In this document: positions 1 to 64,000 of the stretch, in pieces
Layout: every line of letters begins with the position of its first letter
Position numbering within the stretch: position 1 is the stretch's first letter
Source: an uncultured Acidimicrobiia bacterium
GTDB taxonomy: Bacteria > Actinomycetota > Acidimicrobiia > Acidimicrobiales > AC-14
Reading direction: 5' to 3'
Assembly (NCBI GenBank): GCA_963836205.1
Contig: CAWIIV010000015.1
Span: forward strand, 64,001-128,000
Length of the DNA stretch: 64,000 nucleotides
Notes under the pieces: generated by a model
Told to the model about the DNA's origin: nothing
The model's database searches: none
The model's input: only the letters and a program-made list of their open reading frames with translations
Position numbers and translations under genes: made by a program

Positions 1-225
1 TCCCCCCGGGCCCGAGCGGCGGCGGGCGGCGGCGTGCTCGTCCCCGGCCCGCCAGGGGCGGCGGCCACCAGGGGCGTAGCGTCGGCGGCGCCCACCGCAC
101 CCGCAAGCCCAGCCGGATCCGCAACCGCATCCGCATCCGCATCCGCAGCGACGCCGGCGCCTCGCCCCCGGGGAGCGCCGGTGAGAACCCCACCGCGACC
201 ACGCAAGAAGCGACGGAGGAGATGA
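1..225 (+). CDS. C-terminal tail of a gene truncated by the window edge (Ala/Pro-rich, ends PRPRKKRRRR; possibly a SecF-like tail)
   Basis: Frame 1 is open from base 1 to TGA at 225, which overlaps the next ATG (ATGA). Identity is a guess. Confidence 0.4.
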   Translation, partial: SPRARAAAGGGVLVPGPPGAAATRGVASAAPTAPASPAGSATASASASAATPAPRPRGAPVRTPPRPRKKRRRR

Positions 226-713
226 CCGTGTCCGAGGCAATCCACGAGCAGGAGCTTCCCGGCATCGGCAAGCGCTACGACCAGTCCACCGAGGACGGGC
301 TGATCAGCGTGGTCATCCACCACAGCGGGCGCCGCGACCTGTACGTCACCGAGAAGGCCGGTCGAAAGCCGACGCCGACGGTGATCACCCTCACCGACGA
401 CCAGGCCCGGCGGCTGGGCGCGGTGCTCGCCGGCGCCTACTTCCAGCCGACGGTGGCCCAGCGCATCGAGGCCGTCGTGGGCGGGCTGGTGATCGACTGG
501 GTGACCATGCGCACCGACTCGCCCGGTGTCGAGCGCAGCATCGCCGACCTCGAGGTCCGCCGGAACACCCGCATGACCATCGTCGCCATACTGCGGGGCG
601 ACGAGGTGATCGTGGTGCCCGAACCGTCCGAGGTGCTCCACGCCCGGGACAAGCTGGTGGTGATCGGCCGGCCCGACGACCTCCCCGCCTTCATCCGCCA
701 CGTTGCCGGATGA
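222..713 (+). CDS. khtT: K+/H+ antiporter regulatory subunit, KhtT-like (TrkA-C/RCK_C domain)
   Basis: N-terminal EQELPGIGKRY...VVIHHSGRRDLY, LTDDQARRLGAVL, C-terminal TrkA-C domain; adjacent to a CPA2 antiporter. Confidence 0.88.
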   Translation: MTVSEAIHEQELPGIGKRYDQSTEDGLISVVIHHSGRRDLYVTEKAGRKPTPTVITLTDDQARRLGAVLAGAYFQPTVAQRIEAVVGGLVIDWVTMRTDSPGVERSIADLEVRRNTRMTIVAILRGDEVIVVPEPSEVLHARDKLVVIGRPDDLPAFIRHVAG

Positions 714-718
714 GGGGG

Positions 719-765
719 CCGAGATGGGCGGGGCCGAGATGAGCCCGCCGAGATGAGCCCGCCGG
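719..765 (+). repeat. Short tandem repeat (CCGAGATGAGCCCG-like, about 3 copies)
   Basis: ccgagatgggcgggg-ccgagatgagcccg-ccgagatgagcccg between khtT and khtU. Confidence 0.6.
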
Positions 766-766
766 C

Positions 767-2029
767 ATGATCCTCGCCGCCGCGCCGGAGGTCGGGCGGG
801 AGCTGGTCGCGCTCGGCGGCGCCCTGCTGGTGGCGGCCGCCCTGGCTCGCGCCGGGCGTCGCATCCGCCTGCCGACGATCCCCCTGTTCATGGCCGCCGG
901 CATCCTGTCCGGACCCCACACCCCGGGGCCGGTGCTCTTCCGCGACCCGGCCGACGTGGGCCTGCTGGCCACCATCGGGCTGGTCCTGCTCCTCTTCCAT
1001 CTGGGCCTGGAGTTTTCTGTCGACGACCTGGCCGCGGGCGGGCGCAAGCTCGCGCTCGCCGGCGCCTTCTACCTGTTCCTCAACGTCGGCCTCGGCCTTC
1101 TCCTCGGCACCGCCTTGGGCTGGGGCGGGCGGGAGACGCTCGTCATCGCCGGCATCGTCGGGATCTCGTCGTCGGCCATCGTCACCAAGCTGCTCGTCGA
1201 GCTGCGGCGGCTGGCCAACCGGGAGACGGGCATGCTCCTCGGGATCATCGTGGTGGAGGACGTCTTCCTCGCCCTCTACCTCGCCCTCCTCCAGCCGGTG
1301 CTGGGCGACAGCCCGGGCGGCCTCGACGCCGTCCTCACCGTCGGACGGGCCCTGCTGTTCCTGCTCCTCATGTTCGCCGTCGCCCGCTGGGGACGGGGCC
1401 CGGTCGGACGCCTCCTGTCCACCCGCGACGACGAGCTGCTCACGGTGTGCTTCGTGGGCTTCGCCATCCTGGTCGCGGGGGTGGCCGCCAACGTGGGGGT
1501 GTCGGAGGCGATCGGCGCCTTCCTGGCCGGCCAGATCGTGGCCGGGACGGTGGTGGCCCAGCGGATCGAGCACCTGGTCCTGCCCATCCGCGACCTGCTG
1601 GCGGCCATCTTCTTCTTCGCCTTCGGGCTGTCGGTCGACCCCGCCGCCCTGGCCGACGTCGCCCTCCCGGTGGCGGCGGCGGTGGCGGTCACCATCTTCG
1701 GCAACCTGGTGGCGGGCATCGTGGCCGCCCGCCTGCAACGCTTCGGACCCCTCGAGGCGGCCAACATCGGCCTGAGCGTCCTGGCCCGGGGCGAGTTCTC
1801 GCTGATCCTGGCCAGCCTGGCCGTCGTGGCCGGCCTCGACGGCCGCCTCGGGCCCTTCGCCGCCGCTTACGTGCTCGTCCTCGCCATCGCCGGACCCCTG
1901 GCCGCGTCCCGGTCCGACGTGCTCGCCCGCCTTCTCCCCCGCCGTCTGTTTACCCGCCGGGTAGGTTCGGACGAAGGGAGTCCCCCACATCTCGTCCCGC
2001 CTGCCCCCACCGGAGGAGCGATCCCATGA
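767..2029 (+). CDS. khtU: Cation:proton antiporter, CPA2 family (KhtU-like)
   Basis: About 12 TM helices; motifs LLFHLGLEFS, ISSSAIVTKLL, GIIVVED, ARGEFS. Confidence 0.88.
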   Translation: MILAAAPEVGRELVALGGALLVAAALARAGRRIRLPTIPLFMAAGILSGPHTPGPVLFRDPADVGLLATIGLVLLLFHLGLEFSVDDLAAGGRKLALAGAFYLFLNVGLGLLLGTALGWGGRETLVIAGIVGISSSAIVTKLLVELRRLANRETGMLLGIIVVEDVFLALYLALLQPVLGDSPGGLDAVLTVGRALLFLLLMFAVARWGRGPVGRLLSTRDDELLTVCFVGFAILVAGVAANVGVSEAIGAFLAGQIVAGTVVAQRIEHLVLPIRDLLAAIFFFAFGLSVDPAALADVALPVAAAVAVTIFGNLVAGIVAARLQRFGPLEAANIGLSVLARGEFSLILASLAVVAGLDGRLGPFAAAYVLVLAIAGPLAASRSDVLARLLPRRLFTRRVGSDEGSPPHLVPPAPTGGAIP

Positions 2030-2454
2030 CCCCCCGAACCCGGACCGAGCCCCGTTCGACCCCACTCCGCAGCCCGCACCAGGCGGTGGGGCTGTTCCTG
2101 GGGACGGCCGTGCTGGCCGTGCTCATCGTGGCGCCGGCCCTGGCCCCGGCCAGCTTCGTGCCGGCCCTCACCATCGACAACGCCACGCCGTTCGACGTCA
2201 ACGTCGACGTCACCGCAGGCGCGGGCGAGGGGTGGTTCCACCTGGGAACCATCGAGCGGGAGGCGGAGAACGTCCTCGAGGAGGTCACCGATCCCGGCCC
2301 CACGTGGGTGTTCCGCTTCACCTACGGCGGTATCGAAGGGGGCGAGCTGGCGATGGCGCGGTCGGACCTGCGGGAGGCGGGGTGGTACTTGGCCGTCCCC
2401 ATCGAGGTCGGCCAGGCGCTGACCGCGGCCGGCTTCGTGCCTTCCGCCAGCTGA
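2026..2454 (+). CDS. Hypothetical membrane-anchored/secreted protein
   Basis: ATGA overlap with khtU; one N-terminal TM helix followed by a beta-rich domain; GC3-biased codons. Confidence 0.65.
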   Translation: MTPRTRTEPRSTPLRSPHQAVGLFLGTAVLAVLIVAPALAPASFVPALTIDNATPFDVNVDVTAGAGEGWFHLGTIEREAENVLEEVTDPGPTWVFRFTYGGIEGGELAMARSDLREAGWYLAVPIEVGQALTAAGFVPSAS

Positions 2455-2467
2455 GCCCAGGCCCCGG

Positions 2468-3943
2468 TCACGCCGCCGCGTCGGGCGCGTCCCGGCTGGC
2501 CAGGCAGGGGTCGTGGCAGGGCTGGAGCATGCTCGGTTGGGACGATTCCCGCACCGTGGCCCCGCCCCGGATGGTGACGAAGGCCACCAGTCCCCCGGCC
2601 ATGGAAAGGGCGCTGCCGGCGATGAGCGCCTGGCGGACGCCATCGGCGATGGTGTCCGCCCCCGCGGTGAGGTCGAGGCCGACGGCGGCGGGCAGGACGG
2701 CGACGGCCAGCAGTCCCGCCACCCGCGCCACCGCGTTGTTCACGCCCGAGGCCACGCCCATGCGGGTGTCGTCGACCGCGGCCAGCACCGCCGAGGTGAG
2801 GGGGGCGACGGTGGTCGACAGGCCCAGCCCGAACACCGCCACCGCCGGGAGGACGTCGGTGAGGTAGCCGTCGCCCGGCCCCACCCGGGAGAGCAGGGCC
2901 AGCCCCGCGGCCACGACGACGGGGCCGACCGTCATCGGGGTCCGGGGCCCGATGCGCTGGGCCAGCGCCCCCATGCGGGACGAGAGCAGGAGCATGATCA
3001 TGGTCACCGGCAGCATCGACGCCCCCGCCTCCAGGGCCGAGTAGCCGAGCGCGAGCTGGAGTTCGAGGACCAGGAGGAACATCGTCCCGCCCAGGGCGGC
3101 GTAGATGGCCAGGGTGGTGAGGTTGGCCCCGGTGAACTGCCGCGACCGGAAGATGTCGAGCGGCAACATCGGCCGCCGGCTGCTCCGCTCGATGAGGACG
3201 AACGCGATCAGGGCGGCCACTCCCAACCCCGCGGCGGCGGCCTCCACCGGGCCGAACCCGCCCGCCCCCTCGATGAGGGCGAAGGAGACGGCGGCCAATC
3301 CCACGGAGATGGTGACCGCCCCGGCCACGTCGGGTGGGGCGTGGGACGGTTGAGGCCGGGGCTCGGGCACGTGCCGCAGGGTGATGAGGCCGGCGGCGGC
3401 GGCCAGGGGCAGGTTGATGACGAAGATCAGCCGCCACGACACGGACTCCACCAGCCAGCCCCCGAGGAAGGGTCCGATGGCGGAGGAGGCGCCGGCCAGG
3501 GCCGACCACGCCCCGATGGCCCGGGCCCGGTCGTCGGCGTGGAAGGTGGAGGAGAGGATGGCCAGGCTGCCGGGGACGAGCATGGCCGCGCCCACCCCCT
3601 GGACGGCCCGGGCGGCCACCAGGGTGGCGGTGTTGGGCGCGAGCCCGCACAGGAGGGAGGCCGCGGTGAAGGCGACCATGCCCTGCAGGTAGACCCGCCG
3701 CCGCCCGTACTGGTCGCCCAGGGACCCACCGAGGAGGAGCAGGCTCGACATGGTGACGAGGTAGGCGTTGAGGGTCCACTGGAGCCCGGAGAGGCCGGCG
3801 CCGAGATCCTCGCCGATCGCGGGCAGGGCCACGTTGACGACGGTGCCGTCGAGGAACGCCAACCCCGAGCCGAGCACGGTGGCGGCGATGACCCACCGGC
3901 CGGTGGAGCTCCCGAAACGGACGTCAGGCCGCGTGGTCGCCAT
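2468..3943 (-). CDS. MFS transporter, DHA2 (EmrB/QacA) family
   Basis: LAFLDGTVVNVALP, GSLGDQYGRRR, WRLIFVINLP; 14 TM helices. Confidence 0.92.
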   Translation of the reverse strand: MATTRPDVRFGSSTGRWVIAATVLGSGLAFLDGTVVNVALPAIGEDLGAGLSGLQWTLNAYLVTMSSLLLLGGSLGDQYGRRRVYLQGMVAFTAASLLCGLAPNTATLVAARAVQGVGAAMLVPGSLAILSSTFHADDRARAIGAWSALAGASSAIGPFLGGWLVESVSWRLIFVINLPLAAAAGLITLRHVPEPRPQPSHAPPDVAGAVTISVGLAAVSFALIEGAGGFGPVEAAAAGLGVAALIAFVLIERSSRRPMLPLDIFRSRQFTGANLTTLAIYAALGGTMFLLVLELQLALGYSALEAGASMLPVTMIMLLLSSRMGALAQRIGPRTPMTVGPVVVAAGLALLSRVGPGDGYLTDVLPAVAVFGLGLSTTVAPLTSAVLAAVDDTRMGVASGVNNAVARVAGLLAVAVLPAAVGLDLTAGADTIADGVRQALIAGSALSMAGGLVAFVTIRGGATVRESSQPSMLQPCHDPCLASRDAPDAAA

Positions 3944-3961
3944 GCGTCGGCCCAGGGCGGG

Positions 3962-4798
3962 TCAGCCGAAGCCCCGGTTGTCCTGCTTGAGGGCGGTGTC
4001 GACGCTCAGGGCGGAGGCCACCACCAGGCTGCGCAGGGGCTCGTCGAGCAGGCGCTTGATCTGCACGACGTAGTTGTCGGCGGTGGTGAACATGGTCTTG
4101 GCCAAGCCTTCCCACGTCTTGGTGATGCGGGCGATCTCCTGGCCCTGCGCGTCCTGGATGTTGAAGTTCCAGGCCCGCCAGTTCTCGGCGTTGATCGACC
4201 CCAGCTTGCGCCCGCCCGCCTCCAGGCCGAAGCGGATCTTGCCCACCATGTTCTCCTGGACGATCTGGCCGATCTCGTGGCCCGACCCGTCCTCGACCAC
4301 GATGCGGGACTTGACCAGCTTGGCCGGCCGGGTGAGGGCGAGCACCGGCATGCCCGACATGTCGACGATCTGCAGCTTGTGGGTCATGAACTGGTCGAGC
4401 GAGCTGACCAGGCGCAACACCTTCTTGGCCGTGCTCTGCCCCACCTGGCGGACGGCTCCCACCTGGTTGCCGTTCTGGTCGAAGATGGCGTACTCGTTGT
4501 TAAGCTCGATGAGCTTGGCCTTCTGGTTCACCACCAGGACGGGCTCGGTGAACAGGGTGCCGCCGCCGATGCCGGGGGCACCGGTGTCGGCCTTGGCCTT
4601 GGCCACGTCGGACTGGATCTTCTCCGTCGCCCGGTTCACGGTGGGAACCTTGGACTCGCCGCCCGGGGGGTCGACCGACTGGCGCCCGTGCGACGCCACG
4701 TGCTCGGTCCACCGGGTGCCGTCGAAGTACCGCATCTCGTGCCGCCCGTAAGGGTCGGGATACCAGTCCGGGCCCTGCCGTCCACCGTTCCCGCTCAT
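3962..4798 (-). CDS. DUF2510 + phospholipid scramblase/LURP-one-like protein
   Basis: N-terminal WYPDPYGRHEMRYFDGTRWT; C-terminal scramblase-like domain ENWRAWNF...TTADNY. Confidence 0.85.
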   Translation of the reverse strand: MSGNGGRQGPDWYPDPYGRHEMRYFDGTRWTEHVASHGRQSVDPPGGESKVPTVNRATEKIQSDVAKAKADTGAPGIGGGTLFTEPVLVVNQKAKLIELNNEYAIFDQNGNQVGAVRQVGQSTAKKVLRLVSSLDQFMTHKLQIVDMSGMPVLALTRPAKLVKSRIVVEDGSGHEIGQIVQENMVGKIRFGLEAGGRKLGSINAENWRAWNFNIQDAQGQEIARITKTWEGLAKTMFTTADNYVVQIKRLLDEPLRSLVVASALSVDTALKQDNRGFG

Positions 4799-4821
4799 GG
4801 GAGAACGGTACCGCGGCCCGG

Positions 4822-5244
4822 TCAGGCGACGACCAGCGCCCCCTGCATGTTGCTCGAGGCCTGGTGGAACTTGCAGTAGTAGGGGACGGTGCCGGCCTCT
4901 GTGGGCGCGGTGATCGTGACTTCCATCCGCTGCTCGGGGCTGAGGGTGACGTTGACGGCCAGGCTGTCGATGGTGAAGGTGTGCGGCGAGCCGCCCTCGT
5001 TGAACAGCTCCAACCTGAACGCCTGTCCGGGGGTGGCGGCGATCACCGTGGGGCCGAAGTAGAAGTCGTCGAGCTCGACCTCCATCCCGTCCTTGGCCTC
5101 GGCGGTGCCGTGGTCAGGCGTGCCCGCAGGGAGAACCGACGACGACGCGGTGGTGGCGGTGGTGGCCGAGTCGCTGTCTTCGTCGTCGCCGCACCCGGCG
5201 GTCAGCAACACCGCAACGACCAGGAGGATCACGAGTTTGCGCAT
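4822..5244 (-). CDS. Cupredoxin-domain lipoprotein
   Basis: Lipobox LTAGC; type-1 Cu ligands H (PHTFT) and C-x2-H-x5-M (YYCKFHQASSNM). Confidence 0.85.
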   Translation of the reverse strand: MRKLVILLVVAVLLTAGCGDDEDSDSATTATTASSSVLPAGTPDHGTAEAKDGMEVELDDFYFGPTVIAATPGQAFRLELFNEGGSPHTFTIDSLAVNVTLSPEQRMEVTITAPTEAGTVPYYCKFHQASSNMQGALVVA

Positions 5245-5253
5245 GTCGCTCCT

Positions 5254-5281
5254 TACGTGCGGCTCGGACCGGAGGGATTGG
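5254..5281 (-). promoter_or_regulatory. Putative ECF (SigK-like) promoter for the cupredoxin gene
   Basis: CCAATCC-N17-CGTA on the minus strand just upstream of RBS AAGGAG, divergent from the ECF sigma gene. Confidence 0.55.
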
Positions 5282-5334
5282 GCGGTCCCCGATGGCGATC
5301 CCTTCGGGCCCCCCGGCCGTAGCATTGCATCGAC

Positions 5335-5907
5335 ATGTGGGGTGCCGCCGATGACGCGCTGCTGGCTGGTTTCGGCATGGGCGATGCCGAGGCCGCCACC
5401 GCCTTCGTCCGCCGCCACCAGGCCCGGGTCTTCGGGCTGGCCCGCTCCATCGTGGGCGATCCGGCCCTGGCCGAGGACGTGGCCCAGGAGGCGTTCGTGC
5501 GGGCCTGGCGCCACGCTGCCGCCTATGACGCCCGCCGCGGGTCGGTGACCACCTGGCTGCTGGCCATCACCCGCAACCTGGCCATCGACGCCCTCCGCCT
5601 CCACCGGCCGTCGCCCGTCGACCCCGCCACCCTGGCCGGCTTCGAGGCCCGGCCGGCGGGGCCGCCCGACGCCCCCGGGACCGCGGTCGAAGTCGCGTCC
5701 GACATGGCCCGCCTGCGCTCGGCCCTCGCCGGGCTCCCCGAGGAGCAACGGCGGGCGGTGGTGCTGGCCGCCCTGTGCGGGCGCACGGCCAAGGAGGTCG
5801 GGGAGACCGAGGGCATCCCCTTGGGGACGGCCAAGACCCGGATCCGCACCGGCCTGCTGCGTGTCCGTCACGCCATGGGCGTCCGCCGGGAGGCCGATTC
5901 CCCGTGA
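5335..5907 (+). CDS. ECF RNA polymerase sigma factor (SigK-like)
   Basis: AEDVAQEAFVRAWR, YDARRGSVTTWLLAITRNLAID, IPLGTAKTRIR. Confidence 0.92.
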   Translation: MWGAADDALLAGFGMGDAEAATAFVRRHQARVFGLARSIVGDPALAEDVAQEAFVRAWRHAAAYDARRGSVTTWLLAITRNLAIDALRLHRPSPVDPATLAGFEARPAGPPDAPGTAVEVASDMARLRSALAGLPEEQRRAVVLAALCGRTAKEVGETEGIPLGTAKTRIRTGLLRVRHAMGVRREADSP

Positions 5908-5934
5908 CTCGCCACTCCCCGCCGCCGCCAAGCA

Positions 5935-6110
5935 GCCGTCGATTGTGCAGTTGTGTCGGTATATCCACCACAACTGCACACGCAAGTGACGACGGGCGGC
6001 GGGCGTGCGGAATCGGCGGTCCATCGGCCACAACTGGACACCCGACTGACGGCGGGCGGCGAGGGTGCGGAAACGCCCGTCGATCCGGCACGTCAGCACA
6101 CTCGGCTGGG
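5935..6110. repeat. Intergenic hairpin plus two ~59-bp imperfect direct repeats (REP/MITE-like)
   Basis: TGTGCAGTTGTG...CACAACTGCACA hairpin at 5944-5980; the unit ccacaactg(c/g)acac...tgacg.cgggcggcg...gtgcggaa occurs twice. Confidence 0.6.
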
Positions 6111-6121
6111 GGTGGGCGGGC

Positions 6122-6832
6122 GTGAGCGGGGGACGGCCGCCGGCGTGCGGCGGGAGCGAGGGGTGGGGGGCGGAGCTCGCCCTCGGGCTGCTGTCCGGTC
6201 CGGAGCGGGCGGCGGGCCTTTCCCACCTGGCCGGCTGTCCGAGCTGCCGGGAGCAGGTGGACGAGCTGGCCCGGGTGGCCGACCACCTGCTCCTGCTGGC
6301 GCCGGAGGCCGAGCCGCCGGCCGGGTTCGAGTCGCGGGTGCTGGCCGCGGTCGGATCGGCCGCCACCGAGGGCGTAGTCCCCGTTGCCCCTGGTGGCCGT
6401 GGACTCGGCCGGGGCCGGCGGGTCGGCGTGGTCGCGGCCCTGGTGGCGGCGGCCCTCGGTGGCGGCGTGCTCGCCAGCACGATCCGATCCCCCGGCCCCC
6501 ACGATCCCACCGCCCTCCGCACCGGCCTGGCGGTGTCGGCCAGCGGGCGGGTGAGCTGCCGGGTGGTGGTGTCGGGCGACCGACCCGCGTCGGTACTCGT
6601 CAGCCTCGATGGCTACCCCGGCGACGACACCGACGTCAGCGTGGAGATGGTGACGGTGACGGGCGACGTGGTGCCGGTCGGACCGGTTCACGTCACCGGC
6701 GGCCACGGCTTGCTGGTGAGCACCCTCGACCTCGACGCCAAGTCCCTGGGCTTGATGCGCATGCTCAACCGGGAGGGCAAGGTCATCTACGAGGCCACCA
6801 TCCACGACCACCACACCTTCACCGCCCGCTGA
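6122..6832 (+). CDS. Zinc-binding anti-sigma factor (ZAS, RskA-like)
   Basis: HLAGCPSC (HxxxCxxC), one TM helix, extracytoplasmic domain; downstream of the ECF sigma. Start inferred at GTG 6122. Confidence 0.82.
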   Translation: MSGGRPPACGGSEGWGAELALGLLSGPERAAGLSHLAGCPSCREQVDELARVADHLLLLAPEAEPPAGFESRVLAAVGSAATEGVVPVAPGGRGLGRGRRVGVVAALVAAALGGGVLASTIRSPGPHDPTALRTGLAVSASGRVSCRVVVSGDRPASVLVSLDGYPGDDTDVSVEMVTVTGDVVPVGPVHVTGGHGLLVSTLDLDAKSLGLMRMLNREGKVIYEATIHDHHTFTAR

Positions 6833-6887
6833 TCCCATCCCCCACTGATCCCAGCCCTTACTGATCCCAGCCCTTACTGATCCCAGG
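6830..6887 (+). repeat. 16-bp tandem repeat (ACTGATCCCAGCCCTT, about 3.5 copies)
   Basis: tgatcccatccccc-actgatcccagccctt-actgatcccagccctt-actgatcccagg. Confidence 0.75.
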
Positions 6888-6891
6888 ACGA

Positions 6892-7881
6892 GTGGCCGAC
6901 CCCGATCCCATCCCGCCGACCATCGAGTGGCACGACGGCCGCGTCCGGATGATCGACCAGCGCCGCCTCCCGGGCGAGCTGGTGCTGCTGGAGGCGTCCA
7001 CCGTCGAGGAGTTGTGCGCCGCCATCCGCGTCCTCGCCGTCCGGGGTGCCCCCGCCCTCGGCGTGGCCGGAGCGATGGGCATGGCCCTGGCCGCAGAGGC
7101 CGGACTCGACCTCGACGACGCCGCCGCCGCCATCTGCGCCACCCGGCCCACGGCGGTGAACCTGGCCTGGGGCGTCGCCCGGGCCCGGGCCGCGGCCGAC
7201 CCCCTGGCCGAGGCCCAGGCCGTGGCCGCCGAGGACGTGGCCCGCAACCGCCGGCTCGGCGCCCACGGGGCGATCCTCGTGCCAATCGGGGGCCGGGTGT
7301 TGACCCACTGCAACGCGGGCGCCCTCGCCTGCGCCGGCTACGGCACCGCCCTCGGCGTGATCAGGGCCGCCCACGAGCAGGGACGCACGCCCAGCGTATG
7401 GGTCGACGAGACCCGCCCCGTCCTCCAGGGCTCCCGCCTCACCGCGTGGGAGCTCGACCGCCTCGGGATCCCCGCCACCCTGGTGGCCGACGGGATGGCG
7501 GCCGGGCTCATGGCCGGGGGCGAGGTCGACTGCGTGGTGGTGGGCGCCGACCGGATCGCGGCCAACGGCGACGTGGCGAACAAGGTCGGCACCTACGGGG
7601 TGGCGGTGCTGGCCGCCTACCACGGGGTTCCCTTCTACGTGGCCGCCCCCACGTCAACCGTCGACCTCGCCTGCCCGAGCGGGGCCGACATCCCGATCGA
7701 GCAGCGGCCGGCAGAGGAGGTCACCACCCTGGCCGGCCACCGCGTCGCCCCCATCGGGATGGCCGTCGACAACCGGGCGTTCGACGTCACACCCGCGGCC
7801 CTGGTGACCGCCATCGTCACCGAGGAGGGCATCGCCCGCCCCCCGTACGCCGAGTCCCTGGCCGAGCTCTGCCGCCGGTAG
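6892..7881 (+). CDS. mtnA: S-methyl-5-thioribose-1-phosphate isomerase
   Basis: [56 protein letters not shown]. Confidence 0.95.
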
Positions 7882-7976
7882 GGGTCAGGGCCGGGTGAGG
7901 GCGAAGCGGACGTGGGCCAGCCACGCACCCCCACCCGTCGGCCGGGAACCTGTCTCCGAGGCGGATGTGAATCGAC

Positions 7977-8672
7977 TCAGAACAGGCTGGCCGGCTCCTC
8001 CGCCTCGGCCAGCAGGTCGGGGCCGTCGTTGGCCACGCTGTTCACCCGCGACCCCACCGGATGCAGGCGGAGGTAACCGGGCTCGGCCGGGCGCAGCAGG
8101 GGCAGGACCTGGTCTGGGTCGACGACGGCCGGATCGAGCCAGCGGGCCCGGTCCTCGTCCGACAACAGCACCGCCGGCATGCGGTCGTGCAGGCGACCAA
8201 CGTCGTCGTTGGCCGCCACGGTCACGATGGTAACCGTCACCAGGGCCTCGCCGTCGGGCGCGACCCACCGGTCCCAGAGCCCAGCGAGCACCAGCGGCCC
8301 GCCGTCGTCGGGGGTGACGAACCACGGTTGGCGGCCGCTCGGCAGCCGTCGCCACTCGTAGAACCCGTCGACCGGGACCAGGCCGCGGCGATGGGCGACG
8401 AGGTCGGCGAAGGCGGGCCGTTCCAGCAGCGACTCCGCCCGGGCGTTGATCGGTCGCGGCCCCGACGTGGGGTCGGTCGACCACGAGGGCACAAGTCCCC
8501 ACCGCATCAGTCCGAGGCGGCGGGTGCCGGCCCGGGTCGCGACCACCACGTAGAGGTCCCGCCCGGGAGCCACGTTCCAACTGGGCGGGAGCTCGGGCGC
8601 CACCACCTCGTCCACCTGCAGCCAGCCGACCAGCTGGCTGACCGAGCTGCTGGAAACGACACGGCCGCACAC
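7977..8672 (-). CDS. SOS response-associated peptidase (SRAP/YedK, abasic-site protein)
   Basis: Starts MCGR (catalytic Cys2); WNVAP, RWGLVP, INARAE, GFYEW, HDRMP. Confidence 0.92.
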   Translation of the reverse strand: MCGRVVSSSSVSQLVGWLQVDEVVAPELPPSWNVAPGRDLYVVVATRAGTRRLGLMRWGLVPSWSTDPTSGPRPINARAESLLERPAFADLVAHRRGLVPVDGFYEWRRLPSGRQPWFVTPDDGGPLVLAGLWDRWVAPDGEALVTVTIVTVAANDDVGRLHDRMPAVLLSDEDRARWLDPAVVDPDQVLPLLRPAEPGYLRLHPVGSRVNSVANDGPDLLAEAEEPASLF

Positions 8673-8719
8673 CCCTCTCAGGGTATGCGGCCGGATCGCT
8701 CCCGAAGGAGATCTGCGAG

Positions 8720-8998
8720 CTACACGCGGACGCCGCCGCGGCGGCTGCTGACGGCCCTGTAGATGAGCAGGACGATGATCGCCCCGATCACCGATCCGAG
8801 GATGCCGACCGGGTGGATCCCGAGGTCCTCGGCGTCGCTGCGGAAGAGGGCGTCGGCCAGGAACCCGCCGACGAACGAGCCGACGATGCCAAGCACGATG
8901 GTGGCGCCGATGCCCATCGGGTCGCGTCCCGGGACGAGGAAGCGAGCGAGGGCTCCGGCGACGAGTCCGACCACGATGAGTCCGAGGATGAAGAGCAT
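8720..8998 (-). CDS. GlsB/YeaQ/YmgE family stress-response membrane protein
   Basis: GLVAGALARFLVPGRDPMG...LGIVGSFVGG; 3 TM helices; RBS AGGAG. Confidence 0.9.
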   Translation of the reverse strand: MLFILGLIVVGLVAGALARFLVPGRDPMGIGATIVLGIVGSFVGGFLADALFRSDAEDLGIHPVGILGSVIGAIIVLLIYRAVSSRRGGVRV

Positions 8999-9074
8999 TT
9001 CGGTTCTCCTGTTCGAAAGCGACCTGACGTGTGGGAAGTAGGTTCCCGCCGCCCCGGGGGTGCAAACTCGCCCG

Positions 9075-10235
9075 ATGGCCCGCAAGCCCACGGTCAACGG
9101 CATGCTCCTGGCCACTGTCCTCCCGCTGCTCGTGGCCACCCTGGTCGGACTGGTGGTGCTCTGGCCGCCTGGCAACGCTGTTCGCCGGCCAACCAACTTC
9201 GGCCCGGTGGCGCAATTGGTCGACGGCACGGTGGTGGCCGACCAGGAGGTGCCCTGCGGGGGTTCGCCGCTGGGGGTCGCCAGCAAGTGCCGGGTGGCCA
9301 CGGTGCGCCTCACCGAAGGACCGGAGAAGGGCCAGACCACCGACCTCGACCTCTTCGAGGGGCCGGGACAGCCCCGGCTCCACACTGGCGACCCGGTGGT
9401 GCTGGGTCGGGCCGACGACCGGAGAGGGGTGGACTACTACTTCTCCGACTTCCAGCGTCGCAGCCCACTGCTGTGGCTGGGACTGCTGTTCGCGGTGGCG
9501 GTGGTTGCCATCGGCCGGATGCGGGGACTGGCCGCCCTCGTCGGGCTCGGCCTGAGCTTCGTCCTGCTCATCTCGTTCGTGCTCCCGGCAGTGCTGGCCG
9601 GCAGCAACCCGCTGCTGGTGGCGATCGTGGGGTCGTCGGCCATCATGTTCGTGCTGATGTACCTGGCCCACGGGTTCAACCCGAAGACCACCACCGCCCT
9701 CCTCGGCACCCTCGTCAGCCTCGCTCTCACCGGGATCCTGGCCGCGGTGTTCGTGGAGGTGGCCCGGGTGGCCGCGGTGAACACCGAGGAGCTGGCCTAC
9801 CTGCAGATCAACGCCTCCCAGGTCAGCCTGAAGGGGATCCTGCTGGGAGGGATCATCATCGGCTCGCTGGGTGTGCTCAACGACGTCACCGTCACCCAGG
9901 CGTCGGCCGTGTGGGCGCTCAAGGATGCCGACCCCACGGCCGGCGCCGGCGCGCTGTACCGGCGGGCGATGCTGATCGGCCGCGACCACATCGCGTCCAC
10001 AGTCGACACCCTCGTGCTGGCCTACGCGGGCGCGGCGCTGCCGCTGCTGCTGCTGTTCACCCTGGCCAGCCGGCCCATCGGCGACGTGGTCACCGGCGGG
10101 CTGGTGGCGCAGGAGATCGTGCGAGCCCTTGTGGGTGGGATCGGGCTGGTGGCGTCGGTGCCCGTCACGACCGGGCTGGCGGCCCTGGTCGCCACCCGCG
10201 GGGCCGGTGGAAAAGGTGGTACCCCGCCCGCCTAG
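9075..10235 (+). CDS. YibE/F family membrane protein
   Basis: FSDFQRR, GIIIGSLGVLNDVTVTQ, IGRDHIASTVDTLVLAYAG. Confidence 0.9.
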   Translation: MARKPTVNGMLLATVLPLLVATLVGLVVLWPPGNAVRRPTNFGPVAQLVDGTVVADQEVPCGGSPLGVASKCRVATVRLTEGPEKGQTTDLDLFEGPGQPRLHTGDPVVLGRADDRRGVDYYFSDFQRRSPLLWLGLLFAVAVVAIGRMRGLAALVGLGLSFVLLISFVLPAVLAGSNPLLVAIVGSSAIMFVLMYLAHGFNPKTTTALLGTLVSLALTGILAAVFVEVARVAAVNTEELAYLQINASQVSLKGILLGGIIIGSLGVLNDVTVTQASAVWALKDADPTAGAGALYRRAMLIGRDHIASTVDTLVLAYAGAALPLLLLFTLASRPIGDVVTGGLVAQEIVRALVGGIGLVASVPVTTGLAALVATRGAGGKGGTPPA

Positions 10236-10238
10236 TCT

Positions 10239-11066
10239 GTGGATATCGCGCCCCGATTTCGCCTTCCGTCGTCCCGGCTGCCCCTGGTCACCCTGGCCGT
10301 GGCGGCCGCGCTCCTCACCGTCCTCACCGGCGCGTCCAACCACCCGCCCTCCGGTGGGGACGGGTCCCGGCAATCGCTGGCGGTGGGGTTGGCCGCCAGC
10401 GAGAAGCCGCCAAAGACGACCACCACGTCCGTCGGAGGCATGAGGCTGCCGGCGACGGCGCCCACCACCACCTCGCCCGCGGTGGAGAGCGTGGTGGGCC
10501 TCGGCCCGGCCGCGGCGGCGGGGGCCGACGGGGCCGGCGTGGCCGACGGGGCCGAGGACGAGCAGATCGACGAGTCGGAGGAGACCGAGGCCGAGGCATC
10601 CGATCCGGCACCGACCCGCACCCGGGCGAGCACGCCCGCGCCCACGTCTCCCCCACCGCCCCCGGAGCCGGTCCCCGTGGGCCTCACCCGCCTCCCCAAC
10701 GTGGAGCTCGAGGTGCTCACCCTCACCAACCTCGACCGGGGTGACAACGGCGTGCCGCCCGTCACCCGAGACGGCTGCATGGACGGCGAGGCCTCGGCGT
10801 GGGCCCACGCCATGGCCGAGTCCAACGTCATGGCCCACAGTGGCAGTGGCGGTCCTGCCGTCCAGGGCTGCCGGGGGGCGAGCGCGGCGTGGGGCGACAA
10901 CATCGGCTACTGGCAGCCCTGCTACGCGTCGGAGATGGAGGCGTGGTGGATGGGCTCCCCCTCTCACCGCCCCCACATCCTCGACCCGTCGTTCTCCGCG
11001 GTGGGCATCGGCGTGTGGGCCGAGCCCGACGGCCGCTGCTGGTTCCAGGTCTACTTCGGGACCTGA
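10239..11066 (+). CDS. CAP (SCP) domain secreted protein
   Basis: TM helix and low-complexity linker, then LTNLDR...MAHS...DNIG...WMGSPSHRPHIL...VGIGV. Confidence 0.85.
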   Translation: MDIAPRFRLPSSRLPLVTLAVAAALLTVLTGASNHPPSGGDGSRQSLAVGLAASEKPPKTTTTSVGGMRLPATAPTTTSPAVESVVGLGPAAAAGADGAGVADGAEDEQIDESEETEAEASDPAPTRTRASTPAPTSPPPPPEPVPVGLTRLPNVELEVLTLTNLDRGDNGVPPVTRDGCMDGEASAWAHAMAESNVMAHSGSGGPAVQGCRGASAAWGDNIGYWQPCYASEMEAWWMGSPSHRPHILDPSFSAVGIGVWAEPDGRCWFQVYFGT

Positions 11067-11070
11067 CCCT

Positions 11071-11541
11071 CTACGCCGCCACCACCACCGTGTCGACGAT
11101 CTTGTCGGCGAACGTCTGGCGCTTCTCGTCCCAGAGCGGCCACAGGTAGCCCAGGCCGCAGAGGGCACCATCGATGAACATGTGGAGCAGGTGGCGGCCG
11201 ATGCTCAGCCCGACACCCGGAGACGCCTGACCGTCGAGGCGCACGAGGCGGATGGCAAGCATCCCCTTGCCGACGGTCTGTCCCGTCTGGCCCTGCCGGA
11301 CCAGGTTCCACACCACGAAGCCGACGGCGGCGAGAACGGTGATGATCGTCATGAACACCCCGAGAGCCTCGGACGTGGTGCCGAGGACGGTACCGATGAT
11401 GATCCCGACCACGACGATGGCGCAGGCGATGAGCGAGTCGACGAGGTAGGCGGCCACCCGTTGGCCCCACGACGCCAGGGGTGGTCCGGTCGGTGCGGTC
11501 CCGCCCGACCACGGATCGGACGACGGTGGATGGTTCGACAT
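11071..11541 (-). CDS. RDD family membrane protein
   Basis: ASWGQRVAAYLVD, GQTVGK, LWDEKRQTFADKIVDT. Confidence 0.9.
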   Translation of the reverse strand: MSNHPPSSDPWSGGTAPTGPPLASWGQRVAAYLVDSLIACAIVVVGIIIGTVLGTTSEALGVFMTIITVLAAVGFVVWNLVRQGQTGQTVGKGMLAIRLVRLDGQASPGVGLSIGRHLLHMFIDGALCGLGYLWPLWDEKRQTFADKIVDTVVVAA

Positions 11542-11638
11542 GTCCCCGCTCCCTTCCTCGACGCCCATCCCGGGCGCTCACCCGAGCGTACGACGCCGGG
11601 CCGGGCCGAGCCCGCGGACCGGGCGTAGCCTCGGGTTG

Positions 11639-12013
11639 ATGCCGACGGCGACCCTCGCCCCCGAACAGGCCCGCCACCTGCGGTTGGCCGGCGGCGTGAT
11701 GCTGGGAGCGGGGCTGGTGCTGACCCGCCTGCCGGCGGGCGTCGGCCTCCCGTGCCCCCTGCGCACCATCACCGGCGTCCCCTGCCCCCTGTGCGGGATG
11801 ACGACCAGCGTCGAGGCCACCCTTGCCGGCAACCTCGGGCAAGCGCTGGCGGCCAACCCGATCGGGATCCTGGCCGTGGTGGTGGCCGTGGTGCTCCTCG
11901 TGTCCCGGCCCGAGACCGTCCGGATTCCGCCCGTGCCGGTGATCGTCGCCGGGCTGGCGGCGATGTGGGCCTTCGAGCTGGCCCGGTTCGGGCTCCTGCC
12001 CGGCTTCGGCTGA
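11639..12013 (+). CDS. DUF2752 domain membrane protein
   Basis: CPLRTITGVPCPLCGMTTS motif. Confidence 0.85.
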   Translation: MPTATLAPEQARHLRLAGGVMLGAGLVLTRLPAGVGLPCPLRTITGVPCPLCGMTTSVEATLAGNLGQALAANPIGILAVVVAVVLLVSRPETVRIPPVPVIVAGLAAMWAFELARFGLLPGFG

Positions 12014-12024
12014 AACGTGGACGG

Positions 12025-13557
12025 CTAGCGCTCGCGGGCGTCCCAGGTGGGGACGAGGCGGCGGGCGGCCCGCACCTCGTCGACCCGTCCCACCGGGGTG
12101 TTGCGGGGGGCGGCGTGGGCCGCGTCCGCCCCCTCCGGCGTGGCGGCCAGCTCGGCGATGCGGAGCAGGGCATCGGCCAGGGCGGCCAGGGTCTGGGGGC
12201 TCTCCGTCTCCGAGGGCTCGATCATGAGCGCCTCCTCGACGATGAGCGGGAAGTACACGGTGGGGGCGTGGAAGCCCTCCTCCAGCAGCCGCTTGGCCAC
12301 GTCGATGGCCTTCACGCCGGTGCGGCGCTTGAGGCCGCCGGCGGAGGCGACGAACTCGTGCATGCACGCCCGGTCGTAGGGCAGGTCGTAGACGCCCCGC
12401 AGCCGGTGGCGGAGCCAGTTGGCGTTGAGCACGGCCGCGTCGGCCACCCGGCGCAGCCCGTCGCCCCCGTTGGCCAGCATGTACGAATGGGCCCGGGCCA
12501 GGGCGAGGGCGTTGCCGTGCCAGCCGTGGACCCGCCCGATCGACCGCGGCGGCAGCTCCCACGTGTAGCGCCCGTCGCTGTCGACGGTGGGACGGGGACC
12601 GGGCAGGTAGGGCGCCAGCGCCTCGGTGACGGCCACCGGCCCCGCCCCCGGTCCACCCCCGCCGTGGGGGACGGCGAACGTCTTGTGCAGGTTGGAGTGG
12701 ACGATGTCGAAGCCCATGTCGCCCGGGCGGGTGATGCCGAGGATGGCGTTGAGGTTGGCCCCGTCGTAGTACACCAACCCACCCACCTGGTGGACGGCGG
12801 TGGCCATCTCCACGATGTCCTCCTCGAACAGGCCGAGGGTGTTGGGGTTGGTGAGCATGATGGCGGCCACGTCGTCGTCGAGGCGCGCCCGGAGGGCGTC
12901 GACGTCGACCAGGCCCCGGGCGTCGGAGGGGACCTGGGTGACCTGGTAGCCGCCCAGGCTGACCGACGCCGGGTTGGTGCCGTGGGCCGAGTCGGGGATG
13001 AGGACCCGGGTGCGGGGTCGGTCGCCGGGATGGTCGCGGTGCCACGCCTTCACCAGGAGCAGGCCGGTGAGCTCGCCGGCCGCCCCCGCCGGCGGCTGGA
13101 GGGTGGCCGCGGCCATGCCCGTGATCTCGCACAGGGCCCGCTCCAGGTCGACCAGCAGCTCCAGCCAGCCCTGGATGTGGGCCACCGGGGCCGCGGGGTG
13201 GACGTTGGCCAGCCCGGGGCGGAAGGCGGTGGCGTCGCAGAGCTTGGGGTTGTACTTCATGGTGCACGACCCGAGGGGATAGGCGCCCAGGTCGACGGAG
13301 TACTGACGATGGGTCAGGCGGGTGAAGTGGGCCACCAGGTCGCGCTCCGACACCTCCGCCACCGCCGCCGGCTCGGCCCGGAGCTGGTCGGACGGCACCA
13401 GCTCCTCCGCCGTCCACGGCGGCACTCCCGTCTCCCGGAACGAGCACGCAACCCGGCCCGGCACCGACAGCTCGAAGATGGTCGGCTCGCCGTCCCGCCC
13501 CATGATGGGGGCGCTCGACGCCCGCCCGCCGGGCGCGGCCCCGGCCCCGGCGGTCAC
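12025..13557 (-). CDS. gcvPB: Glycine dehydrogenase (decarboxylating) subunit 2
   Basis: YPLGSCTMKYNPK, QPPAGAAGE, DSAHGTNPAS, HSNLHKTF (PLP Lys), PHGGGGPG; GTGA overlap with gcvPA. Confidence 0.95.
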   Translation of the reverse strand: MTAGAGAAPGGRASSAPIMGRDGEPTIFELSVPGRVACSFRETGVPPWTAEELVPSDQLRAEPAAVAEVSERDLVAHFTRLTHRQYSVDLGAYPLGSCTMKYNPKLCDATAFRPGLANVHPAAPVAHIQGWLELLVDLERALCEITGMAAATLQPPAGAAGELTGLLLVKAWHRDHPGDRPRTRVLIPDSAHGTNPASVSLGGYQVTQVPSDARGLVDVDALRARLDDDVAAIMLTNPNTLGLFEEDIVEMATAVHQVGGLVYYDGANLNAILGITRPGDMGFDIVHSNLHKTFAVPHGGGGPGAGPVAVTEALAPYLPGPRPTVDSDGRYTWELPPRSIGRVHGWHGNALALARAHSYMLANGGDGLRRVADAAVLNANWLRHRLRGVYDLPYDRACMHEFVASAGGLKRRTGVKAIDVAKRLLEEGFHAPTVYFPLIVEEALMIEPSETESPQTLAALADALLRIAELAATPEGADAAHAAPRNTPVGRVDEVRAARRLVPTWDARER

Positions 13558-14912
13558 CGGATCACCTTGTCGAGGGCGGCGACGTAGCGGTCGATCTGCT
13601 CCCGGGTCCGGCGCTCGGTGACGGCCACCAACAACCCGCGCTCGCCGTACTCGTCGTCCAACGGGACGCCGGCGAGGAAGCCCTCGTCGGCCATGCGCTC
13701 GACCACCTCGTCGGCGTCGACCGGCAGGCGGAGGGCGAACTCGCGCAGCACCGGGGCGCCCACCAGCGGCTCCACACCGTCGACGGCCAGCAGCGCCTCC
13801 CGGGCGTAGCGGGTGCCCCGGGCGCAGCGGACGGCAAGCTCCCGCAGCCCGGCGGTGCCCAGCCAGGCCAGGTGGACGGCGAAGGCCACCGCGATCAGCG
13901 TCTGGTTGGTGCACACGTTCGACGACGCCCGCTCCCGGCGGATGTCCTGCTCCCGGGTGCGCAGGGTGGTCACGTAGGCCCGCCGGCCCTCGACATCGAC
14001 CGTCTCGCCCACGAGGCGGCCGGGCAGCCGCCGCACGTGCTCCATCCGGCAGGCGAACAGGCCCAGGTACGGTCCGCCGAACGACAGCGGCGTGCCGAAG
14101 GGCTGCCCCTCCCCCACCACCACGTCGACGCCGAAGTCGCCCGGCGGCTTCAACAGCCCGAGGGAGACGGGGTCGGCGGCGACGACGACGTGGGCGCCGA
14201 CCGCCCGGGCCGCGGCCACCGCCCCGGCCACGTCCTCCAGGCACCCGAGGTGGTTGGGCTGCTGCAGGATCAGTACGCCGGGCGATTCTCCCCCGTCTCC
14301 GCCGCCGCCGGTCGTCGCCGGCCACGCCGTGCGCCCGTCCTCCAAATCGATCGTCCGCAGCTGGTGCCCGGACCCGGCCGCGAAGGTGGCCATCACGTCC
14401 CGCCAGTGGGGGTGGACCCCCCGCGACACCCACACGCCCGATCGCCCGGTGGCCGCGACCGACAGGTTCACCGCCTCCACGCACGCCGACGCCCCGTCAT
14501 ACAGGGAGGCGTTGGCCACCTCCATCCCCGTCAGCCGGGTGACCAGGGTCTGGTACTCGAAGAGGGCCTGGAGGACTCCCTGGGCCACCTCCGGCTGGTA
14601 CGGCGTGTAGGAGGTGACGAACTCGGACCTGAAGGCGAGGGCGTTGACCACCGACGGGATGTCGTGGTCGTAGGCGCCCGCCCCCGCGAAGCACACCAGG
14701 TCGGGGGCCGCGGGCCGGTTGCGCCCCGCCAACTGGTCGATGCGGTCGAGGACGTCGGGCTCGCTCAGGCCGGGGGCGAGGTCGAGGCCCTGTCCCGAGG
14801 CCAATCGGAGGGCGGCGGGCACGGCGTCGAACAGCTCGTCGATCGACGACAACCCGATCGAGGCCAGCATCTCCGCCATCTCGGCGTCGGTATGGGGGAC
14901 GAAGTGGCCCAT
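13554..14912 (-). CDS. gcvPA: Glycine dehydrogenase (decarboxylating) subunit 1
   Basis: EFVTSYTPYQPEVAQG, ANASLYDG, TREQDIRRERASSNVCTNQ. Confidence 0.95.
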   Translation of the reverse strand: MGHFVPHTDAEMAEMLASIGLSSIDELFDAVPAALRLASGQGLDLAPGLSEPDVLDRIDQLAGRNRPAAPDLVCFAGAGAYDHDIPSVVNALAFRSEFVTSYTPYQPEVAQGVLQALFEYQTLVTRLTGMEVANASLYDGASACVEAVNLSVAATGRSGVWVSRGVHPHWRDVMATFAAGSGHQLRTIDLEDGRTAWPATTGGGGDGGESPGVLILQQPNHLGCLEDVAGAVAAARAVGAHVVVAADPVSLGLLKPPGDFGVDVVVGEGQPFGTPLSFGGPYLGLFACRMEHVRRLPGRLVGETVDVEGRRAYVTTLRTREQDIRRERASSNVCTNQTLIAVAFAVHLAWLGTAGLRELAVRCARGTRYAREALLAVDGVEPLVGAPVLREFALRLPVDADEVVERMADEGFLAGVPLDDEYGERGLLVAVTERRTREQIDRYVAALDKVIR

Positions 14913-14915
14913 GGG

Positions 14916-15986
14916 CTAGCGCTTGTCCTTGCGCACGAAGGGCGGGGTGACCACCCGTCCCGGCAGGAGCTGGCCCCGGGCGTCGACCGTGACCTCCTCG
15001 CCCGGGCGGACGTGGGGGCGGAGGAAGGCGAGGGCGATGCCCCGGCCCAGGGTGGGCGAGAAGTTACCGCTGCTGACCTCGCCCAGGGGACCGTCGCGCC
15101 CGATCACGCCGTAGCCGGCCCGGGGCGGCTGGCGGCCCTCGACCTCGACGCCCATGAGCAGCCGGTCGACCCCCCGATTCCGTTCCGCCTCCAGCGCGTC
15201 GCGGCCCCGGAAGGCACCCTTCCCCCAGGCCACCACCCATCCCAGGTTGGCCTGCAGGGGAGTGATGCCCGGACCCAGCTCGTGGCCGTGGAGGGGCAGG
15301 CCCGCCTCCAGCCGCAGCGTGTCACGGGCGCCCAGGCCGGCGGGGAGGAGGCCGGCGTCGAGGAGGGCATCCCAGAAGGCGGGGGCGTCGGCGCTGGGGA
15401 TTGCCACCTCCACCCCGTCCTCCCCCGTGTAGCCGGTGCCGGCGGAGTAGGCGGCGACGCCCCGCCACGTGAACCGGCGCACGTGGAAGCGGCGGACGTC
15501 GGCCGCTTCGGGGGCGACGTCGGCCAGCCACCGCCGGGACTCCGGCCCCTGGATGGCGATGATCGCCCGGGACGCGGTCACGTCCTCGCCTCCCACCGCC
15601 TCCACCACCCGCTCGGTGTTGGACGCGTTGGGCATGACGTGGAACTCGTCGTCGTCGCTTCCACCACCGCGGACCCACCACACGATGATGTCGTCGACCA
15701 CCGACCCGTCGGCCTCGTCGAGGAGGTGGGTGTACTGGGCCCGGCCGGGGCCGATCCGCCCGAGGTCGTTGGTGAGGGTGCGCTGGAGACGGTCGTAGGC
15801 GTCGGGACCGGCCACCCGCACCGACCCGAGGTGGCTGACGTCGAACACCACCGCCCCCGTGCGGCAGGTGCGGTGCTCGGCCAGGGTCCCCGACGGGTAG
15901 GCGAGGGGCATCTCCCACCCTCCGAAGCCGACCATCTTGGCCCCCAGGTCACGATGGGACTGGTCGAGCGGTGACCGGCGGAGCAT
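14916..15986 (-). CDS. gcvT: Glycine cleavage system aminomethyltransferase T
   Basis: FGGWEMPLAY, FDVSHLG, TGYTGEDGVE, GLGARDTLRLEAG. Confidence 0.95.
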   Translation of the reverse strand: MLRRSPLDQSHRDLGAKMVGFGGWEMPLAYPSGTLAEHRTCRTGAVVFDVSHLGSVRVAGPDAYDRLQRTLTNDLGRIGPGRAQYTHLLDEADGSVVDDIIVWWVRGGGSDDDEFHVMPNASNTERVVEAVGGEDVTASRAIIAIQGPESRRWLADVAPEAADVRRFHVRRFTWRGVAAYSAGTGYTGEDGVEVAIPSADAPAFWDALLDAGLLPAGLGARDTLRLEAGLPLHGHELGPGITPLQANLGWVVAWGKGAFRGRDALEAERNRGVDRLLMGVEVEGRQPPRAGYGVIGRDGPLGEVSSGNFSPTLGRGIALAFLRPHVRPGEEVTVDARGQLLPGRVVTPPFVRKDKR

Positions 15987-16050
15987 CGCCGGAGAGTAAT
16001 GCCGCCGGGCCGGTCCCCGTTCCCCCGACCGCCTGTCGGTACGATGCCCC

Positions 16051-17562
16051 GTGCATGTCCGGCGGCGAGCGGTGGTCGGGACGGTGCTGCTGGCGATGGC
16101 CACGGCCTGCTCCACGACCGATCCGGCGACCATGTCCCGGCTGGAGACGGCGCCCGTGACGACGGCGGTGGCGCCGTCGTTGTCCGAGGTCCTGACCCTC
16201 ACTGCCATCCCGGGAACGACCTCCACGACGGCCACGACCCTCGCCCCGACCACGACCACGACCGTCCCCCCGGCCACCGGGCTGCTCACGTTTCGCGGCA
16301 ACGCCACCCGCACCTTCTACGGGACGGGGCCCATCCCCCGGGCGCCGGCCGTGGCCTGGGAGTTCCCCGACCGCCGGATGTGCTCGTTCTCCACCGTGGG
16401 CCGGGAGACGACGGAGTGGTGCGGCAGCGGGTGGACGGGGCAGCCGGCGGTGCTCGAGCGGGGCGGCCGGACGTGGGTGATCTTCGGCGCCTACGACGGC
16501 GCCATCCACTTCGTCGACGCCGCCACCGGCGCCCGGATCCTCCCCGACTTCAAGACCGGCGACCTGGTCAAGGGGAGCGTGACCGTCGACCCCGACGGCT
16601 ACCCGCTGGTCTACATCGGCTCGCGCGACAACTCCTTCCGGGTGATCGCCATCGACCGGGTGGTGCCCACCGAGCTGTGGCGGCTCGACGCCGACGCCGT
16701 CTCCCCCACCCTGTGGAACGACGACTGGGACGGGTCGGGCCTGGTCGCCGACGGCTACCTGTTCGAGGGCGGCGAGAACGGCCAGTTCCACGCGGTGCAG
16801 CTCAACCGGTCCTACGGCGACGACGGGCGGGTGGCGGTGGCTCCCGTCCTCGCCTTCCACGCCCCCGGCTGGGACGACGAGCTGCTCGACGCCCTGCCCG
16901 ACTACAACGTGTCCATCGAGGGCTCGGTGGCCCTGGCCGGAGGCGTGGCCTGGCTCGCCAACTCGGGCGGGCTGGTGCAGGGCTGGGACGTCTCCGGCCT
17001 GGCCGCGGGCGCCGTCCCCGAGCGGGTCTTCCGGTACTGGATGGGCGACGACGTCGACGCCACCGTCGTGGTCGACGACGAGGGGATGCTCTACGTGGCC
17101 GCCGAGTGGGAGCGGCACACGGCCCGGGCCCGGGTGGTGGGCCAGGTGGTCAAGCTCGACCCGTCCCGGCCCGAGCCGCGGGTGTGGTCGGTCGACGACA
17201 ACATCGGCCAGGGCGTCGACGGGGTGGCCGGCGTGTGGGCCACGCCCGCCCTGTGGCGTGACCTGGTGATCGTGGCCACCAACGGCGGGCGCCTCCTGGG
17301 CATCGACCGGGCCACCGGCCGGGTGCGGTGGACCAAGGTCCTGCCCGACCCGGTGTGGCAGTCACCGGTCGTGGTCGACGGCGTCCTCGTCCAGGGCGAC
17401 TGCCACGGCGTCCTCCACGGCTACGACCTGTCCGACACCGCCGTCGACCCCCCCGAGCTGTGGACCGTCCAGCTCCCCGGCTGCATCGAGTCCACCCCCG
17501 CCGTCTGGAACGGCAGGATCTACGTCGGCACCCGCGAGGGCCACCTGTTCGCCATCGCCTGA
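16051..17562 (+). CDS. PQQ-binding-like beta-propeller lipoprotein
   Basis: Lipobox ATAC, Thr-rich linker, repeated Trp-docking blades (IDRATGRVRW, IESTPAVWNGRIYVG). Confidence 0.8.
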   Translation: MHVRRRAVVGTVLLAMATACSTTDPATMSRLETAPVTTAVAPSLSEVLTLTAIPGTTSTTATTLAPTTTTTVPPATGLLTFRGNATRTFYGTGPIPRAPAVAWEFPDRRMCSFSTVGRETTEWCGSGWTGQPAVLERGGRTWVIFGAYDGAIHFVDAATGARILPDFKTGDLVKGSVTVDPDGYPLVYIGSRDNSFRVIAIDRVVPTELWRLDADAVSPTLWNDDWDGSGLVADGYLFEGGENGQFHAVQLNRSYGDDGRVAVAPVLAFHAPGWDDELLDALPDYNVSIEGSVALAGGVAWLANSGGLVQGWDVSGLAAGAVPERVFRYWMGDDVDATVVVDDEGMLYVAAEWERHTARARVVGQVVKLDPSRPEPRVWSVDDNIGQGVDGVAGVWATPALWRDLVIVATNGGRLLGIDRATGRVRWTKVLPDPVWQSPVVVDGVLVQGDCHGVLHGYDLSDTAVDPPELWTVQLPGCIESTPAVWNGRIYVGTREGHLFAIA

Positions 17563-17569
17563 CCGCCGC

Positions 17570-17679
17570 AACTGGTGACAGATCCGGTTGCCCTGGCCAC
17601 CAAATGCGTCACCAGTTCGTCCACCCCACCCAACCGGTGACACATCCGGTTGCCCCGGCCACCAAATGCGTCACCGGTT
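17570..17679. repeat. Two tandem 48-bp REP-like palindromes
   Basis: AAC(T/C)GGTGAC-N28-GTCACC(A/G)GTT at 17570-17617 and 17632-17679, between convergent genes. Confidence 0.85.
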
Positions 17680-17691
17680 CGGTGGGGGGCC

Positions 17692-18966
17692 TCACGTGAC
17701 GTACGGCACCGGGTTCACGGGGACGCCGTCGATGCGGACCTCGAAGTGCAGGTGGGGGCCGGTGCAGGTGCCGGTGCAGCCCACCCGGCCGATCACCTGG
17801 CCCCGGCTCACCCGTTCGCCCGCCGACACCGCCAGCTGGCTCTGGTGGCCGTAGAGGGTCGCGATCCCCCCGCCGTGGTCGATGATGGTGGCGTTCCCGT
17901 AGCCACCGAGCCAGCCCGCGCTCACCACCACCCCGTCGTCGGCCGCGTGGATGGCGTCGCCCGACTCGCCCCCGATGTCGACCCCCGTGTGGATGCGCAC
18001 GTTGCCGAAGACGGGGTGCACCCGGGGACCGAACGGCGAGCCGAAGGAGGCGCCCGGGTAGGGATCGGCCAGCTGACCGCCGCCGGCCGCGGCCGACGCC
18101 TCCGACGCGGTCGACGCCGCGTCGAGGCCCCGCCGGGCCCGGAGCGCCTCGGTGACGGCTTCGGACTGCGCCGCCAGGTCGGCCAGCTCGGTGTCGAACT
18201 CGGCCTTGTGGGCGTGGGCCTCCTCGAACAGCCGGTCGCGCTCCGCCACCTGGGCCTCGGCCTCGGCCAGCAGCCCCACGCTCACCCGCTGGCCGTCGGC
18301 CAGGCCGGCGGCGTCGGCGTCCGCCCCCGACTGCTTCTTGTTCATCTCCCGCCGCACCCCGTCGAGCTCCTCCAGCAGGTCGGCCTGCTCGTCCCGCAGC
18401 CGCTCCTCCTCGGCGAGGGTCTCGGCCTGGCTGCTGCCCAGGAAGTGGACGTAGGACCGGCGGGCGGCGAGGGCGCCGATGTCGTCGGCGAAGAGCAGCG
18501 ACGAGGCGTAACCCAGCGCGCTCGACCGCCCGGTGTAGGCGTCGATCGCCAGCTGCCGGCGGTGGGCCCGGGCCTCGTCGAGCTGGCGGACGGCGGCGTC
18601 GAGCTTGTGCTGGATGGTCCACTGCCGGGCCTGGAGGGCACCCAGGTGGTCCTGGGCCGCGTTGAGCTCGCTCTGGAGCTCCTCCACCTCCTCGTTGACG
18701 CCGGCCGCCTCCGACTCGATCTCCTTGCGGCGGGCCTCGGCCGCCTCGATCAGCTCCAGCAGGCGGGCCTCGCTGGCCGAGGCCAGGTCGCCGGCGCCGG
18801 ACGTGATGTCCGTCGCCTGGCGACCGGCCCCGGCGCCGGCCACAGCCCCCGCGGGGGTCCCCCCGGTCGCACCCGTGAGGCTGAGGCAGGCCAGGAGGAG
18901 CAGGACGCCTGTGCGTCGCGCCCCATGTCCCGCGGCCCCGCCAGCCACAGAAGGAACACCAGCCAC
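17692..18966 (-). CDS. M23 family peptidase with coiled coil (murein hydrolase activator EnvC-like)
   Basis: Signal peptide, long coiled coil, HTGVDI...YGH...GPHLHFEVR; start uncertain (18966 or 18975). Confidence 0.88.
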   Translation of the reverse strand: MAGVPSVAGGAAGHGARRTGVLLLLACLSLTGATGGTPAGAVAGAGAGRQATDITSGAGDLASASEARLLELIEAAEARRKEIESEAAGVNEEVEELQSELNAAQDHLGALQARQWTIQHKLDAAVRQLDEARAHRRQLAIDAYTGRSSALGYASSLLFADDIGALAARRSYVHFLGSSQAETLAEEERLRDEQADLLEELDGVRREMNKKQSGADADAAGLADGQRVSVGLLAEAEAQVAERDRLFEEAHAHKAEFDTELADLAAQSEAVTEALRARRGLDAASTASEASAAAGGGQLADPYPGASFGSPFGPRVHPVFGNVRIHTGVDIGGESGDAIHAADDGVVVSAGWLGGYGNATIIDHGGGIATLYGHQSQLAVSAGERVSRGQVIGRVGCTGTCTGPHLHFEVRIDGVPVNPVPYVT

Positions 18967-18987
18967 ACCAGCCACAGTATGCGGGCG

Positions 18988-19028
18988 TTATCCACAGGGA
19001 CAACTCCGTCGTCCACAGTGTGCCCACA
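18988..19028 (+). promoter_or_regulatory. DnaA-box cluster
   Basis: Perfect TTATCCACA at 18988-18996; degenerate TCGTCCACA at 19009-19017 and GTGCCCACA at 19020-19028. Confidence 0.5.
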
Positions 19029-19034
19029 GAGGTT

Positions 19035-19805
19035 CTACCGGAGGGCGGCCAGCACCTCGTCGTGGAGCAAACCGTTGGTGGACACCGCGCTGCCGCCGTC
19101 GGCCCGAGCCTCGCCCTCCAGGTTGGTGAAGCGGCCGCCGGCCTCCTCCACGATCACCTGGATGGGGGCCACGTCCCACAGCGACACCTCGGGCTCGGCC
19201 GCGATGTCGACCGCCCCCTCCGCCACCAGCACGTGCGACCAGAAGTCGCCCAGGCCCCGGCTCCGCCAGCAGCGGCGGGCCAGGTGCAGCAGCCGCCCGT
19301 CCTTGGGGGAGTCGTCGAACCGCTCCAGCCCGTCGTAGGAGATGAAGGCGTCCTCCACCGCCGCCACCTTCGACACTTGGATGCGGCGGCCGTCGGCCCA
19401 CGCCCCCTCGCCCCGACCGGCCCACCACCGCCGGCCCAACGCCGGCGCGGAGACCACGCCCACCACCATCCGCCCGTCCCGCTGGAGGGCGATGAGGGTG
19501 GCCCACACGGGCACGCCCCGCACGTAGTTCTTGGTGCCGTCGATGGGGTCGACGATCCACCGGGCCGACGCCCCCGAGGCACATACGTCCTCCCCCCGCT
19601 CCTCCCCGAGGACGGCCTGGCCGGGGCGGGCGACGCCCAGTTTGCGGCGCAGGGCGTCCTCCACCGCGTGGTCGACCTCGGTGACGGGCGTGAGGTCGGG
19701 CTTGGTCGCCACCAGCAGGTCGAGGGCGCGGAAGCGGGCCATGCTGATCCCGTCGGCGATGTCGGCCAGCTCGAGGGCGAGGGTGAGGTCGGCTCCGAAC
19801 GTCAC
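19035..19805 (-). CDS. hisN: Histidinol-phosphatase (inositol monophosphatase family)
   Basis: KPDLTPVTEVD, WIVDPIDGTKNYVRGVPVWATLIAL, GDFWSHVLVAEG, WDVAP. Confidence 0.9.
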   Translation of the reverse strand: MTFGADLTLALELADIADGISMARFRALDLLVATKPDLTPVTEVDHAVEDALRRKLGVARPGQAVLGEERGEDVCASGASARWIVDPIDGTKNYVRGVPVWATLIALQRDGRMVVGVVSAPALGRRWWAGRGEGAWADGRRIQVSKVAAVEDAFISYDGLERFDDSPKDGRLLHLARRCWRSRGLGDFWSHVLVAEGAVDIAAEPEVSLWDVAPIQVIVEEAGGRFTNLEGEARADGGSAVSTNGLLHDEVLAALR

Positions 19806-20347
19806 GCCGGCTTGCGACCACGGTGGCCGGGGCCGCGGCCTTCGCCTCCGAAACCCGGCGTGTGCTCCGGGTCTTCGAAGCGCAGCGGGAGGGGCTCGAC
19901 CGACTCGTCGGCGGAGACGTCCTGCGACGGGGGCTCGAGCCCGTACTTCACCAGCAGGGCCAGGTAGTCACGCTGGTAGAACACCGTGATCCGCACGTCG
20001 GGGTACAGCTCCCGCAGGCGGCGGGCCTTGCGGTTCTTCTTGGTGACCAGGTTCTGGTTCATGGTGGTGATCTCGATGAACAGGTCGTACGCCGGCAGGT
20101 AGAAGTCGGGCGTGAAGGCCTGGGTGGGCTTGCCCTCGCGGTCGGTCTCGAGGACGAAGCACCGGGGCTCGTAGTCCCACACGATCCCGTAGAAGTCGAG
20201 GAGCTTGGCGAACTGGAGCTCGGAGTTGTGGGCGAAGCGGGTGACCGTGTGGGGCAACGGCGGCCCCGAGCGACCGTCGATCGGAGACGGTGTGCGATCA
20301 GGCTGGTCGGGCTGGTCGGGCGGGCCGGGCTGGTCGCCCGCCACCAC
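19802..20347 (-). CDS. Hypothetical protein with PD-(D/E)XK nuclease-like motif
   Basis: SE..FA..LD..GI.W.YEP...FTPDFYLP...FIEITT; stop overlaps the hisN start. Confidence 0.7.
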   Translation of the reverse strand: MVAGDQPGPPDQPDQPDRTPSPIDGRSGPPLPHTVTRFAHNSELQFAKLLDFYGIVWDYEPRCFVLETDREGKPTQAFTPDFYLPAYDLFIEITTMNQNLVTKKNRKARRLRELYPDVRITVFYQRDYLALLVKYGLEPPSQDVSADESVEPLPLRFEDPEHTPGFGGEGRGPGHRGRKPA

Positions 20348-20375
20348 CCCGAAGTCGCCCCCTGCGGCCAGGGCC

Positions 20376-20870
20376 CTATCCCCCTCCGCCGCCGGCCTTG
20401 GCCGACGCCGCCGGGTGGGCCGCCTGGGACTGCGACACTGTCGGCCCGGCGAGGGGGATGTCGGTGATGGCGGCGTCGAGCGCCTCCTTGACCCCGCTCA
20501 GGGCGACGATGCTGAGCACGCCCTGGCCCCGGCGGACGAGGTCGACCAGCTCGCCGTCGGTGCGGACCAGCACCGATCCCGACCCGTCGGTGACGAGCGT
20601 GGCGGAGGCGATGTCGTCGCCGAGGGTGGTGCGGAGGTACTCCACCGCCCGGCGGGCGGTCTGGAGGGCGACACCGGCGTCGAGCAGGCCCTTGATGACC
20701 TTCAGCTCCACCAGGTCGCGGTAGGAGTAGCGCCGCTGGGTGCCACTGCCCTTAGCGTCGGCGATCGACGGGCGGATCAGATCGGTGCGAGCCCAGTAGT
20801 CGAGCTGGCGGTACGTGATCCCCACGATCTTGCAGACCTGCGGCCCCCGGAATCCCTGGTCCTCCGCCAT
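20376..20870 (-). CDS. MerR family transcriptional regulator (Rv1830-like)
   Basis: GFRGPQVCKIVGITYRQLDYWARTDL...GSGTQRRYS. Confidence 0.92.
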   Translation of the reverse strand: MAEDQGFRGPQVCKIVGITYRQLDYWARTDLIRPSIADAKGSGTQRRYSYRDLVELKVIKGLLDAGVALQTARRAVEYLRTTLGDDIASATLVTDGSGSVLVRTDGELVDLVRRGQGVLSIVALSGVKEALDAAITDIPLAGPTVSQSQAAHPAASAKAGGGGG

Positions 20871-20997
20871 CTGCACCTCCCTCTCACTCGTCGCCCACGA
20901 CCGCGTACGCACCCGTGTAGTTACGCCAGTGTGAGAACGGTAGCGCGCTCGCACCCCGCAATGCGCGATGAGCGTCCGAGCGGCGGGAGACCGGCGC

Positions 20998-21483
20998 CTA
21001 CGAGGCGAAATCCTCCGGGTTCACACCTTCGAGGAACTCGCGGAACTTCTCGACCTCGACCTCCTGGTCGTCGTCCTCGTCGCTGACGGTGACGCCCGCC
21101 TCCTCCAATACCGACTCCTGGGCGAAGATCGGCGTGCCCAGGCGGGCGGCGAGGGCGATGGCGTCGGACGGACGGCTCGACACCTTGGTGCCGGCGCCGG
21201 AGGCGGTGAGCTCGATCTCGGCGTAGAACGTGCGGTCGCGCAGCTCGGTGATGACCACCCGCTCCACCGCGATGCCGAGCGAAACCAGCAGGTCACGCAT
21301 GAGGTCGTGGGTCATCGGCCGCGGCGTCTCCACCCCCTGGAGGGCGAAGGCGATGGCCGTGGCCTCGACCGCCCCGATGAAGATGGGCAGCACGCGATGC
21401 TCGCCGTCGGCCTCCCGCAGGAGGACGATCGGGCTGTTGGTAGGCATCTCCACGCGGACCCCGACCAGATGCATCTCGACCAC
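20998..21483 (-). CDS. Bifunctional nuclease family protein (DUF151, Rv1829-like)
   Basis: LPIFIG..EATAIA, RPMTHDL, SRPSDAIALA, FREFLEGVNPEDF. Confidence 0.92.
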   Translation of the reverse strand: MVEMHLVGVRVEMPTNSPIVLLREADGEHRVLPIFIGAVEATAIAFALQGVETPRPMTHDLMRDLLVSLGIAVERVVITELRDRTFYAEIELTASGAGTKVSSRPSDAIALAARLGTPIFAQESVLEEAGVTVSDEDDDQEVEVEKFREFLEGVNPEDFAS

Positions 21484-21505
21484 GGTCCGACCTTACCGCC
21501 TTCCC

Positions 21506-22115
21506 TCAGAGACCGCCGTCCTCAGCGACCGCCGATACCTCAGGGCCCGCCGTCCCGCGACGGGGATACAGCGCGGGAACGTAGGCGTCGGCGTCGGCCT
21601 TCAGCGTCCGGAGGTCGGCGGCCAGGACCTGGTCGAGGTCGCGGTAGCGCTGGGCGAAGTCGAGCCCGTAGCCGATGACGAACTCGTCGCCGATCTCGAA
21701 GGCCCGGTACTCGATGGGCGTGGGGACGATCCGGCGGGCGGCCTTGTCGAGCAGGGCGCAGGCGCGGATCGACCGGGGATTGCGGCCGGCCAGCTCCCGG
21801 CGCAGCCAGGTGAGGGTGAGCCCGGTGTCGACGATGTCCTCCACCACGATGACGTCGCGGTCGAGGATGTCGAGCTCGATGTCCTTCACGATCCGGACCC
21901 GGCCGGTGTCGGGGGCGTAGCTCGACAGGGCCATGAAGTCGACCACCGGGCTGACGGTGAGCTGGCGGATGAGGTCGGCGAGGAAGGGGACGCTGCCCTT
22001 GAGCAGGCCGATCAGCACCACCCCGTCGTCGGAGGACGCCGAGATCTCGGCCGCCACCCGGGCCACGCCTGCGGCCAGCTCGGCCGGCGGGATAAGGACC
22101 CGCGGGGCTGCGCAC
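21506..22115 (-). CDS. hpt: Hypoxanthine phosphoribosyltransferase (probable 1-bp frameshift near 22105)
   Basis: LLKGSVPFLADL, VIVVEDIVDTGLTL, LLDK, FVIGYGLD. Homology (RVLIPPAEL) extends upstream of the first in-frame start at 22066; removing one base from the G4 run at 22104-22107 links it to GTG 22115. Confidence 0.88.
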
Positions 22116-22147
22116 GCGCCGCCCGCGCTCTGGGGCCCGGGCGTGGG

Positions 22148-23080
22148 CTAGCCCTCGAAGTAGTGGCGCAGCAGCTGGCGGAGCATGGCTGCCCGCAGCC
22201 CCTGCCCCAGCTGGGTGAGCTCGGCCAGCGCCTCCGTGGCCTGCTTGCGGGCCTGGGGGTTGCGCTGCTTGAGCATCGGCATGACCACCTGCTCGAAGAA
22301 GCCCGCCTCCCGCTCCCCCGCCGTCTTGTACATCCGCAGGTGGCGGGCCTCGACGCCGTACTTCATGAACCCGGCCGCCAGCTGGGCCACGTTGAGGGCG
22401 TCCTCGTCGTAGTAGGTGGCCGACGCCACCTTGCGCCCCGACAGCAGGCCGAACTTCTCCAGCTCCTTGAGCAGCTCGTCGTCGAGGCCGGTGGCGGCGC
22501 TCAGCTCGGAGAGGGTGAGGCTCACGCCGGCCGGTTCGATCCGCAGCGGCGGCAGGTCGAGGTAGCCACCGGACCCGGGGAACGACGAGCCGCCGACCGT
22601 GGTGACCGGCGACGGTGCCGCGCCCGAGGTGCCGACGGTGGCGGGTGCGGACACCGGGGCCGCGGCCGGCACCGACCCGTACGAGCCCCCTGCCACCGGC
22701 ATCGGGACCGAAGGCATGGTGTCGGTGCTCTCCGCCGGTTGGGCGACCTGGGCGACCTGGGCGACCTGGGCGTCGGCCGAGCCGTCGACGGTGGCCACCG
22801 AGCCCTCCTCGCCCGGGTCCTCGCCGCCCCCCTCCTGGCCGCCTCGCAGCCGGCCCTTGATGACCTTCAGGGGCAGGAAGTGCTCCCGCTGCTGGCGGAG
22901 GATCCACCGCAGCCGCTCCACGTCGGTTTCGTAGAACTTGCGGTAGCCGGACGGGGTGCGCTCGGGGTCGAGCAGGCCCTGGCTCTCCAGGAACCTGATC
23001 TTGGAGATGGTGACGTCGGGGAACTCCTCCTTGAGCAGCGACAGGACTTCGCCGATCGACAGGTACGCCCGGTCCTCCAC
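22148..23080 (-). CDS. MerR family transcriptional regulator (Rv1828-like)
   Basis: LSIGEVLSLLKEEFPDVTISKIRFLESQGLL.PERTPSGYRKF...LPLKVIK; second HTH-like domain YGVEARHLR. Confidence 0.92.
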   Translation of the reverse strand: MEDRAYLSIGEVLSLLKEEFPDVTISKIRFLESQGLLDPERTPSGYRKFYETDVERLRWILRQQREHFLPLKVIKGRLRGGQEGGGEDPGEEGSVATVDGSADAQVAQVAQVAQPAESTDTMPSVPMPVAGGSYGSVPAAAPVSAPATVGTSGAAPSPVTTVGGSSFPGSGGYLDLPPLRIEPAGVSLTLSELSAATGLDDELLKELEKFGLLSGRKVASATYYDEDALNVAQLAAGFMKYGVEARHLRMYKTAGEREAGFFEQVVMPMLKQRNPQARKQATEALAELTQLGQGLRAAMLRQLLRHYFEG

Positions 23081-23086
23081 GCTCTG

Positions 23087-23566
23087 CTACCCCTCTGCCT
23101 GAGTGCCGCCGGCAAAGAACACCAGGCGGTATTTCCCGATCTGCAGCTCGTCGCCGTTGGCCATGGGCGCCTCGTCGATCCGCTCCCGGTTGAGATAGGT
23201 GCCGTTCAGCGAGCCGGCGTCGCGCACCGTGTATCCCTCCCCCTGGCGCACGATCTCGGCGTGACGGCGGGAGACGGTGATGTCGTCGAGGAAGATGTCG
23301 CTGTTGGGATGGCGGCCGGCGCGGGTGACGTCGGCGTCGAGGGCGTACTTGGAGCCTGCGTTCGGCCCCCGCTTGACGACCAGCATCGCCGTCCCCTCGG
23401 ACAGGTCGAGGCTGACCGAGAGCTCGTCCTCGGTCTCACCCGCCGACTCCACCGGGAGGAAGGTGATGGTGGTGTCGTCGGCCCGCTCCGGCTCGAGCAG
23501 GGCCCCACACGACGAGCAGAAGTTGGCGTCGTCGGTATTGAGGTGTCCGCACTGGTTGCAAAACAC
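23087..23566 (-). CDS. Zinc-ribbon FHA domain protein (GarA/OdhI-like)
   Basis: CNQCG...CSSCG ribbon, DDTTITF, FHA motifs GRHPNSDIFLDDITVSRRHA and GSLNGTY; syntenic with Rv1827. Confidence 0.88.
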   Translation of the reverse strand: MFCNQCGHLNTDDANFCSSCGALLEPERADDTTITFLPVESAGETEDELSVSLDLSEGTAMLVVKRGPNAGSKYALDADVTRAGRHPNSDIFLDDITVSRRHAEIVRQGEGYTVRDAGSLNGTYLNRERIDEAPMANGDELQIGKYRLVFFAGGTQAEG

Positions 23567-23663
23567 GATGCCCAACGCTAGTGCCCAGCCCGCTCCCTGG
23601 CGATGACCCGTCCACCCGGCCCTCACTCGGCCGTCGTTCAGGCGGCCCTCGCCCGGCGCGGCG

Positions 23664-24044
23664 TCACTCGGAGATGAGGGCCTGGTAGGCGGCGGCGTCG
23701 AGGAGGCCGTCGTAGGACGTGGTGTCGTCCGGCTCCAGGATGCAGATCCAGCCCGCCCCGTAGGGGTCGTCGTTGAGCCGGCCGGGGACGTCGACCAGGT
23801 CGGAGTTGACCTCCACCACCATTCCCCGCACGGGCGCGTAGACGTCGGACACCGACTTGGTCGACTCCACCTCGCTCAGCGGGTGGTCGGCCTCGAAGAT
23901 GGCGCCGACGTCGGGTAGCTGCACGAACACCACGTCGCCCAGGGCGTCCTGGGCGTAGTCGGTGATCCCCACCCGGAGCCGGGTGCCCTCGGCCAGGGCC
24001 CATTCGTGGTCGGCGGTGTACCGGCGGTCGTCGGGGACGTTCAT
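23664..24044 (-). CDS. gcvH: Glycine cleavage system H protein
   Basis: HEW, VGITDYAQDALGDVVFV, VESTKSVSDVYAP (lipoyl Lys), NDDPYGAGW. Confidence 0.96.
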   Translation of the reverse strand: MNVPDDRRYTADHEWALAEGTRLRVGITDYAQDALGDVVFVQLPDVGAIFEADHPLSEVESTKSVSDVYAPVRGMVVEVNSDLVDVPGRLNDDPYGAGWICILEPDDTTSYDGLLDAAAYQALISE

Positions 24045-24215
24045 CCTCGAAACGTACCGGACGGGACCGGCCGACTGTGCCCGTCCCGTCGAAGCCCTCA
24101 TGACCGGCGTCCTCGCCTCGGCCATCGACCTCGACCTCGATCGTGTCATCGATGTATCTCGCACGCCCGCTCGGGTCTCAGTGGGGCAACTGCCGCACTA
24201 CACGAGGAGAGCGCC

Positions 24216-26522
24216 ATGCACCGGTCCCATCCATACATCGGGGGCAGCCCCGCGGTCGGCCGGGCCAGACGGGCCCTGGTTCTCCTGACTATCGCCCTCG
24301 CCAGCGCCTCCGCCGTCCACGCCGTGCCGGCCACCGCCGCTCCCCAAAAGGGGGGCACCGCCGCCGACAGGCCGCCGGCGCCCGCGGCCCCGGCCCCGCC
24401 CGCGGCCGTCGACTACCGCCGGGTGACGGCACCGGCGTCCGATTTCGACCGCGTTGCCGCGACCGCCACCGCCGACGGCATCCGGGCGATCGCCAACCTG
24501 CAGGTCACCTTCACGCCCGAGGGCTACCTGGGCCCCGCCGGTGTCGCCGCCCAACGGGCCGCCATCGTCGGCGCCCGCGACGACCTCCTTCGGTCCCTCG
24601 GCGGCACCCCGTTCGTCGTCCTGCGGACCTACGAGTCGGTGCCGGCCGTCGCCCTGCGACTGACCGCGCCTGCCTTCGCCGCTCTGCGTGCGTCCGGGAA
24701 GGTGGCAGCCATCGCCGACGACGAGCCCCTCACGATGGCGCTCGACAACAGCACCGCGACGATCGAGGCCAAGGAGACCACCCAGCTCGACCGTACCGGC
24801 GCGGGCCGGGTGATCGCGGTGCTCGACACCGGGATCGAGGCGTCCCACCCGTTCCTGCAGCAGAACGGCATCGGGCCGAGCAAGGTGATCGCCGAGGCCT
24901 GCTTCCTCAGCGGCGGCTCCGGGAACGGTGGCCCCGGCGGTTGCCCGAACGGGCTGAACACCCAAGTCGGCGCCGGCGCCGGGGCGCCGTGCACGTACGT
25001 CGGCTGCGAGCACGGCACCCACGTCGCCGGCATCGCCGCCGGCCATCGCACCGCGTCCATCCCGTTCTCCGGGGTGGCTCCCGACGCCAACCTGGTGTCG
25101 ATCAGGGTGATGTACTCGGGCCAGATCACATCGCCGAGCGACCAGCAGGCCGGGCTGGGGCACGTGTACGCGCTGGCGACGACAGGTTCCAACCCACTGA
25201 AGATCGCCGCCGTCAACATCAGCATCGGTGGCTCCCTGGCCCACGCCGTCTGCGACAGCACCAACCTCTCCTACAAGCAGGCGATCGACAACCTGGAGTC
25301 GATCGGCATCCCGACGGTGATCGCCGCCGGGAACCACGGCTCGCACACCGGCGTCAGCGAGCCGGCCTGCATCTCCAGCGCGATCACCGTGGGCGCCACG
25401 CTCGTACCGACGAACGGGACCGCCGAGTCGCTCTGGGCGAGCTCGGCGTCGAGCTGGCAGGTCGACCTGTTGGCGCCCGGCGTCGACATCACCTCCTCGG
25501 TGACCGGCGGCCTCCTTTCGGCCCGGACCGGGACGTCGTCGGCGGCACCCCACGTGGCTGGTGCGTGGGCCGTCCTGAAGCAGGTCAAGCCGGTGGCCTC
25601 GGTCGCCGAGATCCTCTTCGACCTGCAATCGACGGGCAAACCCATCACCGACACGGTCTCGGGCCTGATCCGGCCCCGGGTCCGGGTTCTGGCCGGGTCG
25701 GTACTGGTTGGCGACACCGGCTTCGTCGAAGCCGAGTCCTACGCCGGTGGCGCCCAACTGGGCCTCGTCTCGAACGGGGTGGGCCTGGCCACGAGGGCCG
25801 GGGGCCCGGCGTCGGGACCCATCACGATCTCCGGCATCCCGAGCGGGTCGACCATCCAGGCCGCCTTCCTCTACTGGATGACCATCGGCGGACCTGACCC
25901 CTCGGTGATCCTGCAGGGCGTGGTCCGCACCGGCACGCTGGTCGGGGCATCCCGCAACACGTGCTGGTTCACCGTGAACCAGCAGGGGCCCAACCGGGTG
26001 TACCGGGCGGCGGTGCCGGCCTCGTCGGTGCCGGGCAACGGCAGCTACACCGTGAGCGGAGTCGGCGGGTTCGACGGCATCGACGGTCAAGGCGCGTCGC
26101 TCCTGGTGGTGTACAAGGGGCCGGTCGTCGACCCGAGGACGAAGGTGATCCGGCTGCGCCACGGCAGCATGACCGTCAACTCGCCCTACGAGTACATGGG
26201 CCACTCCTTCCAAAACCTTTCGGTGCCGGCGAACCCCGACATGGTGCAGCTCAACGTGGGTGTCGGCGACGGCGGGCCCGACCCCGAGGGCCCCCTGTGG
26301 CTGACGGCCAACACCGTGACGTCGCCCAACGCGTTCTCCGGTTCCGACGGGCCGTCGTGGGACGACCTGACGATCGCCGCGCCCGCCAACTCCCTCCAGG
26401 CGGGCTCGGTCGTCACCAGCAACTGGCTGACGGCCAGCTCCTACCAATTCGCCGACTGCCTGGCCTGGGCCTATGCGGCGTTGTCGTACCGCACCCCGGC
26501 ACCGCGCAACCAGCCCAAATAG
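24216..26522 (+). CDS. Secreted S8 (subtilisin-like) serine peptidase with C-terminal beta domain
   Basis: Signal peptide, propeptide, catalytic triad VLDTG / HGTHVAG / GTSSAAPHVAG, oxyanion AAGN. Confidence 0.88.
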   Translation: MHRSHPYIGGSPAVGRARRALVLLTIALASASAVHAVPATAAPQKGGTAADRPPAPAAPAPPAAVDYRRVTAPASDFDRVAATATADGIRAIANLQVTFTPEGYLGPAGVAAQRAAIVGARDDLLRSLGGTPFVVLRTYESVPAVALRLTAPAFAALRASGKVAAIADDEPLTMALDNSTATIEAKETTQLDRTGAGRVIAVLDTGIEASHPFLQQNGIGPSKVIAEACFLSGGSGNGGPGGCPNGLNTQVGAGAGAPCTYVGCEHGTHVAGIAAGHRTASIPFSGVAPDANLVSIRVMYSGQITSPSDQQAGLGHVYALATTGSNPLKIAAVNISIGGSLAHAVCDSTNLSYKQAIDNLESIGIPTVIAAGNHGSHTGVSEPACISSAITVGATLVPTNGTAESLWASSASSWQVDLLAPGVDITSSVTGGLLSARTGTSSAAPHVAGAWAVLKQVKPVASVAEILFDLQSTGKPITDTVSGLIRPRVRVLAGSVLVGDTGFVEAESYAGGAQLGLVSNGVGLATRAGGPASGPITISGIPSGSTIQAAFLYWMTIGGPDPSVILQGVVRTGTLVGASRNTCWFTVNQQGPNRVYRAAVPASSVPGNGSYTVSGVGGFDGIDGQGASLLVVYKGPVVDPRTKVIRLRHGSMTVNSPYEYMGHSFQNLSVPANPDMVQLNVGVGDGGPDPEGPLWLTANTVTSPNAFSGSDGPSWDDLTIAAPANSLQAGSVVTSNWLTASSYQFADCLAWAYAALSYRTPAPRNQPK

Positions 26523-26584
26523 CCGGCCCGACGTGCCCGGCGCCGCCACCTCCCGGCGCCGGGCCCTCGCGGTCCTCCCACTCT

Positions 26585-29068
26585 CTAGCGCAGGATCTGG
26601 CGGATGGTGCGGGCGTAGCTCTGGGCCAGGGCCCGGGACTCGGTGGCACTCGACCCCTCGGCCCACACGTGGGTCACCGGCTCGTCGGCGTCGGGCAGGA
26701 CCAGGGCCCACGCCCCGTCGCCCTCCATCACCTTCACCCCGTCGACCAGCACCACGTCGCGGTCCTTGGCCTCCTCCACCACCCGCCGCATGACCAGGCC
26801 CTTCTGCTCCCAGGGGGTGACCACGCTCTCGTGGGCGATGTGGACGCGAGGCAGGCCGGCCACCACCTTCGACAGCCGTAGCCCCGACCGGCCCAGCAGC
26901 TCGAGCAGCTTGACCAGGGCGGCGGTGGCGTCGAAGGCGGGCAGGAAGTCGGGGAAGATGAACCCACCGTCCTGGCTGGCGGCGAGGGCGATCCCTCCCG
27001 ACTTGGCCGCGTCCATGAGTGAGGCGGTGGACACCTTGGTCCACACCACCTCCGCCCCCGCGTCGGTGGCGATGCGCTCGGCGGCCGACGTCACCGACAC
27101 CGGCAGCGCGATCCGGGCGTTCTCGGTGGCGACCAGGGTGACCATGGCCAGCAGGGCCTGCTCGCTCGTGAGGATGTGGCCTTCGTCGTCGACCAGGATG
27201 ATGCGCTCGCCGTCGGGGTCGAGCACCGCCCCCAGGTGGGCGCCCGAGCTGCGCACCAGGTCGGCCACCCGTCCCGCGTGGACCTTGGCGTCGAAGGAGG
27301 CCGCCCCCGCGGTCGACGTATAGGGGTTCACCGACAACACGTCGGCCCCCAGCTTGGAGAACACGTTGGCCATCACCAGCGACGTGGGCCCGAAGGCGTA
27401 GTCCATCACCAGCTGGTAGCCGGAGGCTCGGATGACGTCGCCGTCGACATTCTCCATGAGCGCGGCGCTGTAGTACTCCAGCGCCCGGGGCGGGTAGCCG
27501 ATGTCGCCGATGTCGGCCGCGAACGCCCGCCGGAAATCCTGGCGGAAGAAGATGCGCTCGATCTTCCGTTGGGCGCTCTCGTCGATGTCGGTGCCGTCGG
27601 CGGTGAAGAAGCGGATGGTGACGGACTGGGGGTCACCCGGCGTCAGTCGCACCGTGATCCCGCCCTGCGACCGCTGGATGCGCACCTGGAACCGGCTGAC
27701 CGGGACGGTGGCCATCTCCAGGTCGTCGACGTTGATGCCGGCCGAGTTGAGCCCCGCCATAACCGCCCGCTTCAGGGCCCGGGCGGCCCGGCTCGAGTCG
27801 CGGGACGTGGTGACCGTCGACCCCTTCTTCATGGTGGTGGCGTAGGCCATGGCCACCCGGCAGGCCAGCTCGGGAGTGACGTCGACGTTGGCCAGCCCGC
27901 TCACCCCGTGCTGGCCGAACAGGCTGCGGGTGCCCCTCGACTCCCACACGATCGACGAGTTGATGATGGCGTTGGGCTCCACCGTCTTGAACGGGTAGAC
28001 CTTCACCCCCGAGTTGATGACCGCGTGCTCGCCCACGAAGCAGTTGTCGCCCAGGACCACGCCCTCCTCGCACCGGGCGTGGGCCCGCAGGTCGCACGAG
28101 CGGCCCACAACCGACCCCCGCAGGCGGACTCCCTGGCTGAGGTAGGCGTTGTCGTGCACCACCGCCCGTTCGAGGAACGTGTCGGCCCGCACCATCACGT
28201 TGGCGCCGAGGACGGTGTACTCCCGGATGTTGGCCCCCGCCTCCACCCGGCAGTAGTCGCCGATGATGGCCGGCCCCTCGATCGACGCCCCCGGGTCGAC
28301 CTCGGCCCCCTCGCCCAGCCACACCCCCTTGGCCATGCGGAACCCGGGGATCTCGATGGCCACCTTGCCCGCGAGGACGTCCTGGTGGGCCTTGTGGTAC
28401 GCCTCCAGCGTGCCCACGTCCTCCCAGTAGCCCTCGGCCACGAACCCGTAGAGGGGCTTGCCGTCCTCCAGGAGGCGTGGGAACACGTCGGACGAGAAGT
28501 CCACCGACTTGCCCTCGGGGATGTAGTCGAACACCTCCGGCTCGAGGACGTAGATACCGGTGTTGACCGTGTCGCTGAACACCTGGCCCCAGCCCGGCTT
28601 CTCGAGGAAGCGCTCGATCGACCCGTCCTCCCGGGTGATGACGATGCCGAACTCGAGCGGGTTCTCCATCGACTTGAGGGCGATGGTGGCCATCGCGCCC
28701 TTCTCCTTGTGGAACGCGACCAGGGCCGACAGGTCGATGTCGGTGAGGACGTCGCCCGAGATGACCAGGAACGTGTCGGTGAGCTCGGCCCGGGCGTTGC
28801 GCACCGACCCGGCGGTGCCCAGGGGCGTCTCCTCGGTGGCGTAGACCATGCGGACGTCGAACTCGGAGCCGTCGCCGAAGTAGGTGCGGATGGTCTGGGG
28901 GAGGAAGGCGAGGGTGACGACCACGTCGTCGAAGCCGTGCTCCTTGAGCAGGTCGACGACGTGCTCCATCATCGGCCGGTTGACCAGCGGCATGAGCGGC
29001 TTGGGCTGGTTCGACGTGAGCGGCCGCAGGCGCGTGCCCTCGCCGCCCGCCATGATGACGGCCTTCAC
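26585..29068 (-). CDS. Bifunctional mannose-1-phosphate guanylyltransferase / phosphomannomutase-like protein
   Basis: KAVIMAGGEGTRLRPLT..PKP, ETPLGTAGSV, hexapeptide region, PGM/PMM-like C-terminal half. Confidence 0.9.
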   Translation of the reverse strand: MKAVIMAGGEGTRLRPLTSNQPKPLMPLVNRPMMEHVVDLLKEHGFDDVVVTLAFLPQTIRTYFGDGSEFDVRMVYATEETPLGTAGSVRNARAELTDTFLVISGDVLTDIDLSALVAFHKEKGAMATIALKSMENPLEFGIVITREDGSIERFLEKPGWGQVFSDTVNTGIYVLEPEVFDYIPEGKSVDFSSDVFPRLLEDGKPLYGFVAEGYWEDVGTLEAYHKAHQDVLAGKVAIEIPGFRMAKGVWLGEGAEVDPGASIEGPAIIGDYCRVEAGANIREYTVLGANVMVRADTFLERAVVHDNAYLSQGVRLRGSVVGRSCDLRAHARCEEGVVLGDNCFVGEHAVINSGVKVYPFKTVEPNAIINSSIVWESRGTRSLFGQHGVSGLANVDVTPELACRVAMAYATTMKKGSTVTTSRDSSRAARALKRAVMAGLNSAGINVDDLEMATVPVSRFQVRIQRSQGGITVRLTPGDPQSVTIRFFTADGTDIDESAQRKIERIFFRQDFRRAFAADIGDIGYPPRALEYYSAALMENVDGDVIRASGYQLVMDYAFGPTSLVMANVFSKLGADVLSVNPYTSTAGAASFDAKVHAGRVADLVRSSGAHLGAVLDPDGERIILVDDEGHILTSEQALLAMVTLVATENARIALPVSVTSAAERIATDAGAEVVWTKVSTASLMDAAKSGGIALAASQDGGFIFPDFLPAFDATAALVKLLELLGRSGLRLSKVVAGLPRVHIAHESVVTPWEQKGLVMRRVVEEAKDRDVVLVDGVKVMEGDGAWALVLPDADEPVTHVWAEGSSATESRALAQSYARTIRQILR

Positions 29069-29655
29069 TGTGACCCCTTGCCCGCCCGCAGCGCCTGCAA
29101 CCCCTGGGGGATGTACAGGAGGAAGGCGTACCAGCCGGCGAGGAGGCCGGCCACCGAGACCGCCCACGCCACCGCATGGGCCAGGCCGTGGCCGTCGCCC
29201 AGGAGGAACAGGGGGAAGGCGATCATGAGCAGGAACGTGCCGGTCTTGCCCCACCAGTTGACGTCGATGCGCTTGGCGCCGAGCAGGCCGAGGACGAGGG
29301 CGAGCACGCCCACCGACACCTCCCGGATGATGGCCAGCCAGGCGATGAGCGGCGGCACCGCCCCGTAAATGAGGATCGAGATCACGCCCACGGCCAGGAG
29401 GATGCGGTCGGCGGTGGGGTCGAGGACCTTGCCCAGGGTCGACACCTGGTTGTACCGGCGGGCGATGAACCCGTCGACCCAGTCGGTGCAACCGAGTGCG
29501 GCGAGCAGCCACGCCGCCGCCAACCGGTTGTCGCGGCCGAAGAGGAGCCAGAGGAAGAGGGGCACGCACAGGAGGCGTCCGAAGGACAGGAGGTTGGGGA
29601 CGGTGAGAACCCGTCCGAGGTCGGGTTCCGCCTGGTTACGCCCCCCGCTGGTCAC
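29065..29655 (-). CDS. CDP-alcohol phosphatidyltransferase (PgsA2/cardiolipin synthase-like)
   Basis: TVPNLLSFGRL, TDWVDGFIARRYNQVSTLGKVLDPTADR. Confidence 0.9.
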   Translation of the reverse strand: MTSGGRNQAEPDLGRVLTVPNLLSFGRLLCVPLFLWLLFGRDNRLAAAWLLAALGCTDWVDGFIARRYNQVSTLGKVLDPTADRILLAVGVISILIYGAVPPLIAWLAIIREVSVGVLALVLGLLGAKRIDVNWWGKTGTFLLMIAFPLFLLGDGHGLAHAVAWAVSVAGLLAGWYAFLLYIPQGLQALRAGKGSQ

Positions 29656-29710
29656 GGAATCGAGGCTACCGGCAGGTTTGGTCGCCTCCGACCACGGGGA
29701 CGCGTGAAGG

Positions 29711-29899
29711 ATGGAACTGCTTCTCGTCCTTCTCATCGTGCTCGTGGCGGTCGCCCTCATGCGCCGAGGCGGGCCCACCTGGTACCGCCGCGCACCCCGC
29801 CGGGTCGTCTACTACGACGACACCCCCATGGTCGACGACGACCTCACCGTCGTCGACCAGCCCGTCACCCGCCGCCGCCGCGTCATCGAAGACTTCTAA
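29711..29899 (+). CDS. Small single-TM hypothetical protein (62 aa)
   Basis: Hydrophobic N-terminus, strongly GC3-biased codons, AAGG upstream. Confidence 0.6.
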   Translation: MELLLVLLIVLVAVALMRRGGPTWYRRAPRRVVYYDDTPMVDDDLTVVDQPVTRRRRVIEDF

Positions 29900-30010
29900 C
29901 CCCACCCCGCCGACCGGGCGCCGCCCCGGTGCCGACGATTGTGAACATGTCTCGGTACCCGTGGAGGGATGCTCGATGCACCCACGTCGACCACGCGGCG
30001 ACCGACTCAC

Positions 30011-30185
30011 AGAGCGATGCGACGGCACCCCGTGGAGGGGTGGCGTGGCGATGCCGAGCCACCGGCCTGTCCGGAGCGATTGGCGCCGGCACCCCCGTGG
30101 AGGTTCGTGGCGATCGGCGATGCCACCGGCCTGTCCAGAGCGATTGGCGCCGGCACCCCCGTGGAGGGGGTGTTCGTGGCGATCG
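30011..30185 (+). repeat. About 64-bp imperfect tandem repeat (2 full copies and 1 degenerate)
   Basis: GCCACCGGCCTGTCC(G/A)GAGCGATTGGCGCCGGCACCCCCGTGGAGG at 30058 and 30122; partial copy at 30011. Confidence 0.8.
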
Positions 30186-30225
30186 CTCGGGACTGGGGGC
30201 GACTGGCCTGTAGGTTGCCGCGGCC

Positions 30226-30840
30226 ATGGGGGCGGATGTGGAGACCGGGTTGGTCGTGGCCGTCGTCCTCGCGGGCGGGGCCGGGCGCCGGATGGGGGGC
30301 GTCGACAAGGCCGGGATCGTCGTCGGCGGGCGGACGTTGCTCGACCGGGTCCTCTCCGCCGCCGCCGGGGTCGCGGGCCGGCTCGTCGTGGTCGGTCCGC
30401 CCCGCGCCGTTGATTTGGAGCGGGCGGTGATCTTCGTCCAGGAGGACGTCCCCGGCGGGGGGCCGGTCCCGGCGGTCGCCGCTGCGCTCGATGCCACCGG
30501 CGGCGCCTCGGTGGTGCTCGTCCTCGCCGTCGACCTGCCAATGCTGGCCACCGTCGACCTGTCGCGTCTGGTCGGCGCCCTGGTGGCGGCCGACCCATCG
30601 GTGGGGGCGGTGGCCGCGGCTGACCCGTCGGGACGGCCCAACCCGCTGCTCGCCGCCTACCGGGCCGAGGTCCTCGCCGAAATCGAGGCCTCGCCGGGCG
30701 CCGCCGCCCGGTCCCTCCTGCCGCCGACGGTGGAGGTGGTCGACCTCGGCCCCGACGCCACCCTCAACGTCAACGCCCCCGCCGATCTGGAGCGGGCCGA
30801 GGCTCGGTTGGTACCCGACCCACCCGGCGGCGCGTGCTAG
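30226..30840 (+). CDS. mobA: Molybdenum cofactor guanylyltransferase-like NTP transferase
   Basis: VVLAGGAGRRMGGVDK, GGGPV, LAVDLP, NVNAPADL. Confidence 0.82.
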   Translation: MGADVETGLVVAVVLAGGAGRRMGGVDKAGIVVGGRTLLDRVLSAAAGVAGRLVVVGPPRAVDLERAVIFVQEDVPGGGPVPAVAAALDATGGASVVLVLAVDLPMLATVDLSRLVGALVAADPSVGAVAAADPSGRPNPLLAAYRAEVLAEIEASPGAAARSLLPPTVEVVDLGPDATLNVNAPADLERAEARLVPDPPGGAC

Positions 30841-30849
30841 GCCAAGGGC

Positions 30850-31119
30850 ATGCCCGCAAGCTTCGCCGACGACTATGCCGCCGCCCTCGGTCGAGCGGCC
30901 ATGACCGACATCGGCGTCGGGCCGGCGGAGGTCGACATCCTCCTCGACCTGGCCCGTGACGTCGCCCACGGCACCGAGCGCAAGTTCGCGCCCCTGGTGT
31001 CCTACCTCGTCGGCCAATACGTCGTCGCCCGCACCCGTGACGGGGCCACCGTGCGCCAGGCGCTCGACGAGGCGGTCGACGTGGCCAACCGCCTGCTCGG
31101 TGCGAAACTTGAGCCATGA
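30850..31119 (+). CDS. DUF6457 domain protein
   Basis: LLDLARDVAHGTERKFAPLVSYLVG; typically next to or fused with MobA. Confidence 0.82.
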   Translation: MPASFADDYAAALGRAAMTDIGVGPAEVDILLDLARDVAHGTERKFAPLVSYLVGQYVVARTRDGATVRQALDEAVDVANRLLGAKLEP

Positions 31120-31622
31120 CCGCCACTGGTACCACAGACTTCGAGGCCCGCCGCCAGGAGCTGTGCCGGACCTTCCTCAAGCCGGAGTCGGAGCGACCGA
31201 AGAGCAACGCCCGCGGCGTGCATCACCTGGCCCTGATCTGCAGCGACGTCGAGCAGACCGTCCGCTTCTACCAGGACGTGCTCGGGTTCCCCCTGGTGGA
31301 GATGTTCGAGAACCGCGATTACCCCGGGTCGACCCACTTCTTCATGGACATCGGCAACGACAACCTGCTCGCCTTCTTCGACTTCCCCGGCCTGGGCCTG
31401 GGCCAGGCCATCGAGGCCCACGGCGGGGTGCAGCACATCGCCCTGTCGGTGAGCCAGGAGGCGTTCGACCTGCTCAAGGCCCGCCTCGACGCGGCCGGCG
31501 TGGAGTACCTCGGTCCCGACCGCGGCCTCACCCGATCGATGTACCTCAAGGACCCCGACGGCATCCAGATCGAGCTCCTGGCCGAGCCCCTCCGCATCAT
31601 GGACGACCGCTACCTCGGCTGA
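31116..31622 (+). CDS. VOC (glyoxalase) family protein
   Basis: HHLAL, FYQDVLG, QHIAL, YLKDPDGIQIEL. Confidence 0.9.
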   Translation: MTATGTTDFEARRQELCRTFLKPESERPKSNARGVHHLALICSDVEQTVRFYQDVLGFPLVEMFENRDYPGSTHFFMDIGNDNLLAFFDFPGLGLGQAIEAHGGVQHIALSVSQEAFDLLKARLDAAGVEYLGPDRGLTRSMYLKDPDGIQIELLAEPLRIMDDRYLG

Positions 31623-31631
31623 CCCAACCGC

Positions 31632-31741
31632 AACCGGTGACACTTTCGGTCGTCCTGGCCCCCAGATCCGTCACCGGTTCGACGGGCGCCCGCAGCCGGT
31701 GACACTTTCGGTCGTCCTGGCCCCCAGATCCGTCACCAGTT
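31632..31741. repeat. Two tandem 48-bp REP-like palindromes (same family as 17570)
   Basis: A(A/G)CCGGTGAC-N28-GTCACC(G/A)GTT at 31632-31679 and 31694-31741. Confidence 0.85.
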
Positions 31742-31765
31742 CGCACGGGCCGGGCCGGGCGGGCC

Positions 31766-32935
31766 TCAGGCTCCTTCGGCCTCCAGGACCACGGCGATGC
31801 CCTGGCCGACGCCGACACACATGGTGGCCAGGCCGTAGCCGCCGCCCCGGCGGCGCAGCTCGTGGACCAGGGTGGTGACGATCCGGGCACCTGAGCAGCC
31901 GATGGGATGGCCGAGGGCGACGGCCCCGCCGTTGGGGTTGACCAGGGCGGGGTCGAGGTCGGGCCACTCGGCCAGGCAGGCCAGCACCTGGGCCGCGAAC
32001 GCCTCGTTCAGCTCGACGACGGCCAGGTCGCCCCACTTGAGGCCGGCCTTGGCCAGCGCCCGTTCCGACGCCTCCACCGGCCCCAGCCCGTAGAGGGGCG
32101 GGTCGATGGCCGACACCGCCCTCGCGACCACCCGGGCCAGCGGGCGCCGGCCCATGGAGGCGGCGCCGGCCTCGTCGGCCAGCAGGAGGGCGGCGGCACC
32201 GTCGCTCAGGGGGGACGAGTTGCCGGCGGTGACCGTGCCCGAGTCCCGGAAAACGGGCCGGAGGCCGGCCAGCGAGTCGGTCGACGTGTCGTTGCGGATG
32301 CACTGGTCGCGGTCGAGCTTCACGCCCGGCACGCCGACGATCTCGGCTGCCATCCGGCCCGCTTCCCATGCGGAGGTGGCCTTGAGGTGGCTTTCGAGGG
32401 CGAACTGGTCCTGGTCGTCACGGGAGATGCCGCCCTTGCGGGCCAGGATCTCCGCCCCCTCCCCGAGGGTCACCGTCCAGTCGCGGGGCATGGCCGGGTT
32501 CACCAGCCGCCAGCCGAGGGCAGTGGTCACCGGCGACTGCTCGGGGGTGACCGACACCATCGGCGCCCGGCTCATCGACTCCACCCCGCCGGCGATCCCA
32601 ATCGACGCGTCGCCGACTGCGATCGCCCGGCTGGCCTCCACCACCGCTTCCATCCCCGACCCGCACAGGCGGTTGACGGTGACGCCGGGCACCGTCACCG
32701 GCAGCCCGGCCAGGAGGACGGCCATGCGGGCCACGTCGCGGTTGTCCTCGCCCGCCTGGTTGCCCGCGCCCATCCACACGTCGTCGATCGTCGACCGGTC
32801 GAGATCAGGCACCCGCTCCACCAGGGCGGCCAGCACCACCGCGGCCAGGTCGTCGGGACGAACCCCGGCGTACGCGCCTCGGTACCTCCCGATAGGAGTC
32901 CGCACTGCCTCGACGACGTACACCGCTTCGGTCAC
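31766..32935 (-). CDS. Acetyl-CoA C-acyltransferase (thiolase, PaaJ/PcaF-like)
   Basis: NQAGEDNRDVAR, NRLCGSG, NEAFA, GHPIGCSG, CVGVGQG. Confidence 0.93.
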   Translation of the reverse strand: MTEAVYVVEAVRTPIGRYRGAYAGVRPDDLAAVVLAALVERVPDLDRSTIDDVWMGAGNQAGEDNRDVARMAVLLAGLPVTVPGVTVNRLCGSGMEAVVEASRAIAVGDASIGIAGGVESMSRAPMVSVTPEQSPVTTALGWRLVNPAMPRDWTVTLGEGAEILARKGGISRDDQDQFALESHLKATSAWEAGRMAAEIVGVPGVKLDRDQCIRNDTSTDSLAGLRPVFRDSGTVTAGNSSPLSDGAAALLLADEAGAASMGRRPLARVVARAVSAIDPPLYGLGPVEASERALAKAGLKWGDLAVVELNEAFAAQVLACLAEWPDLDPALVNPNGGAVALGHPIGCSGARIVTTLVHELRRRGGGYGLATMCVGVGQGIAVVLEAEGA

Positions 32936-32996
32936 ACCACCAGAGTGGCGCACTTCCGAGGAGTAGCGGACAGCGGTGCGGGTACGGTGCCCAAAG

Positions 32997-33440
32997 ATGG
33001 ACCCGGACCGAGCACCCGCGCCCACGTCGGGACAGATGCTCCGCCGTGGGCTGACCAAGCGGTGCCCCGTCTGCGGGAGCGGTCACCTGTTCGACGGCTG
33101 GTTCCGGATGAAGGAGCGCTGCCCCCGCTGCGACTACAAGTTCGAGCGGGAAGAGGGGTTCTTCCTGGGGGCGTACACGATCAACCTGGCCATCTCGGAA
33201 GGGCTCGTGCTCCTCCTGGCCATCGTGCCCCTGATCGCCCTGCTGGGCACCGGCCGTGACGTGGACATCTGGCCCATCGTGGTGATCGGCCTGGTCGCCG
33301 CCATCCTGGCGCCGCTCGTCTTCTACCCCTTCTCCCGCACCATCTGGTCGGCGATCGACCTGGTGCTGCGCCCGCCCGAGCAGACGGAGCCGGCCGACCG
33401 CCACCACGTCCGGCCCCCGGCGACCGGCCCCGCCCGATGA
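32997..33440 (+). CDS. DUF983 domain membrane protein
   Basis: RCPVCGSGHLF...CPRC...EEGFFLGA, 2 TM helices. Confidence 0.85.
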   Translation: MDPDRAPAPTSGQMLRRGLTKRCPVCGSGHLFDGWFRMKERCPRCDYKFEREEGFFLGAYTINLAISEGLVLLLAIVPLIALLGTGRDVDIWPIVVIGLVAAILAPLVFYPFSRTIWSAIDLVLRPPEQTEPADRHHVRPPATGPAR

Positions 33441-35020
33441 GCGAACGGGTGCTGGGCGGCCGCTACCGCATCGTCAGCCACGTGGCCAAGGGAGGGATGG
33501 CCGAGGTCTTCCTGGGCCACGACCAGCTCCTCGACCGGCCGGTGGCGATCAAGGTGCTCTTCCCCGGCCTGGCCGTGGACCCGACCTTCGTGGAGCGATT
33601 CCGGCGGGAGGCCCAGGCCGCGGCCGGCCTCAACCACCACAACGTGGTCTCGGTCTACGACTTCGGGCAGGACGACGGGGCGTACTACATCGTCATGGAG
33701 TACGTCGACGGTCCCACCCTGCGCGACATCGTCCGGGGCGAGGGGCCGCTGTCTCCGGCCAAGGTCATCGAGATCGGGGCCGAGATCGGGGCGGGACTGG
33801 CCGCCGCCCACCAGGAAGGCGTCCTCCACCGGGACATGAAGCCGGCCAACGTCCTCCTGACCAAGACGGGCAGCGTGAAGGTGGCCGACTTCGGCATCGC
33901 CCGCGCCGCCCACTCGGCCCGGGAGGGACTCACCATGCCGGGGGCGGTGGTGGGCACCGCCACCTACCTGTCGCCCGAGCAGGCCCTGGGCGAGCCCCTC
34001 GACCCCCGCTCCGACGTCTACTCGATGGGCATGGTGCTCTACGAGATGCTGGCCGGCCGCACGCCATTCACCGGCGACACGCCCGTTGCGGTGGCATACA
34101 AGCAGGTCAACGAGGACCCTCCCCCGCCGTCGGTGTACAACCCCGACGTCCCGCCCACGCTCGACGCCCTCGTCATGCGCGCGCTGGCCAAGAACCCGGC
34201 CGGTCGCCAGCAGTCGGCGGAGGCGCTGCGGGCGGAGCTGCTCGACGTCCGCTTCGGCGCCGCCGGCCCGGAGCCCACCATCGTCGCGGCCGGCGCCGCC
34301 GGCCCGGAGCCCACCATCGTCGCGGCCGGCGCCGCCGCCGGCGCCGCAGCGGCGACCCCCATGGCCGACGTCACCGCCACCGCCATCGCCGGCCCGCCCA
34401 CCACGATGATGGGTCCCCCGACGGGGGTCGACGCGGGGCCGCCCCCCGGCCCGCCGCGCCCGCCCCCGACCGCGGCGGCACCGCGCCCGCGGCCGGGGCC
34501 GGGCCCCGGTCCCTCCCCCTACCGCCGGCGGCAGGTGACGGTGGTCGTGGTGGTCCTGCTGGCGGGCCTCGCCGCCATCGCCCTGGCCAGCGCCCTCGGG
34601 GGCGACGACAAGGAGGGCGCACCGGTCACGGTGCCGCCGGTGGTCGGGATGGAGGTCAACGACGCCGTCGCCGAGATCCACCGGGTCGGCCTCAGCCCCC
34701 ACACCGAGACCAAGGACGACCTCGTCGGCGAGCGCGACCACGTCGCCGAGCAGGACCCCCCCGGGGGCACGACGGCCAAGGAGGGCGACACGGTGAGGCT
34801 CTTCCTCCCCGCCGGCAGCTCGGAGACGAGCATCACGACCACGCCCACCACCGGGCCGCCGACCACGCAGGCGCCGGCTACCACCCAGGCGACGACGCCG
34901 ACCACTCAGGCCCCGGCCACCACCGCCGCCACCGCGCCGCCCACGACCGCCCCCGTGGTGACGCTCCCGCCCACCACCACCCCGGTGCCGACGACCGTGG
35001 AGCCGGTGCCCACCACCTGA
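33437..35020 (+). CDS. Ser/Thr protein kinase, PknB-like, with TM, one PASTA domain and Thr-rich tail
   Basis: [30 protein letters not shown]; duplicated [12 protein letters not shown] linker. Confidence 0.93.
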
Positions 35021-35024
35021 CCTC

Positions 35025-36152
35025 TCAGTCGGCGGCGGCCACCACCACCTCCGTCGGCACCGGTGGCGGCGTCGTGAGCAGGGCCAGGCCGAAGCCGACC
35101 ATGCCGCTCATCACGGTGACGCCCGACCACAGCTCCACCGACCAGCCCACGGACCGGAAGGTCTCCAGCAGGGCGAAGTAGGTCAGCCACAGCACCGGCG
35201 GCACCGCCGCCGCCCATGCCCGCACCGCCCACGGGCGGTCGGGACGGGGACGGAGGCGCAGGTAGAGAACGTCGGCGACCAGGCCCGCGACCAGCGGGGC
35301 GAGGAAGCCGGGCCCGAGCTCGAACGTCTCGATGGCGGCGGTGAGGGCCCCCACCAGTCCGAAGAGGAAGGCGAACGTGCCGAAGGGCAGCGTCCACCGG
35401 CGGAGGAGGTACAGGGCGGGGGCCAACAGTATGACGGTGGTGACGAGGATGGCGGCGTAGCCCTCCAGCTGCACCTCCTCCACCAACCACGAGGCCAGGT
35501 CCTGGTCGGCGACGAAGAAGGCGGCGAAGTGGTAGGGCCCCTCGGTCATCGCCCCGGTGAGGAAGGGCGAGAAGACCATGAGGAAGAAGGCAACGCCGGC
35601 GGTGGACACCGTCGCCGACAACAGGGCCGGGAAGAAGGCGCGGAAGCCCGGCGCCCGGCTCGACGGGTCGGCCCAGGCTGAGCGGAGGGGGCTGCTCGTC
35701 ACCAGCACCCCGCCCGCGAACAGGATCAGGTGGGACGGGCTGAGCAGCGCCTCCAGGTCGATCTCGATGCCGAACACGGTGTGCCAGACCATGTCGAACA
35801 CACCGCCGGCGGCGAACAGGGCCACGCCCGCCAGGCCGAGCCCGTAGCCGACTGGGACACTCGCGGCCAGACCGAGCCCGGAGCCGGCGGCGCCCTCCGC
35901 CCGCCGCCGCTGCACCATCCAGGTCATCCACGCCGCGGTGGCGAGGAAGCCGGAATAGAACAGGGCGTGCCAGGGGGTGAAGAACGTCTCCGGCTTGTCG
36001 TTGTTGTGGGCCCAGCCGTCGACGAAGATCCCCCCGATCAGCCAGGTGGCGAAGACCATCGTGAGCAGGTCCTCCCGCCGGGTGGCGCGGGGTCGGGCAG
36101 TGGCAGCGGCGGCGGGGGGATGTCCGTCACCGACCGAGGCCGTCGAGCGCAT
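35025..36152 (-). CDS. Multi-pass membrane protein with two D-x3-H...P-x-H motifs
   Basis: About 9-10 TM helices; DGWAH...FTPWH and DMVWH...SPSH. Confidence 0.75.
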   Translation of the reverse strand: MRSTASVGDGHPPAAAATARPRATRREDLLTMVFATWLIGGIFVDGWAHNNDKPETFFTPWHALFYSGFLATAAWMTWMVQRRRAEGAAGSGLGLAASVPVGYGLGLAGVALFAAGGVFDMVWHTVFGIEIDLEALLSPSHLILFAGGVLVTSSPLRSAWADPSSRAPGFRAFFPALLSATVSTAGVAFFLMVFSPFLTGAMTEGPYHFAAFFVADQDLASWLVEEVQLEGYAAILVTTVILLAPALYLLRRWTLPFGTFAFLFGLVGALTAAIETFELGPGFLAPLVAGLVADVLYLRLRPRPDRPWAVRAWAAAVPPVLWLTYFALLETFRSVGWSVELWSGVTVMSGMVGFGLALLTTPPPVPTEVVVAAAD

Positions 36153-36188
36153 CCCCCGACGGTAGGGGTCGCGAGGGGCGGATGCCCG

Positions 36189-36431
36189 TCACCGCCCGCC
36201 GGCCGGCCCGCCGTCGAACGTCAGCAGGTCGCCCGGCTGGCAGTCCAGCGCCGCGCACAGCCCGGCCAGCGTGGAGAACCGGATGGCCCGGGCCTTTCCC
36301 GTCTTGAGGATCGACATGTTGGCCAGGGTGAGCCCGACCCGGTCGGCCAGCTCGGTGAGCGTCATCCCCCGCTCCTGGAGGAGGGCGTCGAGGTGCACCG
36401 AGATCGACGTGACGTCGCCGTCGGAGGGCAT
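36189..36431 (-). CDS. XRE/Cro HTH transcriptional regulator (YozG-like)
   Basis: GMTLTELADRVGLTLANMSILKTGKARAIRFSTL...CQPGDLL. Confidence 0.93.
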   Translation of the reverse strand: MPSDGDVTSISVHLDALLQERGMTLTELADRVGLTLANMSILKTGKARAIRFSTLAGLCAALDCQPGDLLTFDGGPAGGR

Positions 36432-36432
36432 C

Positions 36433-37008
36433 TCAGACGGTGAGCTGCTGCTCGTCGCGCAGGTCGACGCCCCGCTGCCAGATCTCGGCCAGGGCGAACA
36501 GCACCGCCGCCCAGACAAGGGGAGCGATGTCGGGGGAGGCGAAGATGTCGTCGAGGCCGAGGTGGCGCTGGATGACGACGGCGACCCCCGCCCGGGCCAC
36601 CGTCAGCAGGTAGTACCCGACGGTCAGTGCCCCGATCAGGCGGAGGCGGCGGACGTTGCTCCGTACGAAGGGGTCGCCGGCGCGGGCGGTGGCCACGATC
36701 TGGCGCAGCACGGAGGCGCCGGCAACCACCAACAGTCCGGCGGCCGGACCTACCAACCACCACAGAAGCCTGTACCCGAGCCCGATCGGGGTGGCCGTGG
36801 CCAGGCCCTCGGCCTGCTCGAGGGACACCCGAGGAGGGAGCAGCTCGCCGACCTCCTCCGTCGGCAAACCGATCGCCAGATCGGCCAGGTCGGCCGAGGT
36901 GACCGCCGCGATCAGGGCGAGCAGGGCCACCAGTCCACCCAGGGCGAGTGCGGTCAGCAGCACCATGTCGAGCATCGGCAACAGCGATCTGTCCCTCAAG
37001 CGCACCAT
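36433..37008 (-). CDS. DUF2975 domain membrane protein
   Basis: GDPFVRSNVRRLRLIG, LAEIWQRGVDLRDEQQLTV; paired with the YozG-like HTH. Confidence 0.88.
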   Translation of the reverse strand: MVRLRDRSLLPMLDMVLLTALALGGLVALLALIAAVTSADLADLAIGLPTEEVGELLPPRVSLEQAEGLATATPIGLGYRLLWWLVGPAAGLLVVAGASVLRQIVATARAGDPFVRSNVRRLRLIGALTVGYYLLTVARAGVAVVIQRHLGLDDIFASPDIAPLVWAAVLFALAEIWQRGVDLRDEQQLTV

Positions 37009-37024
37009 GTCCGTCTCCTTCCTG

Positions 37025-37055
37025 TATCGAAGAACGATAACATCGTTTTTCGATA
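37025..37055. promoter_or_regulatory. Tandem palindromic operator (ATCG-N5-CGAT x2)
   Basis: TATCGaagaaCGATA-a-CATCGtttttCGATA; AT-rich, upstream of the DUF2975/HTH operon. Confidence 0.65.
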
Positions 37056-37086
37056 AGCGGCGCACAGAGAGGGAGAATGTCCGGCG

Positions 37087-38232
37087 ATGGCGACTCCCGA
37101 GCAGGCGACGGCGGCGTTGGCGGCGGTGAGCGAGGCCGTGCTCGGGGTGGCGGGCGACCTGTCGGTCGCGACCGTCCTCCGACGGTTGGCGGAGGCGGCC
37201 CAGCAGCTGGTGGGCGCCCGCTACGCGGCCATCGGCGTCCCCGACGACGATGGCGACGGCTTCGCCCAGTTCATCCACGTGGGGATGAGCGACGAGCTGG
37301 TCGACGCGATCGGCCCCCTCCCCAGGACCCACGGGCTCCTCGGGTCGATGCTGGTCGACCCCATCCCCTACCGCACCGACGACGTGCGGGCCGATCCCCG
37401 GTTCCGTTGGTGGCCGGCGGCCCACCCCCGGATGCGGTCGTTCCTGGGCGTGCCCATCGTCTTCAAGGGCGACGTGGTGGGGGCGTTCTACCTGGCCGAC
37501 AAGGAGGCGGGCGAGCGGTTCACCGACGACGACGAGTCGCTCATCGGCCTGCTGGCGGCCCACGCCGCCATCGCCATCGAGAACGCCCGCCTCTACGAGC
37601 AGAGCCGGGAGCTGAGCATCGTCGAGGAGCGCAACCGCATCGCCCTGGAGCTGCACGACGCCACCGCCCAGACCCTGTTCGGCATCCGCCTGGCGGCCGA
37701 CACCGCCCTCGGCCTGGTGGCCACCGACCCCGACCGGGCCTCGGCCGAGCTGGCCACGGTGCGCGACCTGGCCGGCACCGCCGCCACCGAGCTGCGCTCG
37801 CTGATCTTCGCCCTGCGGCCGGCCGCCGTCGCCGCCGACGGGCTGATCGCCGCCCTCGGCAAGCACGTCGAGCTCCTCGGCCGCACCCACCGGCTGCACA
37901 TGGCCGTGCACGCCGACGGGGCCGGGCTGGCCGACCTGCCGGACGACGTCGAGGCCGACCTCTACCGGGTGGCCCAGGAGGCGCTCAACAACGTTGTCCG
38001 CCACGCGTCGGCCACTTCGGTGACCGTGACTCTCTCGTCGGCCGACGGCACGGTCACCCTCACCGTGGCCGACGACGGGGCCGGCTTCGACCCCGCCGCC
38101 CGCAGCATCCGCGCCCACCGCCTGGGCCTGACGTCGATGGCGGCCCGCACCGCCCGCCACGGCGGCACCACCCGGATCGAGTCCGCCGCCGGGAAGGGCA
38201 CCACCGTCACCGCCGAGGTCCCGCGGCCGTGA
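37087..38232 (+). CDS. GAF domain sensor histidine kinase (HisKA_3)
   Basis: GAF domain (ARYAAIGV, HPRMRSFLGVPI), ERNRIALELHD, QEALNNVVRHA, DDGAGF. Confidence 0.92.
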   Translation: MATPEQATAALAAVSEAVLGVAGDLSVATVLRRLAEAAQQLVGARYAAIGVPDDDGDGFAQFIHVGMSDELVDAIGPLPRTHGLLGSMLVDPIPYRTDDVRADPRFRWWPAAHPRMRSFLGVPIVFKGDVVGAFYLADKEAGERFTDDDESLIGLLAAHAAIAIENARLYEQSRELSIVEERNRIALELHDATAQTLFGIRLAADTALGLVATDPDRASAELATVRDLAGTAATELRSLIFALRPAAVAADGLIAALGKHVELLGRTHRLHMAVHADGAGLADLPDDVEADLYRVAQEALNNVVRHASATSVTVTLSSADGTVTLTVADDGAGFDPAARSIRAHRLGLTSMAARTARHGGTTRIESAAGKGTTVTAEVPRP

Positions 38233-38898
38233 TCCGGGTGCTCGTGGTCGACGACCACCCCATCGTCCGCCAGGGCCTGCGCTCGTTTCTCTCGAGCCGG
38301 GACGGGATCGAGGTGGTGGGCGACGCCGGCGACGGCGAGGCGGCGGTGGCGACGGTGGGCGAGCTGCGGCCCGACGTGGTGCTCATGGACCTGGTCATGC
38401 CCGGGATGGGCGGGCTGGCCGCCATCCGGGCCGTCTCCGACCTCGGCCTGGGCACTCGGATCCTGGTCCTGACCAGCTTCTCATCGGAGGACCAGGTCAT
38501 CCCCGCCATCCAGGCCGGGGCCGCCGGGTACCTCCTCAAGGACGCCTCTCCGGAGGAGGTGGAGGGGGCGGTGCGGGCGGTCCACGCGGGCGAGGGCCGG
38601 CTCGACCCGTCCCTCGCCGCGGTGGTGATGGCGGCCGCGGCCGGCGGCCACGAGCCGGGCCGACGACGACGGCCTGGCCCGGCTCACCCCCCGGGAGACC
38701 GAAGTCCTCCGCCTCCTGGGCGAGGGGCTGTCCAACCGGGCCCTGGCCGAGCGCCTGTTCGTGTCGGAGAAGACGGTGAAGACCCACGTCAGCAGCGTCC
38801 TGGCCAAGCTCGGACTCACCGATCGCACCCAGGCCGCCCTCTTCGCCGTCCACCACCGCCTGGTCGCCGACCTTCCTGGGCCGGAAAAGGGGCGCTGA
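38229..38898 (+). CDS. NarL/LuxR family response regulator (1-bp frameshift near 38658)
   Basis: REC domain VLVVDDH...LMDLVMP...GYLLK, then in another frame LTPRETEVL...SEKTVKTHVSSVLAKL; the shift is at the GGG run 38657-38659. Confidence 0.88.
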
Positions 38899-38981
38899 TA
38901 CACCTCCGACAGGGTCCCCCACTCGCTTGAGCAGGGGTCCCAGCGTGGAGTCGGCAACCCCGACCTCACAGGAGGATTCCG

Positions 38982-40385
38982 ATGGCCCACGTTGGAGGAC
39001 AGCTTCAAGCGCAGTTCATGGCCCGTATCCGCGGGCGTGACCCCGAGCGTTGCCTGGTGGTGCCCGTCGACGTCGGCAAGTCGTCGGCGATGGCGCTCGT
39101 CGCCGACCACTACGGCGAGATGGTCGTGGCGCCCTTCGAGTTCGTCCTCACCGAGACCGGGTTCGCGGTGCTGTCGGGAGCGATCGCCCGGGCCGAGGCG
39201 ACGCGCTCGGCCGAGGTCGTGCGGGTCGGGGTGGAATCGGCCGGGCACTACCACCGCACGCTCGTGGCCCGCCTGCGGGCCGGCGGCCACGAGGTCGTCG
39301 AGCTCAACCCGGCGGCGGTGAAGGAGGCCCGGTCCCAGCAGCTGCTGCGCCGCCTCAAGAGCGACGCCCGGGACCTGGGGGCGATGGCCGAGCTGATGAT
39401 CCGTGGCGCCGGCCGCCCCCCGGCGGTGCGCACCGACGCCCTGGCCACCCAGGGCGCATGGGTCGCCCACCGCCGGCGCAAGGTGTCGGCCCGGGTGGCG
39501 CTGGCCAACCAGGTCATCGGCCAGCTCGACCTGGTCTTCCCCGGCCTCGACGGCTGCTTCTCCGACCTGCTCGGCGCCCGCGCCGGGCGGGTGATCGTCA
39601 CCCACATCTGCGACCCCGACCGCGTCCGGCGCCAGGGGATCGAGGGCCTGCGTCGCTTCGTGGCCCGACGAGGCGTGACGCTGTCGGGGCCCAAGGCCAC
39701 CCAGGTTGTCGAGGCGGCCCGGGTGGCGCTGCGCCTGCCAGCCGCAGAGCGGGCCGTCCTGGGCAGGGTCTTAGCCGCTGACCTGGCTCTTCTCGCCAGC
39801 CTCGAGGCCGGGATCGTCGCCGCCGAGGTGTCCCTGGCCGAGGTCCTGGCGGACACCCCGGCGCGGATACTGACCTCCCTGCCCGGGGTGGCGGTGGTGC
39901 GGGCCTCGAACTACGGCGCCGGCATCGGCGACCCGGCCCGGTTCCCGAACGCGGCCGCCGCCTACCGGGCGGCGGGCCTGGTCCCGACGCTGTACGAGTC
40001 GGCCGGGAGATCCCGGTCCCGCCAGCACATCAGCCGGGAAGGCTCCGTCGAGCTGCGCCAGGCGATCATCGAGCTCGGCCGGGGCCTGGCCCAGCACGAG
40101 GCCGACTTCCGCCACTACCGCCGCCGGATCCTCGACTCGGGCAAGCCGGCCTCGGTGGCGGCCGTCGCCGTCGGCCATCGGGCCCACCGCCTGGCCTTCG
40201 CCATGCTGCGCGACCAGTTGCCCTACGACCCGGCCCGATGGACCGAGTCGGTGGCGGCGGGCATGACCGCCATGGCGAAGACCCGACGGGCCCACCAGAA
40301 CGACGTGACGTGCCCGCCGCCGGCCACCAGCGTGCCCGAAGGGGGTGAGGCCGACAACACCACCGCCAGACGCTCTCGGGGCTGA
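38982..40385 (+). CDS. IS110 family transposase (DEDD recombinase)
   Basis: VPVDVGK (D), GVES (E), KSDARD (DD), LTSLPGV, LVPTLYESAG (catalytic Ser), ISREG; RBS AGGAGG. Confidence 0.93.
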   Translation: MAHVGGQLQAQFMARIRGRDPERCLVVPVDVGKSSAMALVADHYGEMVVAPFEFVLTETGFAVLSGAIARAEATRSAEVVRVGVESAGHYHRTLVARLRAGGHEVVELNPAAVKEARSQQLLRRLKSDARDLGAMAELMIRGAGRPPAVRTDALATQGAWVAHRRRKVSARVALANQVIGQLDLVFPGLDGCFSDLLGARAGRVIVTHICDPDRVRRQGIEGLRRFVARRGVTLSGPKATQVVEAARVALRLPAAERAVLGRVLAADLALLASLEAGIVAAEVSLAEVLADTPARILTSLPGVAVVRASNYGAGIGDPARFPNAAAAYRAAGLVPTLYESAGRSRSRQHISREGSVELRQAIIELGRGLAQHEADFRHYRRRILDSGKPASVAAVAVGHRAHRLAFAMLRDQLPYDPARWTESVAAGMTAMAKTRRAHQNDVTCPPPATSVPEGGEADNTTARRSRG

Positions 40386-40397
40386 AACGCCCCGAGA

Positions 40398-40568
40398 TCG
40401 GCGGCGGGGGGCCCGGACCGATGTCGAGTGCGCTACGACGTCCTTCGGGAACGTCGCTTCTAGCATGACGCCGGGTCCCTCCCACTGAAGCGAGCGCGAA
40501 CGTGGTTGCCTGACCCGCCCTCGGGCGAGGTCGCGTATGTCAGCGTGTGCCGCGAGGGAGGCCGCCGA
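40398..40568 (+). ncRNA. Putative IS110 bridge/seek RNA (target-binding and donor-binding loops)
   Basis: Closing stem TCGGCGGC/GCCGCCGA; two hairpins with internal loops matching the target (gcgCTaga) and donor (ggttgCTga); C(UUCG)G tetraloop. Confidence 0.75.
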
Positions 40569-40699
40569 ACCGGAAATCACCCCGAACCGGATCGACGCGC
40601 CCCTCGACGGACGCCTACTTCACCGCGGCTCCACAAGACTGTTGACAAACCAGACGGTTGCTAGACGCACCTTTTCATGCCCAAGACCGTCGTCGTGCC

Positions 40700-41047
40700 T
40701 CAGCTCATGGACCGGATGCGCAGGCCGCGAACTGGCTCGAAGTGCTTCGTGTTGCGGGTGGCAAGGCCAAGCCGGTGTTCCAGGGCGGTGGCTGCGATCA
40801 ACGCGTCGGGCAGGCGCAGGCCGGTCTCCCGCCGGATCCGCCCCGCCCGTTCGGCAACGGCGCAATCGACGGGAATCTCCCGGAACGGGGCGAGAACCCG
40901 GCCCGCCAGGTCGGTACCAGTGGCCCCGGCGAAGAGCTCGGCACGCGTGACGACCGAGTAGTGGAGTCGGTGCTGACCCGCCTTCAGCTCGACCGCACCA
41001 CGCAGATGATCGATGAAGATGTCCGTGTCGACGAGAATGTCAGCCAC
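40700..41047 (-). CDS. vapC: VapC family PIN domain toxin
   Basis: ILVDTDIFID, SVVTRAEL, LPDALIAATA, TRNTKHF. Confidence 0.9.
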   Translation of the reverse strand: MADILVDTDIFIDHLRGAVELKAGQHRLHYSVVTRAELFAGATGTDLAGRVLAPFREIPVDCAVAERAGRIRRETGLRLPDALIAATALEHRLGLATRNTKHFEPVRGLRIRSMS

Positions 41048-41258
41048 GGACCCACTCGTCGCGGCTGGGCGCGGCGGCCTCAGGATCGGCTCCGAAGGTG
41101 GCGGCCAAGGCCGGACCCGGATCGCGGGCGGTTCCGAGGTAGACGTCGAGCGCCCGCCGGACGACTTCGGCCAGGCTCACCCCCTCGGCGCGGGCGATCT
41201 CGTCGATCAGCCGACGTTGTTCAGTGGTGAGATACACCTGCGTCCGCGTGGCCGACAT
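41040..41258 (-). CDS. CopG/RHH antitoxin (VapB-like)
   Basis: RTQVYLT...LDEIAR-like helix, GVSLAEVVRRALD; overlaps vapC. Confidence 0.87.
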   Translation of the reverse strand: MSATRTQVYLTTEQRRLIDEIARAEGVSLAEVVRRALDVYLGTARDPGPALAATFGADPEAAAPSRDEWVRG

Positions 41259-41310
41259 ACAGCACGACTATACAGCGCGGTCTCGTCTTCGGCCTCTCCG
41301 TAGGGTCTGC

Positions 41311-41480
41311 GTGATCGACCGTTTCACGTTGGAACGCCGGACGGCGCTGGTGCCGGGCGCCTCGCGGGGAATCGGGGCGACGACCGCCCGCGCCCATCAA
41401 CGCCGCCCTGGAGAAGTTGCGGGTGGAGGAGGTCGGCGAGCGGACGGGCCTCCGGTTCCGCGTCATGCGCCAGCAGTAGA
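41311..41480 (+). pseudogene. Fused gene remnants (SDR N-terminus and probable DHFR/RibD-family C-terminus)
   Basis: VIDRFTLERRTALVPGASRGIG (SDR Gly motif), then in another frame PINAALEKLRVEEVGERTGLRFRVMRQQ-stop. Confidence 0.5.
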
Positions 41481-41495
41481 CGCCAGACTGGGGGC

Positions 41496-42440
41496 ATGGG
41501 CTGGTCACCGGATCCTGACGCGCTCCGAGGCCGGGTGGCGGTGGTAGCGGGAGCCACCCGGGGGGCGGGCCGAGGGATCGCCGCCGCCCTGGGCGAGGCG
41601 GGGGCCACGGTCGTCTGCACCGGCCGGACCAGCCGCACCGGTAGGCTCCGGTCCGACTACGACCGGCCCGAGACGATCGAGGACACGGCCGAGATGGTCA
41701 CCGGCCTCGGCGGCACGGGTATCGCCGTCGCCGTCGACCACCTCGATCCCGACCAGGTGCGGGGCCTGGCCGACCGCATCCGCGCCGACCACGGCCACGT
41801 CGACGTGCTCGTCAACGACATCTGGGGCGGCGAGATGCTCAAGGGCGGCCCCGCCGACTGGAACACGCCCCTCTGGGAGCTCGACCTCGACAAGGGCCTG
41901 CGGATACTCCGCCTCGCCGTCGACACCCACCTCGTCACGTCCCATCACCTCCTCCCCCTCCTCGTCGACAAGCCGGGCGGCCTGGTCGTGGAGGTCACCG
42001 ACGGCACCGCCGACCACAACGCCTCCCGCTACCGGATCTCTGTGTTCTACGACCTGGCCAAGGTGGCGGTCGCCCGGCTGGCCTTCTCCCAGGGCCACGA
42101 GCTGGCGCCCCACGGGGCCACCGCAGTGGCCGTCACCCCTGGCTGGCTGCGCTCGGAGATGATGCTCGAAGCGTTCGGGGTCTCGGAGGAGAACTGGCGG
42201 GACTCGCTCCGGGCACCCCCCGGCTTCGCCGTCTCCGAGTCCCCCCGGTACGTGGGACGGGCGGTGGCCGCCCTGGCCGCCGACCCCGACCGGGCCCGGT
42301 GGAACCAGAAGTCGGTCGACTCCGGCCACCTCGCCCGCGTCTACGGCTTCACCGACATCGACGGCTCGCAGCCCGACGCCTGGCGGTACGTGGAGGCCTC
42401 CGAGCTCGACCCCGCCACCGACCCCGCCGACTACCGGTAG
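41496..42440 (+). CDS. SDR family oxidoreductase (DHRS1-like)
   Basis: VAGATRGAGRGIA, LVNDIWG, YDLAK, PGWLRSE. Confidence 0.9.
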   Translation: MGWSPDPDALRGRVAVVAGATRGAGRGIAAALGEAGATVVCTGRTSRTGRLRSDYDRPETIEDTAEMVTGLGGTGIAVAVDHLDPDQVRGLADRIRADHGHVDVLVNDIWGGEMLKGGPADWNTPLWELDLDKGLRILRLAVDTHLVTSHHLLPLLVDKPGGLVVEVTDGTADHNASRYRISVFYDLAKVAVARLAFSQGHELAPHGATAVAVTPGWLRSEMMLEAFGVSEENWRDSLRAPPGFAVSESPRYVGRAVAALAADPDRARWNQKSVDSGHLARVYGFTDIDGSQPDAWRYVEASELDPATDPADYR

Positions 42441-42529
42441 CGCCGGCCCGCCCTACGACTTTCGGCGGAGGCGAAAACCGGTCCCCCGCCCGATGCGCCC
42501 CGATGGTCTAGTCCGTCATCGTCGAGGGC

Positions 42530-43258
42530 ATGACAACCACCGACCGCCACCAGCCCGTCGCCCTCGTCACCGGTGCCTCCCGGGGGCTGGGCCTGGCCCT
42601 CGCCCGGGCCCTCGCCGCCGGCGGATGGGCGCTCGTGATCGACGCCCGGGGCGGGGCCGCCCTCCGGGCCGCGGCCCGGGAGCTCTCCGAGGTCACCACG
42701 GTCCGGGCGGTGGCGGGCGACGTCGCCGACGAGGCCCACCGCCGCGACCTGGTCGCCGCCGCCCACGACCTGGGCGGGCTCGACGCCCTCGTCCACAACG
42801 CCAGCGTCCTCGGCCCCAGCCCCCAGCCGGCACTGGCCGACTACCCCCTGGCCGTCCTCGAGTACGTGTACGCGGCCAACGTCTTCGGACCCCTGCGGCT
42901 GACGCAACTGGCCCTGCCCGAGCTCCAGACCGACTCCGCCATCGTGTCGATCACCTCCGACGCCGCCGTCGAGCCCTACGAGGGATGGGGAGGCTACGGG
43001 TCGTCGAAGGCGGCGTTGGAGCAGCTCACCAACATCCTCGCCGCCGAGCAGCCACACCTGCGGGTCTACCGCGTCGACCCGGGCGACATGAACACCCAGA
43101 TGCACGCCGAGGCCTTCCCCGGGGAGGACATCTCCGACCGGCCGCCGCCCGAGGACAGCGTCCCCGGTTTGGTGCGGCTCATCACCGGCTCCCTGCCCAG
43201 CGGCCGCTACCAGGCCCGGGCCCTCGCCCCGAGCCCCGTCGTGGCCGCGAGGGGGTGA
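42530..43258 (+). CDS. SDR family oxidoreductase
   Basis: TGASRGLG, HNAS, YGSSK, VDPGDMNT. Confidence 0.92.
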   Translation: MTTTDRHQPVALVTGASRGLGLALARALAAGGWALVIDARGGAALRAAARELSEVTTVRAVAGDVADEAHRRDLVAAAHDLGGLDALVHNASVLGPSPQPALADYPLAVLEYVYAANVFGPLRLTQLALPELQTDSAIVSITSDAAVEPYEGWGGYGSSKAALEQLTNILAAEQPHLRVYRVDPGDMNTQMHAEAFPGEDISDRPPPEDSVPGLVRLITGSLPSGRYQARALAPSPVVAARG

Positions 43259-44352
43259 CGGCCGTGCTCGCCGCCACCCTGCCGCAGGCCCCAGGGCGCC
43301 CGGCCGACGTCCTCCCTGTCGACTTCGTGCTTCCCGACGACCTCATTGCCACCGAGCCGGTCGAGTCCTCCGGTGGCGGGCGGGCGGACGCCCGTCTCAT
43401 GGTCGCCCACCGCTCCGACGACCGCCTCGTCCACACCACCTTCGGCCACCTGGGCGACTTCCTCGACCCGGGCGACCTGCTGGTGGTCAACACGTCGGCC
43501 ACCCTGCCGGCGGCGGTGCCCACCGTCGGAAGCGACGACGGGCTGCTCGTCCACCTCTCGACCGAGCTCCCCGGCGGACTGTGGCTGGTGGAGCTGCGCC
43601 GGCCGGTCGGTGCCGGCAGCCGGCCGTACGCCGGCGACACCGACGTCGGCCGCACTCTGGCCCTCCCCGGCGGCGCATCGGCCGACCTGCTCGCTCCCTA
43701 CCCCGCCGGCGGACCGCCCGCCCGGCTGTGGTTCGCCGTCCTCCGGCTCCCAGACCCGGTGCCCGCCTACCTGGCCCGCCACGGGCGACCGATCCGCTAC
43801 GGCTACGTCCACCGCCCCTTCCCCATCGCCGCCTACCAGACGGTCTTCGCCCAGGAGCCGGGCAGCGCGGAGATGCCGAGCGCGGGACGGCCGTTCACCG
43901 CCGCCCTGGTCGCCGACCTCGTGAGCCGGGGGATCGGCGTGAGCCCGATCGTGCTCCACACAGGTGTGTCGTCGGCCGAGCCGGGCGAGATGCCGTACCC
44001 CGAGCGCTACCGGGTTCCTGCGGAGACCGCCGAGCGGGTCAACGCCGCCCACGCCGCCGGCCACCGGGTCGTGGCCGTCGGCACCACCGTCACCCGGGCC
44101 CTGGAGACGGCGGCCGACGAGCGCGGCCGGGTCCACCCGGCCGAGGGATGGACCGAGCTGGTGGTCACCCCCGAGCGGGGGACGAGGGTGGTCGACGGGC
44201 TCGTCACCGGTTGGCACCCGCCTGCCGGCTCCCACCTCCTGCTGGTGGAGGCGGTCGCGGGACGGGCGGCGGTGGAGCGCAGCTACGCGGCCGCGGTCGA
44301 CGGTCGCTACCGGTGGCACGAGTTCGGCGACGTGCACCTGGTCCTGCCGTAG
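43255..44352 (+). CDS. S-adenosylmethionine:tRNA ribosyltransferase-isomerase family (QueA-like)
   Basis: GDLLVVNTS, YQTVFA..PGSAEMPSAGRPFT, LHTG, AVGTTVTRALE, TGWH, YRWHEFGD; GTGA overlap with the SDR gene. Confidence 0.87.
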   Translation: MTAVLAATLPQAPGRPADVLPVDFVLPDDLIATEPVESSGGGRADARLMVAHRSDDRLVHTTFGHLGDFLDPGDLLVVNTSATLPAAVPTVGSDDGLLVHLSTELPGGLWLVELRRPVGAGSRPYAGDTDVGRTLALPGGASADLLAPYPAGGPPARLWFAVLRLPDPVPAYLARHGRPIRYGYVHRPFPIAAYQTVFAQEPGSAEMPSAGRPFTAALVADLVSRGIGVSPIVLHTGVSSAEPGEMPYPERYRVPAETAERVNAAHAAGHRVVAVGTTVTRALETAADERGRVHPAEGWTELVVTPERGTRVVDGLVTGWHPPAGSHLLLVEAVAGRAAVERSYAAAVDGRYRWHEFGDVHLVLP

Positions 44353-44369
44353 GTCCATAGGATGAGGGG

Positions 44370-44882
44370 GTGAAGTTCCGGCTCGAACAGCATTTCCCCG
44401 CGTCCGTCGAGGAGGTCGGGGAGGCCTTCATCGACCCCGACCTCTTCGCCCACCTCCACGAGTGCGCCGACCTCGGCCGGCCCGAGCTGCTCGAGAAGGC
44501 GGAGGACGAGGACGGCAACGTCCACCTCCAGGTGCGCTACGCCTTCACCGGCGAGCTCGGTCCCTCGTTGTCGGCCTTCGTGGAACCGGCCCGGATCACG
44601 TGGGTCGAGGTGTCGACGGTCGACCCCGCCACCCACAGCACCACCTTCCACATCGTCGCCGACCACTACCCCGACCGGCTCCGCTGCCAGGGCACGGTCC
44701 AGTTGTTCGACGACGGCGAGGGGGGCACCATCCGGGTGGGCGCGGGCAAGCTCGAGATCAAGATCCCGCTGGTGGGGGGCAAGGTCGAACGGGCGGTGGT
44801 CGAGAGCCTCGAGGAGCAGGCGGCCACCCAGGCCGAGGTGGTCGGCGAGTGGCTCGTCAGCCGCCGTCAGGCTCAGGCCTGA
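44370..44882 (+). CDS. DUF2505 (SRPBCC-like) protein
   Basis: GKLEIKIPLVGGKVERAVV C-terminal motif. Confidence 0.82.
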   Translation: MKFRLEQHFPASVEEVGEAFIDPDLFAHLHECADLGRPELLEKAEDEDGNVHLQVRYAFTGELGPSLSAFVEPARITWVEVSTVDPATHSTTFHIVADHYPDRLRCQGTVQLFDDGEGGTIRVGAGKLEIKIPLVGGKVERAVVESLEEQAATQAEVVGEWLVSRRQAQA

Positions 44883-45387
44883 GGTCGCCCTCGGGCTCGG
44901 GCGGGCAGCGGCCGGCGGCTCGTTCCTCCTCCCGGAACCGCAGCAGGTGGTCGCGCACGGCCTCGCTGATCGCCCGCAGCTGAGCCACCTGGTCGTCGCT
45001 CAGGCGGTCGAAGAGGTGGTTGCGCACGCCCTCCACGTGGCCCGGCGCCGCCGCCGCCAGGGCCTCGAACCCCTTGTCGGTGAGGACGGCCATCGATCCC
45101 CGCCGGTCGGTGACGCACGTCTCCCGGCGCACCCATCCCGTCTCCTCCAGCCGGGCCACGGCGTGGGAGATCCGGCTGCGAGACGACTGCGACCGCTCGG
45201 CCAACTGGCTCATGCGCAAGGTGCGGTCGGGCGCCTCCGACAGCCGCACGAGGATCTCGTAGTAGCCGTGGGGAATGCCGGCGTCGCGTTGCAACTCGTG
45301 GTCGAGCGTCTCGAAGAGAAGTTGGTTGACGTCGAGGAACGCCCGCCACGTCCGCTGCTCGTCGTTGCTCAGCCAGCGGGGTCCCAT
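44857..45387 (-). CDS. MarR family transcriptional regulator
   Basis: RWLSNDEQRTWRAF, YEILVRLSEAPDRTLRMSQLA, DRRG. Confidence 0.92.
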   Translation of the reverse strand: MGPRWLSNDEQRTWRAFLDVNQLLFETLDHELQRDAGIPHGYYEILVRLSEAPDRTLRMSQLAERSQSSRSRISHAVARLEETGWVRRETCVTDRRGSMAVLTDKGFEALAAAAPGHVEGVRNHLFDRLSDDQVAQLRAISEAVRDHLLRFREEERAAGRCPPEPEGDLRPEPDGG

Positions 45388-45484
45388 GACCCCAGACTAT
45401 TGGTCCGGCCGTCTTCCGGTGCCGTGGGAATAGTTGATCGCTCAAGTTGTTGATCGGGACCCCACCAGCGAGAGGGAGCCGTCG

Positions 45485-45979
45485 ATGCCCATCACCCGCC
45501 TCAACCACGCCGTGCTGTACGTCCGCGACGTCGCCCGCAGCGTGGCGTTCTACACCGAGGTCCTCGGGTTCCGGCGCCTGCCCATGACGCCCGTCGGTTC
45601 GGGCGCCGCCTTCCTCCAGGCCCCCGGGTCCACCAACGACCACGACATCGGGTTGTTCGAGATCGGCTCCGGTGCGGGGCCGTCGCTGGCCGGACGGTCC
45701 ACCGTCGGCCTCTACCACCTGGCCTGGGAGGTCGACACCCTGGCCGAGTTGGAGCGGCTGGCCGGCGTGCTCCAGGCCCGGGGGGCGCTGGTGGGAGCCA
45801 GCGACCACGGCACCACCAAGAGCCTCTACGCCAAGGATCCCGACGGCCTCGAGTTCGAGGTGGCGTGGATCGTGCCCGCCGATCGCCTCGACGACGGCAC
45901 CCGGGGCGGGCGCGTCGGCCGCCTCGACCTGGCCCGGGAGATCGAGCGCTACGGGGCCGCGACCGTCGGCGGAATCTGA
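45485..45979 (+). CDS. VOC (glyoxalase) family protein
   Basis: LNHAVLYVRD, GLYHLAWEV, LYAKDPDGLEFEV. Confidence 0.92.
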   Translation: MPITRLNHAVLYVRDVARSVAFYTEVLGFRRLPMTPVGSGAAFLQAPGSTNDHDIGLFEIGSGAGPSLAGRSTVGLYHLAWEVDTLAELERLAGVLQARGALVGASDHGTTKSLYAKDPDGLEFEVAWIVPADRLDDGTRGGRVGRLDLAREIERYGAATVGGI

Positions 45980-46103
45980 CAGTTCCCTGAACCGGCGCCG
46001 CCCATAGCTGGCCCGCGGCCTCGGCCGCCGGGTAGCTTGGGCCGTCCGCCCCCCGTCGTCTGACTTCGTCCGACACCGGGGAAACGCCGGCCCCCGGAGG
46101 TCG

Positions 46104-47093
46104 ATGACCGCTCCGCCCCGACGTTCGATAGTGGTCACGACCTTGCTCACAGTCCTCGCGCTCGTCGTCGGGACCATCGGTGCCGTCGGTGCCGGCGCGG
46201 ACGAGATCGGCGACAAGCAGGCGGAGGCGGAGATCGTCGCCGGGCGGCTGGCCGACCAGGCCCGGGCCATCGTCGCCCTCGACAAGGAGCACCGCTCCGC
46301 CCAGGACCGCCTGGCCCAGTCCGAGGTCGCCCTCGACCAGGCGGAGGCCGAGCTGGTGGGCGCGTCGAAGCGCCAGGAGGACGCCCGGCTGCTGCTCGTC
46401 GCCCACGCCCAGGCCGCCTATGTCAGCGGCGGGTCGGTGTCGTTCGTGGGCAACCTGGCCAACGGGGCCGCCCCCGACGGTGTCGCCCGCAACACCTACC
46501 TGCGCCTGGTCACGGGCGAGGACCGCCAGGCGGTGGGCCGGATGCGGGCCGCCCGGGAGGACCTCGAGATCCGGCGGGGCCAGCTCGACGACGTCCGCCG
46601 GCGGGCGTCCGACCAGGCCGACACCGTCTCCGCCGACCTGGAGGAGCTCGAGCACGCCATGAACGCCCAGCGGGCGCAGGTGGCCCGGGTCGACGGCGAG
46701 CTGGCCACCCTGGTGTCGGCGGAGCAGGCCCGGGCCGCGGAGGTCGCCCGCCAGGAGCAGGCCCGGCGGGACGCGGAGGCGGCCGCCGCTCGAGCGGTTC
46801 CCACGACTGCCGGCGGCGGCACCGTGCTGGCGGCGGCGACGGAGCCCGCGCCCGGGCCGGCGCTGTCGATGGAAGAGGCCTTCGCCTGCATCCGTCAGCT
46901 GGAGTCGGGCAACAACTACTCCTCCCCCAGCGGCGGCGCCTACCAGTTCCTGGACGAGACCTGGCAGTCGCTCGGCTACTCGGGCGCGGCCGAGGACCAT
47001 CCCCCGGCGGCGCAGGACGAGGGCGCCCGCCGCCTCCAGGCCCGCAGCGGCTGGAGCCAGTGGTCGGTCGCCCCGTTGTGCGGTCTCATCTGA
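46104..47093 (+). CDS. Secreted coiled-coil protein with Rpf-like transglycosylase domain
   Basis: Signal peptide, coiled coil, CIRQLESGNNY...GAYQF...TW...Q...GWSQW. Confidence 0.87.
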   Translation: MTAPPRRSIVVTTLLTVLALVVGTIGAVGAGADEIGDKQAEAEIVAGRLADQARAIVALDKEHRSAQDRLAQSEVALDQAEAELVGASKRQEDARLLLVAHAQAAYVSGGSVSFVGNLANGAAPDGVARNTYLRLVTGEDRQAVGRMRAAREDLEIRRGQLDDVRRRASDQADTVSADLEELEHAMNAQRAQVARVDGELATLVSAEQARAAEVARQEQARRDAEAAAARAVPTTAGGGTVLAAATEPAPGPALSMEEAFACIRQLESGNNYSSPSGGAYQFLDETWQSLGYSGAAEDHPPAAQDEGARRLQARSGWSQWSVAPLCGLI

Positions 47094-47107
47094 CGCGGCC
47101 CGCCACG

Positions 47108-47154
47108 AACTGGTGACACTGAAGGCGCCCACACGACCCTGACCGTCACCAGTT
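47108..47154. repeat. REP-like palindrome (same family as 17570 and 31632)
   Basis: AACTGGTGAC-N27-GTCACCAGTT between convergent genes. Confidence 0.8.
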
Positions 47155-47176
47155 GGCGGCGGCCGAACCCGGACGG

Positions 47177-47416
47177 CTACCGCTTGTGCTTGCCCCGGCC
47201 CGTCCGCCAGAGCAGCAGCCGGTCCACGGCCGCGCCGAGGACGGCGGTGATGGCCAGGACCGCGATGAGGGGAGCCCGCACGTCGCCGAAGACGTAGCCG
47301 ATCCGCACCGACTGGCCGTTGTCGACCAGCAGCGCGAGCAGCACCACCACCGCCAGCACCAGGCCGACGATGCGCACGATCTCCCGGTTGTCCCTCGGCT
47401 TGTCCCCGTCCGCCAC
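47177..47416 (-). CDS. LapA/DUF1049 family small membrane protein
   Basis: TM-VDNGQSVRIGYVF..RAPL-TM pattern. Confidence 0.75.
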   Translation of the reverse strand: MADGDKPRDNREIVRIVGLVLAVVVLLALLVDNGQSVRIGYVFGDVRAPLIAVLAITAVLGAAVDRLLLWRTGRGKHKR

Positions 47417-47448
47417 GACGGCGAACGTAGCCCACCGCCCGGCGGCCG

Positions 47449-48726
47449 TCACCAGTCGGGCTTGGCGTCGCCTTCGTCGAGGCCGATGATCACCCGGTTG
47501 GCCCGGTCCCAGGTGACGTAGTTCCAGGCCCAGCTGGTGAGCACCGAGGCCCGGTTGTGAAATCCGACCAGGTACACCAGGTGCAGCACCAGCCACGCCA
47601 GCCACCCGAGGGTGCCGTCGACGCGCAGGCCGAGGGGCAGCTCGGCCACTGCCGACCGGCGGCCGATCGTGGCCATGATCCCCTTGTCCTTGTAGTGGAA
47701 GGGCCGGGTGGGACGACCCTTCATGTGGGCGGCGATGTTCTTGGCCGCCCGCCTACCCCCCTGCATCGCCACCTGCGCCACCTGGGGCAGGGGCTGGCCG
47801 TTCTTGCCCGCCGACCCGGCCAGGTCGCCGATGGCGAACACCTCCGGGTGCCCGGGGACCGACAGGTCGGGCAGCACCGTGACCTGGCCGCCGCGCCCCT
47901 GCTCCACGCCCAGGGCATCGGCCACGGGGCCGGCCCGCACGCCCGCCACCCACACCGCAGTAGCCGTCGGGATGAAGGAGCCGTCGGCGAGGTGGACACC
48001 GTCGGCCGTCACCGACGCCACCACCGAGCCCAGCCGCACCTCGACGCCCCGTGACTCCAGGACCTGGCGGGCGTGCTGCTGCGACGTCACCGAGAACCCG
48101 TGCAGGAGGTGATCGGCCATCTCCACCAGCACCACCCGGGCCCGTCCCAGACCGGAGCCGGCGTAGTCCTTGGCCAGCACGACGTGGAAGAGCTCGACGA
48201 AGGCGCCGGCCAGCTCCACGCCCGTGGGCCCGCCACCAGCGATGACCACCGTGAGCGCGCCCTTGTCGACCAGGGACGGGTCGCGGGCGGCCCGCTCGAA
48301 CTGGCGCAGGACGTGGTCGCGCAGGCGCACCGCCGCGGGCAGGGTCTTGAGGGTAAAGGCGTGGTCGGCCACACCGGGCACGCCGAAGTCGGCCGGCACC
48401 GTCCCCGCGGCCAGCACCAGGTAGTCGTAGGAAAGCCGGCGGCCGTCGTCGAGCTCGACCAGGCGGCCGTCGAGGTCGACCGACTCCACCACTGCCATCG
48501 TGACCTGCACGTTCGACTCGTCCCGGACGATCGAGCGCACGCTGTGGGCGATGTCGTCGGCCGACAGCCCGGCCGTGGCCACCTGGTAGAGGAGGGGCCA
48601 GAAGCCGTGGTAGTTGTTCCGGTCGACGAGGGTGACGTCGACGGGGAGCCCGGCCAGCGCCCGAGTGGTGCTCAGTCCGCCGAAGCCCGCTCCCACGATG
48701 ACGACGCGGGGTCGTGTCGGTCCCAT
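47449..48726 (-). CDS. ndh: Type II NADH dehydrogenase
   Basis: VVIVGAGFGG, PLLYQVATAGL, GGGPTGVELAG, AIGD, AQVAMQ, YKDKGIMATIGR. Confidence 0.92.
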   Translation of the reverse strand: MGPTRPRVVIVGAGFGGLSTTRALAGLPVDVTLVDRNNYHGFWPLLYQVATAGLSADDIAHSVRSIVRDESNVQVTMAVVESVDLDGRLVELDDGRRLSYDYLVLAAGTVPADFGVPGVADHAFTLKTLPAAVRLRDHVLRQFERAARDPSLVDKGALTVVIAGGGPTGVELAGAFVELFHVVLAKDYAGSGLGRARVVLVEMADHLLHGFSVTSQQHARQVLESRGVEVRLGSVVASVTADGVHLADGSFIPTATAVWVAGVRAGPVADALGVEQGRGGQVTVLPDLSVPGHPEVFAIGDLAGSAGKNGQPLPQVAQVAMQGGRRAAKNIAAHMKGRPTRPFHYKDKGIMATIGRRSAVAELPLGLRVDGTLGWLAWLVLHLVYLVGFHNRASVLTSWAWNYVTWDRANRVIIGLDEGDAKPDW

Positions 48727-49043
48727 GAGGATCGATCATCCCCCACCGACCCCCCGGTTTTCGACCTGGCCGCCAGTGCCGGGTGGTGGACGCAGGCCAG
48801 CCACAGGCAGAGCGCCGACTGGGCCAGCACCGCCGGGGCCAGCGCGGGCGACGGCCCGACCGCCCCGCTGGCCGCCGCCCACCGCCGGGAGGCGAAGGCG
48901 AAGTCGAGCAGCCACGCCGACCCATCGGGCAGTGGTGATTCGCATTCGAAGTCCACCCCGGTGGGTGTCCGCTCCACCTTCGGCATCGCACCTGGGAGAT
49001 CCCTCGCCGCCTGGACGACGGGTGGGAACCGTAGGATGCGGCC

Positions 49044-49556
49044 GTGGGGCTGCTCGAAGGCGCACTTGTCCGCCTGCGGCTGGGCACCAGGGACGACGTC
49101 CCCGAATTGGTCCGCATCCGGGCCACGCCCGAGGTCTACGCCCGGTGGCGGGGCGGCGACGACCTGCTGGCGTCGGTGGAGGAGGACTTCGACGACCCCG
49201 ACCTGGTCGGCTACGTCATCGAGCTCGACGGTCGGATCGTCGGCTGGATCCAGTGGGAGGCGGACGAGACGCCCGACTACCGCCACGCCAGCATCGACAT
49301 CTTCGTCGATCCTGACGTGCACGGGCGGGGCGTCGGCACCGACGCCGTCCGCACCCTCGCCCGCCACCTGCTCCGCGTCCACGGCCACCACCGGCTGGTC
49401 ATCGACCCCGCGGCCGACAACGAGCCCGCCATCCGGGCCTACGCCAAGGTCGGGTTCCGGCCCGTCGGGATCATGCGCCAGTACGAGAAGGGTCCCGATG
49501 GCACCTGGCACGACGGCCTGCTCATGGACCTCCTAGCCGACGAGTTGGTGGAGTAG
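49044..49556 (+). CDS. GNAT acetyltransferase (aminoglycoside N6'-acetyltransferase-like)
   Basis: YRHASIDIF, HGRGVG, IDPAADNEPAIRAYAKVGF. Confidence 0.88.
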   Translation: MGLLEGALVRLRLGTRDDVPELVRIRATPEVYARWRGGDDLLASVEEDFDDPDLVGYVIELDGRIVGWIQWEADETPDYRHASIDIFVDPDVHGRGVGTDAVRTLARHLLRVHGHHRLVIDPAADNEPAIRAYAKVGFRPVGIMRQYEKGPDGTWHDGLLMDLLADELVE

Positions 49557-49618
49557 CCACGGGGGTCGTCGCCGATCGGCGCTCCACCGCCACTGGGGAC
49601 CGTGCCTAGCCTTGACGC

Positions 49619-50371
49619 ATGCACGTCGTCGGCTTGTGGCGCTACCCGGTGAAGTCCATGCAGGGCGAGGCCCTGAGCGCGGTCGAGTTGGGGATCTCCG
49701 GAGTCGCCGGCGACCGCCGCTACGGCGTACAGGTCGAGGAGTCCGGGCGGATCCTGTCGGCCAAGCGCGACGGGCGCCTCCTCACGGCTCGGGCGGCGAC
49801 CGACGACCCGGTGCGGATCTCCCTTCCGAACGGTGACGTCCTCGACCGCCCGGGACCGTCCACCGACCGCGCCCTCAGCGCTTGGCTGGAGCGATCGGTG
49901 CACCTGGTCGAAGCTGGCAACCAGGAGGCCCCGACCTTCGAGAGGCAGGCCGACGACCTCGACGACGCATCAGCCAGCGTCTCCTGGCAGGGGCGGCCCG
50001 GGGCTCTCGTCGATTCCAGTCCGGTGCACCTGCTCACGACTGCCAGCCTCCGGGCCATGACCGCCCAGCGGCCCGACCTCGACTGGAGCGCGGCCCGCTT
50101 TCGACCCAATTTTCTCGTCGACGTCGCCGGGGATGAGCGCGTCGAGGACGCCTGGGTTGGGAGACACTGCACCGTCGGCGACGTGCAGCTCGAGATCCTC
50201 AAGCCTTGCAAACGCTGCGTCATGGTCACCCGCCGCCAGCCGGGAGGTCTCGACCATCAGCTGGGCGTCCTGACCCATCTGTCACGGGTGGCGGACGGCT
50301 GTCTCGGTGTCCTGGCGCGGGTGGAACGGCCGGGAACCGTCGCCCTCGGCGCGCTGGTGTCGCTCGACTGA
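49619..50371 (+). CDS. MOSC domain protein
   Basis: LWRYPVKSMQGE, GDRRY, RFRPN, PCKRC. Confidence 0.9.
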   Translation: MHVVGLWRYPVKSMQGEALSAVELGISGVAGDRRYGVQVEESGRILSAKRDGRLLTARAATDDPVRISLPNGDVLDRPGPSTDRALSAWLERSVHLVEAGNQEAPTFERQADDLDDASASVSWQGRPGALVDSSPVHLLTTASLRAMTAQRPDLDWSAARFRPNFLVDVAGDERVEDAWVGRHCTVGDVQLEILKPCKRCVMVTRRQPGGLDHQLGVLTHLSRVADGCLGVLARVERPGTVALGALVSLD

Positions 50372-50404
50372 GCCCCTGCCCCAAGACAACTGGAAGAGGA
50401 AACC

Positions 50405-51151
50405 ATGACCACGCCAGCCCCGCCGGTCACCGACCACGACGACTTCGAGCGACAGCTCCTCGAGTTGCGCAAGCGCGAGAAGGCACACACCCGCGAGGGC
50501 GACGCGATCGCCGCCGCCCGGCGCCGGCTGCCCATGACAGAGGTGCCGCCCGACACCACCGTCATCGGCCCCGACGGCCCGGTCCCGTTCGGCGATGTCT
50601 TCGAGGGGCGCGACGAGCTGGTCGTCTACAGCCACATGTTCTACGACGGGGAGCCATGGGAGTGGCAGTGCGAGGGCTGCACCAGGAACTCCTGGAACAT
50701 GGGGGACGCCGCCGACGCGGCCTACCTCAACGCCAACGGGATCACCTTCGCCTTCCTCGGCGACGGGCCGTTCGAGGAGATCGCGGCATTCCGCGACTTC
50801 ATGGGCTACACCGCGCCGTGGTACTCCATCGCCCACCTCGACGACCCCACCGTGGGCGTCGCCGGCCGGATTTCCTGCTACCTGCGGCGGGAGGACAAGA
50901 TCTACCTGACGTACTGGACGACCGGCCGGGGCGACGAGGTGATGAGTACCTCGTTCGGGCTGCTCGACAGGACCGCCTACGGACGGCGGGAGGAGTGGGA
51001 GGACTCGCCCGAGGGGTGGCCGCAGTTCCCGACCCACTCCGTCTTGCGCACCGACGAGCACGGTGCGCCGACGGGGCCCAGGAGCGGCGGTCGACCGGTG
51101 CCCCAGTGGACCCGCCCGGGCGTCACGGGGGTCGGCGCACAAACCGGGTAG
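50405..51151 (+). CDS. DUF899 family thioredoxin-like protein
   Basis: REKAHTREGDAIAAARRRLPM, CEGC, LLDRTAYGRREEWEDSPEGWPQ. Confidence 0.9.
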   Translation: MTTPAPPVTDHDDFERQLLELRKREKAHTREGDAIAAARRRLPMTEVPPDTTVIGPDGPVPFGDVFEGRDELVVYSHMFYDGEPWEWQCEGCTRNSWNMGDAADAAYLNANGITFAFLGDGPFEEIAAFRDFMGYTAPWYSIAHLDDPTVGVAGRISCYLRREDKIYLTYWTTGRGDEVMSTSFGLLDRTAYGRREEWEDSPEGWPQFPTHSVLRTDEHGAPTGPRSGGRPVPQWTRPGVTGVGAQTG

Positions 51152-51186
51152 TGGCGAGCAACCTCGCTACACGTCCGCAGGCTCGG

Positions 51187-51843
51187 TTATCGACGGGTGA
51201 AGGTCACGTGGGTGACACCGCTGGGTGAGGAGACCGCCTCGATCTCGTAGCGCTCCTCGACGCCCTCGATGCCGTCCCACAGGCGAACGCCACGGCCGAG
51301 CAGGATCGGCACCTGCACGACGTGGAGCGTGTCGATGAGGTCGGCGGCGAGGAAGTCGCGGACGACGGTCGGGCCACCGCCGATGCGCACGTCGAGGTCG
51401 CCGGCTGCCTCCCGGGCGAGTTCGAGCGCCTCGTGCGGGTTGGCGTCGACGAAGTGGAACACGGTGCCGCCCTCCATCTCGATCGACGGGCGCGGGTGAT
51501 GCGTGAGCACGAACACCGGGGTGTGGAACGGCGGGTTCGGCCCCCACCAGCCACGCCACTCGTCGTCGGTGCCGACATCGGTCCACGGGCCGGTCTGCGG
51601 GCCGAACTTGCCTCGGCCCATGATCTCGGCACCGAATCCGAGGCCATGGCGTTCGGCGAACGAGTGGTCGACACCCGCAGTGCCACCGGGATCGCCGACC
51701 CTCTCCCGCCAAAACCGGGTGGCGAACATCCACTCGTGCAGGCGTTCCCCGGCGTGACCGAACGGCGCTTCGAACGTGATGCCGTCGCCCGTCCCGAACC
51801 CGTCCAGGGAGATCGAGAAGTTGTGGACACGGACCTGGGACAT
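51187..51843 (-). CDS. Dihydrofolate reductase family protein (RibD C-terminal domain)
   Basis: SISLDGF, IMGRGKF, WWGPNPPFHTPVFVLTH, IGGG, PILLGRG. Confidence 0.9.
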   Translation of the reverse strand: MSQVRVHNFSISLDGFGTGDGITFEAPFGHAGERLHEWMFATRFWRERVGDPGGTAGVDHSFAERHGLGFGAEIMGRGKFGPQTGPWTDVGTDDEWRGWWGPNPPFHTPVFVLTHHPRPSIEMEGGTVFHFVDANPHEALELAREAAGDLDVRIGGGPTVVRDFLAADLIDTLHVVQVPILLGRGVRLWDGIEGVEERYEIEAVSSPSGVTHVTFTRR

Positions 51844-51900
51844 GGCGGCCTCCCGAACGTTAGCCGCCGAGCGATGATCGAGGTCTCACGCGGCGTTGGC

Positions 51901-52771
51901 TCATCGGCTTGCCTTCCCGGCCGGAGGAAGTCCGGCCGTGTGACGGAGGATCGCAGCCACGATGGTCGGCCAATCGACTCGGTAGACGCCATGGCCGGCT
52001 CCCTCGACCGGTTGCAGCGTGGCGCCGGGGATCTCCTCGGCCAACACCTGGCCGTGTGCGAGCGGGAACAACGGGTCGGCTGTGCCGTGGATCACAAGCG
52101 TCGGCACGGTGATCGATGACAGTGACGGATGGGGCCGGTCGCGGTGAGCCATGACGTCGTGGTTCTGCAGCGACGCGACGTTGTCGGCGCGCTCCACGTC
52201 ACGGCGGACCAGGTCACGGCATGCGGCTTCGTCGAATGGTCGTGTGCCCGCCGGCAAGAAGCCGGGAGTAGCCGACCAGGTACTCGATCACCGACTCGCG
52301 GTCCGACCAGTCGACCGTCGCCTCAGCCACGAAGTGGCTGAAATCCTCGGTCGGCGGTGGGAGGTCCCGGTCAACGGGAACCGCAGGCGAGGTGCTGATG
52401 AGCACGAGTGACAAGACCCGATCGGCGAAGTCCAGGGCCAAGAGTTGCGCCATGGCCCCGCCCGCGGAGACGCCCACCACGTGTGCCGACCCGAGACCAT
52501 AGTCATCGAGCACTCCGGCCGCGTCGGCGAGAAGGTCAGCATCGTTGTAACCGGGACGCCCGGGTTCGTAGGTGGTCGATCGGCCTGTGTCGCGGTGGTC
52601 GTAACGGATCACGAGCCGGCCACCGTCCGCCAGGCTCCGACAGAACTCCTCCTCCCACCACAGCATGGATGCGCCGAGACCCATGACAAGAAGAACCGGC
52701 GGATCGGTCGGTTCGCCGAACGACTCCGTGCACAGTCGGATCCCGCCCGCTTCGATGATGCGCTCGGCCAC
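51901..52771 (-). CDS. Alpha/beta hydrolase (RdmC-like esterase), 1-bp frameshift near 52248
   Basis: RYDHRDTGRS and GVSAGG (nucleophile) in one frame; LVIHGTADPL and GAGH in the next frame. Confidence 0.85.
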
Positions 52772-52917
52772 GTCGCCTCCTTCCGCGGCAGTTTCGGAGT
52801 CGGACGCCCGCCACCATCGATCGGCTCGGCGCGCCGGCCTCATCGATCGGCGAGGACACGCCGATCTTGCCATCATCACCGCAACAGATCGCCGGGTACC
52901 GCCGTGCGAGAGCCCGA

Positions 52918-52947
52918 GCGTCCCAAAACGCGCGTCCCAAGCGTCCC
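52918..52947 (+). repeat. Three direct GCGTCCC repeats
   Basis: GCGTCCC at 52918, 52932 and 52941. Confidence 0.55.
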
Positions 52948-53351
52948 GCTGAACGCGACGGTGTCCGTCCTCGAGTGCCGGTAGCGGCAGGGAGATAGCC
53001 GCTGATCCTGGCCGTATCGACGCCGTCCCCGCAGCGACACCACCGTGCCGTGGTTCGTCGCCGCGCCGCTGATGTGCCGATCGAGAACGGCGTCCACGGA
53101 GCGATACCCGTCGTCGGCCACGAGCGGGGCCTCGTCAGAGATCCGGCATTCCCTCTCAAGTGCCGCATATTCGATCGGATGCGTATTCGTCAGCGACCGG
53201 TCGGAGGGCTCCTGACCAGCATGTCTGCGTCCCGGCTCCGGCTGTGAGGGTCGTCGATGGCGAGGGCTAGATGGGCTCTGACCTGGGCATTCGCGCGGTG
53301 GTCGCATCAGATGATTGACTCCGTCTTCTATTTCGCGGCCTTGGGGAGAGC

Positions 53352-54464
53352 GTGCAACGCCACATCGAGGTCCGTGGAGCGGCCCAGCTCCACCTGGTTG
53401 ACGACGTCGGGCTGCTCGATCCCGAGGGCCACGTCTTCGAGGCGATGCTCGACGGGTGGCGCTCCCAGCAGCTGAGCCGCAACCTCGCCTTCAGCACCAT
53501 CGACGCCGGGGCCCGGGTGGTGCGCCGCTTCCGGGGCGACGTCGAGGACTGGCCCTGGCGGTGGTCGCCGGGCCAGCTCGAGGGCTGGTCGGCCGAGCGG
53601 CGGGTCGAGCGCCGGTGGGCGCACTCGACGCTGCGGTCCTATCAGCAGTCGTTGCGCTCGTTCCTGGCTTACGTGGTCGACCCCGTCTATGGCTGGGACA
53701 GCGAATGCCTGACCCGCTTCGGGACCCACGCGGTGCAGATCTGCGGGCCCACCAGCGCCGCGGTCCACGTCACCGACTACGAGGGCCGGCCCGGGCGGCG
53801 GTCCCTGACCAGGGCGGAGCTGCAGGCCCTGTTCGACGCGGCCGACGACGCGGTGGCCTCCATCCGCACCCGGGGTCGCAAGGGCTGGGTGCCGGCGTTT
53901 CGCGACGCCACCATGTTGAAGGTCCTCTATGGCTGGGGGCTGCGCCGGCGCGAGGCCCTGATGCTTGAAGCGGCCGACTTCGGCTCCAACCCCCAGGCCC
54001 CGGAGTTCGGCGACTTCGGCGTCTGCTACGTCCGCTGGGGCAAGGCCAGCCGGGGCTCCGCCCCCCGGCGGCGCAGCGTGCTGACGGTGATGGGCTGGAC
54101 GGCGGAGGTCATCGGCGAGTGGGTCAACGACATCTGGCCCCACGTCCGGGCCGACGGCGAGGGTGGCCTGTGGCCGTCGGAGCGCCGGCCCCGGGTCAGC
54201 GCCGACCGCCTCAACGCCGCCTTCGCCCGGGCCGCGGCCGACGCCGGACTGCCGGCCGGGCTGAGCCCGCACTGCCTGCGCCACTCCTACGTGACCCATC
54301 TCATCGAGGACGGCTTCGACGTGCTGTTCGTCCAGCAGCAGGTCGGCCACGAGCACGCCTCGACCACCTCGATCTACACCTCGGTGTCGTCGGACTACAA
54401 GACCCGGGTCCTGCGCGCCGCCCTCGACCGGGTGGTGGCCGAGGCCAAAGGAGCCACGCCGTGA
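53352..54464 (+). CDS. Tyrosine recombinase/integrase (intact catalytic residues)
   Basis: YGWGLRRRE (R), GKAS (K), HCLRH (HxxR), QVGH (H), TTSIY (Y). Confidence 0.93.
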   Translation: MQRHIEVRGAAQLHLVDDVGLLDPEGHVFEAMLDGWRSQQLSRNLAFSTIDAGARVVRRFRGDVEDWPWRWSPGQLEGWSAERRVERRWAHSTLRSYQQSLRSFLAYVVDPVYGWDSECLTRFGTHAVQICGPTSAAVHVTDYEGRPGRRSLTRAELQALFDAADDAVASIRTRGRKGWVPAFRDATMLKVLYGWGLRRREALMLEAADFGSNPQAPEFGDFGVCYVRWGKASRGSAPRRRSVLTVMGWTAEVIGEWVNDIWPHVRADGEGGLWPSERRPRVSADRLNAAFARAAADAGLPAGLSPHCLRHSYVTHLIEDGFDVLFVQQQVGHEHASTTSIYTSVSSDYKTRVLRAALDRVVAEAKGATP

Positions 54465-54790
54465 AACGCAGCGTCGCCTATCGCTGGGCCCTGCGGGAGG
54501 TGATGGCCACCCACGGTCTGTGGAAGACCTCCGACCTGGCCCCGCTGCTGGCGGAGCGGGGCGTGGAGCTGTCCCCGGCCCAGGTCTACCGCCTGGTGGC
54601 CCGCACCCCCGAGCGCCTGTCGCTGCCCACCCTGGCCGCCCTGTGCGACATCTTCGCCTGCACCCCCGCCGACCTCATCGAGTGCTCCGTCGTGCCCACC
54701 GGAGCGAAAAAGCCCAGCCCAGCGGGGTCGGTGGTCGACCTCGCCGCCGTCGGTCGACCCCGCCGGGCGCGTGTCGGGCCGCCGGGGTGA
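54461..54790 (+). CDS. Cro/C1-type HTH DNA-binding protein
   Basis: WALREVMA...SDLAPLLAERGVELSPAQVYRLV...LAALCDIFACTPADLI; GTGA overlaps at both ends. Confidence 0.88.
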   Translation: MKRSVAYRWALREVMATHGLWKTSDLAPLLAERGVELSPAQVYRLVARTPERLSLPTLAALCDIFACTPADLIECSVVPTGAKKPSPAGSVVDLAAVGRPRRARVGPPG

Positions 54791-56202
54791 GCGTCTCCGG
54801 GGCGGCGTCGGCGGCGACGACGCCGGCCCGTGCGTGCTCGCTGTGCGGTTCGTCCGCCGACATGAAACGGCAGCGGCTGGTGTGTGCCCGCTGCCGTCTG
54901 CGCCACCTCAGCGTGGAGGTTCTCGACGACGGCCACGGCTGCGTCGACGCCCGCCTCCTCGGCCTGCACGAGGGGCTGTGCGCCATGGCCGTGCCCCACA
55001 ACGGCCGGTGCTGGCTCGGCCAGCCCGCGGTGCGGGAGCGGCTCCGTCGCCTCGTCAGCGGCGAGGTCGCCCTCACCCACGACGGCGTCGACACCCTGGC
55101 CGCCGGGCTCGGGCGGGAGTACCTGCGCGAGCTGCTGGTGGCGCACCGGGTCCTGCCGGCGAGGGACAAGTACCTGGCCGCCTTCGAGCGCTGGACGACG
55201 ACCCGCCTCGACACCGTCCCCGCCGGCGAGGACCGCCAGCTGATCCGCACCTACCTGGCCTGGCACCACCACCGCCGGCTGCGGGAGCGGGCCGAGCTCG
55301 GCCTCCTGCACGAGTCGACGGCCCAGTCCGCCCGCCAGCAGACCAACGTCGCCGTCGCCTTCCTGGCCCGGCTGGCGGAGCGGGGCCGGTCCTTGGCCGA
55401 CTGCCGCCAGGCCGACATCGACGAGTGGTTCGCCACCGGCACCACCACCCGCTGGGCCCTGCGGAACTTCCTCACCTGGGCCATCGTCCAGCGGCGCTGT
55501 CCGGCGCTGGAGGTTCCCCGCTACCGGGGCCGCAGCGCCCCGGCACTGTCCCAGCAGGTCCGCCTGGTGATCCTCAACCGGCTCTTCACCGACACCGACG
55601 TCGAGCTGTCCGACCGCGTCGCCGGCTGCCTGGTGCTCATCTACGCCCAGCCCATCGCCCGCATCCGGACCCTCACCGTCGACGACCTCGACCGCCGGGG
55701 CCAGGAGACGTGGATCCGCTTCGCCCGGGAGCACGTGCCCCTGCCCGAGCCCGTCGGCGAGCTGGCCACCACGCTGGCCGCCACCGCCCGGCGCAACATG
55801 GCCACCGCCGCCAACCCGACCTCGCCCTGGCTGTTCCCGGGCCGGGCACCCACCCAGGCGGTGCAGGCCGAGCAGCTCGCGGAGCGCCTCGCCCGCCTCG
55901 GCATCTCCCGCGTCGGTCGGTTGGCTGCGCTCAACAGCCTCGTCGCCCAGGTGCCCGGTCCCGTCCTCGGACAGCTCATCGGCTACAGCGCCACGATCAT
56001 CGCCCAGCACGCCTCCGCGCAGGGCGTCGACTGGGCCTCCTACGCCGCCCTCAAGTCCCCGGCGAACGGGCTCACTGACCGCGATTACGCACGACTCGAA
56101 TATGCGTCTCTACCAATCGGCTGGCCCGGACAGTCGACACGGAGCATCCTGGGGCGGGTGGACGGATTCTTCCTTGGGGGTTCGATCGCCCCCATGGGCT
56201 GA
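54787..56202 (+). CDS. Zn-finger plus degenerate tyrosine-recombinase-like protein
   Basis: CxxC...CxxC N-terminus; LIYAQPIARIRTLTVDDL, WLFPG, LGQLIGYS resemble a YR fold lacking the catalytic R/H/Y. Confidence 0.75.
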   Translation: MSVSGAASAATTPARACSLCGSSADMKRQRLVCARCRLRHLSVEVLDDGHGCVDARLLGLHEGLCAMAVPHNGRCWLGQPAVRERLRRLVSGEVALTHDGVDTLAAGLGREYLRELLVAHRVLPARDKYLAAFERWTTTRLDTVPAGEDRQLIRTYLAWHHHRRLRERAELGLLHESTAQSARQQTNVAVAFLARLAERGRSLADCRQADIDEWFATGTTTRWALRNFLTWAIVQRRCPALEVPRYRGRSAPALSQQVRLVILNRLFTDTDVELSDRVAGCLVLIYAQPIARIRTLTVDDLDRRGQETWIRFAREHVPLPEPVGELATTLAATARRNMATAANPTSPWLFPGRAPTQAVQAEQLAERLARLGISRVGRLAALNSLVAQVPGPVLGQLIGYSATIIAQHASAQGVDWASYAALKSPANGLTDRDYARLEYASLPIGWPGQSTRSILGRVDGFFLGGSIAPMG

Positions 56203-56772
56203 CCGTCAGCTTCCTCGCCTCACCAGCCGGCCTCCTCGTCGAGGAGTTGATCGCGTGGCGCCGTGGCCTAGGTCAGCGCGTCGAGCAGAGTGCCCCGTCG
56301 GTCCTGCCCGATTGCGCCGCGGCTCTTGATCCCCTCGAGTCGCCATGGACGACCGAGCCACTGGTCGATTGCGGAGGATGGTCCGCGTGCCTGAACAACG
56401 GCATCGACGGCGGTGACCCGACCGCTGCCGCCCCGTACCTCTCCAGCCGCCTCCAAGTGGACTGCGTGATCGCGACGCATGCTCCTCGCCACGCTCCGGG
56501 ACACGCGCCACTCAGCTCTGGTTGCTTGGGCCCGACGGAGAACCGCCGCTCATGCACAAACGCACCCTCGCCGCCCACGCCGAGGACGGCCGCTGGTCGT
56601 GGCACGAAGCCGGGTCGCCTCAGCCGTTTGAGCAGCTGGATCGGTACCGTGCGCGGCTGATCAAAAGCCGGTTCGACCGCCTTCTTCTCGTGCAGTACCT
56701 GTCCGCTCTCGGTATTCACGTCCATGACGCAGGCTTCTACGGGAAGGGAATCGCAGTACGCCAACGAGTGAC

Positions 56773-58202
56773 GGTCACGTCCACGGACGTGGTGTATGAC
56801 CACCACCACGTCAACCTCGGGGACTTGTTTACCCCACCTTGGCCAGGTCGGTGTCGTTGGTCGTGTCATCGAGCCCTCCGTCGATGACGATCATTCGGGC
56901 CTTGGCCAGCAGCTCGGGGGACATGTAGCGCCGGGCGACGGCCCACTCGTCGTTCTGCTCGGCCAGCACTGCCCCCACGAGGCGGATCACGGCGGCCCGG
57001 TTGGGGAAGATGCCGACCACGTCGGTGCGCCGGCGCAGCTCCTTGTTGAGCCGCTCCTGGGGGTTGTTGGACCAGATCTGGCGCCAGTGCTCCTTGGGGA
57101 AGGTGGTGAAGGCCAACAGGTCCGCCCGGGCGTCGATGAGCATCCCGGCGGCCTCGGGGTACTTGGCCACCAGCTGTTCCACCACCCGGGCGTGCTGAGC
57201 GACGACCTGGGTGGCATCGGGCTGCTCGAAGATGGTGCGCACCCCCGTGGCCACCATGGTCTGGGCCGAGCGGGGCACCTTGGAGAGCAGGTTGCGCACG
57301 AAGTGGGTCCGGCAGCGCTGCCAGGTGGCGCCCGGCAGCACCCCCGCGATGGCGGCCTTGAGGCCCTCGTGGGCGTCGGAGACGACGAGGCACACCCCCG
57401 ACAGGCCCCGGGCCACCAGTCCCCGCAGGAACGTCGTCCAGCCTGCTCCCGTCTCGGTGGTGAACACGTCCATGCCCAGGATCTCCCGGTGCCCGTCGGC
57501 GTTGACGCCGCAGGCCACGGCGCAGGCGATGTTGACGATGCGGCCCTCCTCCCGCACCTTCTGGGTCAGCGCGTCGATGGCCACGTAGGCGTAGGGCCCG
57601 GCGTCGAGGGGCCGGGAGCGGAAGGCGTCGACGGCGGCGTCGAGGCTGCGGGCCATCTCCGAGACCTGGGACTTGGAGATCCCGTCGATGCCCATGGACT
57701 GCACCAGGGCGTCCACCCGCCGGGTCGACACGCCGGCCACGTAGGCCTCGGCCACCACCGCCACCAGGGCCTTCTCCGCCCGCCGGCGGGGCTCGAGCAG
57801 CCAGTCGGGGAAGTAGCTGCCCGAGCGCAGCTTGGGCACGGCCAACTCGATGGTGCCGGCCCGGGTGTCGAAGCCACGGCCGCGGTAGCCGTTGCGGGAG
57901 TTCACCCGCTCCGGGCTGCGCTCGCCCCAGGCCGCGCCGCAGGCGTTGTCGGCCTCGGCCGACATGAGCTGCTCGGCGAAGACCTTGACCATGTCGCGGA
58001 TGACGTCGTTGCCGCCCTCGCCGTCGATGTGCTTGCGCAGCCAGGCGAGTGCGCTAAAGGTGTCAGGGACCACCGTGTTCCTCCTCAGTTGGTTGCTTGG
58101 TCTCTTCCTTCTGAGGTTGACGCGGTGGTCGTCGCGTCGGGGGGATGGTCAGGCCGTCAGGCCCTCAGCGCCGACTCGTACACCACGTCTGTGGACGCAA
58201 CT
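56773..58202 (-). mobile_element. IS256 family element (1430 bp)
   Basis: ~27-bp imperfect TIRs GGTCACGTCCACGGACGTGGTGTATGA / rc AGTTGCGTCCACAGACGTGGTGTACGA; 9-bp TSD ACGAGTGAC (56764-72, 58203-11). Confidence 0.92.
56829..58073 (-). CDS. IS256 family transposase
   Basis: RNGYR, VPKLRSGSYFP, IDA, SDAHEGL, WQRCRTHF, SNNPQERLNKELRRRT. Confidence 0.95.
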   Translation of the reverse strand: MVPDTFSALAWLRKHIDGEGGNDVIRDMVKVFAEQLMSAEADNACGAAWGERSPERVNSRNGYRGRGFDTRAGTIELAVPKLRSGSYFPDWLLEPRRRAEKALVAVVAEAYVAGVSTRRVDALVQSMGIDGISKSQVSEMARSLDAAVDAFRSRPLDAGPYAYVAIDALTQKVREEGRIVNIACAVACGVNADGHREILGMDVFTTETGAGWTTFLRGLVARGLSGVCLVVSDAHEGLKAAIAGVLPGATWQRCRTHFVRNLLSKVPRSAQTMVATGVRTIFEQPDATQVVAQHARVVEQLVAKYPEAAGMLIDARADLLAFTTFPKEHWRQIWSNNPQERLNKELRRRTDVVGIFPNRAAVIRLVGAVLAEQNDEWAVARRYMSPELLAKARMIVIDGGLDDTTNDTDLAKVG

Positions 58203-58544
58203 ACGAGTGACCCACCCCGTTCGGCGGGAGACCGCTTCCGAGGTCCGCGACAGATTCGGGTGGTAGCGCGGCACATCGAGGATTCCTGGACCCACGGCGA
58301 CCGGTCGATGGGTGCGAGCTGCGCCACGCCGAAGGAGCTTGTGTAATCACGGGCCTTCGGTGTTACCGACCAGTGCGATCGTCGGCGACGTAGGTGGGTA
58401 GCCGGCAGTATTCCCTGGTCTCGTCTCGTCGGCAGAGTAAACCGATTGGGGGTCACTTCTACCGCGGTCCCTTTGGTAATCCCAGTCAGCCTCTCGAGTA
58501 TGACACTCCACCTTTCGGACAAGAGCCATTCCCGGGAGCGGGGC

Positions 58545-60003
58545 GAGGATGTCCCGAGTTCCGTGGAACTTCGGTGGCGGCCCCGATGATCAGGCGGCTA
58601 CTTCCCCATCCTCGCACGGGGGTGCGACAACCTTCGTGACGTGAGCGTCAAGGGCGGTCCGGAGGGCGGGCAGGTGGAGAAATCCGTTCACCCGGCGGAA
58701 CTGCTTGGCCGCCTCCACCATGCCCGCCGCACACCAGCGCAGCGCCATCGTCCCGTCCCGCCAGCGCTTCACGTTGGTCGAGTGATCCCGGCAGATCTCG
58801 ATCATCGACTCGATGGCGTTGGTCGAGCGCAGCGTTCGGGCCAGCGTCGGCGGCACCCCGAGGCGGCTGACGGTGAGCGTCTCGGCCAGGCCCTCCCGCA
58901 GGCTGCCAGCGGCACCGGGGTGGCCCTTGTCCAGATCCCGGGCCAGGGCTTCGAGTGTCGCCTCGGCGGCCAACGCGTCAGCGTCGTGGTAGGCCGCTCG
59001 CATCTTGCGGGCCACCGTGGCCGCCATGTCCTTGGGCAGTCGCGACTCGACATTGCGGATCTTGTGGAGCTGGCAACGAGCCACGACCGGGTGGTCGAAC
59101 ACCGCCTTGACCGCCGCCACCAGCGCCTTTGCCCCGTCGAGCACGCACAGGATGGGCCTGGTGGTGTCCAGGCCCCGATCCCGAAGGCCGGTGAGGAGGT
59201 CCTTGACGATGGTGGCGTTCTCGGTGTCGCCCTCCACCACCCCGAGCGGGTGCTTCGTCCCGTCGATGCCGATCCCCAGTGCCACCACGCAGACGTGGTC
59301 CGCGAAGTGCACGCCGTCGATCATCAGCGCCACCAGGTCGAGGCCCGACAGGTCGGCGGCCAACATGGTGGCCAGGGCCGATTCGGTGGCGGTCACGAAC
59401 CGCCGGCTGACCGCCGACTTCGACTTCGATCGAGCTGCTGCCTCGACCCCGGTGCCGACCGGCTCGAGTCCGGCCGAGTACCGCCGAGTCGACAGCTTGG
59501 CCATCATGCGCTCCAGCGCCATCGAATCGAGCAGCTCGGTGGAGGCGAACAGGTCGTAGGCCGGCACCGCCACCTCGGCGGTTCCGTCCACGCTGCGCAT
59601 GCGCGGCCGCTGCACCGGCAACCGCCGCCCGCCGAGGGTCACCGAGCCGTCCTCGGTTCCGTGGCGGACGGCGGTTCGATCGGGATCATGGACGCCCTTG
59701 GGCCCGCAGGCGGCGGTGACGCTCTCCTGCATCATCACGTGCATGACCTGCAGCCCAGCCCCGACGGCCAAGGCGAGAAGGCCCTCGCGCACTGTCTCGG
59801 CCAGCTCGGCCATGGCCAGGCTCACGGTGTCGGGCAGGGCGAGCTCGGCGGTCGCCGCGTGCGCGGCCTTGGTCTGATAGTTCTTCTTCACTGGCGGTCC
59901 CCTCGCTGGTCGAGTGACTTGGCGGTCGCCCGACACCTACCATCCGGCAGGTCTCAGGCGGGGGACCGCCACCTCAAACTTCTACGACGACCGGGACAAC
60001 CCT
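58545..60003 (-). mobile_element. IS256 family element (1459 bp)
   Basis: Imperfect TIRs GAGGATGTCCCG... / rc AGGGTTGTCCCG...; TSD AGCGGGGC (58537-44, 60004-11). Confidence 0.9.
58590..59891 (-). CDS. IS256 family transposase
   Basis: LMIDG, VLDGAKAL, RCQLHK, RSTNAIES. Confidence 0.93.
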   Translation of the reverse strand: MKKNYQTKAAHAATAELALPDTVSLAMAELAETVREGLLALAVGAGLQVMHVMMQESVTAACGPKGVHDPDRTAVRHGTEDGSVTLGGRRLPVQRPRMRSVDGTAEVAVPAYDLFASTELLDSMALERMMAKLSTRRYSAGLEPVGTGVEAAARSKSKSAVSRRFVTATESALATMLAADLSGLDLVALMIDGVHFADHVCVVALGIGIDGTKHPLGVVEGDTENATIVKDLLTGLRDRGLDTTRPILCVLDGAKALVAAVKAVFDHPVVARCQLHKIRNVESRLPKDMAATVARKMRAAYHDADALAAEATLEALARDLDKGHPGAAGSLREGLAETLTVSRLGVPPTLARTLRSTNAIESMIEICRDHSTNVKRWRDGTMALRWCAAGMVEAAKQFRRVNGFLHLPALRTALDAHVTKVVAPPCEDGEVAA

Positions 60004-60046
60004 AGCGGGGCGGCCTGGTGGATCAGCTAGGTGCCCGACCTTCCAT

Positions 60047-60628
60047 ATGCCCAGGCTTGACCCACGACGCCTCGATGTGCAGACCGAACAACTGAGTATG
60101 CTTGAGCGCATGGCTCGGTCACCATGGGCGGCACGCGGTGTCGACCTCTGGTCAATCTCGGCAGCGGAGCGGTTCGCTCAAATCGCCGTGCATGAAAGCG
60201 GCCACGCCGTTATTGGCGTCCGGAGGGGTTTCGACGTGCTCGACGTGCAATTAGGGGATTCAAGCGATTGTCCGTCAGGGCTTGCAGCCGGCGGGACCAG
60301 GTTTGACGCCCCGAGCGGAGACCAGGTTGAACTCGCCAAGGCCCATCCGAGGAAGATTGCCCCGGTCCTATTGGCTGGTTCGCTTGCGGAACAGCTCATT
60401 CTTGGGCGATACCCGGAGGACGGGTATTTGGAGGACTTTCGCATCATGCGTATCGGATTAGGATGGATCGAAGCACTCACCGACGAGCAATGTCCGGATT
60501 TTCGCGGCCTCATGGCGCTGTCCCAACAAGTTGTACTAAGCGAAGAGCAAGCGATTCGGAAGGTTGCGACTGCACTGGTGGTGTCAAGACGATTGGATAG
60601 GCCAGAGATTCTGGAACTGGTAGCTTAA
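60047..60628 (+). CDS. Stand-alone M41-like zinc metallopeptidase
   Basis: AVHESGHAV (HExxH), LLAGSLAEQLILG, downstream D; no AAA domain. Confidence 0.7.
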   Translation: MPRLDPRRLDVQTEQLSMLERMARSPWAARGVDLWSISAAERFAQIAVHESGHAVIGVRRGFDVLDVQLGDSSDCPSGLAAGGTRFDAPSGDQVELAKAHPRKIAPVLLAGSLAEQLILGRYPEDGYLEDFRIMRIGLGWIEALTDEQCPDFRGLMALSQQVVLSEEQAIRKVATALVVSRRLDRPEILELVA

Positions 60629-60672
60629 GCTTGCATGTTTCGCGGGCCCCGACTGGGCGACTTGCCTAGGGC

Positions 60673-62073
60673 CTAGGCGCGTCCAAGGTCGATCTCTGTC
60701 CTGACGGTAAAAGGTTCCGATCGTTCTCCTATGTGTCCATCCATGTGCAAGTACACGTTTCCGGTGTGGCCGGGCCCGCCGCTTGGCTCCACCCAATCGA
60801 TGACCGCCTTGGAGAGACGGAACGATGCCACCTCGCCGTAGCGAATCTCACAGTCACCCTCGGCGATGACTTGAGCGTCACCCCGCGGCGGTTCACGCAA
60901 GTCTTCTAGCGCATGTGCCATAGCAAAGAGAACTGCGAGAACATGCGGGTCTTCTGTTGCGTAAGCATTGAGAGTCGAATCGCTAAGTGGACCGATCGGG
61001 AACTCGGCGTTTTCGGCGACTGGCCTTAGGACCTCCAACGCTGCTTGGTCTATAAGTTTGATGATGTTGTCGACCTTCAGCGGTGGTTCAGATAGACGAA
61101 TCCGTTCCGCTGCATCCCCTAACGATGCCACAGCAATGACAGATAGCTCGGCTTCAGTTATGTCGGCGAGGAGTTCGACCGCAAGCCCCTTCGACGGATC
61201 CCTATTTGCGAAGAAGGCCTTGTCCGACGTTACGAATAGTACTTCGTAGTCAGTTGCGAGTTCGAGCACGGCCAACCAGATCAGTGTGTCCTTGTACTGT
61301 TGGTTGTTCTCACCGTTGGGGGGCACCTTGTCGAGCACCCGCCGAAGCGCACTCTGCGCCTGCTTGAACGTGAATGGAACGCGCACCAGGAAGGGTTCCA
61401 GTTCTGTTAGTCGCAACGGAGCGGCGCCGACAAAATCACCCGTCGGTTGGGAGAACAGGTGCGGGGGCTGAGCGGACGACGTAGGCGGTCGAGCCCCGAC
61501 AGTTATGTCGGCGAGGAGTTCGACCGCAAGCCCCTTCGACGGATCCCTATTTGCGAAGAAGGCCTTGTCCGACGTTACGAATAGTACTTCGTAGTCAGTT
61601 GCGAGTTCGAGCACGGCCAACCAGATCAGTGTGTCCTTGTACTGTTGGTTGTTCTCACCGTTGGGGGGCACCTTGTCGAGCACCCGCCGAAGCGCACTCT
61701 GCGCCTGCTTGAACGTGAATGGAACGCGCACCAGGAAGGGTTCCAGTTCTGTTAGTCGCAACGGAGCGGCGCCGACAAAATCACCGTCGGTTGGGAGAAC
61801 AGGTGCGGGGGCTGAGCCCAAGAGACGACGTAGGCGGTCGAGCCCCGACAGAACCCCTTCGCGCGCCTTCCGACCCTCGCTCACGGCGTGAAGCTTGAGT
61901 TCCTCCTCGACGACGTAGGGAAGGCCGAGGACTCCACCCTGTTGCCGTAGCGAGTAGAGGACCGCGGCGGCCGTCGCCGATCGAAGCATGAGATGGGAAA
62001 GCCATTGGTTGGTGTCCAAGACGAGGCACAGTCGCTTGACCCCTACATCATCCGTCGGAACGGTTTCCGGCAT
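60673..62073 (-). CDS. PIN domain protein (DUF4935-like) with internal duplication
   Basis: VLDTN, VEEEL, YKDTLIW, FVTSDKAF; about 95 residues repeated verbatim. Confidence 0.78.
   Translation of the reverse strand: MPETVPTDDVGVKRLCLVLDTNQWLSHLMLRSATAAAVLYSLRQQGGVLGLPYVVEEELKLHAVSEGRKAREGVLSGLDRLRRLLGSAPAPVLPTDGDFVGAAPLRLTELEPFLVRVPFTFKQAQSALRRVLDKVPPNGENNQQYKDTLIWLAVLELATDYEVLFVTSDKAFFANRDPSKGLAVELLADITVGARPPTSSAQPPHLFSQPTGDFVGAAPLRLTELEPFLVRVPFTFKQAQSALRRVLDKVPPNGENNQQYKDTLIWLAVLELATDYEVLFVTSDKAFFANRDPSKGLAVELLADITEAELSVIAVASLGDAAERIRLSEPPLKVDNIIKLIDQAALEVLRPVAENAEFPIGPLSDSTLNAYATEDPHVLAVLFAMAHALEDLREPPRGDAQVIAEGDCEIRYGEVASFRLSKAVIDWVEPSGGPGHTGNVYLHMDGHIGERSEPFTVRTEIDLGRA
61155..61848. repeat. 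Near-perfect tandem duplication (345 bp + 349 bp)
   Basis: 61155-61499 vs 61500-61848, identical except for indels near the ends. Confidence 0.9.
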
Positions 62074-62543
62074 GCCTGCGCTTTCGCTTCCCTCCACATC
62101 GAGAGTCTGCCGTGTGTGATGTCGCCGCGCTCCTGAATGGCAGGATCCGTCCGGTTCGGCGTGTCCCGAAGCGTCCGTGCAGGTGGCCAGGCCGATGCCG
62201 GAGTGACGGTGCTGGCGGGGTTGTAGCCGAAGAACTGCTCGCAGAAGGCCCCGAGTCCGCGGATGGCCCGGGCGGGCCGGATGGACGGCCTGGTAGCGCC
62301 GATCGCGGACCTCTCCGCTGCTGGGACGCGCTACTGGGCGGGAGGTTCCACTCGGTACTCGGCCGATCTGCTTGAGATGGAGATCGATAGCGGGCACCGG
62401 TGGAGCGTCCAAGTAGAGTCTCCGACGGCTGCGCAACCGGGCACCGCCGTTCGGGCCACCGACAGCGAAGGTCGCGAAGGGGCAACCCGCACTCTTGGTT
62501 GCCCATCCCAACAGCGGCCGAGATTTTCGGCAAGCATAAGGGC

Positions 62544-63901
62544 ATGGGGCCAGCGAACACACCTGACCGGACCCCGGCCATCGATCAACCGGTGACGAGT
62601 TACCTAGCGCCCTGGGTAATTCGTAGGGCTTCGGTTGTTGTTACAATCGGAGCGGCGGCCGCGACGGTTGTGTTGGTTATCGCGCTCGTACACCCTGAGA
62701 TGTTCGTCACAGGACTTTCTGCACTCCTTCAGCCCAAGGAGCGTGCGGACATTCTGGCATCTGGCCGCGACTTCGGCCTAAAGCTGGCAGCAGGACTTGG
62801 GGCGGTTGCCGGCGCGATCTTGGCGTGGGGACGCCTTCGCTCGCCCACGAGGAGCGTAAGGTGGCGCGCCGCGTTCTTGCGGGCCAGCAAGCCACCATCG
62901 ACGCCCAACGTCTCACCTTAGATGTTGAGCGTTTCGCCGGAGCTGTAGATCAGATGGGGAGTGAGAGAGGTCCTTATGTCGTGCTCGGTGGACTCTACGC
63001 ACTTGAGGCGTTTGCCACTTCAGCCGTAACATATCAGAGTCAAATAACTGAGCTGTTGTCTGCGTTTGTGAGAGAGCAGGTACGAAACCGACCTCGCCGT
63101 CCACTAACAGTGATCGAAGTGGCAGCGCTTACGATTCTCGGCCGCAATCCCGCGTGGCAAGGAAGGATTGATCTGAACGGCGCGGACCTCGGCGGCGGGA
63201 ACTTCGGCAATATTGACTTCTCCGGCGCTAACTTTACCAGCGCCGATCTAACCGATGTCGAGCTAATAGGCGCCAGCTTAGTCGGCGTCGACTTCTCCTG
63301 CGCCAAGCTGGTCAGTGTCAATCTCGCCGACGCTATCCTAACCAATGCCGATTTCGTAGACGCCGACCTTAGCGGCGCCGTCCTGATTAACGCTGACCTC
63401 GCCGGTGCAACATTCGTGCACGCCAAACTCACCAATGGAAAGCTGGCGAACGCGAGGTTCGGGAATGCCACCTTCATGAGCGCTGACCTCACTGGTGCTC
63501 AACTCTCCAATGGTGTCCTTACGCATGCCACGCTCGAGGGCGCGATATTCACTCGCGCCGACCTTTCTCACGCCGACCTCACGGGCGCCTACCTCGATAG
63601 CACCGCCCTACGCGAAGCGACCCTTGTGAGCGCAGTCCTTGCCGACGCAGACCTGACCCGCGCTGACCTGACGAGGGCCAACCTAAGCCGCGCCAATCTC
63701 TCTGGTGCGAACCTTCACCGAGCCAATCTGACCCACGCTGACCTCACTCACGCTGACCTCACAAATGCTGATCTCAGCAACGCCGACGTGAGTGGAGCGG
63801 ACTTCACCGGCGCCATTCTGACCGATACCGACCTCGATGGCACAACCTGGAGATCCGAGCTAAGCCCGGTATGGCCGAATGGGTTCAAACCACGGCCGTG
63901 A
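62544..63901 (+). CDS. Membrane-anchored pentapeptide-repeat protein (1-bp frameshift near 62838)
   Basis: 2 TM helices (…AILAWGRL), then in another frame ERFAGAVDQMGS...LGGLYALE and many A(D/N)Lxx repeats. Confidence 0.82.
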
Positions 63902-64000
63902 GGAAAGCTCACGGGCCGACGCCCAGTACATCCCAGGCTGACCGGCATGGGTCGTCGCCGAGCCTCGTCGGGTCCGGCGACCAGGGCCGTGACCGAAACG

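What the first reader, a model, noticed from the sequence alone, without database searches (positions are those of the whole stretch)
40398..40568. Bridge-RNA-like ncRNA downstream of the IS110 transposase, with loops matching its own target and donor DNA
Seen in sequence: TCGGCGGC (40398-405) pairs with GCCGCCGA (40561-68) and encloses two hairpins. Hairpin 1 has an outer stem 40408-16/40471-79 and an inner CGACGT-CC(UUCG)GG-A-ACGTCG. Its internal loop carries GAGTGCGCTA (40426-35) and TTCTAGC (40458-64). The reconstructed empty target is AGGGGCG-CT-AGAC: GCGCTA matches its top strand and TCTAGC is the reverse complement of GCTAGA. Hairpin 2 has an outer stem CTCCC/GGGAG and an inner GACC-CGCC(CUCG)GGCG-A-GGTC. 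Its loop carries TGGTTGC (40503-09) and TGTCAGC (40538-44). The reconstructed circle junction is ACGGTTG-CT-GATA: GGTTGC matches, and TGTCAGC pairs with GCTGATA with one G-T wobble. Established: IS110/IS1111 recombinases use a bispecific RNA with a target-binding loop and a donor-binding loop around a 2-nt core (CT in IS621). Inference: this is a complete, potentially reprogrammable RNA-guided recombinase from an actinobacterial lineage. Its RNA lies 3' of the ORF (IS1111-like position), yet no subterminal inverted repeats are evident.
Basis: partly seen in the sequence, partly recalled or inferred. Interest (0 to 1): 0.92.

Follow-up and report, generated by a model that had tools for sequence, protein, structure and literature searches.

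The report
Bridge RNA of an actinobacterial IS110 element
A mobile DNA element present three times in this genome carries, just after its transposase gene, a folded RNA whose loops spell out both the element's own ends and its insertion site. It is a well-supported new example of the RNA-guided "bridge" recombination system first described in 2024.

Summary
Window 38897-40662 is a 1766-bp IS110-family element with three copies in the genome. Two copies are identical and the third differs by one base. All three sit at (G/A)CG-CT-AGA sites.

The stretch 40395-40572, 3' of the 467-aa transposase gene, is a conserved structured RNA. A covariance model finds it 3' of 63 related transposase genes. 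Across 48 distinct sequences 93.9% of cells pair, and 32 of 46 pairs show compensatory changes.

The two strands of the first internal loop co-vary with the left and right insertion flanks (0 of 20000 permutations reach the observed match, for each strand). The second loop tracks the element's ends through six end types, including a clade whose core is TT instead of CT.

The "handshake" positions cross over as in IS621. The right donor guide shows the same 9-to-7 discontiguous pairing.

Within the window alone the evidence is weak: fold z is -1.5, and all four loop matches arise together in 1.2% of shuffles. The comparative data carry the case.

The layout is mixed. The guide order is IS110/IS621-type, the transposase is long, and there are no subterminal inverted repeats, yet the RNA lies 3' as in IS1111. 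It is a new member of a known kind. Expression and activity are untested.

The parts
38895..38896 (+). Left copy of the CT core at the target/element junction. The T, together with the element's first two bases GA, forms the TGA stop codon of the upstream LuxR-type regulator ORF.
38897..40662 (+). The whole IS110-family element: 1766 bp when one CT is counted. It has no terminal or subterminal inverted repeats and no target duplication beyond the shared CT.
   Evidence: Three copies in the genome. The C6 copy is identical and the C14 copy differs by one base, which changes R343 to K.
38897..38981 (+). Left end (LE), 85 nt. The right-donor bases GATAC lie at 38897-38901. TACACC at 38899-38904 is a candidate -10 of a junction promoter. 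AGGAGG at 38970-75 lies before the ATG.
   Evidence: The promoter role is inferred.
38982..40385 (+). Transposase/recombinase gene, 467 aa. E85, D128, D131 and S340 align with IS621 E60, D102, D105 and S241. D30 in the invariant motif VVPVDVGK is the presumed first D.
40395..40572 (+). Bridge (seek) RNA region as delimited by the covariance model. The helix-closed core is 40398-40568. Helices: 40400-05/40561-66; 40408-16/40471-79; 40422-25/40467-70; 40436-43/40448-56; 40480-83/40556-59; 40490-97/40547-53; 40511-17/40526-33.
   Evidence: The true RNA ends are unknown.
40426..40435 (+). 5' strand of the target-binding loop: left target guide GAGUGCG, then core CU, then A. It reads like the top strand of the left flank.
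   Evidence: It matches the C14 copy's flank GTGCG-CT-A at 8 of 8 positions. Across the family the match is 4.58 of 6 against 2.52 for permuted pairs.
40457..40465 (+). 3' strand of the target-binding loop: right target guide CUUCU, then AG (complement of the core), then CA (handshake bases complementary to donor positions 6-7, TG).
40504..40510 (+). 5' strand of the donor-binding loop: left donor guide GGUUG, then C (core position 1), then C (a mismatch to core position 2, which is T).
   Evidence: It co-varies with the right-end sequence in six end types.
40535..40545 (+). 3' strand of the donor-binding loop: right donor guide GUAUGUC, then AG (complement of the core), then CG (handshake bases complementary to target positions 6-7, CG).
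   Evidence: The 9:7 discontiguous pairing parallels IS621.
40643..40648 (+). TTGACA, a candidate -35 box of a promoter completed only when RE and LE are joined in the excised circle.
   Evidence: TTGAC(N) lies 15-17 nt before the element end in 39 of 40 unique end pairs. Its function is inferred by analogy with IS621 and ISEc21.
40656..40662 (+). Left-donor bases GGTTG at the right end, followed by the right copy of the CT core.

Best explanation
Window 38897-40662 is an intact, recently active IS110-family insertion sequence. Its recombinase, a DEDD RuvC-like domain plus a serine-bearing Tnp domain, is guided by a bispecific bridge (seek) RNA encoded in the right end, 3' of the gene.

**How the RNA reads the DNA.**
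- The RNA folds into a closing stem that encloses two hairpins, each with a large internal loop.
[quoted passage not shown] - In the second loop the 5' strand (GGUUG-C) pairs with the element's right end. The 3' strand (GUAUGUC-AG) pairs discontiguously with the left end.
- The base just 3' of each core complement pairs with position 7 of the other DNA after strand exchange (the handshake).

**What is shown.** Element limits and copies; target consensus; conserved RNA structure; co-variation of all four guide strands and of the handshake positions.

**What is inferred by analogy with IS621, ISEc21 and ISEc11.**
- Excision to a circle.
- A promoter rebuilt across the RE-LE junction (-35 TTGACA in RE, TG-N-TACACC in LE).
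- Transcription through tnp into the RNA, followed by processing of the RNA out of the 3' UTR.
- Serine-linked strand exchange at CT.
For: **Family membership.** Pfam PF01548 (9e-24) and PF02371 (9.5e-14). NF033542 scores 145.3 bits against a cut-off of 140. The C-terminal domain aligns to the IS621 and ISCro4 transposases at E 6.6e-10 and 2e-9, with catalytic residues aligned.

**Copies and targets.** Three copies sit at GGGGCG-CT-AGAC, GAACG-CT-AGAC and GGTGCG-CT-AGAT.

**The RNA is conserved.** Covariance model R1 gives 71 matches in 93 sources. Of these, 63 lie on the + strand 3' of the transposase match. R1 also hits 3' of IS110-family genes on plasmids of Mycolicibacterium chubuense (75.5 bits), Streptomyces sp. 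(64.4 bits) and Rhodococcus opacus (29.2 bits).

**Structure (48 distinct sequences).**
- 93.9% of cells pair, against 34.6-44.0% when partners are slid.
- 32 of 46 pairs have changes on both sides, against 4-10 when slid.
- 0 of 500 shuffles reach any measure.
- All 7 helices have at least one compensatory pair.

**Target guides.**
- Left guide against 6 flank bases: 4.58 observed against 2.52 permuted, over 43 unique pairs.
- Right guide against 5 flank bases: 3.77 against 2.20, over 48 unique pairs.
- 0 of 20000 permutations reach the observed sum for either strand. The same holds with one pair per distinct guide (29 left and 32 right guides).

**Donor guides.** Six end types each match their own loop. 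In the TT-core clade all four strands switch at core position 1.

**Handshake.** Target and donor differ at position 7 in 10 of 17 unique combinations. In those 10:
- the target-loop base pairs with the donor in 9 and with the target in 0;
- the donor-loop base pairs with the target in 7 and with the donor in 1.

**Promoter element.** A -35-like TTGAC(N) lies 15-17 nt from the element end in 39 of 40 unique end pairs.
Against: - No RNA, RNA-protein or transposition data exist for this element.
- The fold energy is not significantly below shuffles (z -1.53 and -1.21).
- Inside the window alone, each loop match is individually common by chance.
- The simple consensus scan found 0 promoters and 0 terminators in 38800-40760, so how the RNA's 5' and 3' ends are made is unknown. 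The junction -10 is weak: TACACC matches TATAAT at 3 of 6 positions.
- Guide-flank matches are imperfect. The window's own copy matches only GCG of the 7 left-guide bases. Six of 43 left pairs match at only 3 of 6 positions, and three of 48 right pairs at only 2 of 5.
- I located element ends in relatives with end motifs written after seeing the sequences. These motifs do not use the target loop, but they are not blind.
- The loci are related, so permutation counts overstate independence.
- No uninterrupted target site was found in relatives.
- The left donor guide never matches core position 2.
Confidence: 0.9

Rival explanations
1. The conserved structure is a regulatory 3' UTR or small RNA. 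It might control transposase mRNA stability, termination or translation, as was once thought for small RNAs of IS110 relatives. On this reading it does not guide recombination, and the loop matches are incidental.
For: - The structure is real and sits directly after the stop codon.
- No expression or binding data are available.
- Within the window, single matches are common by chance.
- The Durrant text notes that small RNAs were earlier thought to modulate recombinase expression in ISPpu9 (passage).
Against: - The loop strands change together with the flanks and with the element ends across the family.
- The handshake positions cross-match the other DNA.
- A purely regulatory RNA gives no reason for any of this.
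Confidence: 0.04
2. The loop sequences act at the DNA level. They would be internal copies of end and target sequences bound by the protein, or remnants of nested insertions, and the RNA fold would be irrelevant.
For: The guide strands are, by construction, identical or complementary to DNA at the ends. IS elements do sometimes carry internal end-like sites.
Against: - 32 of 46 helix pairs keep pairing through changes on both sides, including G-U intermediates. That indicates selection on a single-stranded transcript of the + strand.
- The guides lie exactly in the unpaired loops of that fold.
- The same architecture has been shown experimentally to act as RNA in IS621, ISEc11 and ISEc21.
Confidence: 0.03
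3. It is chance: a G+C-rich non-coding tail that happens to fold and happens to contain short matches.
For: Fold z-scores are -1.2 to -1.5. All four matches together arise in 238 of 20000 shuffles.
Against: The region is conserved down to 46% protein identity, with structure and guide co-variation.
Confidence: 0.01

Closest known systems
IS621 bridge RNA (IS110 group, Escherichia coli; Durrant et al. 2024, PMC11208160; Hiraizumi et al. 2024, PMC11208158). I read passages only.
   Same: - One RNA with a target-binding loop followed by a donor-binding loop.
[quoted passage not shown]
- CT core.
- Handshake bases 3' of the core complements.
- A right donor guide of 9 nt pairing discontiguously with 7 donor bases.
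- A -35 box in the RE.
- DEDD and Ser catalytic residues.
   Different: - The RNA here is in the right end, 3' of the gene, not in the left end 5' of it. It therefore cannot be the first thing transcribed from a junction promoter.
- The transposase is 467 aa, against a 328-residue PDB chain for IS621.
- Sequence similarity is limited to the C-terminal domain (E 6.6e-10).
- The left donor guide matches only core position 1.
- There is no Rfam match.
IS1111-family seekRNAs (ISEc11, ISPa11, ISKpn4; Siddiquee et al. 2024, PMC11187229). I read sections 6, 9, 12 and 13.
   Same: - The long non-coding region and the RNA lie downstream of tnp.
- Short segments match both strands of the target and overlap at the insertion point.
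- The RE is long and the LE short.
   Different: - No subterminal inverted repeats.
- The transposase is 467 aa, not 330-350 aa.
- The order of the two target matches is the reverse of IS1111: here the segment complementary to the bottom strand is 5'.
ISEc21 seekRNA (IS110 family; same paper, section 12)
   Same: - No sTIR.
- The bottom-strand match lies 5' of the top-strand match.
- A junction promoter.
- ISEc21 targets a conserved codon block in IS3-family transposase genes. Likewise, the G4 subclade found here inserts in Mutator/IS256-family transposase genes.
   Different: The non-coding region of ISEc21 is upstream of tnp, and its transposase is 358 aa.
[quoted passage not shown] 1b' of PMC11187229, section 6)
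   Same: The paper states that some IS110-type elements have the long non-coding region downstream. That is the layout seen here.
   Different: I could not see the figure or supplements, so I cannot tell whether this clade is that group. The text I read does not describe the RNA of that group.

Membership tests
IS110 family (sensu lato) of RNA-guided DEDD transposases | N-terminal DEDD/RuvC-like domain (PF01548) plus C-terminal Tnp domain (PF02371) | tested here: met
   PF01548 scores 84.5 bits and PF02371 52 bits. NF033542 scores 145.3 bits against a cut-off of 140.
IS110 family (sensu lato) of RNA-guided DEDD transposases | Catalytic D-E-D-D and the serine of the G--P----S motif | tested here: met
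   E85, D128, D131 and S340 align to IS621 chain residues that correspond to E60, D102, D105 and S241. The first D (D30) is assigned only from the invariant motif VVPVDVGK. The residue after the serine is A, not G.
IS110 family (sensu lato) of RNA-guided DEDD transposases | No terminal inverted repeats; site-specific insertion at a short shared core without target duplication | tested here: met
   Three copies share identical limits, CT on both sides and similar targets. No end inverted repeat is present.
IS110 family (sensu lato) of RNA-guided DEDD transposases | Non-coding-end RNA with separate target-binding and donor-binding loops that co-vary with target and donor | tested here: met
IS110 family (sensu lato) of RNA-guided DEDD transposases | Circular intermediate with a promoter rebuilt at the RE-LE junction; RNA bound by the transposase | not testable with these tools
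   Only a conserved -35-like TTGAC(N) near the RE tip (39 of 40 unique end pairs) and a weak -10 in the LE were seen.
IS1111 group | Long non-coding region and RNA downstream of tnp (long RE, short LE) | tested here: met
   The LE is 85 nt and the RE 277 nt, with the RNA at 40395-40572.
IS1111 group | Subterminal inverted repeats of 7-17 bp | tested here: not met
   The longest exact inverted repeat between the first 60 nt and the last 60 nt is 6 nt, at offsets 49 and 26. It is reached by 1009 of 2000 shuffles. None appears among the 25 longest inverted repeats of the element. Imperfect repeats were not scored separately.
IS1111 group | Transposase of 330-350 aa related to that of IS1111 over its full length | tested here: not met
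   The length is 467 aa; the criterion is. No phylogeny against IS1111 references was made, because no reference sequences were on hand.
IS1111 group | In the seekRNA, the segment complementary to the top strand lies 5' of the one complementary to the bottom strand | tested here: not met
   Here the bottom-strand-pairing segment (40426-34) is 5' of the top-strand-pairing segment (40457-63).
IS110 group (sensu stricto) | sTIR absent or short; bottom-strand match 5' of top-strand match; target loop before donor loop | tested here: met
IS110 group (sensu stricto) | Long non-coding region and RNA upstream of tnp | tested here: not met
   The RNA is downstream. The literature notes such exceptions.
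Any Rfam 15 RNA family | Covariance-model match | tested here: not met
   There were 0 matches at E up to 1 in 38500-41200 on both strands.

The most novel reading that the evidence does not exclude
This may be a distinct third layout of bridge recombination, widespread in Actinomycetota.
- The RNA is IS621-type: target loop first, left guide 5' of right guide, handshake bases, and a 9:7 right donor guide.
- It has been moved into the 3' UTR of a long (467-aa) IS110-type transposase gene that has no subterminal repeats.
- The guide would then be made only by reading through the whole transposase mRNA from the circle-junction promoter and cutting it out. That would couple guide supply to excision and to transposase synthesis.
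- The left donor guide systematically leaves core position 2 unpaired.

If so, the move of the RNA between the element's ends happened independently of the IS110/IS1111 split.
Probability: 0.4. Interest if true: 0.5.

Novelty: new member of a known kind. Interest (0 to 1): 0.4.

Why it matters
Bridge and seek RNAs are the only known guides that specify both partners of a recombination reaction, and the characterised examples come mostly from Proteobacteria.

**What this family adds.**
- A high-G+C actinobacterial family with dozens of naturally re-targeted guides: 29 distinct left and 32 distinct right target guides, six donor types, and CT and TT cores.
- This is a ready-made natural 'reprogramming' data set and a source of new orthologues for engineering.

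**What it shows about mechanism.**
- The handshake rule and the 9:7 donor pairing seen in the IS621 structure hold in a distant clade.
- The position of the RNA (5' or 3') and the presence of subterminal repeats are separable traits. This bears on how the IS110 and IS1111 groups are defined.

**For genome annotation.**
- It explains a 277-nt 'non-coding tail'.
- It explains why the element lands on rare CTAG-containing sites, here exactly on a stop codon.

Tried and rejected
**Searches that found nothing.**
- Rfam: no match.
- Consensus promoter and terminator scan of 38800-40760: 0 and 0.
- Subterminal inverted repeats: none beyond chance.
- Empty target site. I searched 41 genomes (the window's own and 40 relatives) with the left flank. 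Same-genus orthologues of the regulator gene end differently, and the window's right flank has no match in the five loci compared. The empty site therefore remains a reconstruction.
- RNA evidence: no RNA holder was listed.

**Phylogenetic placement.** I did not attempt to place the transposase against ISfinder IS110 and IS1111 references, because no reference sequences were obtainable through the tools. A tblastn of plasmids gave only generic 'IS110 family transposase' names for the close hits.

**Literature.**
- Two searches for actinobacterial bridge RNAs listed one paper each. I opened neither, and neither title concerns such an element.
- The Kocuria paper (passages) describes an IS110 element with an upstream region only.
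- The Nop5/IS110 preprint had nothing relevant in the terms searched.
- Supplementary tables of Durrant et al. and Siddiquee et al. may already list relatives of this clade. They were closed.

**Readings rejected.**
- A contiguous right-donor pairing with a G-T wobble is less likely than the discontiguous one.
- A left donor guide extended by a bulged C fails in the G4 clade.

**Element B.** This decayed relative lies on contig C6 and hosts copy 2. Only its ends survive, so it gave no clean test.

Full report
**1. The observation.** All strings and coordinates in the finding are present as stated.
- RNAfold of 40398-40568 gives the closing stem TCGGCGGC/GCCGCCGA and two hairpins, at -89.1 kcal/mol. 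The z-score against dinucleotide shuffles is only -1.53, and 12 of 200 shuffles fold as well.
- For 40386-40670 the z-score is -1.21.
- In 20000 shuffles of the 171-nt stretch, each core-spanning match to the reconstructed target or junction was reached by 21-85% of shuffles. All four together were reached by 238.
- So the window on its own gives a suggestive pattern, not a compelling one. Rfam has no match.

**2. The element.**
- ORF 38982-40385 (467 aa) carries PF01548 and PF02371. It passes NCBIfam NF033542, 'IS110 family RNA-guided transposase', at 145.3 bits against a cut-off of 140.
- Its C-terminal domain aligns with the IS621 and ISCro4 transposases (E 6.6e-10 and 2e-9). S340 sits on IS621 S241, and E85, D128 and D131 sit on E60, D102 and D105.
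- The genome holds three full copies and no other PF02371 gene, and three copies of the RNA.
- The copies share exactly 38897-40662 (1766 bp) with CT on each side. The C6 copy is identical. The C14 copy has one change, which turns R343 into K.
- The flanks are aaaaGGGGCG-CT-AGACgc, agagaACG-CT-AGACcc and cGGGTGCG-CT-AGAtct. The third matches the loop string GTGCGCTA at 8 of 8 positions.
- Copy 2 lies inside a decayed relative whose ends are 86-87% identical.
- The 8-mer GCGCTAGA occurs 9 times in the 4.05-Mb assembly, against 220 for its reversed control.

**3. Relatives.**
- A genome scan gave 10 loci, in records titled Acidimicrobiales, Acidimicrobiia, Actinomycetes or Pilimelia MAGs.
- A metagenome scan with a 5-protein alignment gave 80 loci, at 46-90% identity in the best segment.
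- Eight RNA regions aligned well. RNAalifold predicted 56 pairs, 12 of them with compensatory changes.
- I removed the 10 pairs that RNAalifold drew between the guide strands and built model R1 with 46 pairs.
- R1 gave 71 matches at E up to 0.01 in 93 sources, which break down as follows:
  - 6 are weak minus-strand matches;
  - 2 are partial upstream matches (L045 and L046:1-103);
  - 63 lie on the + strand 3' of the transposase match, including one internally deleted (L083) and one cut by a contig end (L030).
- Most sources without a match are fragments that hold only the N-terminal part of the gene. I did not examine them one by one.
- With filters off, R1 also hits 3' of annotated IS110-family transposase genes on plasmids of Mycolicibacterium chubuense NBB4 (75.5 bits), Streptomyces sp. 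NBC_01320 (64.4 bits) and Rhodococcus opacus PD630 (29.2 bits).

**4. Structure.** I took 48 of the 93 sources, leaving out duplicates, fragments, L030 and L083. All 48 matched at E up to 1e-5 and all are distinct.
- 93.9% of 2168 cells form standard pairs, against a shuffled mean of 82.5% and slid controls of 34.6-44.0%.
- 32 of 46 pairs have changes on both sides, against 4-10 in the slid controls.
- 0 of 500 shuffles reach any of the five measures.
- Each of the 7 helices has at least one compensatory pair.
- The alignment was fitted to the model, which favours the structure. The size of the gap to the slid controls is nevertheless large.

**5. Target guides.**
- I read the four loop strands from fixed alignment columns.
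- I located element ends from a TTGAC anchor plus end motifs for six end types. I wrote these motifs after inspecting the sequences, but they do not use the target loop.
- Of 62 rows, 4 had no recognisable right end and 10 no left end in the DNA held. Rows with flanks shorter than 6 nt (left) or 5 nt (right) were dropped.
- This left 43 unique left pairs and 48 unique right pairs.
- With the same +/-1 register freedom for real and permuted pairs:
  - the left guide matches 4.58 of 6 flank bases, against 2.52 permuted;
  - the right guide matches 3.77 of 5, against 2.20 permuted;
  - 0 of 20000 permutations reach the observed sums.
- The same holds with one pair per distinct guide (29 left and 32 right guides).
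- Misses are kept in these counts. They include L026, whose right flank does not fit its guide.

**6. Donor guides and core.** The right-end tip and the 5' strand of the second loop change together:

| End type | Right-end tip | Loop 5' strand |
|---|---|---|
| G1 | GGTTG-CT | GGUUGCC |
| G1b | GGTTG-TT | GGUUGUC |
| G2 | (A/C)(G/A)TTA-CT | GU(C)(G/A)UUACC |
| G3 | CACACGCG-CT | CACACGCGCC |
| G4 | AACAG-CT | AACAGCC |
| G5 | GACTT-CT | GACUUCC |

- The 3' strand follows the left end: CT-GATAC, TT-GATAC, CT-CATAG and CT-GGTAC.
- In the TT-core clade (L064, L038, L031, L032) all four strands carry the switch at core position 1.
- In every type the left donor guide has C where the donor has T at core position 2.
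- The right donor guide reads, as DNA, CTGA-NN-TAC against CT-GA-TAC. The two middle bases vary (CA, CC, CG, CT, TG) while the LE is constant. This fits the 9-to-7 discontiguous pairing reported for IS621. The TAC itself is invariant, so this is consistent with that pairing but not proven.

**7. Handshake.** Among 17 unique combinations, target and donor differ at position 7 in 10.
- In those 10, the base just 3' of the right-target-guide core complement pairs with the donor in 9 and with the target in 0.
- The base just 3' of the right-donor-guide core complement pairs with the target in 7 and with the donor in 1.
- Position 6 shows a weaker trend: 7 of 11 for the target loop and 4 of 11 for the donor loop.
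- This is the pattern described for IS621 handshake guides. The combinations are few and related.

**8. Expression.** This part is inferred.
- TTGAC(N) lies 15-17 nt before the element tip in 39 of 40 unique end pairs. The LE supplies TG-N-TACACC at a 17-nt spacing in the main type, which is a weak -10.
- IS621, ISEc21 and ISEc11 form such junction promoters.
- The RNA lies upstream of this -35 box. It must therefore be transcribed after tnp, or from an unseen internal promoter, and then trimmed.
- No terminator-like site was found.
- The roughly 70 nt between the RNA and the -35 box are poorly conserved.

**9. Comparison with what is known.**
- Durrant et al. place bridge RNAs in the LE of IS110-group elements and in the RE of IS1111-group elements, which have 7-17-bp subterminal repeats.
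- Siddiquee et al. add three points:
  - IS1111 transposases are 330-350 aa;
  - the order of the target matches is reversed between the families;
  - some IS110-type elements have a downstream non-coding region.
- This element has the 3' position. It has no subterminal repeat, a 467-aa protein and the IS110/IS621 order.
- I file it as an IS110-family bridge-RNA element of mixed layout: a new member of a known kind. I cannot say whether it belongs to the already noted '3'-NCR IS110' group, because the figures and supplements were not visible.

**10. Context.**
- The window copy sits exactly on the stop codon of a LuxR-type response regulator. The reconstructed ...CGC-TAG becomes ...CGC-TGA, using the element's first two bases.
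- A PIN-domain gene converges from the right.

Noticed in passing
L067, L068, L069, L070, L071, L072, L073, L075, L082 (G4 end type); also L100 (Streptomyces plasmid): One subclade of this family is inserted in Mutator/IS256-family transposase genes (PF00872). The insertion falls between profile positions 208 and 213, at the conserved ...GEGAKF/Y | W L.VLTE(L/I)KNRG... block, and the guides read that sequence. This is an insertion sequence aimed at another insertion sequence's gene, like ISEc21 and IS3. Pfam was run on L073 and L082 only. The other loci were judged from translated flanks. L069's right flank does not translate to this motif. L100 was judged only from its loop strings.
   Followed up: partly
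window 38232-38898: The response regulator upstream of the element is split between two reading frames. The receiver domain (PF00072) lies in the frame of 38232. The GerE/LuxR HTH (PF00196) lies in the next frame from about 38629, with a stop at about 38626 in the HTH frame. This is either a frameshift in the linker or an assembly error. Same-genus orthologues end about 10 residues earlier.
   Followed up: partly
window 38893-38898 and 40661-40665: The insertion sits on the regulator's stop codon. The reconstructed empty site reads CGC-TAG. The occupied site reads CGC-TGA, with GA supplied by the element, so the ORF keeps a stop at the same codon.
   Followed up: yes
window 26584-26591 and 60905-60912 (minus strand); seven more elsewhere in the genome: Nine unoccupied GCGCTAGA sites exist in the 4.05-Mb assembly, against 220 for the reversed control pattern. 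CTAG-containing targets are strongly under-represented. I did not check whether the free sites fit the longer guide.
   Followed up: no
L002 (G000:C6:607534-612307), minus strand around the inserted copy: Copy 2 lies inside a decayed relative ('element B'). Its left end is 87% and its right end 86% identical to the element. Its transposase start is frameshifted. Its middle is replaced by unrelated sequence. Only the 3' half of the donor hairpin of its RNA is retained. Its own flanks read CCTCGCCG-CT-AGAGAACG.
   Followed up: partly
L048 and L082 right ends; L060 both ends: Some copies carry different 'core' dinucleotides at their two ends: CC at the right end against CT at the left in L048 and L082, and TT at the left against CT at the right in L060. 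This is what unrepaired or mismatched cores after strand exchange would leave, or it may be sequence variation.
   Followed up: no
window 40700-41047 (minus strand): A PIN-domain (VapC-like) ORF (PF01850, E 1e-13) converges on the right end of the element. Its stop lies 38 nt from the element tip.
   Followed up: partly
L003 (G000:C14 copy), position equivalent to window 40009: The only difference among the three copies is G to A, which changes R343 to K. That is three residues after the presumed catalytic S340, at a position invariant in the 5-protein alignment.
   Followed up: partly

Follow-up and report, generated by a model that had tools for sequence, protein, structure and literature searches.

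A compact, probably autonomous mobile element of Actinomycetota encoding one canonical tyrosine recombinase and a degenerate recombinase-fold protein

In a 64,000-nucleotide stretch of DNA from an uncultured Acidimicrobiia bacterium (the window), a unit of about 2,961 bp at positions 53158-56118 of the plus strand carries three overlapping genes between bipartite inverted repeats. The same unit occurs as a discrete element in differing genomic places, and is thus mobile. We put at roughly 60% the probability that 53158-56118 is an autonomous ~2.96-kb mobile element driven by a tyrosine recombinase (YR), with the first gene product (ORF1) as catalyst, the third (ORF3) as its partner and the second (ORF2) as an accessory factor, and that it moves through a circle with targeted integration. 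Within this mechanism, we infer the circle, the targeted integration and the pairing of ORF1 with ORF3 from the evidence laid out below.

The limits of the unit are read from independent copies. One in a congeneric genome (L009, genome G001) is 99.26% identical over window positions 53143-56120 and has unrelated flanks, and contigs of four of four metagenome runs (X1-X4), ~95% identical, match from 53155-53158 to 56118-56120 and then diverge, so that the left limit is uncertain by ~3 nt and the right limit by ~2 nt. Because identity runs from about 53158 to 56118-56120, the element reaches beyond its terminal repeats, by 6 nt on the left and 12-14 nt on the right; an earlier note on this DNA had suggested checking whether identity ends at the repeats and flanks vary, and the flanks do vary between copies while the ends lie these few nucleotides farther out. 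The repeats themselves stand where that note placed them, with two boxes at each end. The left repeat (53164-53189, plus strand) consists of box 1 at 53164-74, CGCATATTCGA, and box 2 at 53180-89, TGCGTATTCG; the right repeat (56082-56106, minus strand) consists of an inner box at 56082-91, CGATTACGCA, and an outer box at 56096-106, TCGAATATGCG. Terminal inverted repeats, a mark of RIT elements, are therefore present at both ends, in an imperfect, bipartite form of ~26 bp. The motif GCRTAWTCG occurs four times in the 64-kb window, always in a terminal box (0.59 occurrences expected; four reached in none of 100 shuffles), and the 11-mer box is found in the window just as the inverted pair (at least two copies in 2 of 100 shuffles). 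A generic inverted-repeat search did not list the terminal pair among the 25 longest, which were GC-rich chance matches. On the right, the outer box is followed by a 12-nt tail, TCTCTACCAATC (56107-56118, plus strand), and the run matches end at 56118-56120. All 23 listed right ends show such a 12-nt tail after the outer box, ending in CC-R-R-T-A/C, and their flanks diverge beyond it. The possibility that homologous trios might lack such repeats was not borne out: two-box left ends were found at 17 other loci, and two-box right ends with the tail at 23.

Within these limits the three plus-strand genes are coupled by GTGA overlaps at 54461-64 and 54787-90, as originally read. ORF1 (53352-54464, 370 aa) is Xer-like and has the full R-K-HxxR-H-Y set, its catalytic motifs GLRRRE, GKAS, HCLRH and VGH..SIY being invariant in 7 relatives. 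It is the one protein of the trio that passes Pfam Phage_integrase (3.9e-19, 69.5 bits against a cut-off of 27.1); NCBIfam Xer models match it far under their cut-offs, and the nearest solved sequences are XerD, IntI4 and XerA. With catalytic residues and Phage_integrase domain both present, ORF1 is a member of the tyrosine recombinase superfamily. ORF2 (54461-54790, plus strand, 109 aa) is a Cro/C1-type HTH protein (Pfam HTH_26, 5e-17), and a gene of this type lies between two larger genes at 9 of 11 genome loci and at all three annotated plasmid loci examined; a PHROGs search returned no match for ORF2 or ORF3. Upstream of ORF1, the blocks CTGACCTGGGCATYC and GCATCAGATGATTGA (53278-53321, plus strand) are conserved across 14 aligned upstream regions of the family and form a candidate operator/promoter region, in which a sigma-70 promoter scan found no consensus. 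The latter block contains the near-palindrome CATCAGATG at 53305-13 that had been singled out as a candidate operator; its coordinates are right and its block is conserved, its function being putative.

ORF3 (54787-56202, plus strand, 471 aa as read) combines a zinc ribbon, a helical domain and a degenerate YR fold. Its AF2 model has a pLDDT of 84.6, and all 25 Foldseek hits of that model against the PDB with E <= 0.001 are tyrosine recombinases, headed by Cre, XerA, lambda Int and Tn1549 Int (E 6e-5 to 1e-3); the ORF3 family profile likewise matches XerD at 4.8e-4. On this model ORF3 is predicted to have the tyrosine recombinase fold, with both core-binding and catalytic domains. At the sequence level, no Pfam or NCBIfam family passes for ORF3 (Phage_integrase reaches 14.2 bits, E = 0.038, under its cut-off), and a profile comparison with ORF1 found no sequence relation.

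The residues of this fold bear directly on which proteins cut DNA. Among 26 family members, R378 is Arg in all 26, Y419 is Tyr in 24, and the Arg-I-like R292 is Arg in 21 and Lys in 2 more. Because of the near-invariant Tyr and the invariant R378, ORF3 may be catalytic after all, and an alternative account keeps the same anatomy with both YR-fold proteins as catalysts, like TnpA and TnpB of Tn554, ORF3 cutting one strand pair through a non-canonical site made of R292, R378 and Y419. The full YR fold in the model is in keeping with this, and the two unlike ends of the element suggest two unlike DNA-binding subunits. However, 23 of 26 members have Ala at the Arg-II position and the His position is Arg, the family has no conserved beta-hairpin Lys, and Tyr, Phe or Ile occupies the His/Trp position; moreover, Tyr419 lies 19 residues past the LGY motif, versus 9 in ORF1, and the Phage_integrase match stays below threshold. 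We regard a catalytic ORF3 as unlikely, if by no means negligible, and prefer ORF1 as the catalyst with ORF3 as its degenerate partner.

As read in the window, ORF3 runs past the right repeat to a stop at 56200-02, 96 nt after 56106. This much of the earlier description stands; the suggestion that the gene takes its stop codon from the target by design does not, since the overrun results only from a private 2-bp insertion at 56060-56061 (plus strand), which shifts the frame past the native stop TGA at 56076-78 and renders the last ~46 residues non-native. The insertion is missing from L009, whose ORF3 ends in ..YAALKSRERAH and a stop, and from the contigs of X1, X2 and X3, X4 also being net -2; in 16 of the 19 loci examined the ORF3 stop lies 42-87 nt inside the right end. 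Both near-identical sequenced copies carry an ORF3 lesion, which in the window is the terminal frameshift and in L009 a nonsense codon, and the element may therefore not be active at present.

Structure prediction suggests how the two larger proteins may meet. The ORF1-ORF3 complex model scored 0.63 (runs 0.62-0.64) versus 0.00 for the best control; of 80 solved complexes 58 attain that mark, as do 2 of 110 mismatched pairs. At least 56% of contacts agree between runs, and the partner pLDDT is 74. In the modelled interface, ORF1 residues 345-370 lie on the YR-like domain of ORF3. Solved YR assemblies exist, so resemblance to known structures may account for the score.

Trios with boxed ends recur in metagenomes, at many loci, and on actinobacterial plasmids, in 253 records (mainly Streptomyces, Rhodococcus and Arthrobacter); of 401 genomes sampled from the phylum, 20 hold them. 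The three genes stand in order at 9 of 11 genome loci, the order is conserved in Acidimicrobiia and Actinomycetes, and the ORF3 relatives found come from Actinomycetota. The host genome of the window (88.6% complete) holds one copy only. Five near-identical pairs whose two ends are both internal to their contigs (window/L009, L032/L033, L043/L045, L013/L021 and L042/L048) span 2.97-3.3 kb, and L025 and L026 share 100% identity but not their right flanks. In the congeners G006 and G007 the orthologous left flank is present as far as CCGGCATT and no element follows, which supplies the empty sites that the earlier note had proposed to look for; unoccupied sites, recognised from the left flank, are both orthologous and paralogous, L090, L091 and L066 among them. 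Right flanks of the window and L009 copies were also sought in relatives, and none was found. No circular junction was observed in the assembled contigs of the runs, nor was any excision product or transposition event, and none of the ~3-kb contigs examined was circularly permuted. In one X1 contig just 34 bp of left-end and 51 bp of right-end sequence enclose 565 other bases, a mini-derivative of 650 bp. Small internal joints in the run contigs, with sides of 21-24 nt, were set aside as noise coming from other organisms. At L037/L038, what might be taken for a tandem of two elements is not one: the second part is a solo left-end box pair abutting a right end, and the following 2.2 kb hold no trio genes.

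Alternatively, the trio could serve larger islands, ICEs or prophages only as their recombination module, without independent movement. Arrays and remnants do occur: the five full copies on the Rhodococcus fascians plasmid pGS01 lie in repeated blocks and are separated by other genes, and at L017 a second, partial YR follows downstream. Two IS256-type transposase genes lie immediately right of the window copy; together with the solo box pair at L038, these observations favour the module. Against it, identity stops a few nucleotides from the boxed ends, on both sides, in all five independent pairs, whose units carry no cargo, no conjugation or phage domain turned up in the 10 flanking ORFs scanned in the window, and 26 of 100 listed ORF3 relatives (our own count) lie on longest contigs of 2.9-3.7 kb. 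Units of ~3 kb in varying flanks thus run counter to the idea that the trios always sit inside larger ICEs or prophages, and we hold the module account to be very improbable. A resident, non-mobile site-specific system (for dimer resolution, inversion or phase variation) with the repeats as its recombination sites hardly deserves credence: ORF1 is Xer-like and inverted repeats could in principle support inversion, but this account is contradicted by the same unit in unrelated flanks of different genomes and by unoccupied sites, and the distribution is patchy and, on some plasmids, multi-copy.

Returning to the proposed autonomous element, its insertion is orientation-specific, beside a conserved left-hand motif, and without target duplication. 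As had been noted, no target duplication is evident: no direct repeats surround the unit, and the 7 nt outside either end are unrelated in both the window and L009. The host flank at 53044-53157 (plus strand), ~115 bp of low-copy, conserved and non-coding DNA, reaches up to the insertion point. Other copies of the stretch were found just beyond the window end on the same contig (L002, 83% identical) and in genomes G006 (L066, congeneric), G016 (L067) and G004 (L068), and its conservation ends at or near the element junction. Rfam and tRNA scans of 50-64 kb gave no match, and the target is therefore not a known RNA gene; a consensus fold of the ~115-bp repeat is weak, with a positive covariation term, and unconvincing. 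A coding role for the flank motif was rejected, since copies differ by 1-nt indels.

Within this flank, CCGGCATT at 53143-53150 (plus strand), 7 nt left of the element, is a putative B arm and host-side target determinant. The window, L009 and X4 copies all have it on their left, X3 in the variant form CCGGCAAT, and it must be host DNA because it is also present at the unoccupied sites L090, L091 and L066. CCGGCATT and the opening bases of the element, AAGTGCCG, form an inverted repeat. CCGGCAWT-N7 lies directly left of the element in all four window-type copies with a visible flank, and at the unoccupied site L066 the sequence is CCGGCATT-N7-AAGTGCCGG. By our own count, the 11 nt left of the junction agree with the element's last 11 nt before the final C at 7 of 11 positions in the window, L009 and L066, and at 6 of 11 in X3; in the L032 subtype, the similarity between left flank and right end is out of register. 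In another subtype, three different elements adjoin the same motif, TGTGAGG-N5-CTCTAC-N4/5-TCAAG, which is rare, occurring one or two times per genome in four genomes, with unoccupied instances too. At the right end we found no arm like CCGGCAWT/AAGTGCCG, and the right flanks have no common motif. Within a subtype the right tail does not vary, and the flanks diverge immediately beyond it, where we looked for a 6-7-bp donor footprint; the first 2 nt past the tail are common to the window and L009 and different in X2 and X4. The dif consensus has an AT-rich centre; the left-flank motif has none, and was rejected as a dif site.

The mechanism that we favour would run as follows. ORF1, the sole protein with a complete YR active site, would cut and rejoin the DNA, while ORF3, with its zinc ribbon, YR fold, Arg-I-like Arg and C-terminal Tyr but no Lys or second Arg, would pair with it in the synapse. 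Cyclic contact by a C-terminal segment is typical of XerC/XerD and Cre tetramers; in the same way, ORF3 would accept the C-terminal helix of ORF1, and it probably binds the unlike right end. ORF2 may act as an architectural factor or an autoregulator, bound to the boxes or to the conserved GCATCAGATGA block. The element would leave as a circle joining its right and left ends, with the two 11-bp outer boxes forming inverted arms ~15-18 bp apart at the junction, and this circle would integrate site-specifically at a host sequence resembling the junction, identity in the crossover region not being needed.

More tentatively, we suggest that these units could be minimal, cargo-free YR "insertion sequences", a distinct undescribed class in Actinomycetota, in which a complex of one catalytic YR, a zinc-ribbon pseudo-recombinase and an HTH factor reads the asymmetric ends and a target of ~20 bp, and may exchange only one strand pair with replication doing the rest, a scheme already proposed for strand-biased circularizing elements (SEs). 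We found no named family for the trio in Pfam, NCBIfam or the literature and no published description of it in the literature, in agreement with the earlier view of a poorly described actinobacterial class. In the plasmid records ORF3 relatives are annotated "hypothetical", "XerD" or "Fis family"; being so variously labelled and without a Pfam or NCBIfam family, they leave the elements invisible to current mobile-element finders. Few YR-driven transposons are known (Tn554, RIT, SE/GInt), they are poorly understood, and the roles of their extra recombinase-like proteins are mostly obscure. At 3 kb, without cargo, with sharp ends and a readable target motif, and common in culturable, tractable actinobacteria, the present element makes a convenient study system, suited to the questions of how a catalytic YR and a degenerate YR-fold partner work together and of what encodes the choice of target.

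The comparisons that follow take Tn554, RIT, SE/GInt and related couples as the papers named portray them. The element resembles Tn554 in its three genes, which encode two YR-type proteins and a small one, and in its site- and orientation-specific insertion without target duplication. To our knowledge Tn554 has no inverted repeats, whereas the ends here are bipartite inverted repeats; the right tail is constant among copies, with no clear 6-7-bp donor footprint seen. The Tn554 family has the recombinases TnpA and TnpB, both with the RHRY set, together with TnpC, and leaves a 6-7-bp footprint from the donor left flank at the new right junction (PMC10214605, PMC3414803). Here the full catalytic set lies in ORF1 alone, and the small gene encodes a Cro/C1 HTH protein and sits between the large ones; the Ala and Arg at the Arg-II and His positions of ORF3 argue that the element lacks the second RHRY recombinase of Tn554. 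RIT elements have three full YRs, each with its catalytic Tyr, and 34-bp repeats (PMC10214605, table note). They share with the present element a compact trio, terminal inverted repeats and YR chemistry, and occur across many phyla; the trio here, however, consists of one canonical YR, an HTH protein and a degenerate YR-fold zinc-ribbon protein. The contention that a YR-HTH-degenerate-YR trio fits neither RIT nor Tn554 is thereby upheld.

SE/GInt elements (IntA-Tfp-IntB-Srap; GinA-D) are described from Gamma-/Betaproteobacteria with four core genes, two catalytic YRs, cargo and a 6-bp footprint (PMC10214605). Like them, the present element has translationally coupled genes, a target preference and a YR-fold protein beside its catalytic YR, as Tfp or GinC, which lack RHRY, are needed beside theirs; it differs in having three genes and one catalytic YR, and ORF3, compared with Tfp and GinC by description, has a conserved Tyr and an N-terminal zinc ribbon. 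Gene content and described features thus set the element apart from both Tn554 and SE/GInt. The couples related to Tn554 that Van Houdt et al. (2012) described in actinobacteria, each a short and an abnormally long YR with or without TnpC, are likewise adjacent, co-oriented YR genes in multiple copies on actinobacterial plasmids and chromosomes. Our ORF3 profile (A3), which gives five full matches on the positive control pGS01, had no match on either pRHL3 or Arthrobacter FB24 plasmid 1 among the plasmids they list, a single ~110-aa fragment with two stops on pRHL2, and one distant, decayed YR-HTH-ORF3-like locus on pREL1 (E = 1e-10). By A3 on these four listed plasmids, an indirect mapping between the families, the long YR of those couples does not appear to be an ORF3 homologue. 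Finally, the element recalls XerC/XerD and Cre, in that ORF1 is nearest to Xer proteins and its modelled C-terminal segment lies on the YR-like domain of ORF3; in contrast to those systems, the recombinase here is borne on a mobile element, its partner is degenerate and its sites do not look dif-like.

The element at approximately 53158-56118 is a real, well-delimited member of a widespread Actinomycetota family of minimal tyrosine-recombinase (YR) elements. The 64-kb window contains four copies of the degenerate box GCRTAWTCG, two in direct orientation at 53165-89 and two on the opposite strand at 56082-105, against an expectation of 0.59; none of 100 shuffles (0/100) reached four. In addition, the 11-mer CGCATATTCGA is present in the window solely as the inverted pair formed by the element's repeats (left 53164-89, right 56082-106). 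Between these repeats, in high-GC DNA, three genes are joined by GTGA stop/start overlaps: ORF1 (53352-54464), ORF2 (54461-54790) and ORF3 (54787-56202). The boxes, inverted repeats and coupled trio thus agree with what the earlier note had read from the sequence alone.

The genome carrying the window (4.05 Mb in 25 contigs, 88.6% complete) holds one copy of the element. A second copy, L009, on a 328-kb contig of the congeneric genome G001, is 99.26% identical to window 53143-56120 with unrelated DNA on both flanks, and copies approximately 95% alike are present in contigs of 4/4 metagenome runs examined (X1-X4), with matches that start at 53155-53158 and stop at 56118-56120 and contigs that are unlike beyond. 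The match limits of all these copies therefore set the bounds of the unit. The expectation that identity would stop at the repeats and flanks would vary is borne out for the flanks, which are unrelated in L009, but not for the precise limits, as the element extends a further 6 nt on the left and 12 nt on the right. No target duplication accompanies insertion, the 7 nt outside the two ends being unrelated in the window and in L009, as the earlier note's failure to see one had indicated. Empty sites, which that note had proposed looking for, are represented in two congeners, G006 and G007: an orthologue of the L009 left flank (83-87% identity) runs through CCGGCATT and then carries no element, so that by alignment these loci are unoccupied sites. 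One contig in run X1 is likely a non-autonomous derivative: 565 unrelated bases are enclosed by 34 bp from the element's left end and 51 bp from its right end. On these sequence comparisons, the trio and its boxed ends are a discrete mobile unit.

Just right of the element lie two IS256-type (Transposase_mut) genes (56772-58150 and 58590-59936), and the end of the first insertion sequence (from 56772) is 100% identical to four other places in the same genome. The variable region to their right encodes a 629-aa PIN_12 domain protein (60673-62562, minus strand) and a 358-aa pentapeptide-repeat protein (62825-63901, plus strand). To the left of the L009 copy, at a distance of approximately 400 bp, some 85 bp (L009 3883-3968) have 81-86% matches to many contigs of several genomes, a spread such as a tRNA gene would have.

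Relatives of ORF3 were gathered from species-representative genomes (11 loci) and metagenomes (34 loci). The trio stands in the same order at 9/11 genome loci; of the remaining two, one runs off the end of its contig and the other holds only a fragment. Five near-identical pairs with both ends internal to contigs and unrelated flanks (window/L009, L032/L033, L043/L045, L013/L021 and L042/L048) have unit spans of 2.97-3.3 kb, and loci L025 and L026 are 100% identical across 2,859 bp and diverge directly after the right end. Boxed ends recur among the homologous trios: 17 loci have a two-box left end, and 23 have a two-box right end with a 12-nt tail after it that ends CC-R-R-T-A/C, counts that describe the family and do not test it because the search patterns were derived from the same sequences. 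The ends of the L042/L048 and L043/L045 subtypes carry different motifs. Plasmids carry ORF3 relatives as well, in 253 records (Streptomyces 116, Rhodococcus 57, Arthrobacter 19, and others), with recombinase, HTH and ORF3-like genes in that order at 3/3 annotated plasmid loci opened and five full copies on one Rhodococcus plasmid. An even sample of the phylum gave matches (E <= 1e-10) in 20/401 genomes and 15/249 genera, two of the 20 genomes being flagged unpublished. Among the 100 ORF3 relatives listed, 26 by our own count have a longest contig of 2.9-3.7 kb, as repeat-collapsed assemblies of a 3-kb element would yield.

At L037/L038 (L038 1965-4159, L037 4538-4624), a solo left-end box pair directly abuts a right end, and the next 2.2 kb is without trio genes; we read this pair as a remnant or a non-autonomous relative. 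L034 has the left flank and element of L032 and the right flank of L015, which suggests recombination between copies at different sites.

In the window subtype, the left flank consists of CCGGCAWT, 7 variable nt, and then the element's AAGTGCCG (window, L009, X3 and X4). The CCGGCAWT-type 8-mer and the element's first 8-mer are mutual inverted repeats, which gives the left junction the look of a YR core site whose spacer is 7 bp; CCGGCATT belongs to the host, because unoccupied orthologues retain it. In the window, the left motif terminates a low-copy conserved non-coding stretch of approximately 115 bp (53044-53157), which has further copies in the same genome (L002 1501-1614) and in three congeners (L066, L067, L068). 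It occurs in 1-2 copies per genome in this genus, the copies differing by 1-nt indels; Rfam gave no match to it, and no consensus fold was convincing. The L066 copy reads CCGGCATT-N7-AAGTGCCGG, lacks the element, and shares 5/6 nt with the element's first six after AAG, and is a candidate natural target. When the 11 nt to the left of the junction are set against the last 11 nt that precede the element's final C, 7/11 positions agree by our own count in each of the window, L009 and L066, and 6/11 do in X3. Resemblance to the joined ends is to be expected of the host site of a site-specific integrase. The right flanks have no motif in common.

The motif of the L032 subtype, TGTGAGG-N5-CTCTAC-N4/5-TCAAG, has three different element subtypes directly to its right, occurs once or twice per genome in the four genomes searched, and is unoccupied in L071 and L075. 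The elements of L032, L033 and L039 are 99.7-99.9% identical and their versions of the motif differ, with all five mismatches between L032 and L033 inside it. At L076 (1501-1625, G044:C75), GTGATTGCC stands twice after a left-flank motif that ends in TCAAG, and about 60 nt farther on come two inverted copies of GGCAAT. The arrangement may represent a miniature element that belongs to another subtype; some 150 nt downstream there is a tRNA-like 3' end (GGTTCGAGTCC...).

ORF1 (370 aa) matches Pfam Phage_integrase (3.9e-19) and falls far under the cut-offs of NCBIfam Xer models (91.9 bits against 279), its nearest solved sequences being XerD, IntI4 and XerA. The residues Arg, Lys, HxxR, His and Tyr are all present in it and do not vary among seven relatives, and a block upstream of ORF1, GCATCAGATGATTGA, is conserved across 14 aligned upstream regions. 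ORF2 (109 aa) is a Cro/C1 HTH protein (HTH_26, 5e-17). For ORF3, no Pfam or NCBIfam family passes, and the nearest protein atlas clusters are likewise without one. In an alignment of 26 relatives, CxxC pairs (one to several) stand at the N terminus, there is a helical region, and the C-terminal part aligns with XerD (family profile E = 4.8e-4); the AF2 model (pLDDT 84.6) has 25 Foldseek hits at E <= 0.001, tyrosine recombinases only. Across these 26, Arg occupies the Arg-I position in 21 and Lys does in 2, the hairpin has no conserved Lys, HxxR has become R378 (26/26)-x-x-Ala (23/26), 17 have Tyr at the His/Trp position, and 24 retain Tyr419. With these residue counts and this predicted fold, ORF3 is a degenerate YR-fold protein that may or may not be catalytic.

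The earlier note had ORF3 taking its stop codon from the target. The read-through stems instead from two extra bases at about 56060, absent from L009 and the X1, X2 and X3 contigs (X4 is likewise net -2); without them the frame ends ..YAALKSRERAH at a TGA matching window 56076-78, as seen in L009. At 16/19 loci examined, the ORF3 reading frame ends 42-87 nt short of the right end, the exceptions being the window, L024 (+19 nt) and L009 (a nonsense codon in ORF3). Given an insertion peculiar to the window copy and inside stops elsewhere, we thus regard the read-through into the flank as a private lesion and no design feature. It replaces the last five residues only, and residues 440-471 have AF2 pLDDT <50.

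Modelled as a complex, ORF1 and ORF3 residues 100-445 gave a score of 0.63 (0.62-0.64 in three runs; best control 0.00), a mark attained by 58/80 solved complexes and 2/110 mismatched pairs, which speaks for likeness and not binding because similar YR assemblies are already solved. The runs had at least 56% contact agreement and a partner pLDDT of 74, and in the predicted complex ORF1 345-370, after the catalytic Tyr, rests on the YR-like domain of ORF3.

Table 1 of PMC10214605 places YR-encoding transposons in five groups: ICE/IME, SE, GInt, RIT and Tn554-related. The window trio does not have the gene content by which RIT, Tn554 or SE/GInt is defined, which upholds the earlier view that the arrangement fits neither of the first two. 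Van Houdt et al. 2012 (PMC3414803) defined actinobacterial Tn554-related couples. On four plasmids from the list in that paper, the ORF3 profile (five full matches in the positive control) found nothing on two, a short broken fragment on one, and on pREL1 a single distant, decayed YR-fragment/HTH/ORF3-like locus; some of the proteins listed in that paper may be distant ORF3 relatives. As to a named family, full-text searches outside subscription journals turned up no description of a YR-HTH-YR-like trio that has these ends, and the family appears undescribed.

The element falls within the known kind of multi-protein YR transposons. Discrete ends, orientation-specific, motif-linked insertion without duplication, unoccupied sites and a conserved gene trio are shown by the sequences; beyond this anatomy, we infer a mechanism in which ORF1 would excise the element as a circle, by cut-out or copy-out, and re-integrate it, with ORF3 as a putative partner subunit and ORF2 as a putative architectural or regulatory factor. 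The two junctions have unlike crossover regions, so overlaps that are not identical must be tolerated in the reaction, as they are by Tn916-type and Tn554/SE-type elements (PMC10214605).
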